Shown: positions 1 through 46,336 of the stretch, piece by piece | Numbering within the stretch: the stretch's first letter is position 1 | Layout: each line of letters begins with the position of its first letter | DNA from: a virus | Reading direction: 5' to 3' (one strand) | DNA length: 46,336 nt | IMG/VR virus record: IMGVR_UViG_3300026255_000010 | Notes under the pieces: generated by a model | Databases searched by the model: none | Seen by the model: only the letters and a program-made list of their open reading frames with translations | What the model was told of the DNA's origin: nothing | Translations under genes and position numbers: made by a program

Positions 1-39
1 ACCAGCTCATCGTCTTTCATACTACCATATAGCACCATT

Positions 40-105
40 ATGATATATAAAAGCTTCGCTTCAGCGCAAAGACAACGTTTTTTTGTCGTAAGGTATATAT
101 AGCAA
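40..105. promoter_or_regulatory. AT-rich divergent promoter region with archaeal TATA-like boxes
   Basis: GATATATAAAAG (~44-53) and GGTATATATAGC (~92-103) lie between a minus-strand ATG at 20 (gene runs off the window) and the plus-strand gene cluster from 134. Confidence 0.5.
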
Positions 106-133
106 GACGACTAAGTAGGTATTGGAGTGAAAT

Positions 134-427
134 GTGATGCTTATGATGCCAAGCGATGATGCGAAAAAAGAAATGATGGCCTGCGCCAGAAGCAAGATGA
201 ATCCAGACAATTCATTTTTCGTCGAGAAGGAAACTGGGGAGATCAAGAATAGGGCATATAGGGACGATCGCTCATATTTCCCATCATGCCCAAAGGGAAC
301 CTACGAGATCCACATCCAAAAGGAGCCTTTCCTGAGCTACAGCATGCTCGATGACATCATAGAGGCTCAGATGTGGGGGGCAAGAGAAGAAGAGAGGATC
401 GCGGAAGAGGTCGAGGAGGTGGCCTAA
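134..427 (+). CDS. Hypothetical protein (97 aa; start may be a downstream ATG)
   Basis: ORF downstream of TATA box with GGAGTGA RBS-like site; acidic C-terminus; no family recognised. Confidence 0.6.
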   Translation: MMLMMPSDDAKKEMMACARSKMNPDNSFFVEKETGEIKNRAYRDDRSYFPSCPKGTYEIHIQKEPFLSYSMLDDIIEAQMWGAREEERIAEEVEEVA

Positions 428-527
428 GTGTTCGGTCTACACCCTGCGATAGACGCGATCTATCGCAAAAACATGAGATCGGGGGACATCGAAGAAGCAA
501 CCACGGCGTGGGAAAAAGAAATGTTTG

Positions 528-768
528 GTCAACAACCCACGACTGAAGTCGTGGGCATGCGAAATGGCTAGCGCATAGTAATTTGTTAGACTAGGGGGCA
601 TAGAAAAATCATGCAGCAGCATTGTGGAGTACAAAGGCGTACAGTTGCTTCCCCAGACTGTACCTCCCTTGGACGCGCCAAATCCGATGTCTTGGTATCA
701 AGACTAACTCTACATTGCAATCCCGAGGGGAAATGTTACCCCGACTTGATCGGGTGGAGTAAAAGCAT
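528..768 (+). ncRNA. omegaRNA (HEARO-like) scaffold of IsrB
   Basis: Starts GTCAACAACCC at the element end; stems such as GTACAGT-TGCTTCCCCAG-ACTGTAC and CCCGA-CTTGA-TCGGG; CATTG...GAGGGGAAA motif directly upstream of a PLMP ORF. Confidence 0.75.
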
Positions 769-1832
769 ATGTTAGTACCAGTATTAGACACAAATCGCAA
801 CCCACTGATGCCAGTGAAACCAGCTTTGGCTAGATTGCTATTGACCCAGAAAAAGGCAAGTGCATACTGGAATAAGTTGGGAATATTCTGCATAATCTTG
901 CATAAGGTGGTAGATAACCCATCTTTACAGCAATTAGTTGTAGGTATCGATCCAGGCAGCAAATGGGAAGGATGGTCGGTTGTAGGAACGCAGGACACCA
1001 TCTTAAATGGCATGTCGGAAGCCGTAACCCATGTCAAAGATGCCGTGGAAGTCCGAAGAAACATGCGTCGAGCCAGAAGGCATAGGAAACTTTGGAGAAG
1101 AGAGGCCAGGTTCAATAATAGACTCAGAAATAAGGAAGCATTGCCTCCATCAACGATGGCTAGGTGGCAGGCCAAACTCAGGATCTTAATCCAGATCAAG
1201 AAGATTCTACCGATATCAGATGTGGTAATCGAGGATGTCAGAGCCGAAACCAGAAAAGGATGTGAACGATGGAATTCTAACTTTTCCCCAATCGAACAGG
1301 GTAAACAATGGCTATACAAGGAAATTGAGCAGCTTGGACTCAACTTGCATCTGAGACGAGGATACGAAACCAAAGAACTTCGGGAACATTTCGGTCTCAA
1401 GAAGACTTCCCAAAAAGATAAGCAGACTTTCTCATCCCATGCTGTAGATGCCTGGGTGATGGCAGCAAGCATTTCAGGAGCAATTAGTCCAACATACCAA
1501 GGCTTGCTCTATTGGATTCCAATTCGATTCCATAGGAGACAGTTGCATAGATTTGAGCCAAGTAAAGGCGGCGTCAGGAGACCATACGGAGGTACAAGAT
1601 CGATGGGATTGTCAAGAGGGACATTGGTCAAGCACATCAAATTTGGCAGGTGTTACATTGGCGGAACTCTGAAAGGTAGAGTTTCGTTGCATAGCCATAG
1701 AACAGGCAAAAGGGTCACACAAGGCGCAAAGATCCAGGATTGCCGGATCTTGACCAGGATATCCTGGCGGGGCACGCTCCTCCCACGAATTTATTCGTGG
1801 GTTTCCGCTACCCCCGCGCCCCACGGAGTTTC
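528..1832 (+). mobile_element. Non-autonomous IS200/IS605-family element carrying isrB and omegaRNA
   Basis: Subterminal hairpins CCCACGACTGAAGTCGTGGG (536-555) and CCCACGAATTTATTCGTGGG (1782-1801); on the minus strand the guide/cleavage tetramers CATG/TGAC and GAAA/TCAT fit TnpA(Y1) pairing rules, giving ends at 528 and 1832; no tnpA. Confidence 0.85.
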
Positions 1833-1836
1833 ATGA
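769..1836 (+). CDS. isrB: IsrB OMEGA RNA-guided nickase (PLMP + RRXRR/bridge helix + split RuvC, no HNH)
   Basis: N-terminal NPLMP, RuvC-I GIDPG, RRNMRRARRHR bridge helix, RuvC-II IEDV, RuvC-III HAVDA; 355 aa with no HNH/zinc-finger insert. Confidence 0.85.
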   Translation: MLVPVLDTNRNPLMPVKPALARLLLTQKKASAYWNKLGIFCIILHKVVDNPSLQQLVVGIDPGSKWEGWSVVGTQDTILNGMSEAVTHVKDAVEVRRNMRRARRHRKLWRREARFNNRLRNKEALPPSTMARWQAKLRILIQIKKILPISDVVIEDVRAETRKGCERWNSNFSPIEQGKQWLYKEIEQLGLNLHLRRGYETKELREHFGLKKTSQKDKQTFSSHAVDAWVMAASISGAISPTYQGLLYWIPIRFHRRQLHRFEPSKGGVRRPYGGTRSMGLSRGTLVKHIKFGRCYIGGTLKGRVSLHSHRTGKRVTQGAKIQDCRILTRISWRGTLLPRIYSWVSATPAPHGVS

Positions 1837-2204
1837 CCCTCTTCGAGCTTCTGAAGGAGCTGAGGTGGGTCGATCGCGATGTTTACGAGACGCTGCGAAA
1901 TTATCCCATCTATTGCTCGGTGGGGGAGGCTCTGACCGTTAATCTGCTGGATAGTAGCAACCAAATTCTAGTGGAAGATGCTATCCAAGGCTGCATCCAG
2001 CGAGCATGCGAAAGGCGGGGGTGGGAGATAGACCAAAATTATCGCACCCGAGGGAGGGATGGAGATCTGCCCAAAAACATGCGATATTATGCGGTTGTCA
2101 CGTCCTGGTATAATGACGTCCATACTTATCGTGGGATGGGCAATTCTGCGACCAAGGCCCTGCTGGCGGCCTATATAGCGGCGGTAAAGGAGGAAAAGAG
2201 ATGA
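1833..2204 (+). CDS. Hypothetical protein (123 aa, MTLFELLKEL...)
   Basis: ATG sits in the ATGA immediately after the IS end; ATGA-coupled to the next gene. Confidence 0.65.
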   Translation: MTLFELLKELRWVDRDVYETLRNYPIYCSVGEALTVNLLDSSNQILVEDAIQGCIQRACERRGWEIDQNYRTRGRDGDLPKNMRYYAVVTSWYNDVHTYRGMGNSATKALLAAYIAAVKEEKR

Positions 2205-2602
2205 TACCAATATTAGAATTCTCATCGGCGGAGCATCGGGACATTCGGCCAGGATATCCCGAGCCTGGCATTTTCCACCCCGAATGGTACTGTAGTATCT
2301 GCGGGAAACTCGTTCCTGCGGGACGCAGCGCGTGTCACGTGCATGAGGTCGATCGCTATATAAGCGGTACGTTTTGTGCGACCAGTGGTGCTAACATACC
2401 AGATCACGCGGATGAGATCAAGTTCGTGATTGATAGCTTGATAATCACCCTGAAATGTGTGGTGATCCGGCCATCCCACAACACAAATGGAAACAAAATA
2501 GTGTCCTCTGCGCCTATTGATGCGCAATGTAAGCGGGTGTATTACACGTTCGATGCATCTAGTATAGAGTACGATACCGGAGAAGAGCAGGAGGAAAAAT
2601 GA
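2201..2602 (+). CDS. Hypothetical protein with CxxC...CxxH zinc-binding motif
   Basis: WYCSICGK...SACHVH; ATGA overlaps at both ends. Confidence 0.6.
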   Translation: MIPILEFSSAEHRDIRPGYPEPGIFHPEWYCSICGKLVPAGRSACHVHEVDRYISGTFCATSGANIPDHADEIKFVIDSLIITLKCVVIRPSHNTNGNKIVSSAPIDAQCKRVYYTFDASSIEYDTGEEQEEK

Positions 2603-2949
2603 GTAGTTCGGGACCGTGCCCTCGGTGCGGGGGCTATTACAGCACTACGTGTGGTCAGGGATCAGGATGGTTCATTTATGGGGGTCTGGTGTATGATCCG
2701 GCCACGCTCGATCCTGGAAAATACAACAACAAAATTCTGACAGATGGGGTGTTCACGGCGTTGGATACAATCAAAGAAGCCGCGACACACTACATCTCTG
2801 ATCGCCGGTTATGGAAAACCAAAACAGAACCGATGTTGACTCAGCGAGTCGAAGTGTGTATGAAATGCGGATTCATATACGGAGAGGCTACCGATCTACA
2901 GAAAAGGCTATGGGGTGTCCATCAGGAGGAAAATGATGAACAGGGTTGA
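2599..2949 (+). CDS. Zinc-ribbon hypothetical protein
   Basis: CPRCGG at N-terminus and CMKCG near C-terminus; coupled to neighbours. Confidence 0.6.
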   Translation: MSSSGPCPRCGGYYSTTCGQGSGWFIYGGLVYDPATLDPGKYNNKILTDGVFTALDTIKEAATHYISDRRLWKTKTEPMLTQRVEVCMKCGFIYGEATDLQKRLWGVHQEENDEQG

Positions 2950-3130
2950 TCTCAAAATGACGGAATTTGCCTTGATGGGCTTGGATGCCGAAGCTCTGGG
3001 CATTCCGGCAGGAAAGCTCATCGCTGCCCTGCGTGGCCTCTGGGATCTGGAAAAAGAGTACGCGCTGAGGAAGGCAGCGGTGCTCGGAAAATACCGACGC
3101 ACCTCGATCAATAGTTCCGGGCTTGGGTAG
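2933..3130 (+). CDS. Small hypothetical protein (65 aa)
   Basis: GGAGG RBS upstream; converges on the end of the minus-strand late operon. Confidence 0.5.
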   Translation: MMNRVDLKMTEFALMGLDAEALGIPAGKLIAALRGLWDLEKEYALRKAAVLGKYRRTSINSSGLG

Positions 3131-4667
3131 ACCCGTTCCCTGGGATGATGCTCACTGGTAACACGGCAGACGGTGCGTATATCGTGTTGTCCTCGATGGT
3201 GTTGTTTTTGGCGACGCCCGTGCCGCTGTCAACTTCTTTTATGCCCCATAGCATATAGTGTCTGCGGTCTACGATGGCATTGAGCCGGACGGTATTGTTC
3301 TCGGTATCTCCATCGTCCGATCCCTGTAGCTTGATCGCAGCATGATGATCGCCTCCTCGGGCGCAGTCGTATAGCTCGTTCTCTTCCACCGTGAAACCAG
3401 AGCACGCGTCTAGTGTGATGCCCTCGCTATAGCTGTAGTACCCCACATTCCGGGCAATGCTGCCATTTGTGGCCGCGCAGATATAGACACAATAGCCATA
3501 ATCGGCCCTAGTACTGTATGCAGTATTATCCTCGATCTTCAGAGTACCGTTCATGTTTTGGAGATTGAGCCATTCCGCCCTGGTGTTCCTGATGGTGTTA
3601 TGGTGGATATTGATGCCGGTTGGGGTATCACCATACCCAAAACCGGAGAGTCCGAAGTTGGCGAACACCCCATCTATTTCGCAGTAAGATATCTCCCCCC
3701 CGTCGCAGTCACAGAACTGGATACCATGCAGCCCGGAACGCTTCACGGAGCAATAGGTCACGTAGTTTCCGGTATAGCTCGATCCGAGCCCACCATAGCC
3801 CCAGAAAAGGATGCCTACCCCAACTTTCTGGACAGGATCGGTGGCAGATGAATACATGTCCTCGACATCAACCCATTGGACATAACAGTTCTTGGGAGCA
3901 AGGAACACAATCCCGCTATGCAGGTTTTCTGATAACTTCAGCCGCGACGTGTTGCTAATGCCTTTCACGACGTTTCCAGTACCGCTCATCAGGATCAGCG
4001 ACTCCTCAGAAGTATCAACATCCCGATCTCCCTGGATAGTGCCCGATCCGGTGATGGTCGCCCCACCGCTTGGAGCGTAGACCATCGCGGTTTTCAGATA
4101 TTTGCCTCGTGACAGGGTGGCGTTCACGGTGAGAGTGCTGCCGTTATCGATCACATATTGAGCATTTGTGGTTGTGTTTGTCGATATTGTGGTATCTCCG
4201 GGGGTGTAAGTCACTACGATATAACATTGCGTGACCCGGACGGACGTATTGTAAATGCCTATGCCAAACTCCATTGCAGCGATCTTATCCCAAGTCCACG
4301 CCGGGTTTCCAGCCTCGGGAGATGTGTTGTATGAGGTAGTGTAGTTCGTATAGCTGCTGGCAACAGTCTGCTCGCTTCCATAATAGGCCGTTCCGCCAAC
4401 TTTCACAATTGTCCTGGCTTTAGAGCTGATATTCTGATAGCGAGCGCGCCAGTATATCGTGACATTTGAGATGGTTGTGCCCATGCCCCTTTTCCGGATC
4501 GGGAAGAGATTGTACCTGTAGGTAGACGATCTGCTCCCGGCAAGATAAGTGGTATCATCATCCGGCGCGCCTGCCGCATCGTCCACCGCAGCCCATGCCG
4601 TACCGGTGTTGGGCGAATTTTCGGCAAGCGAACCATTCTCAACGGGATAGATTGTCAATGTTGCCAT
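3108..4667 (-). CDS. Receptor-binding/tailspike-like protein with right-handed parallel beta-helix
   Basis: Repeated beta-helix turns (INIHHNTIRNT, KIEDNTAY, TVEENELYD, TIEDNTIY); last gene after Dit; GGAGG RBS before ATG 4667. Confidence 0.7.
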   Translation of the reverse strand: MATLTIYPVENGSLAENSPNTGTAWAAVDDAAGAPDDDTTYLAGSRSSTYRYNLFPIRKRGMGTTISNVTIYWRARYQNISSKARTIVKVGGTAYYGSEQTVASSYTNYTTSYNTSPEAGNPAWTWDKIAAMEFGIGIYNTSVRVTQCYIVVTYTPGDTTISTNTTTNAQYVIDNGSTLTVNATLSRGKYLKTAMVYAPSGGATITGSGTIQGDRDVDTSEESLILMSGTGNVVKGISNTSRLKLSENLHSGIVFLAPKNCYVQWVDVEDMYSSATDPVQKVGVGILFWGYGGLGSSYTGNYVTYCSVKRSGLHGIQFCDCDGGEISYCEIDGVFANFGLSGFGYGDTPTGINIHHNTIRNTRAEWLNLQNMNGTLKIEDNTAYSTRADYGYCVYICAATNGSIARNVGYYSYSEGITLDACSGFTVEENELYDCARGGDHHAAIKLQGSDDGDTENNTVRLNAIVDRRHYMLWGIKEVDSGTGVAKNNTIEDNTIYAPSAVLPVSIIPGNGSTQARNY

Positions 4668-4727
4668 TTCAGATCCTCCGGCGATAGTCGACAGCAACAA
4701 CAGAACGAAAAAATAATATGTGTCTCA

Positions 4728-5870
4728 TCAGCTCCTCACATAAAGATCATGATACCGGCCCGCCATATGCAGTGCAGTGCCCGTCGCGACTTCTATAGTC
4801 CAAGATCCGGAATAACCGGGCTCGATTACGGGTATGTCGTCGTCCGGCACCCATCTGCTCAGAGTGAGATCGATGCCATATATATAGAGGCTAACACCCA
4901 CCGAATTGCTTTGGAACACAATCGTGAAATCTTTTGACCCGGTCGCACCATCGAAATAGTAATCCGTCTCGATGTCATTCAGAATGGCCGGCCCGGCCTT
5001 CCAGTCATCCAGCTCTTCGGTCTGATACCATATCAGGGCGTCGCCGCCCACTGTATTCATCCGGGCATGAAGTTTGGGCGGCTGGTTGAGCGGGTAGTCG
5101 CTCTGGAAAGTGTACGCTATCCACTCGTTTGTGAGCTTCGTGTAGCCTTTACCATATGTGGGGGTGCCGTCATAATCAGAAATATCTCGTTGTGTTTTGG
5201 TGCTGTCTGTCATGAGATCTACATATCTTTGAGATATTTTGTTTCTCCACGGCTCGAATTTGATGCTTTCGTCGGTGTGCATGGCATCGACAAAACAAAT
5301 AGACCCTATGGCAGTAGTGTGGTCTGACTCGTACAGAGAATAGTTCGGGCTGGTGATGAGGTTTGACCCGTCCCAGAGGCAACTCACATAGACGACTATC
5401 GGCGCGGTCGCCAGATCACCATTGTTCTCGACGTCCGAGAAGTCGCCAATCGTGTACGAATCGAAAGACGTAAAGTCGGCAGAATAAAAGAACGGATCAA
5501 GACAATATACCTCAGCATCCGCCTGGTAAAAATAGTCTTCCGCGCCGTCCACCATCGCCGGTATGTCCTCAATACCATATGCATTGGCTATGGCAACTAA
5601 CGCATATCTGTCATCCAGCACGGGCCAGAAATAATCACCTTCGGATGCTTGTTTTATTGCCTTGATCGCGGAGTTCATAGCCGTCCGGTCATCGCCCGCC
5701 AGGGTGAACTGGTAGATCAGCGGCTCCTGACCAGCAAACTTTACGTGCGTCCGATACCTGCTATCCGAAAATTTGTGCGAATAGGTATCAATATCGGCAA
5801 CCGGTTTCATGGTGCCGACCACAAACATAGGCGATAAATCGGTATTAGCTATCTTGAAATATCGTGTCAC
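4728..5870 (-). CDS. Distal tail (Dit)-like protein with inserted domain
   Basis: Dit-type YCLDPFFYS and ENNGDLATAP motifs; 380 aa suggests an inserted module. Confidence 0.6.
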   Translation of the reverse strand: MTRYFKIANTDLSPMFVVGTMKPVADIDTYSHKFSDSRYRTHVKFAGQEPLIYQFTLAGDDRTAMNSAIKAIKQASEGDYFWPVLDDRYALVAIANAYGIEDIPAMVDGAEDYFYQADAEVYCLDPFFYSADFTSFDSYTIGDFSDVENNGDLATAPIVVYVSCLWDGSNLITSPNYSLYESDHTTAIGSICFVDAMHTDESIKFEPWRNKISQRYVDLMTDSTKTQRDISDYDGTPTYGKGYTKLTNEWIAYTFQSDYPLNQPPKLHARMNTVGGDALIWYQTEELDDWKAGPAILNDIETDYYFDGATGSKDFTIVFQSNSVGVSLYIYGIDLTLSRWVPDDDIPVIEPGYSGSWTIEVATGTALHMAGRYHDLYVRS

Positions 5871-5879
5871 AAAGCCTCC

Positions 5880-7676
5880 TTATAGTACATCGGCGGGCAA
5901 TCGGTGCCGCCTAACTATCCGGCAATTGGCGTGGACTATGCACTGGGGATGGCCGGTGCAATCCGAATGCACTCCTTCCCATTCGCCGTATTTCCTTATG
6001 AAAACCGAGATAACAACGTCCGAGTCATACGACATATATTCTGTGATATCGATGTCATTTACTGCCGAAAATAATTGCCAATCTGTGATCCACAGATTTT
6101 TTTTGGTGACGGCACCCACGTAGACGATGAGCATCGCCTTTTGTGGTGTCACCGCCTGACCTTCGGCTTGTGTGAATGACAGGCTCAGCAGAACGCGATG
6201 ATTATAGTCGGCGCCCGTGAGCGTGGACGGAAAATTAACGGTCAGACCATAGCCACTACACGATCCATGAGCATCATCCAGCATCGTGGTGGGGCCAGAT
6301 CCCGATTTGGTGTCGAGATCTTCGATGTAGTTCTGTGACCATGCTGAGTTAAGCCGGTCAAACGAGAGTAATGCTTCTCTAGCCCACGGTTTTCTTGCAC
6401 CGAACTCATAAGTATCTACGAACTGACCACCCTCTATATCCATATCAATTGCATGGACCTGGACGATCTCTGGTGAGAAGTCCCATAGTCTGACCCAGTT
6501 CCGCGGTGCGGCATAATGATCCAATGCCGTGGTGATGTTCCGGGCTTTGGAGTTTCGACGAACGGCATACTCCTCATCAACGAAATGCTGCATGGTTCCG
6601 CCGCTATCGACAAACCCATCAGTGATATCCAGAGTGGAAAAAAAGTGACGTCCCCTTTTCAGCCACAGGTCCTGTTTGGTATAGATCTGTCGGGATGTAC
6701 CTGCTGATCCCGCTCCGAGCCCAACGACAGCAGTAACTTCCATGTCGTCGCCATACGATATTTCTCGCTCGATGATATCAGAGTTTCTGATATCGAACAG
6801 CCCGGTCGTCTGGCCCTTCCCATTGGTCGACAGCACATCCAGATATGTGTACTCCGATTCATATCTCCAGATCGGATACCTGCCATGCCCCACGGCAAAC
6901 GTGAGTAGCGTTTCACCGACCAGCTTCTCGGTATCAATGATGAAATCTCCTGACAGCTCGATCTCAGGATGATCTATCGAGCCCGCTCTAATATTGGTAT
7001 CAAACGCATTCTCGACATAAATCCTGGCATAATAGTCTTCCACAAATCCGTCTGCCAGATGGATCCAGAGCTTGTTGTCTTCGTAGAAATATGAGCCCGG
7101 ATTGGACACGAGCGTAGCTTTGCTGGTTCGCTCTGTCAGAGCCGTGCCGTTCGCATAAACTGGCTTGTCATAGAGACAGCTCCGGGTTCCGCCTTCGTCT
7201 AGATACCATATATGATCACCCGGGTTAAGAGGGTCTTCGACCCATGCGCGCGGGGGGATGAGCGAATTTGCTGCCCATATAAGGCCTTCGTTGTTGGCTA
7301 CTCCGTAGGTGTCTGGGGTAGCAGAGGGTGCGTCATCCGAGAATGGATGGATGAAACAATGGTCAGCATGCTTGTAAATAAGGTTCGGACATACCCTCCA
7401 GTTGAGCATATCCTCTTCGCCCTCGAGAGTCAGCTTCCATATATCTTCGGTCCGGTTCTCCACCAGCCGAGCTATGTATCCTCGAAAAACGCACCCGTCG
7501 GCCCGATATATGGCCAAGCCCGCTCCCATCCGAACGGGAAAGTCTCCCGGAACCTTCAGAGTTGCTTCGCTAGGTGTTGCTGGGTCGATCACCCGCGAGA
7601 CCGTGCCAGATAATATAGGTATAGGGTCCCACGAGTCCGATCCGGGGTTCTGGATTTTTGCGGTTGCGTCTGCCAT
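5880..7676 (-). CDS. Baseplate hub/Tal-like minor tail protein (598 aa)
   Basis: TGATG-coupled to the tape measure stop; beta-rich N-terminus (SGTVSRVID...ATLKVP...VFRGYI) typical of hub proteins. Confidence 0.55.
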   Translation of the reverse strand: MADATAKIQNPGSDSWDPIPILSGTVSRVIDPATPSEATLKVPGDFPVRMGAGLAIYRADGCVFRGYIARLVENRTEDIWKLTLEGEEDMLNWRVCPNLIYKHADHCFIHPFSDDAPSATPDTYGVANNEGLIWAANSLIPPRAWVEDPLNPGDHIWYLDEGGTRSCLYDKPVYANGTALTERTSKATLVSNPGSYFYEDNKLWIHLADGFVEDYYARIYVENAFDTNIRAGSIDHPEIELSGDFIIDTEKLVGETLLTFAVGHGRYPIWRYESEYTYLDVLSTNGKGQTTGLFDIRNSDIIEREISYGDDMEVTAVVGLGAGSAGTSRQIYTKQDLWLKRGRHFFSTLDITDGFVDSGGTMQHFVDEEYAVRRNSKARNITTALDHYAAPRNWVRLWDFSPEIVQVHAIDMDIEGGQFVDTYEFGARKPWAREALLSFDRLNSAWSQNYIEDLDTKSGSGPTTMLDDAHGSCSGYGLTVNFPSTLTGADYNHRVLLSLSFTQAEGQAVTPQKAMLIVYVGAVTKKNLWITDWQLFSAVNDIDITEYMSYDSDVVISVFIRKYGEWEGVHSDCTGHPQCIVHANCRIVRRHRLPADVL

Positions 7677-10600
7677 CAGTAGTGCCCTCCGGTCCGTGCT
7701 TGTTTCAACGTCCTCACCAGGGCATTTCGTTCCTCTTTCCACTCTTGCCGAAGCTGTGCGATCATATCCCTGATTTGGGTGCGGCCTACGTCACCTTGTA
7801 TCGTCAGATGAATGTCGCCCATGGCTACCGTTGGCTCTCCGCCACTATGTGTCGCATACTGGCTGGTGGCTACGCCGTTTACGATTGTCTGACCCAGCGT
7901 ACTGCTGACCGCCCCAGATCCGGTGATAGACTGACTCTGGACTATGCCACCGTCTGCGAATGCTGCCACCCCAAGCTCTCTCATTACTCGAGGAAGAATC
8001 CGGAGACCGGCAGCACGATCTGAGATCGGCACAAAGGCCTCCCGACCAGCTTCGCCGAAAACGCCGAACACTGGATGATCAGTTATGCCGCCTTCCGCCC
8101 ACTGGATGGCCCCGGACCCGCCTACTGCTCGAGCTCCGGCATTCATCCAGGCAGCAGTTGAAGAGCCTGACGCCGGACCCGGGCTGGCAGCTATCCAGCT
8201 ACCACCGCCGGATATGGAAGTTCCGCCCCAGTATGTCCCGCCACCCCGGTTTGCCAGACCAATTATGCTTGATCCGCTGCCGCCACTGCCATAACTGCCA
8301 TATGCCCCACCACCCCAGCTCATCGCCATGATACCGGCAACGGTATACCCCGTGTTGGCCTCGATCTTGTCGAGGGTCGTGTCAGATTTAGAGGCAGTTG
8401 CATTCGATTTGTCGGTTCTCGTGTTGAGCCCGGCCAGCAGGTTGTTTGTCTGGGCGGAGTTCTTCGATGCAGCTGCAGACGCCTCCTGGATAGCATCAGA
8501 GGCATCCGATCCCTCCGAGTAGTTGTACATCTCCTGGAGGGCCTGGTCGCCATAGCTTTGGCCTATGGTCCTGCCAACTGTCTGGTTGCCGTGATACCAT
8601 TTGCCCCCTGGCAGGTATTCTTTGCCGGGCGTAAAGTTCAGGCTTGGATCAGGTTTCACGTAGGCTATACAGGTTCCAGAGTCGTCATAAATGGCAGACC
8701 ACACCGAGGCTGTAGTCAGGGCGTCGCTTACATTTGGTGTACCTGTGCCCCAGGCCATCGCGCTGCCGGTCTTTGCATTGGCGGCTCCGCCAAGCTGGGA
8801 TATAACGGAATCTTGGCCTAAGCCCTTCATGGCCTGAGTGTTCGCAGCCAGCTCAGAACTCCCTTTTGCGGCATTGGAGTTCAGAATACGCAATACCGGG
8901 AAAATGGCCTGCAGGCTTTCGGTGTTGTCGTCTATGCTCTGGGCGAGCCCATCCGGTGAAGCAGCAGAACCATCGCCCACGCTGCCCACCAGCTGACTTC
9001 CCCAAGCGCCCTGAGCACGAGCCATCTCTTCCAGTAGTTTTGCAGACGGCGTGAAATGGAGCAGCTTGTCAGGAGGGGCCGTGCTTATGCAGCCTTCGGT
9101 GAATGCTTCGCCGTACAGGTACGACCAGGCTTCGGTCGATTCTTTCCCCCACGTCCTGCCTGCTTCTGCGATAGCCCCAGCCGATGGTGTATATATCAGG
9201 CTCTTGTCCGGTGCATTGGCGGCAATGCAACCTTCCGTGAACGATTCTCCGTATATCGAATTCCAGACGTCAGCGATGGTAAGACCCTGCTGCCTGGCTG
9301 CCGTCTCGACGACTGCCGATTGACCGGACGATGGTTTGGCTACTTCACCACCTTTTGGTGCGCTCCATTCGTCGGCATATTTCGGGCTCAGGGACGTTGC
9401 TGCTTCCGTCCACCAATCCGGCTGAGCCTCATAGCCTCGGGCGAACCACGGTTTGACCAGGCTGTTGCCTATCGATCTTGTGATGACCTCCTGCAGTTCG
9501 GCATCGATGTAATCCATGCCGGTGGGCTGACCCTCGGACAGCCATGCCACAGGAACATTGCCTGTAACATTTACATCTGGCTCCGCCGGGTACTTGGACC
9601 ACTTGTATGAGGCGGGCGCAGTGATTTCGTAAGCATAATCTTCGAACCAGCGCCAGGTAGTCTGGTAGGCGGCGCTCGATTTGTCTGCCGCGCCAGCGAG
9701 TCTATTAAGGCTGGCGGATGCCGTATCTGCCGCTGCTGGCAGGTTGCCTTTGCTGGCGATGGATGAGTTCGGGCCAATGACCACATCACCCTTGTCCAGC
9801 CACGCCATACCGGACTGAGCAGGAACTCCGCCGTCCTGGTAGGCGGCATTGGCTGCGGAAAACAGCCCCTTTATGCCACCGCCTTTGATTTTGCCCGCAA
9901 TCGACCCCAGCCCGGTGCTGCTGCTATTGCTAATGCTCCCGGATCTCACAAAGTCAGATACTGACGGAAGATTGCTGGCGCTCTTGGACCCTGCCAGAGC
10001 ACCTATCTTGCCATCGATAGATGACAGCAGCCCTACCATAGAGCTGGTGTGGGATTCTATGCCGGTCAGGTGAGATGTGGCGTTCTGGGATTCTGTGGCG
10101 GTTGTGGTCAGGTCGGGCTGCATTTGGGTGGCTTTGCCTGACAGAGTGTCAGTAGCCAGTTTAGCGCCCATCACGGCACCGGCCATTGCGCCCATCTCGT
10201 TCACGGTGACGGGCGATTCTATCTGGTCAAGAGATTCTATCTGGTCAACGGTGATGTCCTCATAAGAAGGGGTCCCCCACATAGAGCCCTTGTTGGACTC
10301 GGGATTCCAGATAGAATAGGTGTACGGGAAATAGGTTCCCTGTTCGGTCTCGGGGAGGCCGGTCATCACCTGGTTCTTGTAGTCGTCCATGAACGACCTG
10401 AGCCAAGACCCAGACTTCCCCAGCTGTGGATAGAGCATGATCAGGTCGTACAGAGCTTCTGACGCATACCCCATGCTCGATATGGTGCCGTCTGCAAACC
10501 CCTGGACGGCTATCTGCCAGTCTTGCAGGGCTGCTTTAGCTACCTGATCACCATTTTCGGCGTCCTCGGCCATCCGGCCTATAGCATCGCTCCATTCATC

Positions 10601-12931
10601 ACCCTGTGAGGGGTTTATGAGTGCCGACAGCTGTGGATTGTCGGCCAGGAACTTCTCGCGGTAGGCTGCAGAAGACCAGTCCTCCCAGATGGTCTTGGCC
10701 TGGACCTCGATCTCTATCTTCTTTCCGGCCAGCGTGTCCTCGATCTGTGAGAGGAGCTTGTCTAATCCGGATGCAGCGAACTCAACCTTATACTCTTTCT
10801 CAAGATCTTTTAGAGTCTCAAGATACCCTTCCAGAAGAGGCTTTTCGGACAGCGGAGTAACAACGCCATCTTCTACAATGTCTTCCAGAACACCGCTCAT
10901 CTCGGACGATACCGATTTGAGATATTTCGGCATATCGAGTATGACCGGCTTGACCATCTCCTCCATCTCGCGTTCTGCCTCAGCGGAATCTGAATAGCCG
11001 TATTTGGCACCAAACGCTATGCGCCTAATCTCTTCGCCCGCCTCATCCAGCAGAGCCATGTATCCAGAAGATTGGCCGGTGGTCTTGACCATCTTCTTCA
11101 TTGAATATGTGTCTGGGAAGGTGGTTAGGGTCCGGTTCCAAGACTCCTTGTAGGTCTTCTCGAAGTCGTCGTCTCCACCGATTATTTTTGCCTCTTTTCC
11201 AGTCCCTATTACGGTCATACCGCCCTGGTGGGCCTTGATGTAAGTATCCTGACCAGCGGCGAACTCCTCCATCTTTTTCTGCATCTCTGCCGATACGCCG
11301 GATGCAAGAGATTCGGCTACCTCGACAGATGCCCCATCCGCGCCTTCCTTTGCTCCGGCTGCTATTTCTTCAGCCGTTTTTTTGCGGATACCCGAGAGAG
11401 AGACGTTATACCACTCGCCGTTGAGGGCAAAATCCCCGAGGTTGCCCTTGGACAGGTTCTCCACTATGCCCGCCCCGGCCTTCCACAGCTCGGAACCGGC
11501 CACGTTCATTCCCTGCCAGGCATCGGCTACAGCGTTGGCGATGTCGGTCACTATGGGCAGGATAACCCCGCCCATTTGCTCGAAGCTGACTTGGGCAGCC
11601 TGACCGATCCTAGCGAAGGCGGTATTGGCGTCGTCCGCAACCTTCTCAAAGCCTTCTGAGATGTTGGACGGATCGAGCTTGATAGCCTTGTTGAGCTTAC
11701 CGACGCCGCTTTTGATATCGGCTATCATCTTGTCCATAGCCCCGGAGCCCTCTATGCCGAGGAGCTTGATCATGTCGGGCCTATCGCCCTCGGGCATGCT
11801 GGCTAGCTCTTCGGCAATAGACTGGAAGGTGCCTACAAAATCTTCTTTCAGGGCCGCCTGGAACTGTGGTTTGTCCATGCCCAGGATAGCACCAAGCTCC
11901 GCGCCGTGCTGTTTTGCGCCTTTGGCCATCCTCTCGATCTGAGTTCCGGCCTCTCCTGCAGATGCGCCGGTGTCGATCAGGAAAGATGAGAGAGCCAGCC
12001 ACTTGCCATAAGTCTCTTCCGTGGGCGCATAAGAAGCTACCGCGCTGGAAGCATTCCTCATGGCGGTGACGATCTCCTCCTCGGAGCTGCCCATGGTGTT
12101 GGCTAGGGAGTCCACCTTTCCGCCTACCGATTCGGCATAATCCGACCACGAAAGCTCCTGCTCACCCATTGCCCTTCTCTGAGCGTTCCAGGCCCCTATG
12201 GTCACAGATCCCATTTTGCCGATGCCTGCGCTTGTGGCTTCGGCGGACATGCCTTCCCACGCACCCTGAAGCATGGCAGTGGCTTTGACAAAATCTGCCA
12301 GTTCTTTGGCATATCCTACCATGTCACCTGACTGGAACTTCATCTGGCCGACTCCGATTGAACCGGCCTGAATAGCCATATCAGATGCTGCCTGGCCAGT
12401 GATCCCCATCTCCATCCTGAGATCCTGGAGGTCATCCATGAAGTTTCGGAGGTTCCGGCCTTCCAGGCCTGTTGTGCGGCCTATGGACGTCGCCATGCTT
12501 TCCCAGGCTGCAGCGGCTTGGACCGATTTGGCCCCGATGAGAGCTATCCCTGCAGCAGCTACCCCCGCAGCCAGACCGATCGGCCCGATGGCCATAGCTA
12601 GATCAGATGCCGCGCCGCCAATAGGCCCCAGGCCGGCCATGAATGATGTAGCATACTGGCTACCTGCTTGCCTGCCGATGCTGCCAAAATTCACGCCCGA
12701 GAACAGCTTGCTCATCCGGCTTTGGGTGGCCTGCCCTGCAGCCTTGTCCATCTGGCTGAAGAAGCCGGACATGTCCATTTGGAAGCCGGACATGTCCATT
12801 TGAGGGGCGATCTTGGGGGCCTTGAGAGAGTTAAGCTGTTGCTGGAGATACTGAATGTTTGCACGAATGCCCGCTTCTACCGCAGAGCCATTGTAAATTC
12901 CAGTAATTTCGAATGCTGGTATAAAGATCAC
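7676..12931 (-). CDS. Tail tape measure protein (~1750 aa)
   Basis: Longest ORF, Ala/Gly-rich and helical, TP901-like core (AAAWESMATSIGRTTG...), directly after the chaperone genes. Confidence 0.9.
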   Translation of the reverse strand: MIFIPAFEITGIYNGSAVEAGIRANIQYLQQQLNSLKAPKIAPQMDMSGFQMDMSGFFSQMDKAAGQATQSRMSKLFSGVNFGSIGRQAGSQYATSFMAGLGPIGGAASDLAMAIGPIGLAAGVAAAGIALIGAKSVQAAAAWESMATSIGRTTGLEGRNLRNFMDDLQDLRMEMGITGQAASDMAIQAGSIGVGQMKFQSGDMVGYAKELADFVKATAMLQGAWEGMSAEATSAGIGKMGSVTIGAWNAQRRAMGEQELSWSDYAESVGGKVDSLANTMGSSEEEIVTAMRNASSAVASYAPTEETYGKWLALSSFLIDTGASAGEAGTQIERMAKGAKQHGAELGAILGMDKPQFQAALKEDFVGTFQSIAEELASMPEGDRPDMIKLLGIEGSGAMDKMIADIKSGVGKLNKAIKLDPSNISEGFEKVADDANTAFARIGQAAQVSFEQMGGVILPIVTDIANAVADAWQGMNVAGSELWKAGAGIVENLSKGNLGDFALNGEWYNVSLSGIRKKTAEEIAAGAKEGADGASVEVAESLASGVSAEMQKKMEEFAAGQDTYIKAHQGGMTVIGTGKEAKIIGGDDDFEKTYKESWNRTLTTFPDTYSMKKMVKTTGQSSGYMALLDEAGEEIRRIAFGAKYGYSDSAEAEREMEEMVKPVILDMPKYLKSVSSEMSGVLEDIVEDGVVTPLSEKPLLEGYLETLKDLEKEYKVEFAASGLDKLLSQIEDTLAGKKIEIEVQAKTIWEDWSSAAYREKFLADNPQLSALINPSQGDEWSDAIGRMAEDAENGDQVAKAALQDWQIAVQGFADGTISSMGYASEALYDLIMLYPQLGKSGSWLRSFMDDYKNQVMTGLPETEQGTYFPYTYSIWNPESNKGSMWGTPSYEDITVDQIESLDQIESPVTVNEMGAMAGAVMGAKLATDTLSGKATQMQPDLTTTATESQNATSHLTGIESHTSSMVGLLSSIDGKIGALAGSKSASNLPSVSDFVRSGSISNSSSTGLGSIAGKIKGGGIKGLFSAANAAYQDGGVPAQSGMAWLDKGDVVIGPNSSIASKGNLPAAADTASASLNRLAGAADKSSAAYQTTWRWFEDYAYEITAPASYKWSKYPAEPDVNVTGNVPVAWLSEGQPTGMDYIDAELQEVITRSIGNSLVKPWFARGYEAQPDWWTEAATSLSPKYADEWSAPKGGEVAKPSSGQSAVVETAARQQGLTIADVWNSIYGESFTEGCIAANAPDKSLIYTPSAGAIAEAGRTWGKESTEAWSYLYGEAFTEGCISTAPPDKLLHFTPSAKLLEEMARAQGAWGSQLVGSVGDGSAASPDGLAQSIDDNTESLQAIFPVLRILNSNAAKGSSELAANTQAMKGLGQDSVISQLGGAANAKTGSAMAWGTGTPNVSDALTTASVWSAIYDDSGTCIAYVKPDPSLNFTPGKEYLPGGKWYHGNQTVGRTIGQSYGDQALQEMYNYSEGSDASDAIQEASAAASKNSAQTNNLLAGLNTRTDKSNATASKSDTTLDKIEANTGYTVAGIMAMSWGGGAYGSYGSGGSGSSIIGLANRGGGTYWGGTSISGGGSWIAASPGPASGSSTAAWMNAGARAVGGSGAIQWAEGGITDHPVFGVFGEAGREAFVPISDRAAGLRILPRVMRELGVAAFADGGIVQSQSITGSGAVSSTLGQTIVNGVATSQYATHSGGEPTVAMGDIHLTIQGDVGRTQIRDMIAQLRQEWKEERNALVRTLKQARTGGHY
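8625..9280 (-). repeat. Three Cys-containing peptide repeats in the tape measure C-terminal region
   Basis: VWNSIYGESFTEGCIAANAPDKSLIYTP / AWSYLYGEAFTEGCISTAPPDKLLHFTP / VWSAIYDDSGTCIAYVKPDPSLNFTP. Confidence 0.7.
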
Positions 12932-13356
12932 CCCATTTTCATCTTGTGCTTCTCAAATTCGGCTTTGAGTTCTTCTGTTGTGCATTTCTTTTTTGGCGGT
13001 GCTAGTGGCACGGCCGGGAAAATGTCGTTGAACCCTTTCTTACCTTCACCGTGCAAATGCGACATAGCTACCAGGTTATGGAACGCCGAAACTTTAGACA
13101 GATAAATTTCTTCGTCCCGGCGTTCCCGGTAAAAGTGCAGCCTGGCGATCAGTTCATTGTAAGTGTATTCTGTCCAAAGTTCTTTAGGACTTAGGCCGAG
13201 GGAGTATCCGAGGCGGGCGGTGCTTCGCCAGAATCGATCTCTTGAAGTTGCTTCTCCAGTCGGGTTATAGCTGCCGCTACCTTCTTGTTGCTCGCTTTCT
13301 CCCTCTTCTCCTGGATCTTCTGCTCCATCCCCCTCATTACTTTGAAGCTCTTCCAC
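12928..13356 (-). CDS. Tail assembly chaperone extension (gpT/GT-like part)
   Basis: RFWRSTARLGYSLGLSPKELWTEYTYNEL motif typical of the GT C-terminal part; -1 frame, overlapping the upstream chaperone. Confidence 0.6.
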   Translation of the reverse strand: MEELQSNEGDGAEDPGEEGESEQQEGSGSYNPTGEATSRDRFWRSTARLGYSLGLSPKELWTEYTYNELIARLHFYRERRDEEIYLSKVSAFHNLVAMSHLHGEGKKGFNDIFPAVPLAPPKKKCTTEELKAEFEKHKMKMG

Positions 13357-13748
13357 CTCTCTTCTTGAGAGGCAAGAGAAGAAGGGTGATTGCTCAGGAG
13401 GTAAGACCGCTGGATGGCTATCAGAAGCTCATCATAATCTTTCCCGGCTTCCTTGTAGGCGCTGATCATCTCGTCCACTGCCTCGACGGTGAGCTCGGGG
13501 TCTTCGTGCTTCAGGGCATAGAAGAGAGCATATGTCTGGAGGGTCGCATTTGTGAGTCCCTGCATGATTATGCCTTCGGCACCAATCACAATATTACGGT
13601 CCTCTGACCGTCCCACACCAGTCTTGGGCAGGCCCATGTACGATAGAGCCCATTCTTCGAACTCTCGGGTTATGCCGTTCGGCCATCTCAGGGTTCTTGG
13701 TCTATCCAAAATTATTGTTACTGACGATAATCCTTTCTTAGTTGCCAT
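13191..13748 (-). CDS. Tail assembly chaperone (gpG-like)
   Basis: Between tail tube and tape measure; VTIILDRPRTLRW N-terminus and FYALKHEDPELTVEAVDEMI motif. Confidence 0.7.
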   Translation of the reverse strand: MATKKGLSSVTIILDRPRTLRWPNGITREFEEWALSYMGLPKTGVGRSEDRNIVIGAEGIIMQGLTNATLQTYALFYALKHEDPELTVEAVDEMISAYKEAGKDYDELLIAIQRSYLLSNHPSSLASQEERWKSFKVMRGMEQKIQEKREKASNKKVAAAITRLEKQLQEIDSGEAPPASDTPSA

Positions 13749-13784
13749 ATTTATTCATCTCCTGTAATGATCCTGATAGAAATA

Positions 13785-13842
13785 GGCCAAAACCAGCCGC
13801 TCAGGAGGACGGTTTTTAGGGTGCACAGCCTAGGTTTTGGCC
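13785..13842 (-). ncRNA. Three-way-junction RNA element (copy B)
   Basis: P1 GGCCAAAACC/GGTTTTGGCC, P2 TAGG/CCTA, AAAA linker, P3 CCG...TCC...GCGG; same layout as 29207-29255. Confidence 0.45.
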
Positions 13843-13869
13843 ACCAGATAGCTATCTATAAAAATGTAG

Positions 13870-14877
13870 CTATTGTTTTCTCAGAAAGGGGCCGCAGTTT
13901 TTGCCACCACGAGATTCGAAGGTCAGATTAACACCGCTGATCCCATCCCCGGCAACGTTGATAGATGATCGCGGAATGAAACAATAATCCACCCATCGTA
14001 TGTCGCTGTCTTCGTCTGAATAGAAGATGGCAACGGCAGTTTCGTCTCCGCCAGATCCGTTCACGTCAGTCCAGTCGGTTGGCTCCAAGCCGCCCGATAG
14101 ATGTGTGTGTGCCATCACCACGAGTGTCCCCGCGCCGGTATCGCCCGATTTCAGCTCTGCCCTGACTTTTAGATCCTGGCATTGGCCATTGGTGTTGATA
14201 GCCTCCACCAACTGAGCGGCAGTTGTGGCAGTGTTCGGTGTCACAACTATATCATTTCCGGAAACAGCGATCGCCAACGCGCCCGCACCGGGCGTGTCAT
14301 ATTCTATCGATATGTCGTTTCCCGCCGTACCTCCATCTGTGTGGGTATAGACGATATCGTTGTTATCTCCGGTTATGTCAGTTGTCAGAGTCGCGCATGT
14401 CTTGACCATCACGGTTTCGGCTGACGCCGTCCACTCCTTTTGCTTGAGGACGGTTCGTTTGGCAGTGTCCCTCAGGAACATGACCTTTTCGTTGTCCCAT
14501 GTGAGATCTAACGAGACGTTTTTTACGCCGGTGACCGACGTAGGCGCAAGATATTTTCCGGAGTGGCATATCACCGTATCCGTCGATCCCAACGCAGTTG
14601 CTAGATAGATCCGGCAATCCGGATACTCAACTTTTTGGGTTGTCAGCGTTTGGTATGCGGCTGTGCCGCCTTCGGAGTACTGGAACACAGGCACCGTGCC
14701 GTCGTCCAGATTGCGCTTGTCCACATCCGTGATCTCATAGACCGTATAGCGAGGCCTATAAGAAGATGGATCTGCTGATAGATCCACCTCGCTCATGGCT
14801 TCGTCCGTCAGGTCTTGGGACGTGCCACTGCACAATTTCAGGGCGGCCACCTTTCCAACTGTTATACTAAGAGCCAT
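13870..14877 (-). CDS. Tail-tube paralogue with two inserted domains (335 aa)
   Basis: Segments align with the adjacent tube protein (MALSITVGKVAALKL vs MPLAITLGRDAKLRV; GVKNVSLDLTWD...KEWT vs GVQSVSIDAGWE...KSWT). Confidence 0.6.
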   Translation of the reverse strand: MALSITVGKVAALKLCSGTSQDLTDEAMSEVDLSADPSSYRPRYTVYEITDVDKRNLDDGTVPVFQYSEGGTAAYQTLTTQKVEYPDCRIYLATALGSTDTVICHSGKYLAPTSVTGVKNVSLDLTWDNEKVMFLRDTAKRTVLKQKEWTASAETVMVKTCATLTTDITGDNNDIVYTHTDGGTAGNDISIEYDTPGAGALAIAVSGNDIVVTPNTATTAAQLVEAINTNGQCQDLKVRAELKSGDTGAGTLVVMAHTHLSGGLEPTDWTDVNGSGGDETAVAIFYSDEDSDIRWVDYCFIPRSSINVAGDGISGVNLTFESRGGKNCGPFLRKQ

Positions 14878-14890
14878 TGTCGGGCCCTCC

Positions 14891-15313
14891 TTATGACGGC
14901 ATGGTCATCGCTACACCATTCTCCTCGATCGTGAAAGACGCGGAGTTTTCATTCATCGGATCATACTTTGGTCCATACTTGGTGACCATCCCCGACGCAC
15001 ACATGTAAGTTGTGGTGGTGGCGGTCGCCGTTCCTGGATAGATCATAAAGGCTATGTTACTTCCATTGTGGTATGCAGTCCGAATGATATCCTGACCAGC
15101 GTCTGCAAAATCTTCCGTGAGAGTACCGGTGACCGTCCAACTCTTCAGAAGCGGCACGGTAGTCTTGGAAGTGTCTTCCAGATGCGTGAGCTTCTTGGTT
15201 TCCCAACCGGCATCGATTGATACGCTCTGTACCCCGAGAACAACTGTTGTGGCTGTCCCGGTCGTGGCAACGCGCAATTTTGCGTCTCTTCCAAGTGTTA
15301 TTGCTAACGGCAT
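14891..15313 (-). CDS. Major tail (tube) protein
   Basis: 140 aa beta-rich, Thr-rich siphovirus tube fold pattern upstream of the chaperone; GGAGG RBS. Confidence 0.75.
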   Translation of the reverse strand: MPLAITLGRDAKLRVATTGTATTVVLGVQSVSIDAGWETKKLTHLEDTSKTTVPLLKSWTVTGTLTEDFADAGQDIIRTAYHNGSNIAFMIYPGTATATTTTYMCASGMVTKYGPKYDPMNENSASFTIEENGVAMTMPS

Positions 15314-15362
15314 TCAATTATCCTCCTAGTAGCTACTTTTCTTCGTGGCTCAGTCTAGAACG

Positions 15363-16040
15363 TCATTGCCGCTGTACGGCATACATCTTGGTGCCCATGT
15401 GGCCCAATATGATGCGACTATCCAAAAAAACTTTGAATCCAGCGTCTCTCACTCTCTGGCTAAACGCAAAATCGAGAGTGAGATACATTGGTGTCCCGTC
15501 GTAATCCGGATGGACCATCGGCATGAAGAACGGATAGATCCAAGTATTGGAATCGAACCTCGCCAGACCAATGCTATCTGCCACTTTCTGCAGGATCTCT
15601 CTGGAAATCATCGTGCATCCGGTGGGCAGGTATCGGACTTCTGTGATACCGCCGCCAGGCCCTATGAGAACGTTCCCCTCTTTTAGCGGGACGACGCACA
15701 GCTGGTCTTCTTTCCCTCGTTTCAGATAAGGGCCGCCCACCATGCCGCCAGTCTCCTTGCACGAGTCCACCAAGCGCTTAATCTCGTAGCCAGGTGGATA
15801 GGCCGGATCGTTGTGTGGATTGAAAATGATATCATAGTCAAGCGAAAAGAAATAGTCGAAATCGGTCTTCAGAAAGTCGGTTGCCGCGATCGATAATCCA
15901 ACGTCGATCACGGACGTCTGAGTAAAATTGTACCCCAACTGGATGCCTTTGGGCTGCTCTGCCAGGGTATGGATAAGCTGGTTGATAAACCGCATGTCCG
16001 CGCCCGAATAGGCCTGAGATGATAAGAGAACTTTCGTTAT
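15363..16040 (-). CDS. GT-A fold glycosyltransferase (family 2-like); start uncertain (ATA 16040 or ATG 15995)
   Basis: FDYFFSLDYDI DxD motif, LPTGCTMISR, LTLDFAFSQRVRDAGFKVFLDSRIILGH. Confidence 0.75.
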   Translation of the reverse strand: MTKVLLSSQAYSGADMRFINQLIHTLAEQPKGIQLGYNFTQTSVIDVGLSIAATDFLKTDFDYFFSLDYDIIFNPHNDPAYPPGYEIKRLVDSCKETGGMVGGPYLKRGKEDQLCVVPLKEGNVLIGPGGGITEVRYLPTGCTMISREILQKVADSIGLARFDSNTWIYPFFMPMVHPDYDGTPMYLTLDFAFSQRVRDAGFKVFLDSRIILGHMGTKMYAVQRQ

Positions 16041-16460
16041 TCATTCCACCGCCTTGAAATCTATTGTAAGAATCTCGATCCACTGAAGGAGGTCTTCGCT
16101 TGTGTCGGAATACAGGCTCCATCCCACCAGGCCGAAGGACAATTGCCCCCCGCCCCAGGGTAATGAGGATAGAGATCTGAGATGGGCTTTCACCGCCTCG
16201 ATCAGGGCTTTCGCGGCATCTTCGGATGATGCAGACACCGCCCGGACCTCGATCTGGCCAGAGACACGGTCATTATCGCCGCCCAAATATGGAACTCCAT
16301 GCGAAGGCATATCAGCGACCATCAGGCATGCATAGGGCGAATTGCTCACCATCTCATCCTGGAGTGAGAAGTTCCTGCCGGAGATAACACCAGTAATGAG
16401 CGGCCCTATGGTGTCCGAGTTCTGGAGGGAGGCGGCCAATGCTGAGGAGAGCGTAGACAT
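16041..16460 (-). CDS. Tail terminator/completion protein
   Basis: 139 aa; SPYACL, GQIEVRAVSAS...AKALIEAVKAHL pattern; position before the tube gene. Confidence 0.6.
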   Translation of the reverse strand: MSTLSSALAASLQNSDTIGPLITGVISGRNFSLQDEMVSNSPYACLMVADMPSHGVPYLGGDNDRVSGQIEVRAVSASSEDAAKALIEAVKAHLRSLSSLPWGGGQLSFGLVGWSLYSDTSEDLLQWIEILTIDFKAVE

Positions 16461-16472
16461 AATTATTTATCC

Positions 16473-16838
16473 TTGAAAACTCATTATTTTGGTATGCTGA
16501 AAATTCTATTAGCGATCATACTGGTAGTGGGGATCGGATGTGGTGATATCTGGGATTTACATGGGGGCATAACCAAGACCATACGAAACGGCACGGTCGT
16601 TGAGAGTGCGCCGGAAGTAGAGATACCTTCTGATGAAGTGAGCATGCCGGCAGACGAAAATCCAAACATGCTCAAAATACTTCTGATTGGAGATGGGCCA
16701 ACCAAAGCTATATTTGCGACCAGAACAATCGACACTGGTCGATGGACCGTGGTATATTACGAGGAATACAGTATCGGCGGACTGGGAAGCACCACATCGT
16801 ATATATCAGATGCAGAAGGCCATGTAGTAATTGGTTAG
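16473..16838 (+). CDS. Secreted/lipoprotein-like moron on the opposite strand
   Basis: Hydrophobic N-terminus ILLAIILVVGIGC; only plus-strand gene inside the late operon. Confidence 0.55.
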   Translation: MKTHYFGMLKILLAIILVVGIGCGDIWDLHGGITKTIRNGTVVESAPEVEIPSDEVSMPADENPNMLKILLIGDGPTKAIFATRTIDTGRWTVVYYEEYSIGGLGSTTSYISDAEGHVVIG

Positions 16839-17203
16839 CCCTCATAAACTCTGTCTATGCACTCTCGGGCCTTCGCCTGCATGATGGCCGATCCTGGCCG
16901 GATGAAAGGCCGGAACCTCCAAACTCTTTTTCCAGACTTCGGACCAAATTCCTGATGCGACGTGTAATCGGCATCTGACCCCAGCGTCATCTCATATATG
17001 CAGGGAGCAAGCCGTTTCACGCCGCTTGCTCTCTCTATGCCGTCGTCCATGAAGTTGGTGTCCTTCAGGCTCAACTTGTGTGCCGCATTCTTGCCCTCGA
17101 TTAGCATCTGCTCCGCCACCTTCTGGCAGAGTCCGTCCTGGCGGGCGATCTCGCGGCCAATCTCTGCCCGGAGCTTGGAAGTGTCTATCTTCAGGTCAAT
17201 CAT
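16835..17203 (-). CDS. HK97 gp10-like neck/tail component
   Basis: LKDTNFMDDGI, DADYTSHQEFG and RFRPFIRP motifs. Confidence 0.7.
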   Translation of the reverse strand: MIDLKIDTSKLRAEIGREIARQDGLCQKVAEQMLIEGKNAAHKLSLKDTNFMDDGIERASGVKRLAPCIYEMTLGSDADYTSHQEFGPKSGKRVWRFRPFIRPGSAIMQAKARECIDRVYEG

Positions 17204-17957
17204 ATAGCTCTCCCAGTTGGGCGTCAGAGAGGCCTACAAAAGACTCTTTAGACTTCTTCCCAAACCCGTATTCAAGATGACAACGGCAGTTGATATCATG
17301 CTCCCCGGGGTATTGCTCTCCATCGGAGAAGGTTTCGTCTATGCCCACAACTTCGCCGTTGAGCTTCTGGTGAGCGGGCCGGACCCTGCCATCACCGACA
17401 GTAACCCATTCTTTAGTCTGAGATCCTGCTCCTTTTGCGAACTCAAGAGAGCTGCCCCAGGTCATGCGGTGCCGTTCGGTGCGAATGATCCGCCGCGCCC
17501 GGAAACCCGAATTGTCCACAATCGATGACAAGTTGGGCTGTTTCAGAATCGCTCTGGCAAGGGGTCGCTCGTTCATCCCGGAATTGGAGAATATGAAATT
17601 GGTAAGGAGCTTCTTGTCGGTCGATGTCATGAGCTTGATCGCGGTTCCGACCCGAGGGCGGAAGTACTTTTCTGCGATGTCGCTCACATTCCAGACTTCG
17701 GTCAGGCCATACGCACTCGCGAACTCCGCGCTGGATAGCTCCATCTCCTTGAGCAGCGTGCCCTCCAGGAACTCCCATACCGCCTTGTTCTTGGCCTTGG
17801 ATGATAGTACATACTTCTGCATCGGGCCCGGCTGGATGAGGTCCATGGGCCCGTAGGTGCCTTCCACATCGAAGAACCCGACCGCCTCTAGATAGGCTTT
17901 GATCTTGGGCCCGAACTTCTTCAGGATGTCTTGGATGACATATTCAGGGAGAGTCAT
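17196..17957 (-). CDS. Phage Mu gpF/SPP1 gp7-like minor head protein
   Basis: RIIRTE, KEWVTVGDGRVRPAH and HDINCRC motifs. Confidence 0.8.
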   Translation of the reverse strand: MTLPEYVIQDILKKFGPKIKAYLEAVGFFDVEGTYGPMDLIQPGPMQKYVLSSKAKNKAVWEFLEGTLLKEMELSSAEFASAYGLTEVWNVSDIAEKYFRPRVGTAIKLMTSTDKKLLTNFIFSNSGMNERPLARAILKQPNLSSIVDNSGFRARRIIRTERHRMTWGSSLEFAKGAGSQTKEWVTVGDGRVRPAHQKLNGEVVGIDETFSDGEQYPGEHDINCRCHLEYGFGKKSKESFVGLSDAQLGELYD

Positions 17958-18246
17958 ATTTTAGGAAATGCTCTATCCAATCCAGCATTTGTTGCGGATC
18001 TTCTTCCCAATCGTCGTAACCTATCCGTAAATCAGTATCGAAAAGTTTGAGGGCAAGTTCTCTTCGTTCGTTGGTAATACTTGTCAGTTGCGGATATTCG
18101 ATGATGGGATCAATATACGGATATTTGATATTACGCCTTTCCTTGGTTTCTGCCCGCCCGTGTTTTATATCTTCATATATTTGCCTTTCCCGATCTTCTA
18201 GGTCTTGGAACTGCTTTCTAATGCCCGGAATGTCTTCAAGATTCAT
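17944..18246 (-). CDS. Hypothetical protein (100 aa)
   Basis: GGAGGTGA RBS 7 nt before ATG 18246. Confidence 0.55.
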   Translation of the reverse strand: MNLEDIPGIRKQFQDLEDRERQIYEDIKHGRAETKERRNIKYPYIDPIIEYPQLTSITNERRELALKLFDTDLRIGYDDWEEDPQQMLDWIEHFLKYDSP

Positions 18247-18379
18247 GGGAGTTTCACCTCCGCCCAGCCAGCTGGTCGCAGACACCGCCGATCACAATTC
18301 CATATCGATGAGACTCATTATCGTGTTCATCGCTCACCAACGCCGCCCATGCCGCGCGGAGCCTTCCGATTAACCCCAT

Positions 18380-18637
18380 TCAGAGTACCTCCACTTCTAA
18401 AGATTCGTTCCACTCGATCAAATTATTATCATAGTCTAATATATAGATCTTATCATTATCAAGAAATACTGCCCGGGCTTGGATGATGATGGGCTGTCGA
18501 TCGGATGAAGACGTAACCAGCGGCGGCGGCAAAGTCACGTCCTCGCCAGATAGGTAGCTCGCTATCGTCACCACTCCGGCTAGGACGGATGCCACGCTGG
18601 CCATGATGGCCAGGGCCTTCTGGAAGCTGGTGGTCAT
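18380..18637 (-). CDS. Small membrane protein
   Basis: Hydrophobic helix ALAIMASVASVLAGVVTIASYL; ATGA-coupled to an upstream hydrophobic micro-ORF. Confidence 0.55.
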   Translation of the reverse strand: MTTSFQKALAIMASVASVLAGVVTIASYLSGEDVTLPPPLVTSSSDRQPIIIQARAVFLDNDKIYILDYDNNLIEWNESLEVEVL

Positions 18638-18734
18638 CGTCTGGGCCAGAATATATAGAACAGCAAAAAAAGCATGAGCCAGAAGCCTAACAACAAGCCA
18701 ATTGCCATGATAATAGCGTCTGACTCAGCCACGC

Positions 18735-19430
18735 TTATCCCTCTATGTCCTCAATGGTCACTACGTGGTTTTTTGTCACCGTGATATTCTCACCTGGAGC
18801 CAACGTGGTCTTCGGAAGGGCGAGATCCCCCAGCTTGTCATCTACCGCCTTCACATTGTAGAGCGTCCTGCTGCCGGTGTTCTCGATTGTGAAGGTATAT
18901 ACCACTTCATTTCCGATATCGGCAGAGCTTACGTCTGTGAGCTTGGTGATCAGGATCTCCGGGATGGCCTCGATCTCGAATACGGCGCTGGCATTGAGGG
19001 TGATGGTCTGACCAGCTCCTTGCATTGTGGCTACCGCATAGTTGATCACCGGGCCGGGTAGCATATCCTCCGTCACCTTCATCTGGGCGGTCCCCTCAGC
19101 AAACTCTCCAGGCCCTACCTCAGAAGTGCTCATGGCAATGGGGCCTAGCAGATCGTCAACTACCTTGATGCCAGTAAGCTTAGCAGTTCCAGTGTTGGAC
19201 AGTCTGAATGTGTAATTGGCCACCTCTCCGGGCTTGTAGGCCTTCTTCTCGACATCCTTCAGGAGTATGCCTGATGCGGTCTCGTTGATCACGATCGCAG
19301 CATCCGCGCTGCTGCTGACGTTTGCTCCAGATCCGTCCACTGCAGAAGCAGTGACGGTGTTTTTCAGCTCCGCAGAGCTGGCTATACCGATGACTGCAAA
19401 AAGTGCAATCAGTAGAAACATGTATCTCAT
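18735..19430 (-). CDS. Secreted Ig-like repeat (DUF11/DUF7507-type) surface protein
   Basis: Signal peptide MRYMFLLIALFAVIGIASSA; two repeats YTFRLSNTG...VVDDLLG and YTFTIENTG...AVDDKLG. Confidence 0.75.
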   Translation of the reverse strand: MRYMFLLIALFAVIGIASSAELKNTVTASAVDGSGANVSSSADAAIVINETASGILLKDVEKKAYKPGEVANYTFRLSNTGTAKLTGIKVVDDLLGPIAMSTSEVGPGEFAEGTAQMKVTEDMLPGPVINYAVATMQGAGQTITLNASAVFEIEAIPEILITKLTDVSSADIGNEVVYTFTIENTGSRTLYNVKAVDDKLGDLALPKTTLAPGENITVTKNHVVTIEDIEG

Positions 19431-19448
19431 TTTTCAATCACCTCAAAA

Positions 19449-20186
19449 TTATTTGGCCGCCCGTTCTTTTCGGGCAGCCGGTACTACGTTTGCTGGTTCT
19501 ATTTCGGACTCTGACACGGGGGTGTTCTGGCTCTTGGTGAGCTTGCCGTCTACCATCTCATAGCCGGGAGGCAGGAAGTACAGAGAATCGGGCACGGTGG
19601 TATCTCGTATGTTGTCTCTGTCCAGGGCGAAACAGAACGCCAGCGGATCTTCAATCACTTGCGCCTGTTCCTCATACGAGAGATTATAATAGCTCCGCAT
19701 GGTGAAATTGCCGACCGCCTGCAAATCCAGGATCGTCGCCGGGCCATGGTTGGTCAGGTTCATTACTCTGATATCGAGCCGGGCAGTGCCGTTGGCGACA
19801 TCGAGTGTGACCGTGGACTCCGAAGATTCGACTCCTGCTGGCGTGATGGTGAACGTGGTTTCGGACCCCGCCTCAAAGTCTCCTTCAATGTTCGTGGTCC
19901 GGTAGATTCTCTTGTTCCCGGCCCCGGATATCATCTCGATATCTCGATCCAGCAGGCCGCCTCCCCGTGAACTGGTTAAAACGAAACTCTTTTGGACTGT
20001 CTCGTTTCCATCCTCCCAGGTCCGGTCCATGCTGTAGACGTACTTTCCGTCCGTTACTCCTGAATCGTCCCGGTAGTGGTCGCCATAGTTCTGGACCCTC
20101 ATGGCCCCTGAGCCGGATATATCCAGCTCTGAAACGCTGGCATCACTATCATTCAGGCAGCTTACGGCCAGAACCAAACCCGCCAT
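19449..20186 (-). CDS. Membrane-anchored/secreted beta-rich protein (frame stays open to 20255)
   Basis: Hydrophobic leader extends 23 codons upstream of ATG 20186; acidic Ser/Thr-rich body. Confidence 0.55.
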   Translation of the reverse strand: MAGLVLAVSCLNDSDASVSELDISGSGAMRVQNYGDHYRDDSGVTDGKYVYSMDRTWEDGNETVQKSFVLTSSRGGGLLDRDIEMISGAGNKRIYRTTNIEGDFEAGSETTFTITPAGVESSESTVTLDVANGTARLDIRVMNLTNHGPATILDLQAVGNFTMRSYYNLSYEEQAQVIEDPLAFCFALDRDNIRDTTVPDSLYFLPPGYEMVDGKLTKSQNTPVSESEIEPANVVPAARKERAAK

Positions 20187-20255
20187 CGCAAGAGCCGATA
20201 TGATCAGCGCGCCGAAAAAAGCCAGCCTCCAGTAAACGATTACTCTCCGAATGAC

Positions 20256-20582
20256 CTAGCCCCCCTTGTTGTATCCTAACATGTAGGCGGCACTTTCAAG
20301 CTGAGCCTTTACGCCTGCAATGCCCATTGATGCCAGCCTCATTTTCCCCCCGACCTTGAGGTCTAGGAGTATCTGGTCTTCTGACAGATCGACAAACCTC
20401 TTTGCCTTTGCCTCGGGCGGCTCGATCTCGTCCGATTCTTCAAGGAAATCGGCTACGGCTTCTATCTTGGCGATGGCGCCAACCATCGCATTCTCGACGT
20501 TTCGTTTGATGTAGACAATGAGAATTGCCACCGATATCGCCACTACCAGGATCAGGCCAAATATCAGGATTAGATAATCCAT
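20256..20582 (-). CDS. Single-TM membrane protein
   Basis: MDYLILIFGLILVVAISVAILIVYI N-terminal helix; GAGG RBS. Confidence 0.6.
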   Translation of the reverse strand: MDYLILIFGLILVVAISVAILIVYIKRNVENAMVGAIAKIEAVADFLEESDEIEPPEAKAKRFVDLSEDQILLDLKVGGKMRLASMGIAGVKAQLESAAYMLGYNKGG

Positions 20583-20583
20583 C

Positions 20584-20994
20584 TCACGTCGCCTCCTCGA
20601 TGGCCGATTGTGTAGCCGGAACCAGCTTCTGGAGATCGCCGATAAGCTCCTCGATGTCTGGGTAGAGGTCTGCGATCTCCTGAGCTGTTGGGGCCTTCCC
20701 CTGTTCAAGTTTCGCTACTATTACTCGGGCTTCGGGCTCCATTCCTCGGATATCGGATACCACTTCAGTCATTATGGGCTGTAGATATCCCTGGGCAGCC
20801 AGCAGAGCCTTCTGCTGATGGGTGGAAATGTATCCAACTGTCGCCAACCCGGTGATCACGAAGCCCACCAGCTTGTCCGCATCAGACATGTTCTGGCCAA
20901 ATGTTATGGCCAATCCAAAAACGATGATGAGGGACACGACAACTATCGGTCCTTTCATTGATTCTAAAGTATTATCGGATGTCAAATTAACCAC
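20584..20994 (-). CDS. Two-TM membrane protein (holin-like)
   Basis: IVVVSLIIVFGLAITF and LVGFVITGLATVGYI helices; the holin role is inferred only. Confidence 0.5.
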   Translation of the reverse strand: MVNLTSDNTLESMKGPIVVVSLIIVFGLAITFGQNMSDADKLVGFVITGLATVGYISTHQQKALLAAQGYLQPIMTEVVSDIRGMEPEARVIVAKLEQGKAPTAQEIADLYPDIEELIGDLQKLVPATQSAIEEAT

Positions 20995-21286
20995 CAGATC
21001 TTTGTAGGATCAATCTTTTTCATGAAATCATCTCTCTTCAAACTTATATCCGGATTGCAGCGCTGTCTTCTGCCCCGAGCATGAGCACCCTTGGTCTCCC
21101 GCCCAGGCCATTGTCTGAGTGCCCCACTGAAATATTTCAACGTTTGCCATCGTCCCTCCTGATTACTATTCTTCTTCGCTGTCCTTCGGCTAGAACTTCA
21201 TCGGCCACCAACCGGACGAAAAGGACATCGCCCGGTCCCATCCCCGGAACATGGCCCGTCAGTCCACATCGGTCACTCTCATGAAA

Positions 21287-21556
21287 TCATGCCTTTTCGA
21301 TCAATTCAGGCTTCACGTCTGCCAGAGCAACCAGCTCTGATGTGTCTTTGAACCCCGCTCGCTTCCAGGCCGGCATAGGGTTGTCAATTTCCACGAGTTT
21401 CGGTGATTTTTCCGTGCCCTGGTCGACGGTGATCTTGCTGTCATCAATTGCTGCAAGTTTTGCCAGATCTGCCTTGGCCCGTTTCTCATACTCTGGCATG
21501 GTCAACAGATTCTCGTAATCCCGCTTGGTGAGCGGGCCGTTAGGGTATCCTCTCAT
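21287..21556 (-). CDS. Hypothetical protein (MRGYPNGPLTKRDY...)
   Basis: GAGGTGA RBS; directly downstream of the DGR cassette. Confidence 0.65.
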   Translation of the reverse strand: MRGYPNGPLTKRDYENLLTMPEYEKRAKADLAKLAAIDDSKITVDQGTEKSPKLVEIDNPMPAWKRAGFKDTSELVALADVKPELIEKA

Positions 21557-21565
21557 CGTGTCACC

Positions 21566-21853
21566 TCATGAAAACGTGTAGTGTCTATTTATTTTCTTTA
21601 TAATTGATAGAAATGGCAGATGCGATTCATATTTCTTCAGCTGGTTCATCAGCACGATCGAGCCCGTAAAAGTGATGTGCTGCTTACCTTCCAGTTCGAA
21701 GTGAATCGTGAGATATTGTGTGCCTTTCTTCTGGTGACTGTCTTTGATTTTGTATCCAATAACCAGGATTTCTTTGTTCAGGACCTCGTCGAGCCGGAGC
21801 TTCTCTCCTTCGAATGATTCTTCTTCGGCGAAGTCTCCGAACCGTTCAGGCAT
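21566..21853 (-). CDS. Small beta-rich protein coupled to the DGR RT (candidate non-Avd accessory protein)
   Basis: ATG overlaps the last RT codons; alternating hydrophobic strands (EILVIGYKIK, YLTIHFEL, HITFTGS). Confidence 0.7.
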   Translation of the reverse strand: MPERFGDFAEEESFEGEKLRLDEVLNKEILVIGYKIKDSHQKKGTQYLTIHFELEGKQHITFTGSIVLMNQLKKYESHLPFLSIIKKINRHYTFS

Positions 21854-22844
21854 TGGCAAGCCCCAGAGATTGCTTGAAGTTGAAGCTATTCGCCCATAGA
21901 AGCCATCCTTCTGTAGATGCTATTGAAGATCTGTATTGGTCCAGAGATATCTCTCCTCTGGCCAACTTGCGAGGAAGTTCCTGCATCCTGTGCTTGATTC
22001 GCTTTGCGGTGGATTTCCTGACAAGAATGTGGTTCGGAAAATGTCGGTATCCCAGAAAGTCTATGCCCTGCTGTACAGGGAATATATCATTCTTGCTCAA
22101 GGATAGATCAAGCCTTTCCGCAAGGAAACGCTCTATTTCCTCGGCCACCAGTCGCAGGAACCTCTTGTCTTGATGGAGCAGAACGAAGTCATCGCAGTAT
22201 CTTATGTAATACCTGATCTTCATTTCGTGCTTCAGGAACTGGTCTAGCTCGTTCATGTAGAGGTTGCCAAGCCATTGGCTTGTGTAGTTCCCAATCGGCA
22301 CGTTCTTGCCTCCTGGAATGCTGTAGATGATGTCCCCCAGCAGCCATAGAGTGTCCGGGCACTTGATTTTTCTCCGGACGATCCCAAATAGGATGTCGTG
22401 GTCTATCGATGGATAGAACTTCGAGATATCCATTTTCAGGCAATAAGCGCCGTGTCCTGCCGCTCTGATAAAGTCCATAGTTCTTCGACTTGCGGCATGA
22501 ATTCCTTTTCCGGTCCTGCATGCATACGAGTCATGGATGAACAGGCCGCTCCAAACTGGCTCAAGGACGTTCATCAAGGCATGTTGGACCACTCTGTCAG
22601 GATTGAAAGGCAGCTTGTAGATGATCCTCTGCTTCGGTTCGTAGATCATATTCTCCGTGTACGGAGATGTGGTGAAGGTCTTTTCAATCAGAGCGTCCAT
22701 GATATTGAAAATGTTCTCATCCAGATCATCATCGAACCGGCTGATAGTATTCTGCCAGCTCTTGCCTTTTCGGGCCTTTTTATATGCCAAGTAGATATTA
22801 TCCAGCTCAGTTATCTTATCCCAAAGATTTCCGTGTCGCTTCAT
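21846..22844 (-). CDS. DGR reverse transcriptase (332 aa)
   Basis: LKMDISKFYPSI, VPIGNYTSQWLGNLY and YIRYCDD motifs; adjacent TR/VR pair. Confidence 0.95.
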   Translation of the reverse strand: MKRHGNLWDKITELDNIYLAYKKARKGKSWQNTISRFDDDLDENIFNIMDALIEKTFTTSPYTENMIYEPKQRIIYKLPFNPDRVVQHALMNVLEPVWSGLFIHDSYACRTGKGIHAASRRTMDFIRAAGHGAYCLKMDISKFYPSIDHDILFGIVRRKIKCPDTLWLLGDIIYSIPGGKNVPIGNYTSQWLGNLYMNELDQFLKHEMKIRYYIRYCDDFVLLHQDKRFLRLVAEEIERFLAERLDLSLSKNDIFPVQQGIDFLGYRHFPNHILVRKSTAKRIKHRMQELPRKLARGEISLDQYRSSIASTEGWLLWANSFNFKQSLGLANA

Positions 22845-22968
22845 GATTATTTTTGAGAGAAGCAACGTTTTCTTGCGTTACTAGCTGCTCCTCTCCTCCG
22901 TTGTGTGTTTTGCCTTTCGACAAGGTCAGCGAGTCCAGCTAGGAGTTAGCTTCGCAACCAATCCTAGA

Positions 22969-23085
22969 TCTGTGACTGCGCGGCAACTGATATTCGAATT
23001 CGTATTCGACTGCTGATTATTCGCATTACGTGCCTGCGAACTGCAATTCGTCGCATTATTCCAATTACTGCCTGCAATAACTGCT
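22969..23085 (-). repeat. DGR template repeat (TR)
   Basis: 117 nt with ten AAT codons; differs from 23148-23264 at 30 positions, all TR adenines. Confidence 0.95.
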
Positions 23086-23107
23086 CGACTCGCCCGACCT
23101 ATTACCG

Positions 23108-23126
23108 GCCTATGCTGCGCATAGGC
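23108..23126 (-). other. DGR target-recognition hairpin downstream of VR
   Basis: Perfect 8-bp stem GCCTATGC/GCATAGGC with a 3-nt GCA loop, 12 nt after the target stop codon. Confidence 0.8.
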
Positions 23127-23137
23127 ACGAATAACGA

Positions 23138-24481
23138 CTACTGTGGCTCCGCGACCGCGCGGCAACCGAAAGACGAATGCGCAACCGACCGCCGATAAAG
23201 CGCATAACGCGCCCGCGAACCGCAAGACGCCGCAGAAGTCCAATAACCGCCCGCAATAACCGCTGCCTGTGCCTGGCATGTTCCTTGACCGTAATGGGAC
23301 CCTCTTGTCCCGCTGATATCCTCGTAGCTGAACACAATTGCTGTGGCATAATCCGCTCCGGCTATGTAGCTCTGCCGATCCTGGAGCCAAGTCCACCAGA
23401 CTCCGGACATGTCCTCCAAGCCAATGTTTGAGACGATCCTTCTGGATGCAGTATCCACATGTCCACCAACGGTCGTCGGATTCGCGCTCCCGTAGATATT
23501 CGTCTCTTCTGGCGTGCCACTGTGGAGCTGCGCAAACTCCCAGTCTGTCATCATCCTAGCGCCTATATTTTTCAAGTCGTCTGCGAAATCGTAGAAATTC
23601 CGAGAGACAGTCGCGGCAGCTCCGAATACTGATGCGATAGATGCTCCTGTGCCGGAGAGGTGGTATATCGAGGCCCACAGAGGCGCATAATTCAGGCTGT
23701 CGAAATCGGTCGGCCCTCCCCAGGCAAACCCAGGAAGGAAGCGTCCATATGGCCGGTGCTTGAGATCTTGGATAGACCGAGGGATGATATCTCCTGCCAG
23801 GTAGCCTGTGAGGGGATGGCCGGAGATCGTGCCAACATTCGCGCATTCGCAGTGGAAGCAGCCGATTTTGCGGCTATTGTCTGCGGTGTAGCCAGCCGGG
23901 TAGGTGGTGGCGGCACTAAGGATGAGAACCGGAGTATAGCCACTTACTGGGACGCAGGCATAGATATAAAAGTCTTTGCCGGCACGGTTGGCCGGAGTGG
24001 CGTACTGCGAATCGTCCCAATTGGCCGCGGTGTCAAGGTCCAGCTCGACAGCGGCGGCCAGCTCGTAGGAATGGTTCCCGGCTCCCCCGACATTCACGAT
24101 CAGGTGACTAGGGGATACGAGCGTCCTCCGGTCTGCTGCCAGGCTGCTGCCCTTGTTCTTCCACATTCTATTGCGATTGTAATACGCATCTTGCCTCCCT
24201 GGGAGGCGATTCAGGAACGTCATAAAATCACCATCTTCAGATTCGTTGTAATATTCAGCCCAAGCCGATTCGTCTGCTTCATCGCAATCAGGCAGCCCTA
24301 GAACAAGATCGACACTGAACCTTTTTTGGCATATAGGGCAATCACAAGTCGAAGTATCTTCGCCCGGATCGACATCATAAGGCAGTGTATGGCCATTGGG
24401 GCAGACGACATCTGCCCCTACCAGGATGCTTGCCTCAAAACCAATTCCGCATACAGGACAATGATAAGATCCGGTTGCCAT
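23138..24481 (-). CDS. DGR target protein with C-terminal CLec/FGE-like fold and N-terminal Cys-rich extension
   Basis: GARMMTDWEF, GLEDMSGVWWTW, GGYW...GSR...GCRAV CLec motifs plus VR; second in-frame start with RBS at 24223. Confidence 0.9.
   Translation of the reverse strand: MATGSYHCPVCGIGFEASILVGADVVCPNGHTLPYDVDPGEDTSTCDCPICQKRFSVDLVLGLPDCDEADESAWAEYYNESEDGDFMTFLNRLPGRQDAYYNRNRMWKNKGSSLAADRRTLVSPSHLIVNVGGAGNHSYELAAAVELDLDTAANWDDSQYATPANRAGKDFYIYACVPVSGYTPVLILSAATTYPAGYTADNSRKIGCFHCECANVGTISGHPLTGYLAGDIIPRSIQDLKHRPYGRFLPGFAWGGPTDFDSLNYAPLWASIYHLSGTGASIASVFGAAATVSRNFYDFADDLKNIGARMMTDWEFAQLHSGTPEETNIYGSANPTTVGGHVDTASRRIVSNIGLEDMSGVWWTWLQDRQSYIAGADYATAIVFSYEDISGTRGSHYGQGTCQAQAAVIAGGYWTSAASCGSRARYALYRRSVAHSSFGCRAVAEPQ
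23148..23264 (-). repeat. DGR variable repeat (VR)
   Basis: 3' end of the target gene, encodes AVIAGGYWTSAASCGSRARYALYRRSVAHSSFGCRAVA. Confidence 0.95.
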
Positions 24482-24494
24482 CTATACCTCAGAC

Positions 24495-24597
24495 CGTACG
24501 AGCGTCCTACGGTTGGCTGCGGTATCGCTGCCCTTGTTCTTCCACATTCTATTGCGATTGTAGTAGCCGTCCTGCCTGGCTGGAAGGCGGTTCAAGA
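24495..24597 (-). repeat. Diverged duplicate of the 5' part of the DGR target core
   Basis: Matches ~24115-24217 with a 36-nt identical core; NRLPARQDGYYNRNRMWKNKGS vs NRLPGRQDAYYNRNRMWKNKGS. Confidence 0.85.
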
Positions 24598-24632
24598 CTC
24601 GTCGGGGGCAGGGGTAGCGGATTCCCGTCTCT

Positions 24633-24773
24633 TCAGAGGCGGGAGGAGCGTACCCCGCTGTTATCTCTTTCATCCAAGATCCGGTTAATGATTGTGTCAT
24701 AGCTTTCTCCTTTCCTACCAAGTTCTTTGAGTCGATCTCGTGTTTTCGTCTTTAGCTGTATACAGGTGTGCAT
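24633..24773 (-). CDS. Ribbon-helix-helix/CopG-type DNA-binding protein (46 aa, not in the ORF track)
   Basis: MHTCIQLKTKTRDRLKELGRKGESYDTIINRILDE, typical archaeal RHH pattern. Confidence 0.75.
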   Translation of the reverse strand: MHTCIQLKTKTRDRLKELGRKGESYDTIINRILDERDNSGVRSSRL

Positions 24774-24775
24774 AA

Positions 24776-24803
24776 GACTTAAATAGTACTAAGTACTATA
24801 TAT
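24776..24803. promoter_or_regulatory. Divergent promoters with palindromic operator
   Basis: ATAGTACT-A-AGTACTAT (24783-24799) between TTAAATA (plus) and TATATA (about 25 nt upstream of the RHH ATG). Confidence 0.6.
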
Positions 24804-24804
24804 C

Positions 24805-25150
24805 ATTGTCCATTGCTCAGAGCGGAACCAATGCCATAAGGCTTGGTTGGGCACTCCACCCTGATGAGAGATGCCAGGGAACAGACAACAGCTTAATCTG
24901 CTCGTACAAGCAAGCGAATCTAAGGACACGGAATCGGAAGCACGAGTCCGGGTAACTGGACTGGTGGATAGCATGATAGATGAAGCCTCTTCCCGTTCCA
25001 GGGCAGCCAGTACACCATCATCGTACCACATCCTAATCAGGGAGAAGAGTCACCCTGCCAGACGCGACACGACTTTTTGCGTAGTCGCAAGCCCTCTAGA
25101 CTTGGCGGCATGCCCGCCAATTCATTGGTGGGTAGGTGACGAATCCCATG
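24805..25150 (+). ncRNA. Candidate structured non-coding RNA (~340 nt)
   Basis: Dense run of hairpins, including a GNRA-capped AGTCCGG-GTAA-CTGGACT with a G-U pair, TTGGCGG/CCGCCAA, GCGAC/GTCGC, CAGGG/CCCTG, AACCAA/TTGGTT. Confidence 0.45.
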
Positions 25151-25151
25151 T

Positions 25152-25310
25152 TCAGCTCTCCAGGATAGCGAGGATAGCCGCAAGATCAGCTTTCATGAGG
25201 GCGATATCTGCTTTTACTGTGGCAAGATTAACAATCAGCTCGCCATCATCGTTTACAGCAACGCCTTTTGGCTCACCGTCAGACGATTTGAATCCATATA
25301 TTTTTGCCAT
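25152..25310 (-). CDS. Small hypothetical protein (52 aa, not in the ORF track)
   Basis: GGTGA RBS 5 nt before ATG; MAKIYGFKSSDGEPKGVAVNDDGELIVNLATVKADIALMKADLAAILAILES. Confidence 0.65.
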   Translation of the reverse strand: MAKIYGFKSSDGEPKGVAVNDDGELIVNLATVKADIALMKADLAAILAILES

Positions 25311-25329
25311 TTATATCACCTAGATCTTA

Positions 25330-26662
25330 GTGACTTCCTCCCATGACTAAAGTCATGGGCTTCCTCTTTCACTGACCTGCTTTTGCAGTGTCTCTAGAGG
25401 CTCTTCCCCTCAGTCCGAGGGTGCGAATGTTTAGGCTGGCATTGAGATCCCTATCCATCTCTAATCCACAGTTGGGACAAAGATGGGTTCGATCTGCCAG
25501 CGTCTTAGGTACCATTATACCACATTGGGAACATTTCTGAGATGTATATCTTGCATCTACCAGTTCTACCACTTTGCCAGCCTTTGCAGCTTTGCTCTGA
25601 GTGAACTGGATCAATTTTCCCCAAGCATGGTCTTGAATATGCTTTGCTAGATGGTGATTCTTAAGCATACCTGAAATGTTAAGGTTCTCGAATACAATTA
25701 GATCCGCGGAATCGACCAGTTTTCTAGATACCTGGTTGAGGAATTCGTCTCGGAGGTTCTGAATTCTCTTACTGATCTTAGCTACTTTCGCTTTAGCCTT
25801 CCGCCTGTTGGCCGATCCTTTCTTCTTTCTGGAAAGGGATCTTTGGGCCGCTGCAAGCGTCTCCTCTAACTGGATGTAGTATCGAGGGTATTGGATTGAC
25901 TCACCGGCAGACGTGGTTATTAGGCTCTTCAGTCCAACGTCTACCCCTATTATGGTTGTTGGCTCAACGATATGGGCCTCCTCGATTTCCGCCACTAAGA
26001 CGGCGTACCAATGGCCCAGGAGATCTTTCTTGATAGTGCAAGTCTTGATTTTGCCTTCCACTTCACGATGCTTGAAGATCCTGATGGTTCCGATCTTGGA
26101 AAGAGTTAGCTTTGAGCCTTCGATCTTGAACCCTGCTTGGGGGTAGGTGAAAGACTTATACCAGCCTCGGCCCTTAAACCTGGGGTAGCCCGGCTTCTCT
26201 CCTGCCTTGACACGTCTGAAGAAAGCCTTGAAAGACTTGTCTAGCCTCCTGAGCACGTCCTGGAGAACCTGGGAGAAGATTCCCTGCCATTTGCCTTCCT
26301 TCTTCTCAAGGGTTAAGGTGGCCGCTTGATCCTCATAGGATCTACTAATGCCTTCCATCTCATAGCAATTCTTCCTATCAGCCAGAGCGGTATTGTAGAG
26401 GTGCCTGCAAGTTTCCAGAGTGACATCTAACATAGCTTCCTGTTGCTTGTTAGGGTACATCCTGAATTTGTAAGCTGTCTTCATACCGCACCTTCTAAGC
26501 AAAACCTATATTAGGAGATGAGGATATATAGTTATTGGTGGTCGGGAACCGCTACCTTCTAAGCAATTGTAGCCTCTTTTCCGACTGCCCAATATTCACA
26601 GTGGGGTCGATTCATCCCACGGTTAAAACCGTGGGTTTTCTCTCCCCCTACACCCCATCATC
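25330..26662 (-). mobile_element. Non-autonomous IS605/IS1341-type element (TnpB-1), target motif TTAT
   Basis: Left-end hairpin 26616-26635 preceded by AAAA, inserted after TTAT; right-end hairpin 25340-25359 preceded by GAAG, ending TCAC. Confidence 0.85.
25369..26484 (-). CDS. tnpB: TnpB RNA-guided endonuclease
   Basis: HTH YKFRMYP, RuvC D (GVDVG), E (FENL), D (RDLNA), CSQCG/CPNCG zinc ribbon. Confidence 0.95.
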   Translation of the reverse strand: MKTAYKFRMYPNKQQEAMLDVTLETCRHLYNTALADRKNCYEMEGISRSYEDQAATLTLEKKEGKWQGIFSQVLQDVLRRLDKSFKAFFRRVKAGEKPGYPRFKGRGWYKSFTYPQAGFKIEGSKLTLSKIGTIRIFKHREVEGKIKTCTIKKDLLGHWYAVLVAEIEEAHIVEPTTIIGVDVGLKSLITTSAGESIQYPRYYIQLEETLAAAQRSLSRKKKGSANRRKAKAKVAKISKRIQNLRDEFLNQVSRKLVDSADLIVFENLNISGMLKNHHLAKHIQDHAWGKLIQFTQSKAAKAGKVVELVDARYTSQKCSQCGIMVPKTLADRTHLCPNCGLEMDRDLNASLNIRTLGLRGRASRDTAKAGQ

Positions 26663-26690
26663 ATAAGGGGTACTGCAGTACACCTCTTCC

Positions 26691-27386
26691 CTAGAATGTC
26701 AAAATCTTGATGCTCTCTTTTCCCATGTAGCCGACTTTTGGCTTCACGGATGAAACCTGATATTCAATCCCGTCCGTTGGGTCAAAGGGGTTATCGACGT
26801 TGAATTTGATCGTATCACCGATAGCAAAAGTGCCCCGCGCCTGCAAGGTCGTGGCCTGAATCGAGGTCCACCCACCCGAGGGACTTGGGACGCTCTTGTT
26901 CTTGATTTCAATCTTGCAATATAGATCCGTCTCTGCCTCGGTGTAGACCGGCGCGCCTCCAGAACTTATGACAGTGATAACCAGATTGCAATCCAGGTTA
27001 GCGGTCGTGATGGTGGGAAGCGAAGTTAAGGCGGCGGTGGTGGTCTTCTTTCCCGCAGCCAGAAAGTCTATGTTTTCGGTGCCATTAACAGTGACCCGGC
27101 CCGCGCAATCGGTGTGCCCGGTGACGCTGGAGGCCACTATGGAGAGCCTAGCGCCTCCTGTTGGCCAGGTGCCGGTTAGGGTCAGGGTAGCCGCCGAAGT
27201 GCCGCTAAACAGCGTTGCCGCCGTCTTGGTGACACGCTTTGCCAGATGCCGAAACCTGCCTTTCTCGACGCCTGGTGAGCTGGGGGAGGGAGAGCCGTAT
27301 TCGGTGTACGTCGGGCCGTCGATCAGCTCTAAGGTGGTGGGATCGGTGTCAGCCGTGTCCCTGACGACATAAACATACGGAGGCAT
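26691..27386 (-). CDS. Head closure/stopper-like neck protein
   Basis: Follows the adaptor by TGATG coupling; C-terminal beta pattern (LYCKIEIK...GDTIKF...YQVSSVK). Confidence 0.45.
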   Translation of the reverse strand: MPPYVYVVRDTADTDPTTLELIDGPTYTEYGSPSPSSPGVEKGRFRHLAKRVTKTAATLFSGTSAATLTLTGTWPTGGARLSIVASSVTGHTDCAGRVTVNGTENIDFLAAGKKTTTAALTSLPTITTANLDCNLVITVISSGGAPVYTEAETDLYCKIEIKNKSVPSPSGGWTSIQATTLQARGTFAIGDTIKFNVDNPFDPTDGIEYQVSSVKPKVGYMGKESIKILTF

Positions 27387-27787
27387 CAGATATCGACGCC
27401 CCGGACCTCGTTAGGCAGATCGTCGGTATTCAGGGACCAATTGGCATGCCCTTCTCCGGATACATCATAATCATGTGGCTGAGTGCCGGAATCAGTGACA
27501 ACGCCCACCGAAGGCGTGACCGAAGTAAACCCGGCATGCCGCCTGGCCTCCTTCAAGAGCTGGTTGCCCCTGCGCTCGAATCTGTCTGCCAGTTCGCCGT
27601 ACTCGCCCAATCGGGTGGTGCACTTGAAACAACAGTTTGCGGCGGCCAGGTAGAGATTGGAGTTGGCGGTAATCTCGGCCTGGATTTCTTCATCAGTGAG
27701 GATGAAAACCGCCGAATCGATATCTCCTATCTTGTCCCTGATCCAATCCGTATTCGAATTCGTGGGACTCGTATAAGATGAAGTCAT
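27386..27787 (-). CDS. Head-tail adaptor
   Basis: WIRDKIGD...LTDEEI...YLAAANCC helical adaptor pattern. Confidence 0.65.
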   Translation of the reverse strand: MTSSYTSPTNSNTDWIRDKIGDIDSAVFILTDEEIQAEITANSNLYLAAANCCFKCTTRLGEYGELADRFERRGNQLLKEARRHAGFTSVTPSVGVVTDSGTQPHDYDVSGEGHANWSLNTDDLPNEVRGVDI

Positions 27788-27833
27788 TTTGCACCACCCG
27801 GTTTATTATTACTAAAAAATAATTTAGAAGACC

Positions 27834-28538
27834 TTAAGCGGTCTTCTGGAATATCAGCAAGAACACCATCTTGCCCGCGCTCCGGTTGGCGTTTGCCGCG
27901 CTGTATGCATAGATATCAGCACCAGACGCAACCGTGTTGTCTGCTCCAGCTACCCGATGACCGGCGAACACCGATCCAAGCCAGTTGCCAGCGACTGCAG
28001 CGTCCTTATCGACGATGATGTCAGAGCACATCTTATTAGCGCCAAGCAACGTGTTATTGCTTACGCTGATAGTGTTATCCGCATCGCCGTTGAACGCTTC
28101 AGTCACGATTCCAATCGCTATCAGGAGCTTGCCCTTTGCGCCTGCTGAGTCGGTGATCTTCTCATCGACTGCTGTGGCTACACCGAAATCAACTTCTGTC
28201 GGGCCTTCGAAGAAGAGGCTCGACTTCTCATCGGCTACCAGATGGGCGATCTTGATTGCTGCTGTCAGGACGCCGGCGGTGTTGCTCAGGCCGGTGATGG
28301 CCGGTGTGCCGGCCAGGGTGTTGGCCACATTGGTCAGGGTGGCTTTCTTGTTTATGTTGCCGGCTTCTGAATCGTTGATCAGGATGGTATCGGCGCCCAC
28401 GGGGGCCGTCTTTGCCACCATGTCATGAACCAGGCTGTTGGCCACGTCCACCGCGCCCACCGAGTCATCTATGATGGCAGCAGAGTCCACGGACGCACTC
28501 GCCCGGAACCAGTTGGGCGGTTTAGGAATTCCAGTCAA
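27834..28538 (-). CDS. Head fibre/decoration-like structural protein
   Basis: Ala/Gly/Thr-rich, between MCP and adaptor; GAGGTGA RBS with TTG start. Confidence 0.5.
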   Translation of the reverse strand: MTGIPKPPNWFRASASVDSAAIIDDSVGAVDVANSLVHDMVAKTAPVGADTILINDSEAGNINKKATLTNVANTLAGTPAITGLSNTAGVLTAAIKIAHLVADEKSSLFFEGPTEVDFGVATAVDEKITDSAGAKGKLLIAIGIVTEAFNGDADNTISVSNNTLLGANKMCSDIIVDKDAAVAGNWLGSVFAGHRVAGADNTVASGADIYAYSAANANRSAGKMVFLLIFQKTA

Positions 28539-28576
28539 AAGTTATCACCTCAAAAGAAAGGTCTAAAATAGCAAGA

Positions 28577-29170
28577 TCAATGCTCACGAAGAGCATTGCA
28601 GCACTCAAGGACTTTATCTAATGGCTTCTCGTATGCGGTCCATTTAGAAACGCTTGATGTACTCACAGATATCGATAACATTTCCAAATGGTTTATTCGG
28701 TTTCCGGGTATTAACCACATTCTGACAGGGGTCAACGATTCTCTATCATCGAACGCCAGACACAAGAAGTGATCTGCAATTTTGTTTTTCTGTATAGCAA
28801 AACTCCAGAATCTTATTCCACGTCTGCCAACCCGCTCACATGAGGTTTTAACATCTATCTTAAACCCGCGACCACAAATAAAGTCATATCCCGGATTATT
28901 ATTGGGCATTCGTTCTACGTGATCGAAATAGTTCGACAGAACCCGTTCCCCGATATAAATTCCCAAAAAACTTGAACATTTACTATTCTCTGCCATTGGA
29001 GACCGTTTTTCTCTTCGGTATAACCCAGATTTTACTATTTCGTTGTCACACTTCTTACATACCGACTTAGGATACTTCTTGTCGGTATATTTCGAAGTAT
29101 ATGTACCGAACTTGTCTAGATTTTCGGGCGTTTTCTCCAAACCACATCGAGTGCATTTGTTATTGTGCAT
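28577..29170 (-). CDS. Free-standing PD-(D/E)XK endonuclease with N-terminal zinc finger (homing-endonuclease-like)
   Basis: CTRC...CKKC zinc finger; GYDFIC...KIDVKTS catalytic pattern; AT-richer than flanking capsid genes. Confidence 0.65.
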   Translation of the reverse strand: MHNNKCTRCGLEKTPENLDKFGTYTSKYTDKKYPKSVCKKCDNEIVKSGLYRREKRSPMAENSKCSSFLGIYIGERVLSNYFDHVERMPNNNPGYDFICGRGFKIDVKTSCERVGRRGIRFWSFAIQKNKIADHFLCLAFDDRESLTPVRMWLIPGNRINHLEMLSISVSTSSVSKWTAYEKPLDKVLECCNALREH

Positions 29171-29206
29171 CCACGTACCTCCGATTGTACTCCGAGAAGA
29201 GTTTAA

Positions 29207-29255
29207 GAGGAGGCCGCTCTCGGAAAAGCGGTTTTCGAGCCGTCGCTCTATCCTC
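29207..29255 (-). ncRNA. Three-way-junction RNA element (copy A)
   Basis: P1 GAGGA/TCCTC, P2 GAGC-GACG-GCTC, GAAAA linker, P3 CCGCT-TTTCCGAG-AGCGG. Confidence 0.45.
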
Positions 29256-29294
29256 ATGCCTCGTGCGCTGTCTTACTATTTAGCCTATTCGGCC

Positions 29295-30230
29295 TTAGCC
29301 GATAGCGATCTCCACAAAGGCTTGGTTGTCATGGAAGACCATACCGACGTCCTGATAGAGGTGGACCTCGATGTTCTTGATGGCCTTGCGGGGGTAGCTG
29401 TCATCGACAGTGATACCCCTGGCCTGCACCAGCTCAGCAGCTTCCCGGCTCTTAGTGACAATGTAGACGTAGTTCGCCGTCACCGAATCGTTGATGATCG
29501 CCCAATCAGACATGGGCTCATTCTTGGTCCTGCCAAACAGAGGGGCAACGGACTCATAGATCAGGCTTGAGCTGTCAGAATAGGGATCTTTCTGGAAGAG
29601 AGCGTCCATAGCGGCGGCATTGCCGATCAGGTAGAGGTTTCGCAGGTTGGTGCGGTATTTGGAATCGAGCTTGCCCCTAGCAACCCTCAGATCCTCGTAG
29701 ATGTCCCTGTTGGTATCGGAGGTCAGCCAGGCACCGATGTTATTGGTATCGCTGCCAGAAGCACCGGAGGCGACAACCTTGCCGTTGGTGTTCAGGCCTG
29801 CGCAAGTAGCGACACCGGGGATGTTATTGACGGCCCTGCCAGCGAACCAGACCTTATCCTCACCCCGGAAGATCTTGGCCATGCAGCCTTCGATGTATCT
29901 CCTCTGGAGCATGGGGTCTTTGGCCAGGTCGTCCTCGTTCATGACGAAGCTATCAGCCCACCGCCAGAGCGGTGTGTTGCTGGTTGTGCTTCCCAGGGAG
30001 ACCTCAACGCCGGGGGTCTTCTTGGCCTTCGGCACCACGTCGTCACCGGCGAAGTCAATCTTGTTGGCCTCGTAGGCTTCGGTTGTGGCCGGCACCTGAG
30101 TCAGAACGGTACATTTCCTGGCCATCTGGTTATCCAGATTTACATCATACCAATCGTTGATGTAATCGTAGAAGGTCGCGGTAAATGTGCCAGGGACAAT
30201 ACCAGACCCGTAAAGCATATCAGTAGCCAT
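29295..30230 (-). CDS. Major capsid protein (HK97 fold, encapsulin/linocin-like)
   Basis: 311 aa after scaffold and decoration genes; IFRGEDKVWFAG...PGV and LYLIGN motifs. Confidence 0.8.
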   Translation of the reverse strand: MATDMLYGSGIVPGTFTATFYDYINDWYDVNLDNQMARKCTVLTQVPATTEAYEANKIDFAGDDVVPKAKKTPGVEVSLGSTTSNTPLWRWADSFVMNEDDLAKDPMLQRRYIEGCMAKIFRGEDKVWFAGRAVNNIPGVATCAGLNTNGKVVASGASGSDTNNIGAWLTSDTNRDIYEDLRVARGKLDSKYRTNLRNLYLIGNAAAMDALFQKDPYSDSSSLIYESVAPLFGRTKNEPMSDWAIINDSVTANYVYIVTKSREAAELVQARGITVDDSYPRKAIKNIEVHLYQDVGMVFHDNQAFVEIAIG

Positions 30231-30932
30231 TTATTTCACCAGCTTTACCAGGCAGGGGTAGCACCTGGTCACCAAGTCGGAATCGTTAGACACGAGCGCG
30301 ACGGTTGAGGGGATCTCAAGCGTTATGACAGTAGATGTCAGAGACGCAACGCGGTTTGTCTGGCAAGCGCCATCCAGGTCTTCCAGACAGATGTAATCAC
30401 CGACAGCTATTCCCATGGTGGCGATCTCGCCAGCGGCCATTGTGACGGTTGTGTCGCCCACAGCGACATCAGACGCTGGGGTCTTGTAGCTCTTGGAGCC
30501 CATTGTGACGCTCTGGAGAGCCTTTGCGACGGTTGATACCGTGAAGGTTGTTCCTGCGGTGCTTCCTGCCTCTTCTAGCAGGCCGTGATTGCCAGGCGTG
30601 CCATCACCAAGGACAGCAACCTCTAAGAAGTCGCCAAGGTCCACGTTGACGTCAGCGCCGTTGGCCATTACCAGGGCATAGCCCACACCGTCCACGATGG
30701 GGACCTGCTCATACTGTTCAAAGAACCCGTCGTACTTGCCTTTAGTCAGGCCTTCTGGGCGGTTATCGGCTATTCCGATGATGGCGTTTTCTGCCTGTGC
30801 AGCGGCCACGGTTTCCGATCCAGCGGTGGCCGAGCTGAGAGCTACCACGCCGCCAACGGGAATACGGGAAGCGGCGGGATAAGATACATACCACTGGCTG
30901 CCAGAGACAGCGGTCTTTCTATTTACTACCAT
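30231..30932 (-). CDS. Capsid decoration/cement protein
   Basis: Between scaffold and MCP; IPVGGVVAL...IIGIA...GDFLEV beta-tulip-like pattern. Confidence 0.6.
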   Translation of the reverse strand: MVVNRKTAVSGSQWYVSYPAASRIPVGGVVALSSATAGSETVAAAQAENAIIGIADNRPEGLTKGKYDGFFEQYEQVPIVDGVGYALVMANGADVNVDLGDFLEVAVLGDGTPGNHGLLEEAGSTAGTTFTVSTVAKALQSVTMGSKSYKTPASDVAVGDTTVTMAAGEIATMGIAVGDYICLEDLDGACQTNRVASLTSTVITLEIPSTVALVSNDSDLVTRCYPCLVKLVK

Positions 30933-30938
30933 TGTTAA

Positions 30939-32231
30939 TCATCTCCTCTTGAACAGGGTTGCATCGGCCTTGGCTCTTGCAGCTTCGACCACATCAGCAG
31001 AATTGAGAGTCTTCTTACCGGCCAGGGTCTTGGCTTCGGCTTCGGTCAGCAGCTTGGCGGAGTTGGTGATCTTCCAGGCCTCGTAAGTCGCGGGGTTCAT
31101 ATCCCGGACCTCGTCCCAGAGGGTATCAATTTCAGTTGCAGCGGCAGCATTGAGCTGCTTCTTGAAGGCCTCCTTGTGAGCAGACTCAGAAGCTGCGGCC
31201 TCTGCCGTTGCCTTGCTGGTGAAAGCCTCGTTGAGCTGCTTGTGTTCGGTTGCCAGGCCATCGAGCTTGGCGCTCAATTCAGAGACGATGCCCTCCAGGG
31301 AGGTCACCTTCTCATTAGCAGCATTAAGCTGCTTTTCATAATCGGCCCGGAGGGCCTCAATTTCTTCCATTTTGTCAGCCTCGTTTGTTTGTTTTGGGCA
31401 CCGTTTCACAAATCTCCCGTCAACCAGAACATGGCTCGACGGCGCCTTCATCAGTTCTTCGAACGGATCGGGCTCCGGGGAGGCGTTCTGGAAGGGGCCA
31501 CATCCCATCTCACGCGAACAGGCTCCTTTTGTCCCTGAGAAGAAGTTCGCATATTCTACGACATTATAAGGGCCAAGCTCTACAGCATCGTATTTGTTGC
31601 CTTCAAACTCGCCCGTCTCGCGTTTGGTAATCGTGAAATATCCCGGACTCGCGTCGGGGAACTGCTTGTTTTGGATCTTGCCGATCTCATCCGGCAACAG
31701 ATACTTTTTGTAGTATCTGGAAATTCCAAAGATGTCCCGCTTGTCGTCCCTCGGAGTGGCTGATATAGCGTGACCTAGCCACCTGTCATCGGGCCGCAAT
31801 GTATCCGTTTCCAGATGCTTGTCAGTGATCGGAACTCCTAAGAATCGCGGCGCATTGGCCTTCAGGACATCGTACCGCTTGAGCGTCGGGATGCCGTTGG
31901 TTCCAACAAAGACGCCCTCCTTGGCGAAGACCGTTGGCACATCGAAGTACTCATCAGTCTCCAGGATTTCGCCCTCCACATGGGCTGCGTTAGTGACCTT
32001 TAGCGGGCCTTCTCCGGCCAGAAGGTGTTCTTCTATGTCCTCTAGCTCGATATCCTCTTCCTGGGCCTTACGGGCCTTCGCCTGGCCTCCTGCTGATCCT
32101 CTGGCCCGCTTGTGGATCTCGGCCTTAACCTGATCATAGATGAGAGGATGGCCGGTAACGAACTTGTGGAAGGCCTTGAGGTATTCAGGGGAGACCTCAG
32201 AGTTCTCTTGTTTTTCTGTAATAGTGATCAC
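30939..32231 (-). CDS. Prohead protease/scaffold (DUF2213-like) with coiled-coil C-terminus
   Basis: AKEGVF, FLGVPITDKH, DASPGY motifs, then a long Ala/Glu/Lys coiled coil. Confidence 0.7.
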   Translation of the reverse strand: MITITEKQENSEVSPEYLKAFHKFVTGHPLIYDQVKAEIHKRARGSAGGQAKARKAQEEDIELEDIEEHLLAGEGPLKVTNAAHVEGEILETDEYFDVPTVFAKEGVFVGTNGIPTLKRYDVLKANAPRFLGVPITDKHLETDTLRPDDRWLGHAISATPRDDKRDIFGISRYYKKYLLPDEIGKIQNKQFPDASPGYFTITKRETGEFEGNKYDAVELGPYNVVEYANFFSGTKGACSREMGCGPFQNASPEPDPFEELMKAPSSHVLVDGRFVKRCPKQTNEADKMEEIEALRADYEKQLNAANEKVTSLEGIVSELSAKLDGLATEHKQLNEAFTSKATAEAAASESAHKEAFKKQLNAAAATEIDTLWDEVRDMNPATYEAWKITNSAKLLTEAEAKTLAGKKTLNSADVVEAARAKADATLFKRR

Positions 32232-32390
32232 CTACTTCTTCCCTTTCTTTTTGCACTTCGTTTCCAGTGTGGCCGCGCCCTGGCTGATCTTCTTCAGCCG
32301 CCTGGCCATTGGGGATACATCCAGCACGAAGCCCCGCGTCCGGATACCGTGTGTCCGGAGGGCCCGCAAAACAAGGAACTCCTCTCTCAT
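32232..32390 (-). CDS. Small basic protein (52 aa, not in the ORF track)
   Basis: ATGA overlap with the portal stop; MREEFLVLRALRTHG...KKKGKK. Confidence 0.45.
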   Translation of the reverse strand: MREEFLVLRALRTHGIRTRGFVLDVSPMARRLKKISQGAATLETKCKKKGKK

Positions 32391-33700
32391 AACATGCCTC
32401 CGCCCAATTGGTTATACTCGTTTGACATTTGGGCCAAAGCAGCGTCATCCAGCTCTGGTAACGAATGAATGGCCCGGTATTCATTGACCGTGATCAGCCG
32501 GTTCATGGCTCCATCCAGAGCTTCCTTGTGGACCTGGGCTTTGTCCTCGGGGACTGTCGGCCACCACTGGAATTCGCACGACCACCCAAAGAAACCGTTG
32601 TCCTCCAGGATCTTCGAATAGAACTCCTCAAAAGGCCTAGCGCAGATCTCCCTCCAGCCGTTTACAATGAGCTGGAACAGTTCGAGAGCCGGAGCACTGG
32701 ATTTGCTTATGGCACTTCCCAAAGTATCCAGGATGTTTACCGGGATGAGATGACTGGTGATCTCCCTAATAAGATACTGATCAATCTCTATCGGCGGCCT
32801 GGCGGAGAGCGTCGGATAATCTAGCTTTGTGCCCGGAGGCATCAGGAAAGCGGTGTCAGTGGACTGGGCCTTAATCACTTTATCAAGATAATCCCATACC
32901 TCGGACGGGATGCCCATTATCTTTGTGCCAGTGTAGCCTTCGTCTCCTTGGCCATCGCCCATCATGGCGGTGACGTACTGGAAGTCGATTACCCCAACCG
33001 CGTTAGGGGCTGCCACCCGTTGCAGGTACTTCATGACCGCCTGGCTTCTGGCAAAGCCCCATTGTCTGATGGTGGGGATGATAGAGGCTATGTAAGACAG
33101 CTCACCAGGCGTCCGGTCCTGAATATGGAATATTTGGTCAGCCTCGATCTCTACCGGCTTGCCAGACCGGCTCTGAGACTGCCAATAGTGGATGCTATCG
33201 TCGTCCGCGTCGGTGACTATGCCTTTCAAGAGAGGATCGGAGAAATAGCGGTCGCTGCCCCTGGTGTTGTCCGGAGCAGCTTCGAAGGAGACCGCCGGCA
33301 GATGCTTGAATACGTCCGGGATGGTCCACTGCTCTTCTGTTTTGAGACTGTAATTGTAAATCGAGTGCCTGAAGCCCAGCGTATCAAAGAAGGTTTGCCT
33401 GATGTTTGACCTGCTCTGAACCACCTTATCGGCCATGCGCAGGCCCCGGCGGGCTTCGGCTATCTTGGCTTCGTTCGCCTTCTCCTCTTCAGGAGGCCTA
33501 GGGACGATATCATAGCCGTTGAAGGCAATCTTGCTTATGGGCAAGAGGAGCCCTTGGACCGGCGGAACCGATAGAGCAGACAGGATGGCCGAAGCGGTGA
33601 TGTTACGATCAACTGCAGCGAACCCCGAAGACGACAGGTTAACCTGGGATTTGCCGGTGGTGCCGGCGGCATTGCGAATTTTCCTATGAATTGTCGTCAT
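32387..33700 (-). CDS. Portal protein
   Basis: 437 aa ATGA-coupled to terL; ADQIFHI...IASIIPTI and LITVNEYR motifs. Confidence 0.8.
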   Translation of the reverse strand: MTTIHRKIRNAAGTTGKSQVNLSSSGFAAVDRNITASAILSALSVPPVQGLLLPISKIAFNGYDIVPRPPEEEKANEAKIAEARRGLRMADKVVQSRSNIRQTFFDTLGFRHSIYNYSLKTEEQWTIPDVFKHLPAVSFEAAPDNTRGSDRYFSDPLLKGIVTDADDDSIHYWQSQSRSGKPVEIEADQIFHIQDRTPGELSYIASIIPTIRQWGFARSQAVMKYLQRVAAPNAVGVIDFQYVTAMMGDGQGDEGYTGTKIMGIPSEVWDYLDKVIKAQSTDTAFLMPPGTKLDYPTLSARPPIEIDQYLIREITSHLIPVNILDTLGSAISKSSAPALELFQLIVNGWREICARPFEEFYSKILEDNGFFGWSCEFQWWPTVPEDKAQVHKEALDGAMNRLITVNEYRAIHSLPELDDAALAQMSNEYNQLGGGML

Positions 33701-35109
33701 GGTATCGGGATTCCTGAGCTGGATATTTGAGATGGTGCTGAGAAGTTGTACGATCTTGGTTTTCTCCCATTTAAGATACCAGACACACACATCTCAAGCA
33801 TGTCTGGGCCGTCGTCGTGCATCTTGCTATCTGGAGAAAATGCCTTGAGCTGTTGGATCAGAGATGGATAAGCAGCAGCCCAATCTGATCGAAACAGCAG
33901 CGTCCCATTGCTATAATGCGGTTCCATCGATCTGATTCGGGCTTCCTTGTTGGCGGTGTTCCAAATGAACTTGAAGGGGACCGTGACGCCCGCCTCGACC
34001 ATCCTTTTTCGCAAGTCTTTCTCGAAGAGGCTCATACCTTCCGCGCCTTTGGCGTGACCTAAGCTGTTGGCCTCAATCCAGAATACTCGGTTGTTGAATA
34101 ATCGCTGAAACTCGATGATCTTTCCAATGGTAGCACTCTGATTATCAACTGCCATGTCGCATGCCCAGACCAGCAGACGACCATCCGGTAAGCGAACTAC
34201 TTCACCAATGGCAGCATAATCGTTGCCGCCCTCGGACGGATCACAGGAAGCGTAACGAACACAATTTTGCAATTCGGGATTGTTGTTGATGTCGGGCGAT
34301 TTGATCGGCCAGGTTTTAGGTTCGAAGAATATGCCGCCGCTATGCGTTATGGTCCAGTCTCCGCGCCGAAGCTGTTCTCTGGTGACATAATCCAATTTGC
34401 TCAATGCCTCTTCATATGCCTCCTGGTCGACGTGCGGGTTATCATCGAGTTTGGCCCCTATGAACGGGCGTTCCGGATCACCCCCAGTATCTATCTTGAA
34501 CCTATTTTTGACCCATTCATGTCCAACACCACCCGGATTGCTAGCTGCCCTCATCCTCAAGGGCACATCAGTGTTCTTCAACCGGCGAAGTCGGGAGAAT
34601 AGGTAAGAGTATTGTGTTTCGGTGAACTGTGTAAGTTCGTCAAATCCTATGAATTGGAATTCCGCCGACTGGTAACGATACTTGTCGCGCTCGCTTTCCA
34701 GATATCCAAAGGTGAGCGTTGCACCGGATGGAAAAGTCCATTTGTGGCCGGACGCATCCCAGTGAGCATCGCTGCCGGAAAGCCATTGGAGGCTACGATC
34801 CATGATGGCCCCCGAAAGAGCCAGGTCTGCGTAAGTGCGTCTGAGGATGAGGGCCGCATAACCGGGGACCCACGCATACTGAAGAGCTGCCATTAGCAGA
34901 GCATCAGATTTTCCCCCGGCGGCGGCCCCGCCGTACAGAACTTCGAGTTCTTGGCGAAGCAAGAACTCTGTCTGCTTCCGGGTGGGCTTGTGGATGCAAT
35001 ACTTGTTATCGAGGATGGTCTCTTTAAGAAAGATCAGCCGCTTGTCCGTTATCTTCGGTGGCTTCTTTTCCTTTACCTGCCTTCCCCGTGTCTTTATCGA
35101 TTTCATCAA
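33697..35109 (-). CDS. terL: Terminase large subunit
   Basis: Walker A YGGAAAGGKS, Walker B IGFDELTQF, ASNPGG coupling motif, nuclease CDPS and HDDGPD. Confidence 0.95.
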   Translation of the reverse strand: MMKSIKTRGRQVKEKKPPKITDKRLIFLKETILDNKYCIHKPTRKQTEFLLRQELEVLYGGAAAGGKSDALLMAALQYAWVPGYAALILRRTYADLALSGAIMDRSLQWLSGSDAHWDASGHKWTFPSGATLTFGYLESERDKYRYQSAEFQFIGFDELTQFTETQYSYLFSRLRRLKNTDVPLRMRAASNPGGVGHEWVKNRFKIDTGGDPERPFIGAKLDDNPHVDQEAYEEALSKLDYVTREQLRRGDWTITHSGGIFFEPKTWPIKSPDINNNPELQNCVRYASCDPSEGGNDYAAIGEVVRLPDGRLLVWACDMAVDNQSATIGKIIEFQRLFNNRVFWIEANSLGHAKGAEGMSLFEKDLRKRMVEAGVTVPFKFIWNTANKEARIRSMEPHYSNGTLLFRSDWAAAYPSLIQQLKAFSPDSKMHDDGPDMLEMCVSGILNGRKPRSYNFSAPSQISSSGIPIP

Positions 35110-35656
35110 AATAACCCTTGTAACGGGCGAGCCTCTGGGCGGGTGTCTCGATCACGGCATTTATTTCCAATGGCTGGGTGGGGTTGCCTTCGTGAATTAC
35201 TCGGTCGCCCATGTCCAGGTGCTTCTTGCTCCAGTGGATCATGATGTTTGTATCTCCGGGAATGAACTTGTGCTTGACGTTGGTGTGATCGTTCCCATAT
35301 TCGTCTAAGCCGGTTTCCGGGTCTATCGGCCTGGATTGATCGCAGTAAGGGCACTTGTCATAGAACTTCTCGAACGAGAACCTGATCTTCTGGCAGTCCT
35401 TGCAGATCGTCATATACCGATCCAGCATCTTTCTGAACATCGCATCAGATACGATGTTCTTGCCATCCCAGGCACCGCCTTCCCTAGCTTCCCTCAATTT
35501 GGGGTCGCGCTTCAGCCGGTTGCTGAGCACCTGAGGAGATATGTTCAGCTTACGGGCCAGGGCTGCATCTGGGATTTGGCTCCTGCAGAAGAACGCAACA
35601 GCATCATAATCTATGGGGATTGGCTTTGGACCTGGCTTTTTTCTCTCCTTTGCCAT
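35024..35656 (-). CDS. terS: Terminase small subunit with inserted zinc ribbon
   Basis: Upstream of terL; N-terminal HTH, GDTNIMIHWSK motif, CKDC...CPYC insert. Confidence 0.65.
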   Translation of the reverse strand: MAKERKKPGPKPIPIDYDAVAFFCRSQIPDAALARKLNISPQVLSNRLKRDPKLREAREGGAWDGKNIVSDAMFRKMLDRYMTICKDCQKIRFSFEKFYDKCPYCDQSRPIDPETGLDEYGNDHTNVKHKFIPGDTNIMIHWSKKHLDMGDRVIHEGNPTQPLEINAVIETPAQRLARYKGYFDEIDKDTGKAGKGKEATEDNGQAADLS

Positions 35657-35872
35657 TGGTATGCACCTATTTCTAAAGAATTCTAAATCAATATGAGGAG
35701 GCACTATTCGAATTGAAAGATCAATTGATGTGCCAAATATCCCGAAAAATCACCCATAATTAGGCTAGAATTGCAGGATAATTGCGATGTAATCGCGGTT
35801 GATTGAGGATGATAGCCTGAAATGTAGGGTGAAAGTAATATGCCGCGATGTGTTTTAATTGTTATTTGTCTG

Positions 35873-36076
35873 TCAGAGATCTGCACTGCGGACATTCGAA
35901 ATTGTCGAGGATGTGTTTGATCTTAGTGGTCTGATCCTCTTCAGGAAAGGGCGAGATAAGAGATATTCGATACTGGGATTCTTGGTTTTCTCGGCCAGTT
36001 TCTGTAGGTCTGATACCTTCCAGAACTCCAAACGCATCCCGTAAGCGGCGAGCTTTTGATTTAAGTCTGGGTCCAT
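35873..36076 (-). CDS. Small hypothetical protein
   Basis: 67-aa ORF 3 nt after the upstream stop. Confidence 0.4.
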   Translation of the reverse strand: MDPDLNQKLAAYGMRLEFWKVSDLQKLAEKTKNPSIEYLLSRPFLKRIRPLRSNTSSTISNVRSADL

Positions 36077-36079
36077 TAT

Positions 36080-37510
36080 TCACACTCTCTCCGAAAATGT
36101 TGCCCCTTCCTGCATGACCGTCTTGGTTCCTGCCCACGTGCATCCTTCTGCGATTATGGTGCTCTGTACAGGCACCAGATCTGTAGTACAGAAGCATCCA
36201 CCGGGGGCCGTGATCTTGCAGTTCCTAGCCTCTACATAGGACCGGCCTATTGCATGGATACCAAAATAGCCTTCCAGTATGCAGTCTCCGAACACGACTT
36301 TGGAGCCTTCGGTGATGTACGTCGCCCCACCGGTCGAGTCCTCCCTGGTCTGGCTGCTCTTCAGAACGGAGTTCTCCACCAGGCCCGTTCCATCCCGGAT
36401 CATCAGGCCGTAAGATCCCGTGGTCTGGCTACAATCCATATTTAGATCGCTTATGGTGAAGTCGTTGACCTGCCAGACGGTCACCTGGCTGTCGGTCCAG
36501 AAACCGTGGACACCGACATTATCCTGGCTTCTTGTCTGCCAGTCGTTGTTCCCATAGAGAACAAAGCCCTCCCTGCACTGCCAGGCCGCGCAATCCATCA
36601 CCGTGCTGTTGTGGCAGGTATCGAGTATGATGCCTTCAGCACTACAGTTATGGGCTACCACAACGGAGACTATCTCGTTGGTGCCGCTATCTCCGGCTCC
36701 GTTGTTCCCCAGGTAAAGGCCGGATCCCCAAGAGTTCTTCAGGTTGAGCTGGTAGTATAGGCCGTTCTTCCGCTCGGACCCCACCAGGATCAGGCCTTCA
36801 CCGTCGTGGGGCTGGCCGTCTATCTGGGCGGCTCGATTGCCGTCCAGGGTGAGGTGCTGGATGGTGAAACTCTCGTACCCCGGATCATAGCCCATGGTGC
36901 CCCTGATGAGCATCATGGCAACGTGCCGCGAAGGGCTGCGTTGGCCGGGAAGCAGCTGGATGATGGTCTTGCCCATCCCATCCCCGGTAATGTACATGTC
37001 TTTGTCGAGTACCTGGATAGCAGAATAGAATATGTTGGAGCCGTCCGGATTGAGTGCAAATGGGTAAGGAGCTGATAAGAGGTAATGGCCCGCGCCTATA
37101 TGCAGGCTCCCACCGTCTGGAGTAGCATCTACCGCCGCCTTGAACAGGCCTGCTGCATCCGATGAAATGGGCAATGCTGCTATGGGTTCTCCGGCGGCTT
37201 CTGTGATAATGAAATTGTCTTGCTGGTAGATCCGGACGTCATAGGAGCTTTCTGGCTCCGGCGCTGGTTCAGCTTCTGGCTCGGGTTCGAGTTCAGCCTC
37301 CGGTTCCAGCTCGATCTCCACAGGGGATACGCCGATCTCGGGTCCAAACTCGGGAAACGTGATGTTGAGATGGGAGATGTTGACCGTCTGCAGCTCGGGC
37401 ATCACGATAGGGGGTGCCTGGATGTCGGAGAACCGGAATGGAGCTGGATAGACACCCACAGAGCTGCCGATAAGCAAAGCTAAGAGGAGTAATCCAAATA
37501 TGAGTCTCAA
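36080..37510 (-). CDS. Secreted right-handed beta-helix (pectate-lyase-like) protein
   Basis: Signal peptide RLIFGLLLLALLIGSSVG, Glu/Pro linker, KAAVDATPDGGSLHIGAGHY and IQHLTLDGN beta-helix motifs. Confidence 0.8.
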   Translation of the reverse strand: MRLIFGLLLLALLIGSSVGVYPAPFRFSDIQAPPIVMPELQTVNISHLNITFPEFGPEIGVSPVEIELEPEAELEPEPEAEPAPEPESSYDVRIYQQDNFIITEAAGEPIAALPISSDAAGLFKAAVDATPDGGSLHIGAGHYLLSAPYPFALNPDGSNIFYSAIQVLDKDMYITGDGMGKTIIQLLPGQRSPSRHVAMMLIRGTMGYDPGYESFTIQHLTLDGNRAAQIDGQPHDGEGLILVGSERKNGLYYQLNLKNSWGSGLYLGNNGAGDSGTNEIVSVVVAHNCSAEGIILDTCHNSTVMDCAAWQCREGFVLYGNNDWQTRSQDNVGVHGFWTDSQVTVWQVNDFTISDLNMDCSQTTGSYGLMIRDGTGLVENSVLKSSQTREDSTGGATYITEGSKVVFGDCILEGYFGIHAIGRSYVEARNCKITAPGGCFCTTDLVPVQSTIIAEGCTWAGTKTVMQEGATFSERV

Positions 37511-38130
37511 GAAAATCCCTACCTTCTAGCCAAGAATCCTTTTTTCGGCGATGCCGCTCTGAGCGCTTTCTCGACCCGGATGGCTTCCTCGACGAAATCC
37601 AGATCGTGGTTGCTCCATTCCTGGATGCACCTCCAGTCTATATCGCAGCGTCGCGGCATAGCAAAGTTCCTCTCAGAGCAGTAACAAGGAGCCCTCTTCG
37701 GCCATTGAAGACCAGAGGGCTAGCGTAGTCCTTTTTCCGCCAGGCCAATGAGGCGGTGCATGGGATGATTAGGATATTACGGGCGAAGCCATCCGCCCAA
37801 GATCAACAGCAGCCGGTCGAACTCCGCCGTGCTGCCTTCGAAGTGGAGGCCCTGGCCAGTGACTGTGATAGCCGGGAGCTGGTTGGCGGCACCGTCTTCC
37901 CACAAGTCGAGATCGATTATTCTGTCTGGCATGTCGCCTCGTGCTTATGGAACCGGCACACTTCGTCCGGTTCTTCGTCATACAGATACGGAAAATTTGG
38001 ATAAATAGCCGCCTTCCGATACGGCTTCTTGCGTTTGGTGAGAAGGGACATTGAGAATCACATTGAGAAAGCTTACGCAAAAGAAAGACGGAGATCTGCC
38101 GTCCAAATGACTTTATGAAGCTTCTCCTAT

Positions 38131-38457
38131 TTATATTTTTCTTGAGACGAGGCTCATCGCAAATTCCCGCATGGCCTTCTTTTTCTTTGCCTTGCTCATG
38201 TGGTACTCAGTGCCCTGGATGGTCTTGCGATCGTTGAAGATCTCCCCACAGGATTCGCATGCAGCGAACCCGTTCTTGTCGATGCGGACGACAGACCCAC
38301 ACTTGCACCTGAAATGGCCCTCCTCGACCAGGAATACCCGTCGGTTTCCATTTTTGTCAATTCCCTCTTTTGGGACCTTACCAGGCCTCCAAGCCTGCCC
38401 CACCCGTCCCTCAAAAGAATGGGCTAGCCTTGCCTTCGGCCAGCCGGCTTTCTTCAT
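38131..38457 (-). CDS. Zinc-ribbon protein
   Basis: CKCG...CESCG motif. Confidence 0.55.
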   Translation of the reverse strand: MKKAGWPKARLAHSFEGRVGQAWRPGKVPKEGIDKNGNRRVFLVEEGHFRCKCGSVVRIDKNGFAACESCGEIFNDRKTIQGTEYHMSKAKKKKAMREFAMSLVSRKI

Positions 38458-38654
38458 TCTATCGCCCTCCAGATCTTGCCGTGCTCAGCGCGTTCCGATT
38501 CTACCATCTTCCACCGCTCCAGCCCTCTGATTGAAGGCCACAAAACGTGCTTTGTCGATCCTATACCCTCTGCGATAGTCTCAGCCGTTGCCCCTTTGGG
38601 ATGCTGTCGCAAGTACTCCATGATGCAATCTTGCAGATGGCTCAAGCGCTCCAC
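38454..38654 (-). CDS. Winged-helix DNA-binding protein
   Basis: IMEYLRQHPKGATAETIAEGIG...LERWKMVES. Confidence 0.7.
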   Translation of the reverse strand: MERLSHLQDCIMEYLRQHPKGATAETIAEGIGSTKHVLWPSIRGLERWKMVESERAEHGKIWRAIE

Positions 38655-38788
38655 CCCTTCGCATACTGTGCCTTTCGGCTTCTGATGTCGCCATTCCTGG
38701 TCGCTTTTCCCAGCCCTCTTGCCACTACAAGCGTCTTGTGCCAGCCCGGATTCGCCCCAAGCCATCGCAATATGTCCTCCTGACTCAT
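38642..38788 (-). CDS. Small HTH-like protein (48 aa)
   Basis: MSQEDILRWLGANPGWH...VARGLG; ATGA coupling. Confidence 0.45.
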   Translation of the reverse strand: MSQEDILRWLGANPGWHKTLVVARGLGKATRNGDIRSRKAQYAKGWSA

Positions 38789-39003
38789 CCCAAAATCCTC
38801 CTCGCTCGTTCTGTCAGCTCCCACACACCTCTCCTTGCCGATCCATTCTTGCGAACGGTTCCCACCCGCTGGATGAGGCCCCTATCCTTCCAGTAGCGGA
38901 CCAGGCCACCCGCCACTCCGGGAAGGTGGTCTTGGAAGACAAACGAATCCTCCTTCGGCAAGACCCCCAAGTCTTCCCGGTGCCTGATCGGGCCGCGGCT
39001 CAC
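38785..39003 (-). CDS. Small winged-helix-like protein (72 aa)
   Basis: GTGA overlap with the exonuclease stop; WKDRGLIQRVG...VWELTE. Confidence 0.55.
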   Translation of the reverse strand: MSRGPIRHREDLGVLPKEDSFVFQDHLPGVAGGLVRYWKDRGLIQRVGTVRKNGSARRGVWELTERARRILG

Positions 39004-39554
39004 CAGAGCGTCCCCCTGAAATCGTTGTAGATCCTGCTCGTAATCTCGATATCTTCCAGACAATGAGCCCGAATGCCCTCCGGGTCGTTGTCCTCCCACA
39101 TCTTGGCTATGTCGGAACCGTTCGATTGCTTTCCAGCCCCATAGAGAAACCAATGAAGCTCGCTGAGCGAACACGCGGACACGTCCGTCTGCCATTTCCC
39201 CCCCAGGACATCAAAAAGATCACATATCCTTTGCGATCTCCGGTCCGGAAGGCAGAGCTTGATACCATATTTGGCGGCCCGCAGCCTGATGAGGGGGATG
39301 TCGAAGTTCTTCACATTGTAGCCCACCAATGTGGCCGTTCTGTGCTCGTTTAGGAGATCAGCGAACTCTTTCAGGATCTCCTCTTCCTCGCCCATGATGA
39401 CCTTCCGGCAGCCACCCAGGTCATAACCTACGGCGACCACGCGGCTGATGATGGCATGGATTCCGGCCTTCTTTTTCGACTTTGGGAAAGCCTGGTTGTA
39501 TTCGGTCAATCTGTCTGGAATTGTCTCTATGTCAAAAATTATTGGACTGTTCAT
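39000..39554 (-). CDS. DEDD 3'-5' exonuclease (PolB-exo/RNase H-like)
   Basis: ExoI FDIET, ExoII GYNVKNFD, ExoIII HCLED. Confidence 0.9.
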   Translation of the reverse strand: MNSPIIFDIETIPDRLTEYNQAFPKSKKKAGIHAIISRVVAVGYDLGGCRKVIMGEEEEILKEFADLLNEHRTATLVGYNVKNFDIPLIRLRAAKYGIKLCLPDRRSQRICDLFDVLGGKWQTDVSACSLSELHWFLYGAGKQSNGSDIAKMWEDNDPEGIRAHCLEDIEITSRIYNDFRGTLW

Positions 39555-39697
39555 TATATCACCTCATCAGCTATCGGGCATTCGCCCAGCTGCCACCGGT
39601 ATGGGCAGATTCCACATCCGCGAGAATCATCGTAAGTGCAGATAACGTCTCCACTTTCGGTGGATAACCGCATCCAGCGACATGAAATTAGACTCAT
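39554..39697 (-). CDS. Cys-rich microprotein (47 aa, not in the ORF track)
   Basis: MSLISCRWM...CTYDDSRGCGICPY...CP; ATGA and TAATG coupling. Confidence 0.45.
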   Translation of the reverse strand: MSLISCRWMRLSTESGDVICTYDDSRGCGICPYRWQLGECPIADEVI

Positions 39698-39851
39698 GCT
39701 CCTGCCCTCTTATCATAATCCCAACAGCATTTGCCGCACTGCCAGTCGCCGGGCCATGAACCATGCCCCTTTAGGCACCCGGGCTTATCGAAATGCGTCC
39801 GGTCGTTGGCATAAAGAAAGGCCAGATGCTTGCAGTTGCCTCTAAACGATA

Positions 39852-40631
39852 TCAATCCAAAACCTCCAAATTCTTCCTGATCGTCTCCGCTCTCTTCGGA
39901 CCTATGCCCTCGCAGTCCACCAGATCGCCGCAGAAGCCGTCTCTGAGGATCAGGCACAGATTGTACCTCTCCAGGATATTTGCGGCCATTTTGGGGCCCA
40001 CACCGCGTCCTGCGAGGATTGAAAGACCCACGGTCTTTCGTTCTCCGTCTGCGGGTTTGGGTGCGAAACCCGACAGATTGCCGCCTTCCAAGATCTTCCT
40101 AACCCGAAGCAGGATTCTGCCATAGGGATTGGTCTTGAGACGCCAGACCGGAATCCCGACGCCTATGCAGTTCGCCTCGAAGCCTTCCACCATCTCATAA
40201 TATTGCATGAGCTTTTTTGGGTCCATTCGATGCTTCCGGCTGGCTGCTTTCCTGATGGCCGCGCCCACGTCATTATCATCCCCCAGGACGGCTATAACAA
40301 ATGGTTCGCCCAGCTCTCGCGCGGCGAGACATTGTCCCCACAAGTGCCCGCTCAGGATGCTTGCCAGGTAATCGCTGTTGCCTTCCTCGGAGAAATCTTT
40401 GATTTCGATATGCAGCGTTCTGTTTTTGATGCATGGACCATGATCACAGGGCTCGCAATTGATGCCTTTGTTAAGGTTTTCACAGACATCCTCCGTATCG
40501 AACCTGATATCAAACGGGGTGTCCAACCGACCATTGGAAAGACAGAACCGATCATCGGTTTCTACCACCTTCCGGATGAGATCAGCACGCGGCCGCATGG
40601 CTTCGTTGCTGTCTATGGACAGGTAGATCAT
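39852..40631 (-). CDS. ERCC4/XPF-type nuclease with tandem HhH motifs
   Basis: IEIKD...DYLASILSGHLWGQ; GVGPKMA and GIGPKRA. Confidence 0.75.
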   Translation of the reverse strand: MIYLSIDSNEAMRPRADLIRKVVETDDRFCLSNGRLDTPFDIRFDTEDVCENLNKGINCEPCDHGPCIKNRTLHIEIKDFSEEGNSDYLASILSGHLWGQCLAARELGEPFVIAVLGDDNDVGAAIRKAASRKHRMDPKKLMQYYEMVEGFEANCIGVGIPVWRLKTNPYGRILLRVRKILEGGNLSGFAPKPADGERKTVGLSILAGRGVGPKMAANILERYNLCLILRDGFCGDLVDCEGIGPKRAETIRKNLEVLD

Positions 40632-40704
40632 TCGACCTCCTCAAGATCCATCCTGGCGCGTGCTTCGCATCCTGCTGGTATCGCCGGTCGGTCGGTGGGG
40701 GGCC

Positions 40705-41574
40705 TCATGCCTTGCCCTCTTGGATCTTTGCGACTTCTGCCTGCTCTTCTTTCAGCTCTTCCGAAGATTGCCAGTCCCCCCTAAGGAGCATGTCCGCTGC
40801 CCGGCTGTATGCCTTGCTTTCGCATACCCGCCCGGCAAACTGCCATTCCCGTGCTAGCTCCCTCCAGAGGGCTATCTTGGCCGGGAGAGGGACCAGGACG
40901 CTCTTGCCTTCGTCGGATATCCGTACCTTGATGGTCGCACCTTCCCTGAACTCTGGCATCCCATACTCATCGGTGCCCGTGACGATGCCCGGCTCGTCCA
41001 TCAGGACTTTCACTATCCAGTCCCAGGCCTTCTTAGCTAGGTACTCCTGTTTCCAGATGGACATACTGCTTTCCACTACACGATTGGCATTTCCATCCGG
41101 GATAGATGCTCGGACCACGACCTCCATGTATGTAGGAGTATGCTCGCGGCCAACGATCTGGAGAGATCCGCCTGCTTCCATCAGCGCGGCTATGTTGGTC
41201 TTGGCGCTGGCGGCCTTCCGGCCTCCTCCGGTGGAGTAGGTGGTCTTCTCGGTGCCCTGGCATTCCCTGACGGCCTCTAGGGCGCTTCCGGGGACACTTC
41301 CGGCCTGGGATCGGCTAGTTATCCGCCCAATGCCCCGAACGGCCAGATTTGAGGACTTGGGGGCGTTCTCGGCCAGATCCATCAGGATCTCGATCAGGCT
41401 ATCCAGGATCTCCGCATTGGAGCAGGAAGGCTTCCCATCCAGGAGGGTGATGACCACATCTCCGGGCATCAGGCAGAAGCCCTTCTCGTTGCTGGATACG
41501 GTCAGCTCGTGGCGGGCTGCGTACTCTTTGACGGCTGCGCCTAGCTCGTCCATTGTGATGGTTCTGGCTGCCAT
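40705..41574 (-). CDS. Possible single-strand annealing protein/recombinase
   Basis: CESKAYSRA resembles the A-x-TKA-x-x-RA motif of phage annealing proteins; lies beside nucleases. Confidence 0.35.
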   Translation of the reverse strand: MAARTITMDELGAAVKEYAARHELTVSSNEKGFCLMPGDVVITLLDGKPSCSNAEILDSLIEILMDLAENAPKSSNLAVRGIGRITSRSQAGSVPGSALEAVRECQGTEKTTYSTGGGRKAASAKTNIAALMEAGGSLQIVGREHTPTYMEVVVRASIPDGNANRVVESSMSIWKQEYLAKKAWDWIVKVLMDEPGIVTGTDEYGMPEFREGATIKVRISDEGKSVLVPLPAKIALWRELAREWQFAGRVCESKAYSRAADMLLRGDWQSSEELKEEQAEVAKIQEGKA

Positions 41575-41747
41575 TACTGCGCCCTCCTTCTTCTCTCTTC
41601 AATTACTTCGTCTGTATATCGCAGGCCTTCGCTGGCTCTCGCATTGGCTTCCATTTCGGCCTGATATTCTTCCTGAGCTGCTGCTTCCATTTCCCGCTCG
41701 TAAGCTTCCGCTTCCGCCGCTTCTTCGGCACAAGAATATCCACTCAT
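41574..41747 (-). CDS. Small acidic protein (57 aa)
   Basis: GGAGG RBS; Glu/Ala-rich helix. Confidence 0.5.
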   Translation of the reverse strand: MSGYSCAEEAAEAEAYEREMEAAAQEEYQAEMEANARASEGLRYTDEVIEERRRRAQ

Positions 41748-41987
41748 GCTTTTTCCTCCGGCTCTGGATACATGTCTGCCATCGATTCTTCTATCAAATG
41801 CTTCCGGGCTTCGGTTTCTTTGAGGGTTGTCATTTTTCCTCCTTCCAAGGCAACACCCGAAGGGCATCACCTTCTTCGTCGATTCGCACGTACTGCCCTT
41901 TCTGCAGGCCGTGTTTGGTGGTCCACTCTTTGGGCAAAGTTAGAACGAGACTCCCGCCCTGGTCCACCAACGATCGTATAGGCTTTA

Positions 41988-43242
41988 GTGACTACTCCCG
42001 CCAATTAATTAGCGGGCATCTAGGCTCTCGCCACAGACTGTAATCCCAGTCTGAGAATGTTTTTAGCTGCATTGAGATCTCTGTCCATGACTAGGCCACA
42101 TTTCGGGCAGTTATGGACTCGTTCTGAGAGATCCTTTTTGACTATCGAACCACAGCTTGAGCACATCTGAGATGTATATGCAGGATTAACCATGACCACT
42201 TTACGACCGGCACTTTCAGCCTTGTACGTAACGTAAGTCCTGAATCTATTCCAGCTTGCATCAAGCACGCTCTTGGCCATGTGAGGTTTCTTTTCAATGA
42301 GATTCTTGATATCTATATCTTCAAGGCAGATTATGCCATAATCATTGACTATCCGATGACTTAGTTGATGAGCAAAGTTATCTCTGAGATTACCAAGTCG
42401 TTCATAGATATGACTGACTTTCTTGGCAGCTTTCTTGCGTTCTGGTGATCTATGGGGGAGCTTGTCTTTCTTACTCTGCGCTGTGGCAAGCTTTTTTTCA
42501 CAAGATGCCAAATATCTTTGATTCTCTATAAATGTTCCATCTGAGAATACTGCGAAATTGGATATTCCCACGTCTATGCCTACCGCTTTCTCGGAATCTG
42601 GTACTGCGTCATTTGGTGCATCTTCTACTAAGAACGAGACATACCATTTTTTGGTAGATGATCTTTTTATGGTCAGCCTCTTAATGGTTCCATCAACTTT
42701 CCTATGCAACCAGACCTTAATATCTCCGATTTTGGAGAGATGCAAAACGTTATCCTTGAGCGCGAAACCACTTTGAGGATACGTTAAGCTGTCATACCAG
42801 TTTCTGCCTTTGAACCTTGGATAACCTGGTTCTTCTCCTGCTTTGACCCTTCGGAAGAACGCTTTGAAAGCCAGGTCTACCCTTTGAACAGCTTCCTGAA
42901 GAACCTGAGAATAGACTTCCGATAGCTCAGGTTTGGATTCTTTCCAGATAGGCAGCATCCTCTTAGATTCAAAGTAGCTTATAGATCGATCTTCATTCTC
43001 CCACGCATTCTTCCGTAGAGCAAGCGTCTCGTTGTAGACCCACCTACATAGATCAAGTTGCCTATTTAATATTGCAACTTGCGACTTTGTGGGCTTCAAT
43101 CTATAACGAAACACTTTAGGCATTATCAGTTAATAGGCTTCATTACCTAATATAGTTGTTGGTCCACAGGAAATAACAGCGGGGCACGATTCATCCCACC
43201 TCTGAAGAGGTGGGGATTCTCTGCCCCCGCACCCCGTCCTTA
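41988..43242 (-). mobile_element. Non-autonomous IS605/IS1341-type element (TnpB-2), target motif TTAG
   Basis: Left-end hairpin 43195-43214 preceded by AATC, inserted after TTAG; right-end hairpin 41997-42016 preceded by GATG, ending TCAC. Confidence 0.85.
42020..43123 (-). CDS. tnpB: TnpB RNA-guided endonuclease
   Basis: FRYRLKP HTH, GIDVG, CLEDI, RDLNA RuvC triad, CSSCG/CPKCG. Confidence 0.95.
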   Translation of the reverse strand: MPKVFRYRLKPTKSQVAILNRQLDLCRWVYNETLALRKNAWENEDRSISYFESKRMLPIWKESKPELSEVYSQVLQEAVQRVDLAFKAFFRRVKAGEEPGYPRFKGRNWYDSLTYPQSGFALKDNVLHLSKIGDIKVWLHRKVDGTIKRLTIKRSSTKKWYVSFLVEDAPNDAVPDSEKAVGIDVGISNFAVFSDGTFIENQRYLASCEKKLATAQSKKDKLPHRSPERKKAAKKVSHIYERLGNLRDNFAHQLSHRIVNDYGIICLEDIDIKNLIEKKPHMAKSVLDASWNRFRTYVTYKAESAGRKVVMVNPAYTSQMCSSCGSIVKKDLSERVHNCPKCGLVMDRDLNAAKNILRLGLQSVARA

Positions 43243-43707
43243 CTAACTTACTATGGAGTTTACGGCTATCGTTTGACCCCGTAAGTTTTCCACTTACACC
43301 GCCCTTACGGTCCTTACTGCCGTCCTCTTCCAGCGTAACTATCGCGTCGAGTCCCTTGAATCTGTCATAGTCTTTCAAGACCAGTCGTACCTTTTGGACG
43401 TTCTTGTCCTCTTCTTTGAGCGTGACCTTCTCAACATCAAATCCAGGTAGCTTCTGCAACAGGCCGGTTTTTCCATTCTCCCCCTGCACGAGCCGCAAGA
43501 TAAAATCGGTAGACAATCGCTCCGGGTCATCGGCCAGGGCTTGCTTGTGCTCCTCCAGCACCCGGCAAGTGTCGTGGCAATACCACTGAGCCCTGTGCGC
43601 CTCCTGCCTTTCCGGGTGGGCCTCTGCGGATGCCTTTCGTCTGGCCAGGATCTCCTCACGGTGTGCATGGTAGTATTCCCGGTGATAGGCTCGCAGCTCT
43701 TCTGGAG

Positions 43708-43965
43708 TCATTTCATCCTCTCCAGGATTTCGGCTCTCTCCTCCGGCCCGAGGAAGTACTCTCCTAGAATCCACTGGAGCCTTCCCAGGTGCTCGTTACG
43801 GCACTTTTGGCAGTCTTTGGCTATATTGGCCCGTTCTGGCAGATCATCGATCCTTGGCGCGCTAGAGGCCCGTCTAGCGCATTCCTGGATGATGGTCATC
43901 TCTCGCAGGATGTCCTGCCAGGTGTTGCCCTCCAGGGTTATCGATATTTTTGGCGTGGTTCTCAA
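43708..43965 (-). CDS. Hypothetical protein with CxxC
   Basis: GGAG RBS; ATGA coupling downstream. Confidence 0.5.
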   Translation of the reverse strand: MRTTPKISITLEGNTWQDILREMTIIQECARRASSAPRIDDLPERANIAKDCQKCRNEHLGRLQWILGEYFLGPEERAEILERMK

Positions 43966-43970
43966 CTCCT

Positions 43971-44306
43971 TTACTTGATATTTGATATTCCTGTTATTAT
44001 GTTATTATATAGCAGCCGTTCGCATTCTTGCATGAAGTCGTTCGCGTGCTCCGGCTCATCGCGGTATGCATCCATGGCAGCTATCTTAAGGATCTTCTTG
44101 ATCCGGATGGTTCGCAGGTTCTGGTATGCGCGCCTTTCCGTGGTCACGTTCTCCTGGAGGATCATCTGCTCGATGTCAGATTCTGCTAATGATGCCTCCT
44201 GTTCCTGGATTGCTATCTCTCCTTTCGCTACTTCGTAAAAATTTTCAGGCAATTTCTGGAGGAGATTGTTGTCTTTCTCCGTCCTTGCCAATTGGGTCAA
44301 ATCCAT
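43971..44306 (-). CDS. GINS A-domain-like protein
   Basis: LQKLPENFY...R..RIKKILKIA...E..LY..I pattern of the archaeal GINS alpha-helical domain. Confidence 0.65.
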   Translation of the reverse strand: MDLTQLARTEKDNNLLQKLPENFYEVAKGEIAIQEQEASLAESDIEQMILQENVTTERRAYQNLRTIRIKKILKIAAMDAYRDEPEHANDFMQECERLLYNNIITGISNIK

Positions 44307-44318
44307 TCAAACCACCGG

Positions 44319-44517
44319 TAAAATTTTACCCTTTATCTCATACCTTAAGTATAGGGTATTACCTATGTACTTTCTATGCTGTAGGGTTGAAATGTGCGAA
44401 ATATCAACCTTTTTTAATAGTCTCTTACTTTGAGTAAGAGTAAGAATCTGTCTATATATAATATTAAAGGTAAAGAGCATACCATATCTTAGCTTTACGG
44501 TAAAGGGTAAAATTTTA
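44319..44517. repeat. AT-rich region bracketed by 17-bp perfect inverted repeats (candidate origin)
   Basis: TAAAATTTTACCCTTTA (44319-44335) and TAAAGGGTAAAATTTTA (44501-44517); extra GGTAAA copies. Confidence 0.6.
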
Positions 44518-44973
44518 TACCCCCCTGTTTAGAATGTGGTTTAAATACTCGGGCACAAGTCGGACAGTTTTTCCACCCAATTTACTGTCCTTAACTTCAT
44601 AACGTTCTGGAAACTGTTTAAAGCATCTACCCAAATGAGTCATATTCTGCTTTCGCGTGTTGGGCGAATATCCGAGGAGCTTGCCCATGTCTGAGAAGGT
44701 TATGGGCTGATTATTATGGGATACCAGGAGGCCGTCTACCTTCTTGAGCTTCGCCTCATGGATTTTCGCAGTGGTCGGTGCGGGCCTGGGTAGCCTTTCT
44801 ATGGCCCTGAGCCTCTTGCCGTGGTCTGCGAAATCCTCACTTAGCTGTTCGATGGACTTCCAGAGGAGCCTATTCTCCTGCGTCAACGCTTCAACGGCGC
44901 TGGTTAGCACAGCCAACTGGTTTGTGAGGTTCAAGCTCTCGGATGTCGGGGCGGAGATGGGGGCGGCCATCAT
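44515..44973 (-). CDS. Coiled-coil plus winged-helix protein
   Basis: N-terminal heptads; ITFSDMGKLLG...HLGR...YEVK wHTH pattern. Confidence 0.6.
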   Translation of the reverse strand: MMAAPISAPTSESLNLTNQLAVLTSAVEALTQENRLLWKSIEQLSEDFADHGKRLRAIERLPRPAPTTAKIHEAKLKKVDGLLVSHNNQPITFSDMGKLLGYSPNTRKQNMTHLGRCFKQFPERYEVKDSKLGGKTVRLVPEYLNHILNRGV

Positions 44974-46336
44974 TGCCCATCCTCCACCTGGCCGTTTTTC
45001 AGAGCCGCACTAAACCAAGGCTGAAAAAGCGATTTGCAACGACTGTAAAACCTGGCCCACGAAGTATCTAATATCCAGGTTTCTGAGAAGTCATCAACTG
45101 ATCGCGTGCATCTGCCAGCCGATTGCATCACCGCAACGGCAGCATATGTATTGTACCTCAGATAATTGTCGTGGTTATTCCGGTACTTGATGAACTCATC
45201 CGATAGGTTCTCAAAGGGGACTTTTGCGATGATGTTCATAGGATATTCCGGCCCCTTCAGGTCTAGCCCTTCGGCGAAGGCAACGGACAGGAATATACCG
45301 TCTTTCGCCCCCATCCAGTCTATCCTGGCCTTTTCTCGATCTTTCTGATCCTGCAGAAAGACGTTCTTCGTGTCGCTCAGGCAGTCATAGATCAGCCGGG
45401 CAATGTTGTAAGCTCCACAATGGACTATAGTATGCTTCTGGTGCTTTGCATGGAGCCTTTCTATTGCTTCGGCCATCTTCGGAGCGGTGGTGGCCCGCTC
45501 TTGGTAGTTCATCAGGCCTTGAGGTGCATAGTAAACCATCCGGCGATCTATCGGTATGGGGTGGTCTATCTTAACCTTCGCGAACTCTTTTGTCAGCAGG
45601 TCCGTTGCAGGTGTACCACTGGCCAGGACGATCAGCTTAGTGTTTTCTGCAATATCCTTGAATGCCGGCCCGGCGTCTAGGAGCCTAAACTTTCGTTCCC
45701 GGTCGATGATATAGGGATCTTTCTTATCGATATGCGTAAGGATCTTGGCGCACTTATTCGATATCCTTTCGTACTTCCTCTGCTCCTTTTTGGCAACCAT
45801 CGCAGATTTCAGATCGTCATCCTGCACGAATTCAGCAACCTGCTCAGAGATGTCCTCGACCCATCCGTTTACATCTTCATAGTATGCTGTCATCGTTGGG
45901 CGGAAGTCGTTTAGGTCAACCTCTTCAGGAAGCTTGAGCGTCGACCGCTCCAGGAGTACCTTCTCGATGCTGGCAGATTCATCTATCAAGAGCACTTTAG
46001 CGGCCATGTGCACGTTTGGATCTGACATATATTTGGCAAAAGTGGTAGCACCGAAGGGTATCCTGTCCCAATCAGAGGCCGCAATATAGTATAAGCAGTC
46101 CTTGAAGAAGGGGCATTTCGCTATTGCTGCCTTCTTTGCTCCGAACGGGCACTCATCTGCAGTGAACTCCGGGTTATTGGCACAAGGATAGTTCCGCCTC
46201 CCCCGGAGAACAGGCATCGCGGAAAACTTAGGCTCTTTATCGAGCTGATCTACCAGGGCAACCAGCGGCGTGGTATAGATGACCTTATCAATTCCTTTAT
46301 CTTTGGAAAGGCACATTCCAAGGACGAATAAATCCA
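44970..46336 (-). CDS. XPD/Rad3/DinG-family SF2 helicase with Fe-S-type Cys cluster (5' end beyond window)
   Basis: YTTP...LVDQL, RGRRNYPC...CP...CP...C, LIDES, LASGT, EGLD, QSAGRCTR; frame open to the window edge and Walker A absent. Confidence 0.8.
   Translation of the reverse strand, partial: DLFVLGMCLSKDKGIDKVIYTTPLVALVDQLDKEPKFSAMPVLRGRRNYPCANNPEFTADECPFGAKKAAIAKCPFFKDCLYYIAASDWDRIPFGATTFAKYMSDPNVHMAAKVLLIDESASIEKVLLERSTLKLPEEVDLNDFRPTMTAYYEDVNGWVEDISEQVAEFVQDDDLKSAMVAKKEQRKYERISNKCAKILTHIDKKDPYIIDRERKFRLLDAGPAFKDIAENTKLIVLASGTPATDLLTKEFAKVKIDHPIPIDRRMVYYAPQGLMNYQERATTAPKMAEAIERLHAKHQKHTIVHCGAYNIARLIYDCLSDTKNVFLQDQKDREKARIDWMGAKDGIFLSVAFAEGLDLKGPEYPMNIIAKVPFENLSDEFIKYRNNHDNYLRYNTYAAVAVMQSAGRCTRSVDDFSETWILDTSWARFYSRCKSLFQPWFSAALKNGQVEDGQ

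Follow-up and report, generated by a model that had tools for sequence, protein, structure and literature searches.

The comparative data support well that the viral DNA analyzed here contains a genuine and active DGR of a known kind, which differs from its described counterparts by one unusual property: adenines of its template (TR) that stand directly before a G are rendered as G in the variable copy (VR) almost without exception. This pattern is reproducible, independent of protein selection, and restricted to one lineage of elements. As the best explanation, it appears probable that the template harbors two classes of adenines and that dC is inserted in a near-obligate manner opposite an A copied after a G, at the stage of cDNA synthesis; comparative sequence data point to the RT as the site of this misincorporation.

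The window, by which the whole analyzed stretch of 46,336 nucleotides is meant (IMG/VR virus record IMGVR_UViG_3300026255_000010), represents the genome of a tailed virus with terminase and Mu-F-like genes, and also contains two TnpB genes. Over the DGR region, it shares 81% identity with BK063673, which originates from a methanogenic enrichment culture and is recorded under Caudoviricetes with Methanosarcinales as predicted host, and the host of the window virus is likewise predicted to belong to the Methanosarcinales. The elements of the DGR are arranged in the order target-VR-TR-RT-accessory gene, with VR and TR lying only 62 nt apart (Table 1). A candidate for the DGR target-site hairpin is found just 3' of the VR, at the place where such a structure would sit, and no extended IMH/IMH* pair was recognized past the GC-rich repeat end that is common to TR and VR. 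One of the TnpB genes (both IS605 OrfB, Cas12f-like) is located 0.9 kb upstream of the DGR target. The same region contains a 101-nt direct repeat with 81% identity between its copies, which is part of the sequence coding for the N-terminal region of the target and is duplicated in an upstream 79-aa ORF. Because the repeat region is single-copy in four relatives (L082, L084, L086, and L091), the window seems to hold an insertion of ~380 nt, which appears to give its target a new Cys-rich N-terminus.

Table 1. Positions of the DGR components and of neighboring features in the window.
Feature	Position	Strand	Basis
DGR target gene (447 aa, Mtd-homologous tail-fiber protein, VR at C-terminus)	23138-24481	minus	Pfam, PHROG, Mtd structures
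VR	23148-23264	minus	ungapped 117-nt TR match; ends 10 nt before target stop codon
Candidate hairpin, 7-bp stem and 3-nt loop	23109-23125		read from sequence
TR, 38 adenines	22969-23085	minus	alignment to VR
DGR reverse transcriptase	21846-22865	minus	Pfam RVT_1; bRT structure alignment
95-aa accessory protein, overlaps RT stop codon	21566-21853	minus	conserved after RT in 53 loci
101-nt direct repeat, copy in target gene	24116-24216		81% identity to second copy
101-nt direct repeat, upstream copy	24497-24597		81% identity to first copy
79-aa ORF	24482-24721		contains duplicated part of target
TnpB gene	25369-26502		IS605 OrfB, Cas12f-like
TnpB gene	42020-43123		IS605 OrfB, Cas12f-like

Realignment of TR and VR reproduced what a preliminary description of this DNA had reported: the two sequences align over 117 nt without gaps and differ at 30 positions, each of which is an adenine in the TR (30 of 38), in line with the adenine-only differences that characterize DGRs (30/30). 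Of the changes from TR to VR, 15 are A>G, 9 are A>T, and 6 are A>C. The VR has G at each of the 12 adenines with a 5' C (p = 3.6e-7 in a Fisher test of CA against the remaining adenines, scored as G or not G), and likewise at both adenines in ACG. Five of the CA>CG changes affect third codon positions in the reading frame of the target (GCA>GCG four times, and the last base of ACA>GCG), all of them silent and located in Ala codons, again as originally described. Sorted by their 3' neighbors, the adenines before G or C are replaced by G at 14/14 positions, including all ten AG adenines, compared to 1/22 of those before A or T (p = 4e-9). The latter 22 adenines mostly belong to AAT codons, and 16 of them are changed to mixed bases, with 6 being kept. 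The claim that the TR holds two classes of adenines, a diversified one in AAT codons and another one before G or C that is written as G, is thereby borne out. Two further unchanged adenines (index 0 and index 116) are the repeat ends, at the boundary of homology. No second VR is present in the window.

The target gene product is identified as a tail protein by Pfam (mtd_2nd, E 1e-15) and PHROG (tail protein, E 3e-39), and its residues 143-444 align with Mtd of Bordetella phage (PDB 1yu0/2iou, E ~5e-10). As judged from this homology, which extends through the VR, the latter is located at the 3' end of a C-type-lectin/Mtd-type target, as in other DGRs. The alignment also upholds the view that Gly and Arg codons of the scaffold are written with A in the TR, since the Mtd-conserved residues of the motifs GG.W, GSRA, and FG.R are encoded as AGT or CAG in the TR and as GGT or CGG in the VR. 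Altogether, 9/14 recoded sites of the window are non-synonymous, four of these affecting Gly or Arg residues conserved with Mtd.

Other VRs on the same scaffold were collected by scanning public metagenome and viral contigs with a TR query in which every adenine was set to N, which leaves no bias on the replacing base. Including those of the window and of locus L001, 12 different and independent VRs were obtained, eleven of them from outside the window; G occurs at 143/144 of their CA sites, and the AAT sites show varied combinations of A, C, G, and T. An identical TR is present in the window, in L001/L093, and in L085, and a near-identical one in L082, and the VRs of the window, L001, L082, and L085 all differ from each other, which is evidence that the DGR is active. 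The presence of the same CA-rich TR beside different VRs indicates that the template has been used repeatedly. The preliminary description had regarded CG at these sites in the TRs of close relatives as a sign of recent TR mutation. Relatives do carry CG at some of the sites, but this does not reflect recent mutation of a dead TR, and the reading survives since the same CA-rich TR served several different VRs. Homologous TR sites toggle between CAG and CGG, with ratios between 10:0 (window) and 0:7 (clade L035-L042), and the VR always contains CGG, as expected if the element treats both spellings alike; in more distant relatives, CGG takes the place of the CAG present in the window TR. Non-adenine differences between TR and VR are rare among the relatives, and none of them is CG>TG. 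Those recorded (in L001, L013, L018, L023, L027, L036, L041, and L043) are mostly T>G changes beside an adenine (ATA, GTA), resembling the "snowball" effect reported for bRT.

Some relatives (L081, L083, L086, L088, L090, and L091) retain a target gene with a diversified VR and are devoid of TR, RT, and accessory ORF. The end of the VR is joined there almost directly to the equivalent of window position 21573, with at least three different junctions, which implies that the DGR cassette (window positions 21574-23129) has seemingly been lost repeatedly, leaving frozen VRs behind. In L089 (3028-4625), a TR remnant of 45 nt comes after the VR and is broken by a sequence like the TnpB elements of the window, and the RT is absent.

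An RT-based scan of viral contigs yielded 80 loci, from which 64 unique TR/VR pairs were extracted by script. The recoding of CAG to CGG first noted in the window is near-complete in these related DGRs, with values of 105/107, 62/62, and 34/38 in the different distance classes. Where the adenine of a CAG occupies a four-fold degenerate third position, G is found in 50/51 cases, which excludes protein selection as the cause. The original proposal of a CA-context rule stands as far as the near-deterministic and reproducible nature of the recoding is concerned, but the main determinant is the 3' neighbor, above all G, and not the 5' C. AG adenines lacking a 5' C are likewise converted to G at silent sites (GTA, TTA, CTA, and GGA, each followed by G), whereas only 43% of the CAA adenines (21/49) and 36% of the CAT adenines (4/11) are G. 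A rule based on the 3' neighbor fits the data better than one based on the 5' C and takes in both ACG adenines. The 5' C nevertheless adds something, as CAC adenines are recoded to G in 79% of the cases compared to 27-36% in the other NAC contexts. The base located 3' of a template adenine is the one which the RT has just copied.

In a second scan, an RT alignment was searched against prokaryotic genomes, each species being represented by a single one, and this contributed another 80 loci, distributed over many phyla, and 78 further TR/VR pairs. When tallied by lineage over 117 related DGR loci, which are not fully independent samples, the AG adenines fall into three patterns. In the Avd-less lineage with the accessory protein described below (OB-accessory lineage), they are G at 246/257 sites (96%) and remain A at 6/257; at four-fold silent sites G is found in 57/58 cases, in agreement with the earlier statement that protein selection cannot explain the recoding. 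A compact group without the OB-like protein, two loci of which carry Avd, shows G at 34/45 AG sites and at 5/6 of the four-fold silent ones. In the Avd-type DGRs, only 21/65 AG adenines and 1/9 four-fold silent ones are G, and 41/65 stay A. All other contexts are alike in the three groups, with G at 27-29% of AA, 33-39% of AC, and 17-24% of AT adenines. A quick tree of the RT sequences places the Avd-type elements with their low AG-to-G values in one supported cluster, and the high values are found in the remaining clusters, whose members come from Bacteroidota, Bacillota, Melainabacteria, Desulfovibrio, candidate phyla, and viruses. The trait tracks the RT clade, not the host. Among the loci with long VR-TR spacing, bAvd is encoded in 8/8 of those sampled.

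Two deviations from this distribution were encountered. The Avd-type locus L144 shows G at 7/8 AG adenines and constitutes an exception to its group. Within the OB-accessory lineage, the TRs of one clade (L035-L040 and L042) contain 0 CAG versus 38 CGG sites, unlike those of all their neighbors, and the sole AG adenine of this clade, in a TAG of L036, stays A. This near-absence of AG was unexpected and counts against a lineage-wide neutrality of such changes.

A separate regularity is seen at the 3' end of the TRs from several Bacteroidota loci (L109, L114, L119, L123, L126, and L128), where CTATGC of the TR corresponds to CTTTGC in nearly every VR, and the four-fold degenerate AT-context sites of the OB-accessory lineage show T at 13/18 positions. 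The former change reflects either an IMH/IMH* difference that is fixed or another near-deterministic context, with AT being read as TT.

The RT itself is of the usual DGR type. Its ORF as listed starts at a TTG codon, and the start is likely to be an ATG near position 22844, giving a protein beginning with MKRHGNLW. Residues 9-330 align with the structure of bRT from BPP-1 (8ub7, E 3e-58); the motif (I/L)GxxxSQ of the DGR clade is present as PIGNYTSQ, aligned to PIGSLTSQ of bRT, and the bRT residues R74 and I181, which tune adenine mutagenesis, are conserved. The 95-aa ORF directly following the RT gene is conserved in this position in 53 loci. It does not encode Avd, and the DGR of the window is Avd-less: the ORFs neighboring the DGR give no match to the bAvd family of Pfam, and an Avd HMM built for this analysis, which recovers Avd in 58 other loci, finds nothing at E<=10 when applied to the ORFs of the window in all six frames. 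Searches with the accessory protein returned no family in Pfam or NCBIfam and one weak match of unknown function in PHROGs. Its AF2 model (pLDDT 91) is a small beta-barrel, for which Foldseek lists weak matches in the PDB, mostly to OB domains (E > 0.02), and a fold resembling the OB fold is accordingly predicted from the model. Single-strand binding may be considered as a lead, as one Atlas neighbor cluster of the protein has Phi29 SSB annotated on 44% of its members. The link between the accessory protein and the recoding of AG to G is confounded with the RT phylogeny, and the protein may take part in the recoding.

Taken as a mechanism, these features would describe an active Avd-less DGR that serves a tailed virus to rewrite the tip with which an Mtd-like tail fiber binds its receptor. 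Adenines of AAT codons, with A or T as the next base, would be randomized in the usual way, and those before G, as well as most of those before C, would nearly always be rendered as G. Directly after a template G has been copied, the RT, possibly together with its small OB-like partner, would insert dC opposite the next adenine, which would make a CAG in the template equal to a CGG in the product. Mutations from G to A at these positions of the template would be silent and would hence accumulate, with the result that Gly and Arg codons of the scaffold as well as synonymous Ala codons come to contain A in the TR. Since the effect goes with the element irrespective of its host and concerns one dinucleotide context without touching the others, the most economical assumption is a step intrinsic to the element. 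What speaks against this explanation is that the AG context lowers the error rate of bRT, and a dC insertion of nearly 100% would represent a large quantitative departure. A simpler model in which the RT repeats the last inserted nucleotide was also considered; it fits AG>GG as well as AC>CC of bRT, and fails as the AC adenines of the lineage discussed here are converted to G.

Repair of T:G mismatches by the host, protein selection, and a decayed TR all appear unlikely as alternatives. Among these, a correction after synthesis survives best and still has only a small chance of being right. It assumes that AG adenines are copied faithfully, or as T or C only, and that the resulting T:G mismatch between cDNA and VR is converted to C:G, with the ancestral G being retained. 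At most of the affected sites, CA of the TR is replaced by CG in the VR; this corresponds to the mismatch context of a deaminated CpG, and the increased G fractions in CAC and CAA with their 5' C fit the same idea; moreover, heteroduplex intermediates of DGRs and an effect of MutS have been reported (10.1101/2024.11.15.621889). The same study in Bacteroides, however, favors all-or-nothing over site-by-site repair (10.1101/2024.11.15.621889). The conversion of AG adenines without 5' C at synonymous sites also argues against repair, and a general retention of G should inflate the G fractions of AA and AT, for which the lineage equals the Avd-type DGRs. Furthermore, the trait follows the RT clade over very different hosts, each of which would need the same context-specific activity, and neither a glycosylase nor Vsr nor a cytosine methylase was found among the window ORFs of at least 150 aa or among the DGR neighbors.

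The case for selection acting on an ordinary bias of the bRT kind is weaker still, and this reading is regarded as rather improbable. A moderate A/G mixture would be produced at AG sites, and only VRs with G at the Gly and Arg positions of the scaffold would survive. The preponderance of non-synonymous changes among the recoded sites of the window and their partial coincidence with Mtd-conserved Gly and Arg residues agree with it, as does the observation that bRT yields only A or G at AG sites (10.1101/2025.03.24.644984; PMC12875486). These points are outweighed by the four-fold degenerate AG sites, at which the lineage and the Avd-type DGRs differ as given above, and by the cost of such a process: at a per-site G probability of ~0.3, obtaining 12/12 in each of many VRs would cost ~1e-6 per event. 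In addition, no enrichment of G is seen at the AAT sites of these molecules, which argues against a global high-dC mode.

Editing of the template RNA, with adenines of the TR transcript before G or C being deaminated to inosine and then read as G by any RT, is very improbable. Such editing would give a deterministic A>G, and Handa and colleagues reportedly found in 2021 that the C6 group of the purine decides on adenine mutagenesis in DGRs, which would also count in its favor. However, there is no deaminase among the window ORFs of at least 150 aa or the DGR neighbors, the accessory protein is predicted as a small beta-barrel, not a deaminase fold, and the trait spans archaeal viruses as well as several bacterial phyla. 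The recoding context is also unlike the preferences known for TadA or ADAR. Least probable of all is a decayed template that gained G>A mutations after the last retrohoming, with the VR keeping the older sequence, which would agree with the CGG of distant relatives and the loss of the cassette in several others, and is contradicted by the pairing of identical CA-rich TRs with different VRs, by the restriction of all 30 differences to TR adenines without any CG>TG, which unselected decay would also produce, and by the recurrence of the pattern in 53 loci.

The Avd-less lineage with its OB-like protein can tentatively be proposed to use a code with two meanings, in which an A in AAY stands for "any base" and an A before G stands for "G," with a fidelity of ~98%. 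Invariant scaffold codons could then be spelled with adenine, and the identity of TR and VR in the window would fall from ~87% to 74%, which could protect the template from recombination with its own copy or from homing into it. The RT would represent a natural context-programmed A-to-G writer, and for engineering purposes, an enzyme that writes G at AG and randomizes AAY would make it possible to obtain fixed as well as variable edits with one template. The diversity of DGRs is usually estimated by counting every template adenine or adenine-bearing codon (ANMV-1: 21 codons); since at least a third of the adenines are not diversity sites in this lineage, such estimates would be too high by many orders of magnitude. 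Because DGR lineages diverge in their fidelity opposite A at a single context, where Avd-type elements read AG adenines as A and the OB-accessory lineage reads them as G, a clean comparative handle on adenine mutagenesis becomes available, and attention is directed to an uncharacterized accessory protein of Avd-less DGRs. The open-access papers and preprints searched do not describe a nearly complete conversion of AG to GG; a bias in this direction is known from BPP-1, and its near-complete penetrance, its restriction to Avd-less elements, and the consequence for the number of variable sites were not found in that literature.

Among the known systems, the DGR of ANMV-1 (Paul et al., 2015; PMC4372165) resembles that of the window in belonging to an archaeal tailed virus and in having an Mtd-like target. 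Its TR contains 21 adenine-bearing codons, only 9 of them AAY (PMC4372165), and thus shares with the window TR a large number of adenine-bearing codons of other types. Compared by description, it differs from the window element in that all 21 codons are counted as variable and an Avd is drawn (PMC4372165). The window element also resembles the Avd-less DGRs of Architecture A and Lineage 3 (Wu et al., 2018; PMC5758913), which consist of a TR-RT core without avd, and the Bacteroidota Avd-less members share RT clusters with it. Unlike that survey, which lists no accessory gene for Avd-less elements (PMC5758913), a small ORF is found here after the RT gene in 53 loci.

A further comparison is that with the DGR of BPP-1 (mtd, avd, TR, brt), which likewise has an Mtd-homologous target with a C-terminal VR, adenine-only differences, and a hairpin after the VR (a candidate one in the window), and whose bRT is homologous to the window RT including the conserved R74, I181, and SQ motif. 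In contrast to BPP-1, the window contains no Avd and has a 95-aa beta-barrel protein following the RT instead, its components are ordered target-VR-TR-RT-accessory with the short VR-TR distance given above, and its TR uses AAT, not AAC, codons and places adenines inside scaffold codons. With respect to the enzyme, the base just read governs the insertion opposite A by bRT, and the 5' base has no effect; errors at AG are almost exclusively A>G (dC) and occur at a reduced rate (mean error ~30%), and AC favors dG (10.1101/2025.03.24.644984; PMC12875486). Templates encoding invariant residues via adenine are not described in these papers (10.1101/2025.03.24.644984; PMC12875486). Unlike the situation with bRT, AG adenines appear as G in ~96-98% of the natural products of the lineage, and AC adenines are also turned to G; the tendency of AG adenines to mostly stay A with bRT is shared by the Avd-type DGRs (41/65) and absent from the OB-accessory lineage (6/257). 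What bRT (10.1101/2025.03.24.644984; PMC12875486) and the element described here have in common is that A>G is favored at adenines followed by G, by dC insertion in bRT and probably also here, as seen at 10/10 sites in the window and 246/257 in the lineage.

Follow-up and report, generated by a model that had tools for sequence, protein, structure and literature searches.

A structured RNA with an omega-RNA-type 3' module in a non-autonomous IS200/IS605-family element of a Methanothrix-type virus

Introduction

The omega-RNAs of TnpB proteins share a universal layout of three consecutive stem-loops, in which the nexus loop pairs with the 3' end of the scaffold (10.1101/2023.11.20.567912). PATEs encoding omega-RNAs that are used in trans were noted by Meers et al. 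(10.1101/2023.03.14.532601), and in archaea RHH/MazE-TnpB loci place an RHH-type gene beside tnpB (Altae-Tran et al. 2023, PMC10691335). IStrons join a group I intron to IS605 or IS607 elements (10.1101/2023.11.20.567912). Here we analyze a 46,336-nucleotide stretch of DNA (the window; IMG/VR record IMGVR_UViG_3300026255_000010) from a tailed virus of the Methanothrix type. An initial annotation had described an RHH regulator and a divergent structured RNA, here termed X, next to the DGR of this virus.

Results

A 545-bp mobile element interrupts the DGR target gene

Positions 24596-25140 are a 545-bp non-autonomous, PATE-like element of the IS200/IS605 family, lacking both tnpA and tnpB, which adjoins the viral DGR.

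24591..24595, plus strand: TAM, TTCAA, directly 5' of the left end
24596..24675, plus strand: left end (LE), starting GACTCGTC and overlapping the 3' end of the RHH ORF
24624-31 (CCCGTCTC) with 24636-43 (GAGGCGGG), plus strand: LE hairpin, with GAGCGTACCCCGC next
25113-20:25125-32, plus strand: right-end (RE) hairpin, aligning with three other REs in the window
25141..25160, plus strand: flanking DNA and candidate guide (GAATCCCATGTTCAGC...), antisense to the last codons of a 52-aa ORF (25152-25310)
21846-22865: DGR RT
22969-23085: DGR TR
23148-23264: DGR VR
23138-24481: DGR target gene

Comparison with a related virus, vir525, shows that the element is an insertion, since the same site is empty there. 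Homology to vir525 ends at 24594 and picks up again at 25142, with clean junctions and contiguous flanks in vir525 (window 24594|25142 corresponds to vir525 40749|40752), and the empty site reads TTCAG followed by AAATCCC. The element went in 3' of TTCAA, within the third codon of the ancestral DGR target gene, which accounts for the rearranged 5' end of that gene. As in PATEs, the insertion is precise and without target duplication, and both ends carry subterminal hairpins but no terminal inverted repeats.

In 17/17 related copies, 9/9 without TnpB and 8/8 of a tnpB-bearing relative ("TnpB-3", below), TTCAA (TCAA in one copy) lies 5' of the LE. As with omega-RNAs, this conserved TAM and the flank matching the guide would together form the target. 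Three other IS200/IS605-type elements in the window have matching LE and RE hairpins, and the LE aligns with the LEs of the TnpB-2 IS, the IsrB element, the TnpB-1 IS and the host copy L077. The conserved end of the element is GGTGAC at 25140, with C as the terminal base. The 3' end of the scaffold thus coincides with the transposon right end and the guide-side flank comes next, an arrangement typical of omega-RNAs; by analogy with TnpB biology, the flank 25141..25160 would act as the guide.

We found no TnpA and no TnpB-3 encoded in the window or in vir525. A Y1 TnpA (Y1_Tnp) is present in all five host genomes that carry copies of the element. About 45 copies with differing flanks occupy unrelated sites in Methanothrix chromosomes and in other viral contigs.

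These data bear on the suggestion that X might be linked to DGR expression. If X were a novel, virus-specific and RHH-controlled ncRNA that regulates or serves the neighboring DGR, its adjacency to the DGR would be expected, and the RHH-side transcript does head for the target gene with no obvious oligo-T stop between. However, the whole cassette is a mobile insertion missing from the DGR of vir525, the element lies at many non-DGR sites in host chromosomes, and X points away from the DGR and lacks similarity to TR or VR. With copies by the dozen at unrelated sites, nothing ties the element specifically to the DGR, and we regard such a role as very improbable. The sole connection found is positional, namely the insertion site, though some read-through from the RHH promoter into the target gene could occur. 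A supposed DGR regulator is thereby removed from the window.

An RHH-like gene shares a divergent promoter with X

24633..24773, minus strand: RHH-like (DUF7557) small DNA-binding protein, 46 aa, ATG at 24773
24774..24804, no strand assigned: divergent promoter with crossed TATA boxes, common to RHH and X RNA
24779-24785: TTAAATA box for the plus-strand transcript, predicted start ~24806-24810
24797-24803: TATATAT box for RHH (minus strand)
24783-24799: 17-bp palindrome ATAGTACT-A-AGTACTAT, overlapping both TATA boxes

The 46-aa RHH gene, the two back-to-back TATA-like boxes and the palindrome, the last at exactly the position proposed, all appear as the initial annotation had them. The ORF matches Pfam DUF7557 (E 4e-8, 33 bits, cut-off 25), and its match to RHH_10 is weak (15 bits, below the cut-off of 27). 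No solved relative was found by sequence. An AF2 model of the monomer places helices at residues 4-18 and 25-41 (pLDDT 75) and does not resolve the N-terminal strand. The mRNA is probably leaderless. Intact homologues, 48-83% identical with conservation reaching residue ~36, occur in 9 viral contigs and in 24/105 Methanotrichaceae genomes.

The spacing of the TATA boxes is constant across all RHH-bearing copies. The full 17-bp palindrome is private to the window copy, and only its outer arms (ATAGT/ACTAT), which are part of both TATA regions, are conserved; a 17-mer scan of viral contigs with CATAAGACTTAAATAGT returned mostly chance matches and one true relative only. Perfect palindromes of this class occur 12 times in the window, 5 of them as IS-end hairpins, so the position of this one weighs more than its existence. 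From its sequence and placement we consider it a candidate RHH operator. We also considered that the palindrome and the TATA upstream of TnpB-1 (repeat I7) might be related by an inversion, and rejected this on the grounds that the element has its own LE, RE and empty site.

In vir525 the same RHH and promoter cassette would drive tnpB directly, with TTAAATA 24 nt before the tnpB ATG, and two host loci likewise carry the cassette 24 nt before a tnpB ATG. RHH is also paired with at least two further long RNAs (L025, L026) that end in an RE and are unrelated in sequence, and it stands opposite such RNAs more often than opposite tnpB.

Covariation supports the structure and strand of X

X is a structured RNA of ~335 nt on the plus strand, whose structure is strongly backed by covariation in more than 30 homologues.

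24805..24914, plus strand: 5' domain, with helices that covary between classes b, c1 and c2
24812-17 (ATTGCT) with 24909-13 (AGCAA), and 24820-25 (GAGCGG) with 24898-903 (CTGCTC), plus strand: 5' closing helices
24826-48 and 24859-79, plus strand: hairpins of the 5' domain
24849-54, plus strand: invariant GGGCAC of the 5' domain
24880-92, plus strand: conserved AACAGACAACAGC of the 5' domain
24929..24999, plus strand: central domain, a long helix (24929-40:24987-99) around a GTAA-capped hairpin (24946-24961)
25002..25140, plus strand: omega-RNA-type 3' module of nexus, pseudoknot, stem-loop and RE hairpin
25002-06:25055-59, plus strand: nexus stem
25049-54 (GTCACC) with 25135-40 (GGTGAC), plus strand: pseudoknot
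25064-88, plus strand: stem-loop holding the TnpB-3 stop-codon motif GACTTTTTGCGTAG
~25096-25116: 21-nt insert specific to the window, between stem-loop 2 and the RE hairpin

Folding of the single sequence gave z scores within chance (-1.8 on the plus strand, -2.2 on the minus strand); the structure was settled by comparative data. Among the 11 sequences of class c, the window included, 93.4% of cells are paired and 35/66 pairs are compensatory; 0/500 shuffles reached this pairing, and slid controls were 34-43% paired. In class b, 39/69 pairs are compensatory. A 33-sequence alignment of the 3' module is 97.2% paired, with 9/23 pairs compensatory and 0/500 shuffles reaching that level; in the class-c comparison the nexus is 100% paired. 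The central helices (helices 3 and 4 of the class-c comparison) are 99-100% paired with 11/17 pairs compensatory, and the covariance model of class b aligns the central domain of the window. Covariation in homologues had been among the checks proposed for X.

The classes are distant in sequence. The class-b covariance model missed class c and the window at default filters and found them with filters off, and an nhmmer profile of the class-c 5' part reached neither class b nor TnpB-3. MAFFT left c1, c2 and the window out of register at the 5' closing helices, which were therefore read directly from the sequences. One long-range helix proposed by RNAalifold (GGCAC:GTGCC, A3 columns 52-59:217-224) was discarded; it is broken in the window and in class b, which keep the alternative nexus pairing.

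Consensus folding favors the plus strand (-57.3 vs -36.0 and -70.6 vs -52.4 kcal/mol), G-U pairs and GNRA loops occur on that strand only, and the GNRA loop on hairpin 24946-24961 is kept in all classes. On these three grounds we assign the RNA to the plus strand, in agreement with the initial annotation, which had also singled out the GTAA loop. Other parts of the earlier model need revision. The 5' domain is closed by the covarying helices listed above rather than by TTGTC/GACAA; the proposed GTCACC/GGTGAC pseudoknot does covary, with its second strand placed ~10 nt further on; and the RNA is, as proposed, predicted to start just downstream of the divergent promoter, with a conserved end at 25140 and not 25150. 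An Rfam search of the window and 7 homologous loci, at gathering and permissive thresholds, gave no match for X, which bears out the earlier failure to assign it to a family.

The strand assignment argues against an IsrB-type omega-RNA on the minus strand, which the similarity of the RE to that of the IsrB element had brought to mind. A minus-strand IscB/IsrB omega-RNA (HEARO), which would begin at the boundary on the RE side and lie 5' of an iscB/isrB gene, was likewise rejected, given the weaker consensus fold, the GNRA loops on the plus strand and the lack of an Rfam match. A group I intron or IStron was rejected as well: there was no Intron_gpI match at E <= 10 in the window or at E <= 1 in the homologues, and the element ends in C.

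We asked whether the region could instead encode protein, through plus-strand ORF 24871-25323 or minus-strand ORF 24789-25031. The open frames span 150 and 80 codons, and the minus strand of most homologues has long stop-free stretches. Yet shuffles yield stretches of this length or longer in a fraction of 0.10-0.23, as chance would predict; the longest frames of close relatives lie in different phases with translations that do not align; 1- and 2-nt indels are frequent; and Pfam gave no matches. Conservation of the plus-strand ORF as coding sequence had been named as the result that would speak against an RNA; neither ORF is conserved as a reading frame, and a coding role is hardly credible.

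The 3' module of X is homologous to the end of TnpB-3 genes

The last ~95 nt of X share homology with the 3' end and right end of tnpB genes in a Methanothrix clade, TnpB-3. Full-length TnpB-3 ORFs, which carry Pfam OrfB_IS605 and Cas12f1-like_TNB domains, end in direct overlap with the GACTTTTTGCGTAG..GCAAGC motif, the RE hairpin and GGTAGTTGAC; this arrangement of ORF and RE is seen in ~15 Methanothrix loci. In host copies the 3' module lies directly 3' of, or overlaps, the TnpB-3 ORF, which ends inside the conserved motif; the tnpB ORF that overlaps an omega-RNA is thus present in homologous host copies and absent from the window. Consecutive stem-loops lie upstream of the guide, and the nexus loop is paired to the scaffold 3' end, as in omega-RNAs. 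X showed no meaningful similarity to the omega-RNA and 3' region of the neighboring TnpB-1 when the two were aligned directly. The earlier view of X as a free-standing, novel class of viral RNA has to be given up: X lies inside an IS200/IS605-type element, and its 3' module is the omega-RNA and right end of a TnpB clade.

TnpB-less copies of classes b, c1 and c2 have the same ends as TnpB-3 copies and are about as common. Class c retains the first codons of tnpB-3 and is derived from it by deletion. In the host genomes tested we find either TnpB-3 itself or relatives with 31-37% identity to it. Several genomes that carry TnpB-less copies, one complete chromosome included, have only such relatives and no close intact TnpB-3.

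The deletion origin of class c raises the question of whether the copy in the window is dead. It could be the remnant of a TnpB-3-type IS that lost its interior and the use of its RNA, with the structure conserved at the family level through recent common descent and the function of other copies. The private 21-nt insert near the RE, which could impair X, and the lack of a cognate tnpB in the virus fit this account. Against it, the window copy keeps every comparative helix (hairpin 24826-48 was unscored there, the alignment being out of register), and the comparative structure lies only ~8 kcal/mol above the unconstrained optimum. The RHH ORF and promoter are intact. The window also has a compensatory C-G in the pseudoknot where other copies have G-U or A-U, and two compensatory pairs in the nexus (C-G, A-U), which indicates selection for pairing in its own lineage. 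We therefore think it rather improbable that this copy is dead.

The structure of the ~240 nt upstream of the nexus is conserved across classes that share almost no sequence, and suggests another possibility, that X functions as a structured RNA mainly in something other than guiding TnpB and retains its omega-RNA-like 3' end only because this also serves as the right end of the transposon. Some other activity would then reside in the 5' three-way junction (GGGCAC) and the GNRA-capped central domain, for instance as a regulatory or decoy RNA that titrates host TnpB, as an RNA partner of RHH, or in a ribozyme-like function. The abundance of TnpB-less copies, also in genomes without a close TnpB-3, the recurrence of RHH with long RNAs ending in an RE and its more frequent position opposite such RNAs than opposite tnpB all favor it. 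Conversely, the nexus, the pseudoknot and stem-loop 2 are conserved beyond the RE hairpin, and these are needs of TnpB rather than of TnpA; an element related to the 5' domain is found inside the TnpB-3 ORF and ties this domain to the TnpB-3 RNA; and Rfam matched no known ribozyme or RNA family. On balance this possibility seems unlikely, if less so than a dead copy.

Discussion

Our results show that the RNA structure of X is real, and X is of a broadly known kind. Building on the observed insertion, element ends, TAM, homology to the TnpB-3 3' region, RNA structure with its strand and shared promoter cassette, we propose that X is the gene of an orphan omega-RNA, controlled by RHH and serving a host TnpB in trans, an explanation that we hold to be probable, with appreciable room for doubt. 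A compact, bidirectional archaeal promoter would yield a leftward leaderless RHH mRNA and, rightward, X, the transcript of which would continue past the right end into flanking DNA. The 3' ~95 nt would form the omega-RNA scaffold, in which a nexus stem is followed by two more stem-loops and a pseudoknot joins the nexus loop to the 3' end. We infer that X is loaded by a TnpB acting in trans, whether from the host or from a co-resident element; the complex would cut "empty" sites of TTCAA followed by GAATCCCATG..., and recombination would put the element back. A host Y1 TnpA may mobilize the element, and RHH, by binding the palindrome over both TATA boxes, would repress both itself and X. Several findings speak against an orphan guide: the virus has no TnpB-3, a close intact TnpB-3 is absent from several host genomes, ~240 nt of X exceed a canonical omega-RNA scaffold, the 21-nt insert near the RE could impair this copy, the full palindrome is private to it, and the monomer model of RHH does not resolve the fold.

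A further reading extends the orphan guide. The ~240 nt of X between the promoter and the omega-RNA module covary and exceed a canonical omega-RNA scaffold. The X family may thus be a new class of expanded, stand-alone guide-RNA genes with a capacity beyond that of canonical omega-RNAs, which we put forward tentatively and as unlikely on present data. An omega-RNA would here have left its nuclease gene and gained an RHH-regulated promoter and ~240 nt of selected structure, namely the GGGCAC three-way junction and the GNRA-capped domain. Such capacity might include recruitment of distantly related TnpBs in trans, self-processing or stabilization, or the reprogramming or titration of host TnpB by a decoy that the virus carries. 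If true, these genes would form a natural bridge from guides fixed in transposons to guide genes of the CRISPR type, which are encoded separately.

Methanothrix, a globally important methanogen, and its viruses often carry omega-type guide RNAs without a nuclease gene, placed behind a dedicated and probably repressible promoter. This bears on the separate encoding of guide RNAs and nucleases en route to CRISPR systems and on the persistence of non-autonomous IS200/IS605 elements. It also suggests another reading of the RHH-TnpB association, earlier taken as toxin-antitoxin. Finally, our data add a covariation-backed RNA family of ~335 nt that is absent from Rfam, and predict a TAM (TTCAA) and a scaffold for an uncharacterized archaeal TnpB clade.

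Comparison with known systems

Like IStrons (10.1101/2023.11.20.567912), the window has a large structured RNA in an IS200/IS605-type element that ends in an omega-RNA and RE. Unlike them, it has no group I intron match, its element ends in C and not G, and its RNA would begin at a promoter within the element instead of at the left end.

The RHH/MazE-TnpB loci (PMC10691335) resemble it in having a small RHH-type protein beside tnpB in archaea and viruses, as with TnpB-1 in vir525 and two host loci. Those loci have a tnpB with a rearranged RuvC-III downstream of RHH; here the element carries no tnpB, the RHH and TnpB-1 genes (the vir525 pair among them) are divergent with a common promoter rather than co-directional, and TnpB-1 has a canonical DRD RuvC-III motif. 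Because RHH mostly stands opposite an RNA gene and not tnpB, a role as transcriptional regulator fits better than one as antitoxin of a cis-encoded TnpB.

With the TnpB omega-RNAs (reRNAs) of IS200/IS605 and IS607, such as that of ISDra2 (10.1101/2023.11.20.567912), X shares a 3' end at the RE, the flank as guide, three stem-loops and the pseudoknot between nexus loop and scaffold 3' end. In tnpB-3 copies, moreover, the ORF shares its last ~100 nt, stop codon included, with the scaffold. X differs in lacking an overlapping tnpB, in the two hairpins inserted in its nexus loop and in having no Rfam sequence match.

The PATE-like omega-RNA elements of Geobacillus stearothermophilus (10.1101/2023.03.14.532601) are also short, with LE and RE hairpins, no transposase or nuclease gene, an omega-RNA scaffold on the RE side and a need for TnpB and TnpA in trans. 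Likewise, the window element has its ends and TAM in common with tnpB-bearing elements of the same genomes. In contrast to these, it is archaeal (Methanothrix) and viral, its activity is predicted from sequence, it has an RHH gene and a bidirectional promoter of its own, and its RNA, at ~335 nt, bears two extra covarying domains.

The RNA cassette is an insertion in the ancestral DGR target gene

The sequence belongs to a tailed archaeal virus, a relative of Caudoviricetes sp. vir525 (BK063673.1; listed host Methanosarcinales). Window 24498-24594 and 25142-25228 are contiguous in vir525 (40653-40749 and 40752-40838), thus 24595/6-25140/1 is an insertion, which by comparison with vir525 interrupts codon 3 of the ancestral DGR target gene.

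Features of the window within, neighboring or resembling the insertion
769-1836, plus strand: IsrB-like ORF (RRXRR domain, E 4e-43; element ends near 525 and 1848)
21846-22865, minus strand: DGR RT
22969-23085, minus strand: DGR TR
23148-23264, minus strand: DGR VR
23138-24481, minus strand: DGR target gene, Mtd-like
24779-24785: TATA-like box TTAAATA
24797-24803: TATA-like box TATATAT
~25330-26660, minus strand: TnpB-1 IS
41988-43246, minus strand: TnpB-2 IS

The 5' end of the target gene is duplicated (24116-24216 versus 24497-24597, 81% identity); the upstream copy, which adjoins the insertion, represents a remnant of the ancestral start (79-aa ORF 24482-24721). A new in-frame N-terminal extension of ~85 aa with CxxC/CPxGH zinc-ribbon-like motifs (24224-24481) is found in the live gene, where it precedes an internal MTFLNRLP corresponding to MGFLNRLP at the start of the vir525 gene.

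The initial annotation suggested that the RNA was possibly tied to DGR expression. We found no functional tie between the cassette and the DGR: the cassette is a mobile unit that vir525 lacks at its DGR and that is widespread at other places, and transcription of the plus-strand RNA (X) runs away from the DGR. The transcript of the RHH gene is directed at the target gene, and no clear oligo-T stop intervenes, hence a polar effect on the target gene is possible.

The insertion is a non-autonomous IS200/IS605 transposon

At its left, the insertion (GACTCGTC..., hairpin 24624-31/24636-43, followed by GAGCGTACCCCGC) can be aligned to the left ends of the window's other IS200/IS605-type elements, and at its right (hairpin 25113-20/25125-32, followed by TAGGTGAC) to their right ends. 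TTCAA lies directly 5' of the insertion (24591-95) and is likewise found ahead of the left end in 9/9 related TnpB-less and 8/8 tnpB-bearing copies. No Y1 transposase was found among the proteins of the window or vir525; Y1 TnpA genes, one to seven per genome, are present in all five copy-carrying host genomes tested. The insertion is a transposon, a non-autonomous IS200/IS605 element.

Three further IS200/IS605-type elements reside in the window: the TnpB-1 IS, the TnpB-2 IS (their TnpB proteins are 43% identical) and the IsrB-like element. The latter (~525-1848) has IS200/IS605-type hairpins at both ends; no HNH domain matched its protein, and Rfam HEARO gave no match in ~525-768, the presumed omega-RNA upstream of the gene. 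The TnpB-1 right end finishes at 25330, therefore its guide would span the ribosome-binding site and start of a 52-aa ORF (25152-25310) lying in the 189 bp between two convergent right ends. A solo segment of vir525 (55659-55753), with no tnpB adjoining, shares 79% identity with window 25329-25421, the right end/omega-RNA region of TnpB-1.

A predicted divergent promoter separates RHH from the RNA

The 46-aa RHH-like ORF (24633-24773, minus strand), the 17-bp palindrome and the two TATA-like boxes noted initially are all present. Against Pfam the ORF matches DUF7557 above cut-off and RHH_10 weakly; its AF2 monomer shows two helices (pLDDT 75), with the strand not resolved. Homologues were found in 9 viral contigs and 24/105 Methanotrichaceae genomes, paired with TnpB-1 at two host loci and in a vir525-like contig, and with X-like RNAs at at least 8 host loci and in the majority of viral contigs. 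At two IMG/VR loci (L025, L026) they face other non-coding stretches of ~255-330 nt, internally unlike X, each terminating in an IS200/IS605 right-end hairpin (GGGAGGAGTTCAC, GGTGGTTGAC); at L027 RHH faces a 171-aa ORF instead.

In vir525, a 44-aa RHH homologue is divergent from TnpB-1 across a near-identical intergenic sequence, with TTAAATA located 24 nt upstream of the tnpB ATG. The window has the same geometry on the RHH side, TATATAT being ~25 nt from the RHH ATG, which indicates that the two promoters are crossed. Judging from archaeal promoter spacing, neither mRNA is likely to have a leader, and the window plus transcript should start at ~24806-24810. The palindrome ATAGTACT-A-AGTACTAT (24783-24799) overlaps both boxes. 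Since the window holds 12 perfect palindromes of comparable size, 5 of them IS-end hairpins, its position counts more than its presence. Box spacing is constant across homologues, whereas conservation of the palindrome is limited to the outer ATAGT/ACTAT arms; thus the palindrome is a plausible candidate operator.

X is a conserved plus-strand RNA

RHH-linked IMG/VR loci align to window 24602-25103 with ~64-66% identity. A conserved 22-mer, GACTTTTTGCGTAG..GCAAGC (window 25071), is shared by 7 viral contigs and by ~40 loci of Methanothrix/Methanotrichaceae, and the copies bearing it were sorted by upstream content into four classes, of which c2 is nearest to the window copy.

Classes of copies bearing the 22-mer
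Class a: full-length TnpB-3 upstream; the tnpB-3 ORF stops at TAG within the motif
Class b: RHH, promoter and ~330-nt RNA
Classes c1 and c2: left end, TATA box and RNA, without RHH; first codons of tnpB-3 retained

TnpB-3 (394 aa; OrfB_IS605 and Cas12f1-like_TNB domains) is 25-28% identical to TnpB-1/TnpB-2. In TnpB-3 elements (e.g. L060, L063; also L061-type class c copies), the TATA box ahead of tnpB-3 is enclosed by a long inverted repeat, TTCACCCAAG...TTGGGTGAA. This repeat may be an operator; no RHH gene lies close by.

Folding 24805-25150 as a single sequence was not convincing (z -1.8 plus, -2.2 minus). Across class c and the window (n=11), a curated structure that takes in the pseudoknot has 93.4% of cells paired and compensatory changes in 35/66 pairs; 0/500 shuffles were as good, and slid controls reached 34-43% paired. 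Likewise, class b (n=12 sequences) shows compensatory changes in 39/69 predicted pairs, and the 3' module (33 distinct sequences, all classes) in 9/23, with 97.2% paired and 0/500 shuffles as good. Compensatory changes private to the window, in the pseudoknot (C-G, elsewhere G-U or A-U) and in two nexus-stem pairs, argue for pairing under selection in this copy's own lineage. Threaded on the window copy, the comparative structure has -105.8 kcal/mol versus -114.1 unconstrained. Consensus energies favor the plus strand (-57.3 versus -36.0 and -70.6 versus -52.4 kcal/mol), as do GNRA loops (GTAA, GCAA, GAAA) and invariant G-U pairs present on that strand only. No conserved reading frame was found on either strand of the X region, and Rfam gave no match there; its sole window match above gathering score is int-alpA RNA (29190-29258, minus strand; 37.1 versus 35.8 bits).

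Together the results confirm the initial observation of a structured plus-strand RNA outside known families that faces RHH. Its interpretation as a novel RHH-controlled viral ncRNA was partly right: the RNA sits in a mobile IS200/IS605 element widespread in host loci.

X resembles an expanded omega-RNA

In module 25002-25140, a nexus stem with its loop base-paired to the scaffold's last six bases is followed by two stem-loops, the second being the right-end hairpin with the flank immediately next. The ~240 nt upstream of the nexus keep their architecture between classes sharing almost no sequence: a 5' three-way junction, in which GGGCAC is invariant and a GAnAGACnG-type motif occurs, and a long helix around a GNRA hairpin. 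This RNA expansion is well supported. A class-b covariance model aligns the central and nexus parts of window X (16 bits, E 1.6e-5) and, unexpectedly, matches a 5'-domain-like element within the TnpB-3 ORF, 410-500 nt before the motif (E 3.9e-5).

X-5'-domain-like element in the TnpB-3 coding sequence
L060 3411-3500, same position in L037, L048 and L070: GGGCAC three-way-junction signature

The model found no match in more distant TnpB-3 relatives. The element may reflect an unusually long TnpB-3 RNA; the alternative is that X was built from segments of tnpB-3 and thereafter came under selection as an RNA.

TnpB-3 was not found in the window or vir525. Among 105 family genomes, 18 have the motif, 14 close TnpB-3 and 10 both, and close TnpB-3 is missing from several genomes whose copies are all TnpB-less. 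Intact TnpB-3 relatives (31-37% identical) are nevertheless present in 5/5 tested genomes with TnpB-less copies only and no close TnpB-3, and an X-like 3' module follows one of them, making use of X in trans by TnpB plausible. We regard the feature as probably an RHH-controlled orphan omega-RNA gene within a non-autonomous IS200/IS605 element.

The X module has the same layout as that described as universal for TnpB omega-RNA (10.1101/2023.11.20.567912), and the class a module overlaps the tnpB-3 3' end, as in omega-RNAs generally. TnpB-less PATE-like elements encoding omega-RNAs, with TnpB needed in trans, were previously noted (10.1101/2023.03.14.532601). An association of RHH/MazE with TnpB has also been described, with a toxin-antitoxin role proposed for the pair (PMC10691335). 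Here, in contrast, the RHH promoter is divergent and shared, and the partner across it is usually an RNA gene, so that a transcriptional regulator would fit better than a toxin-antitoxin member.
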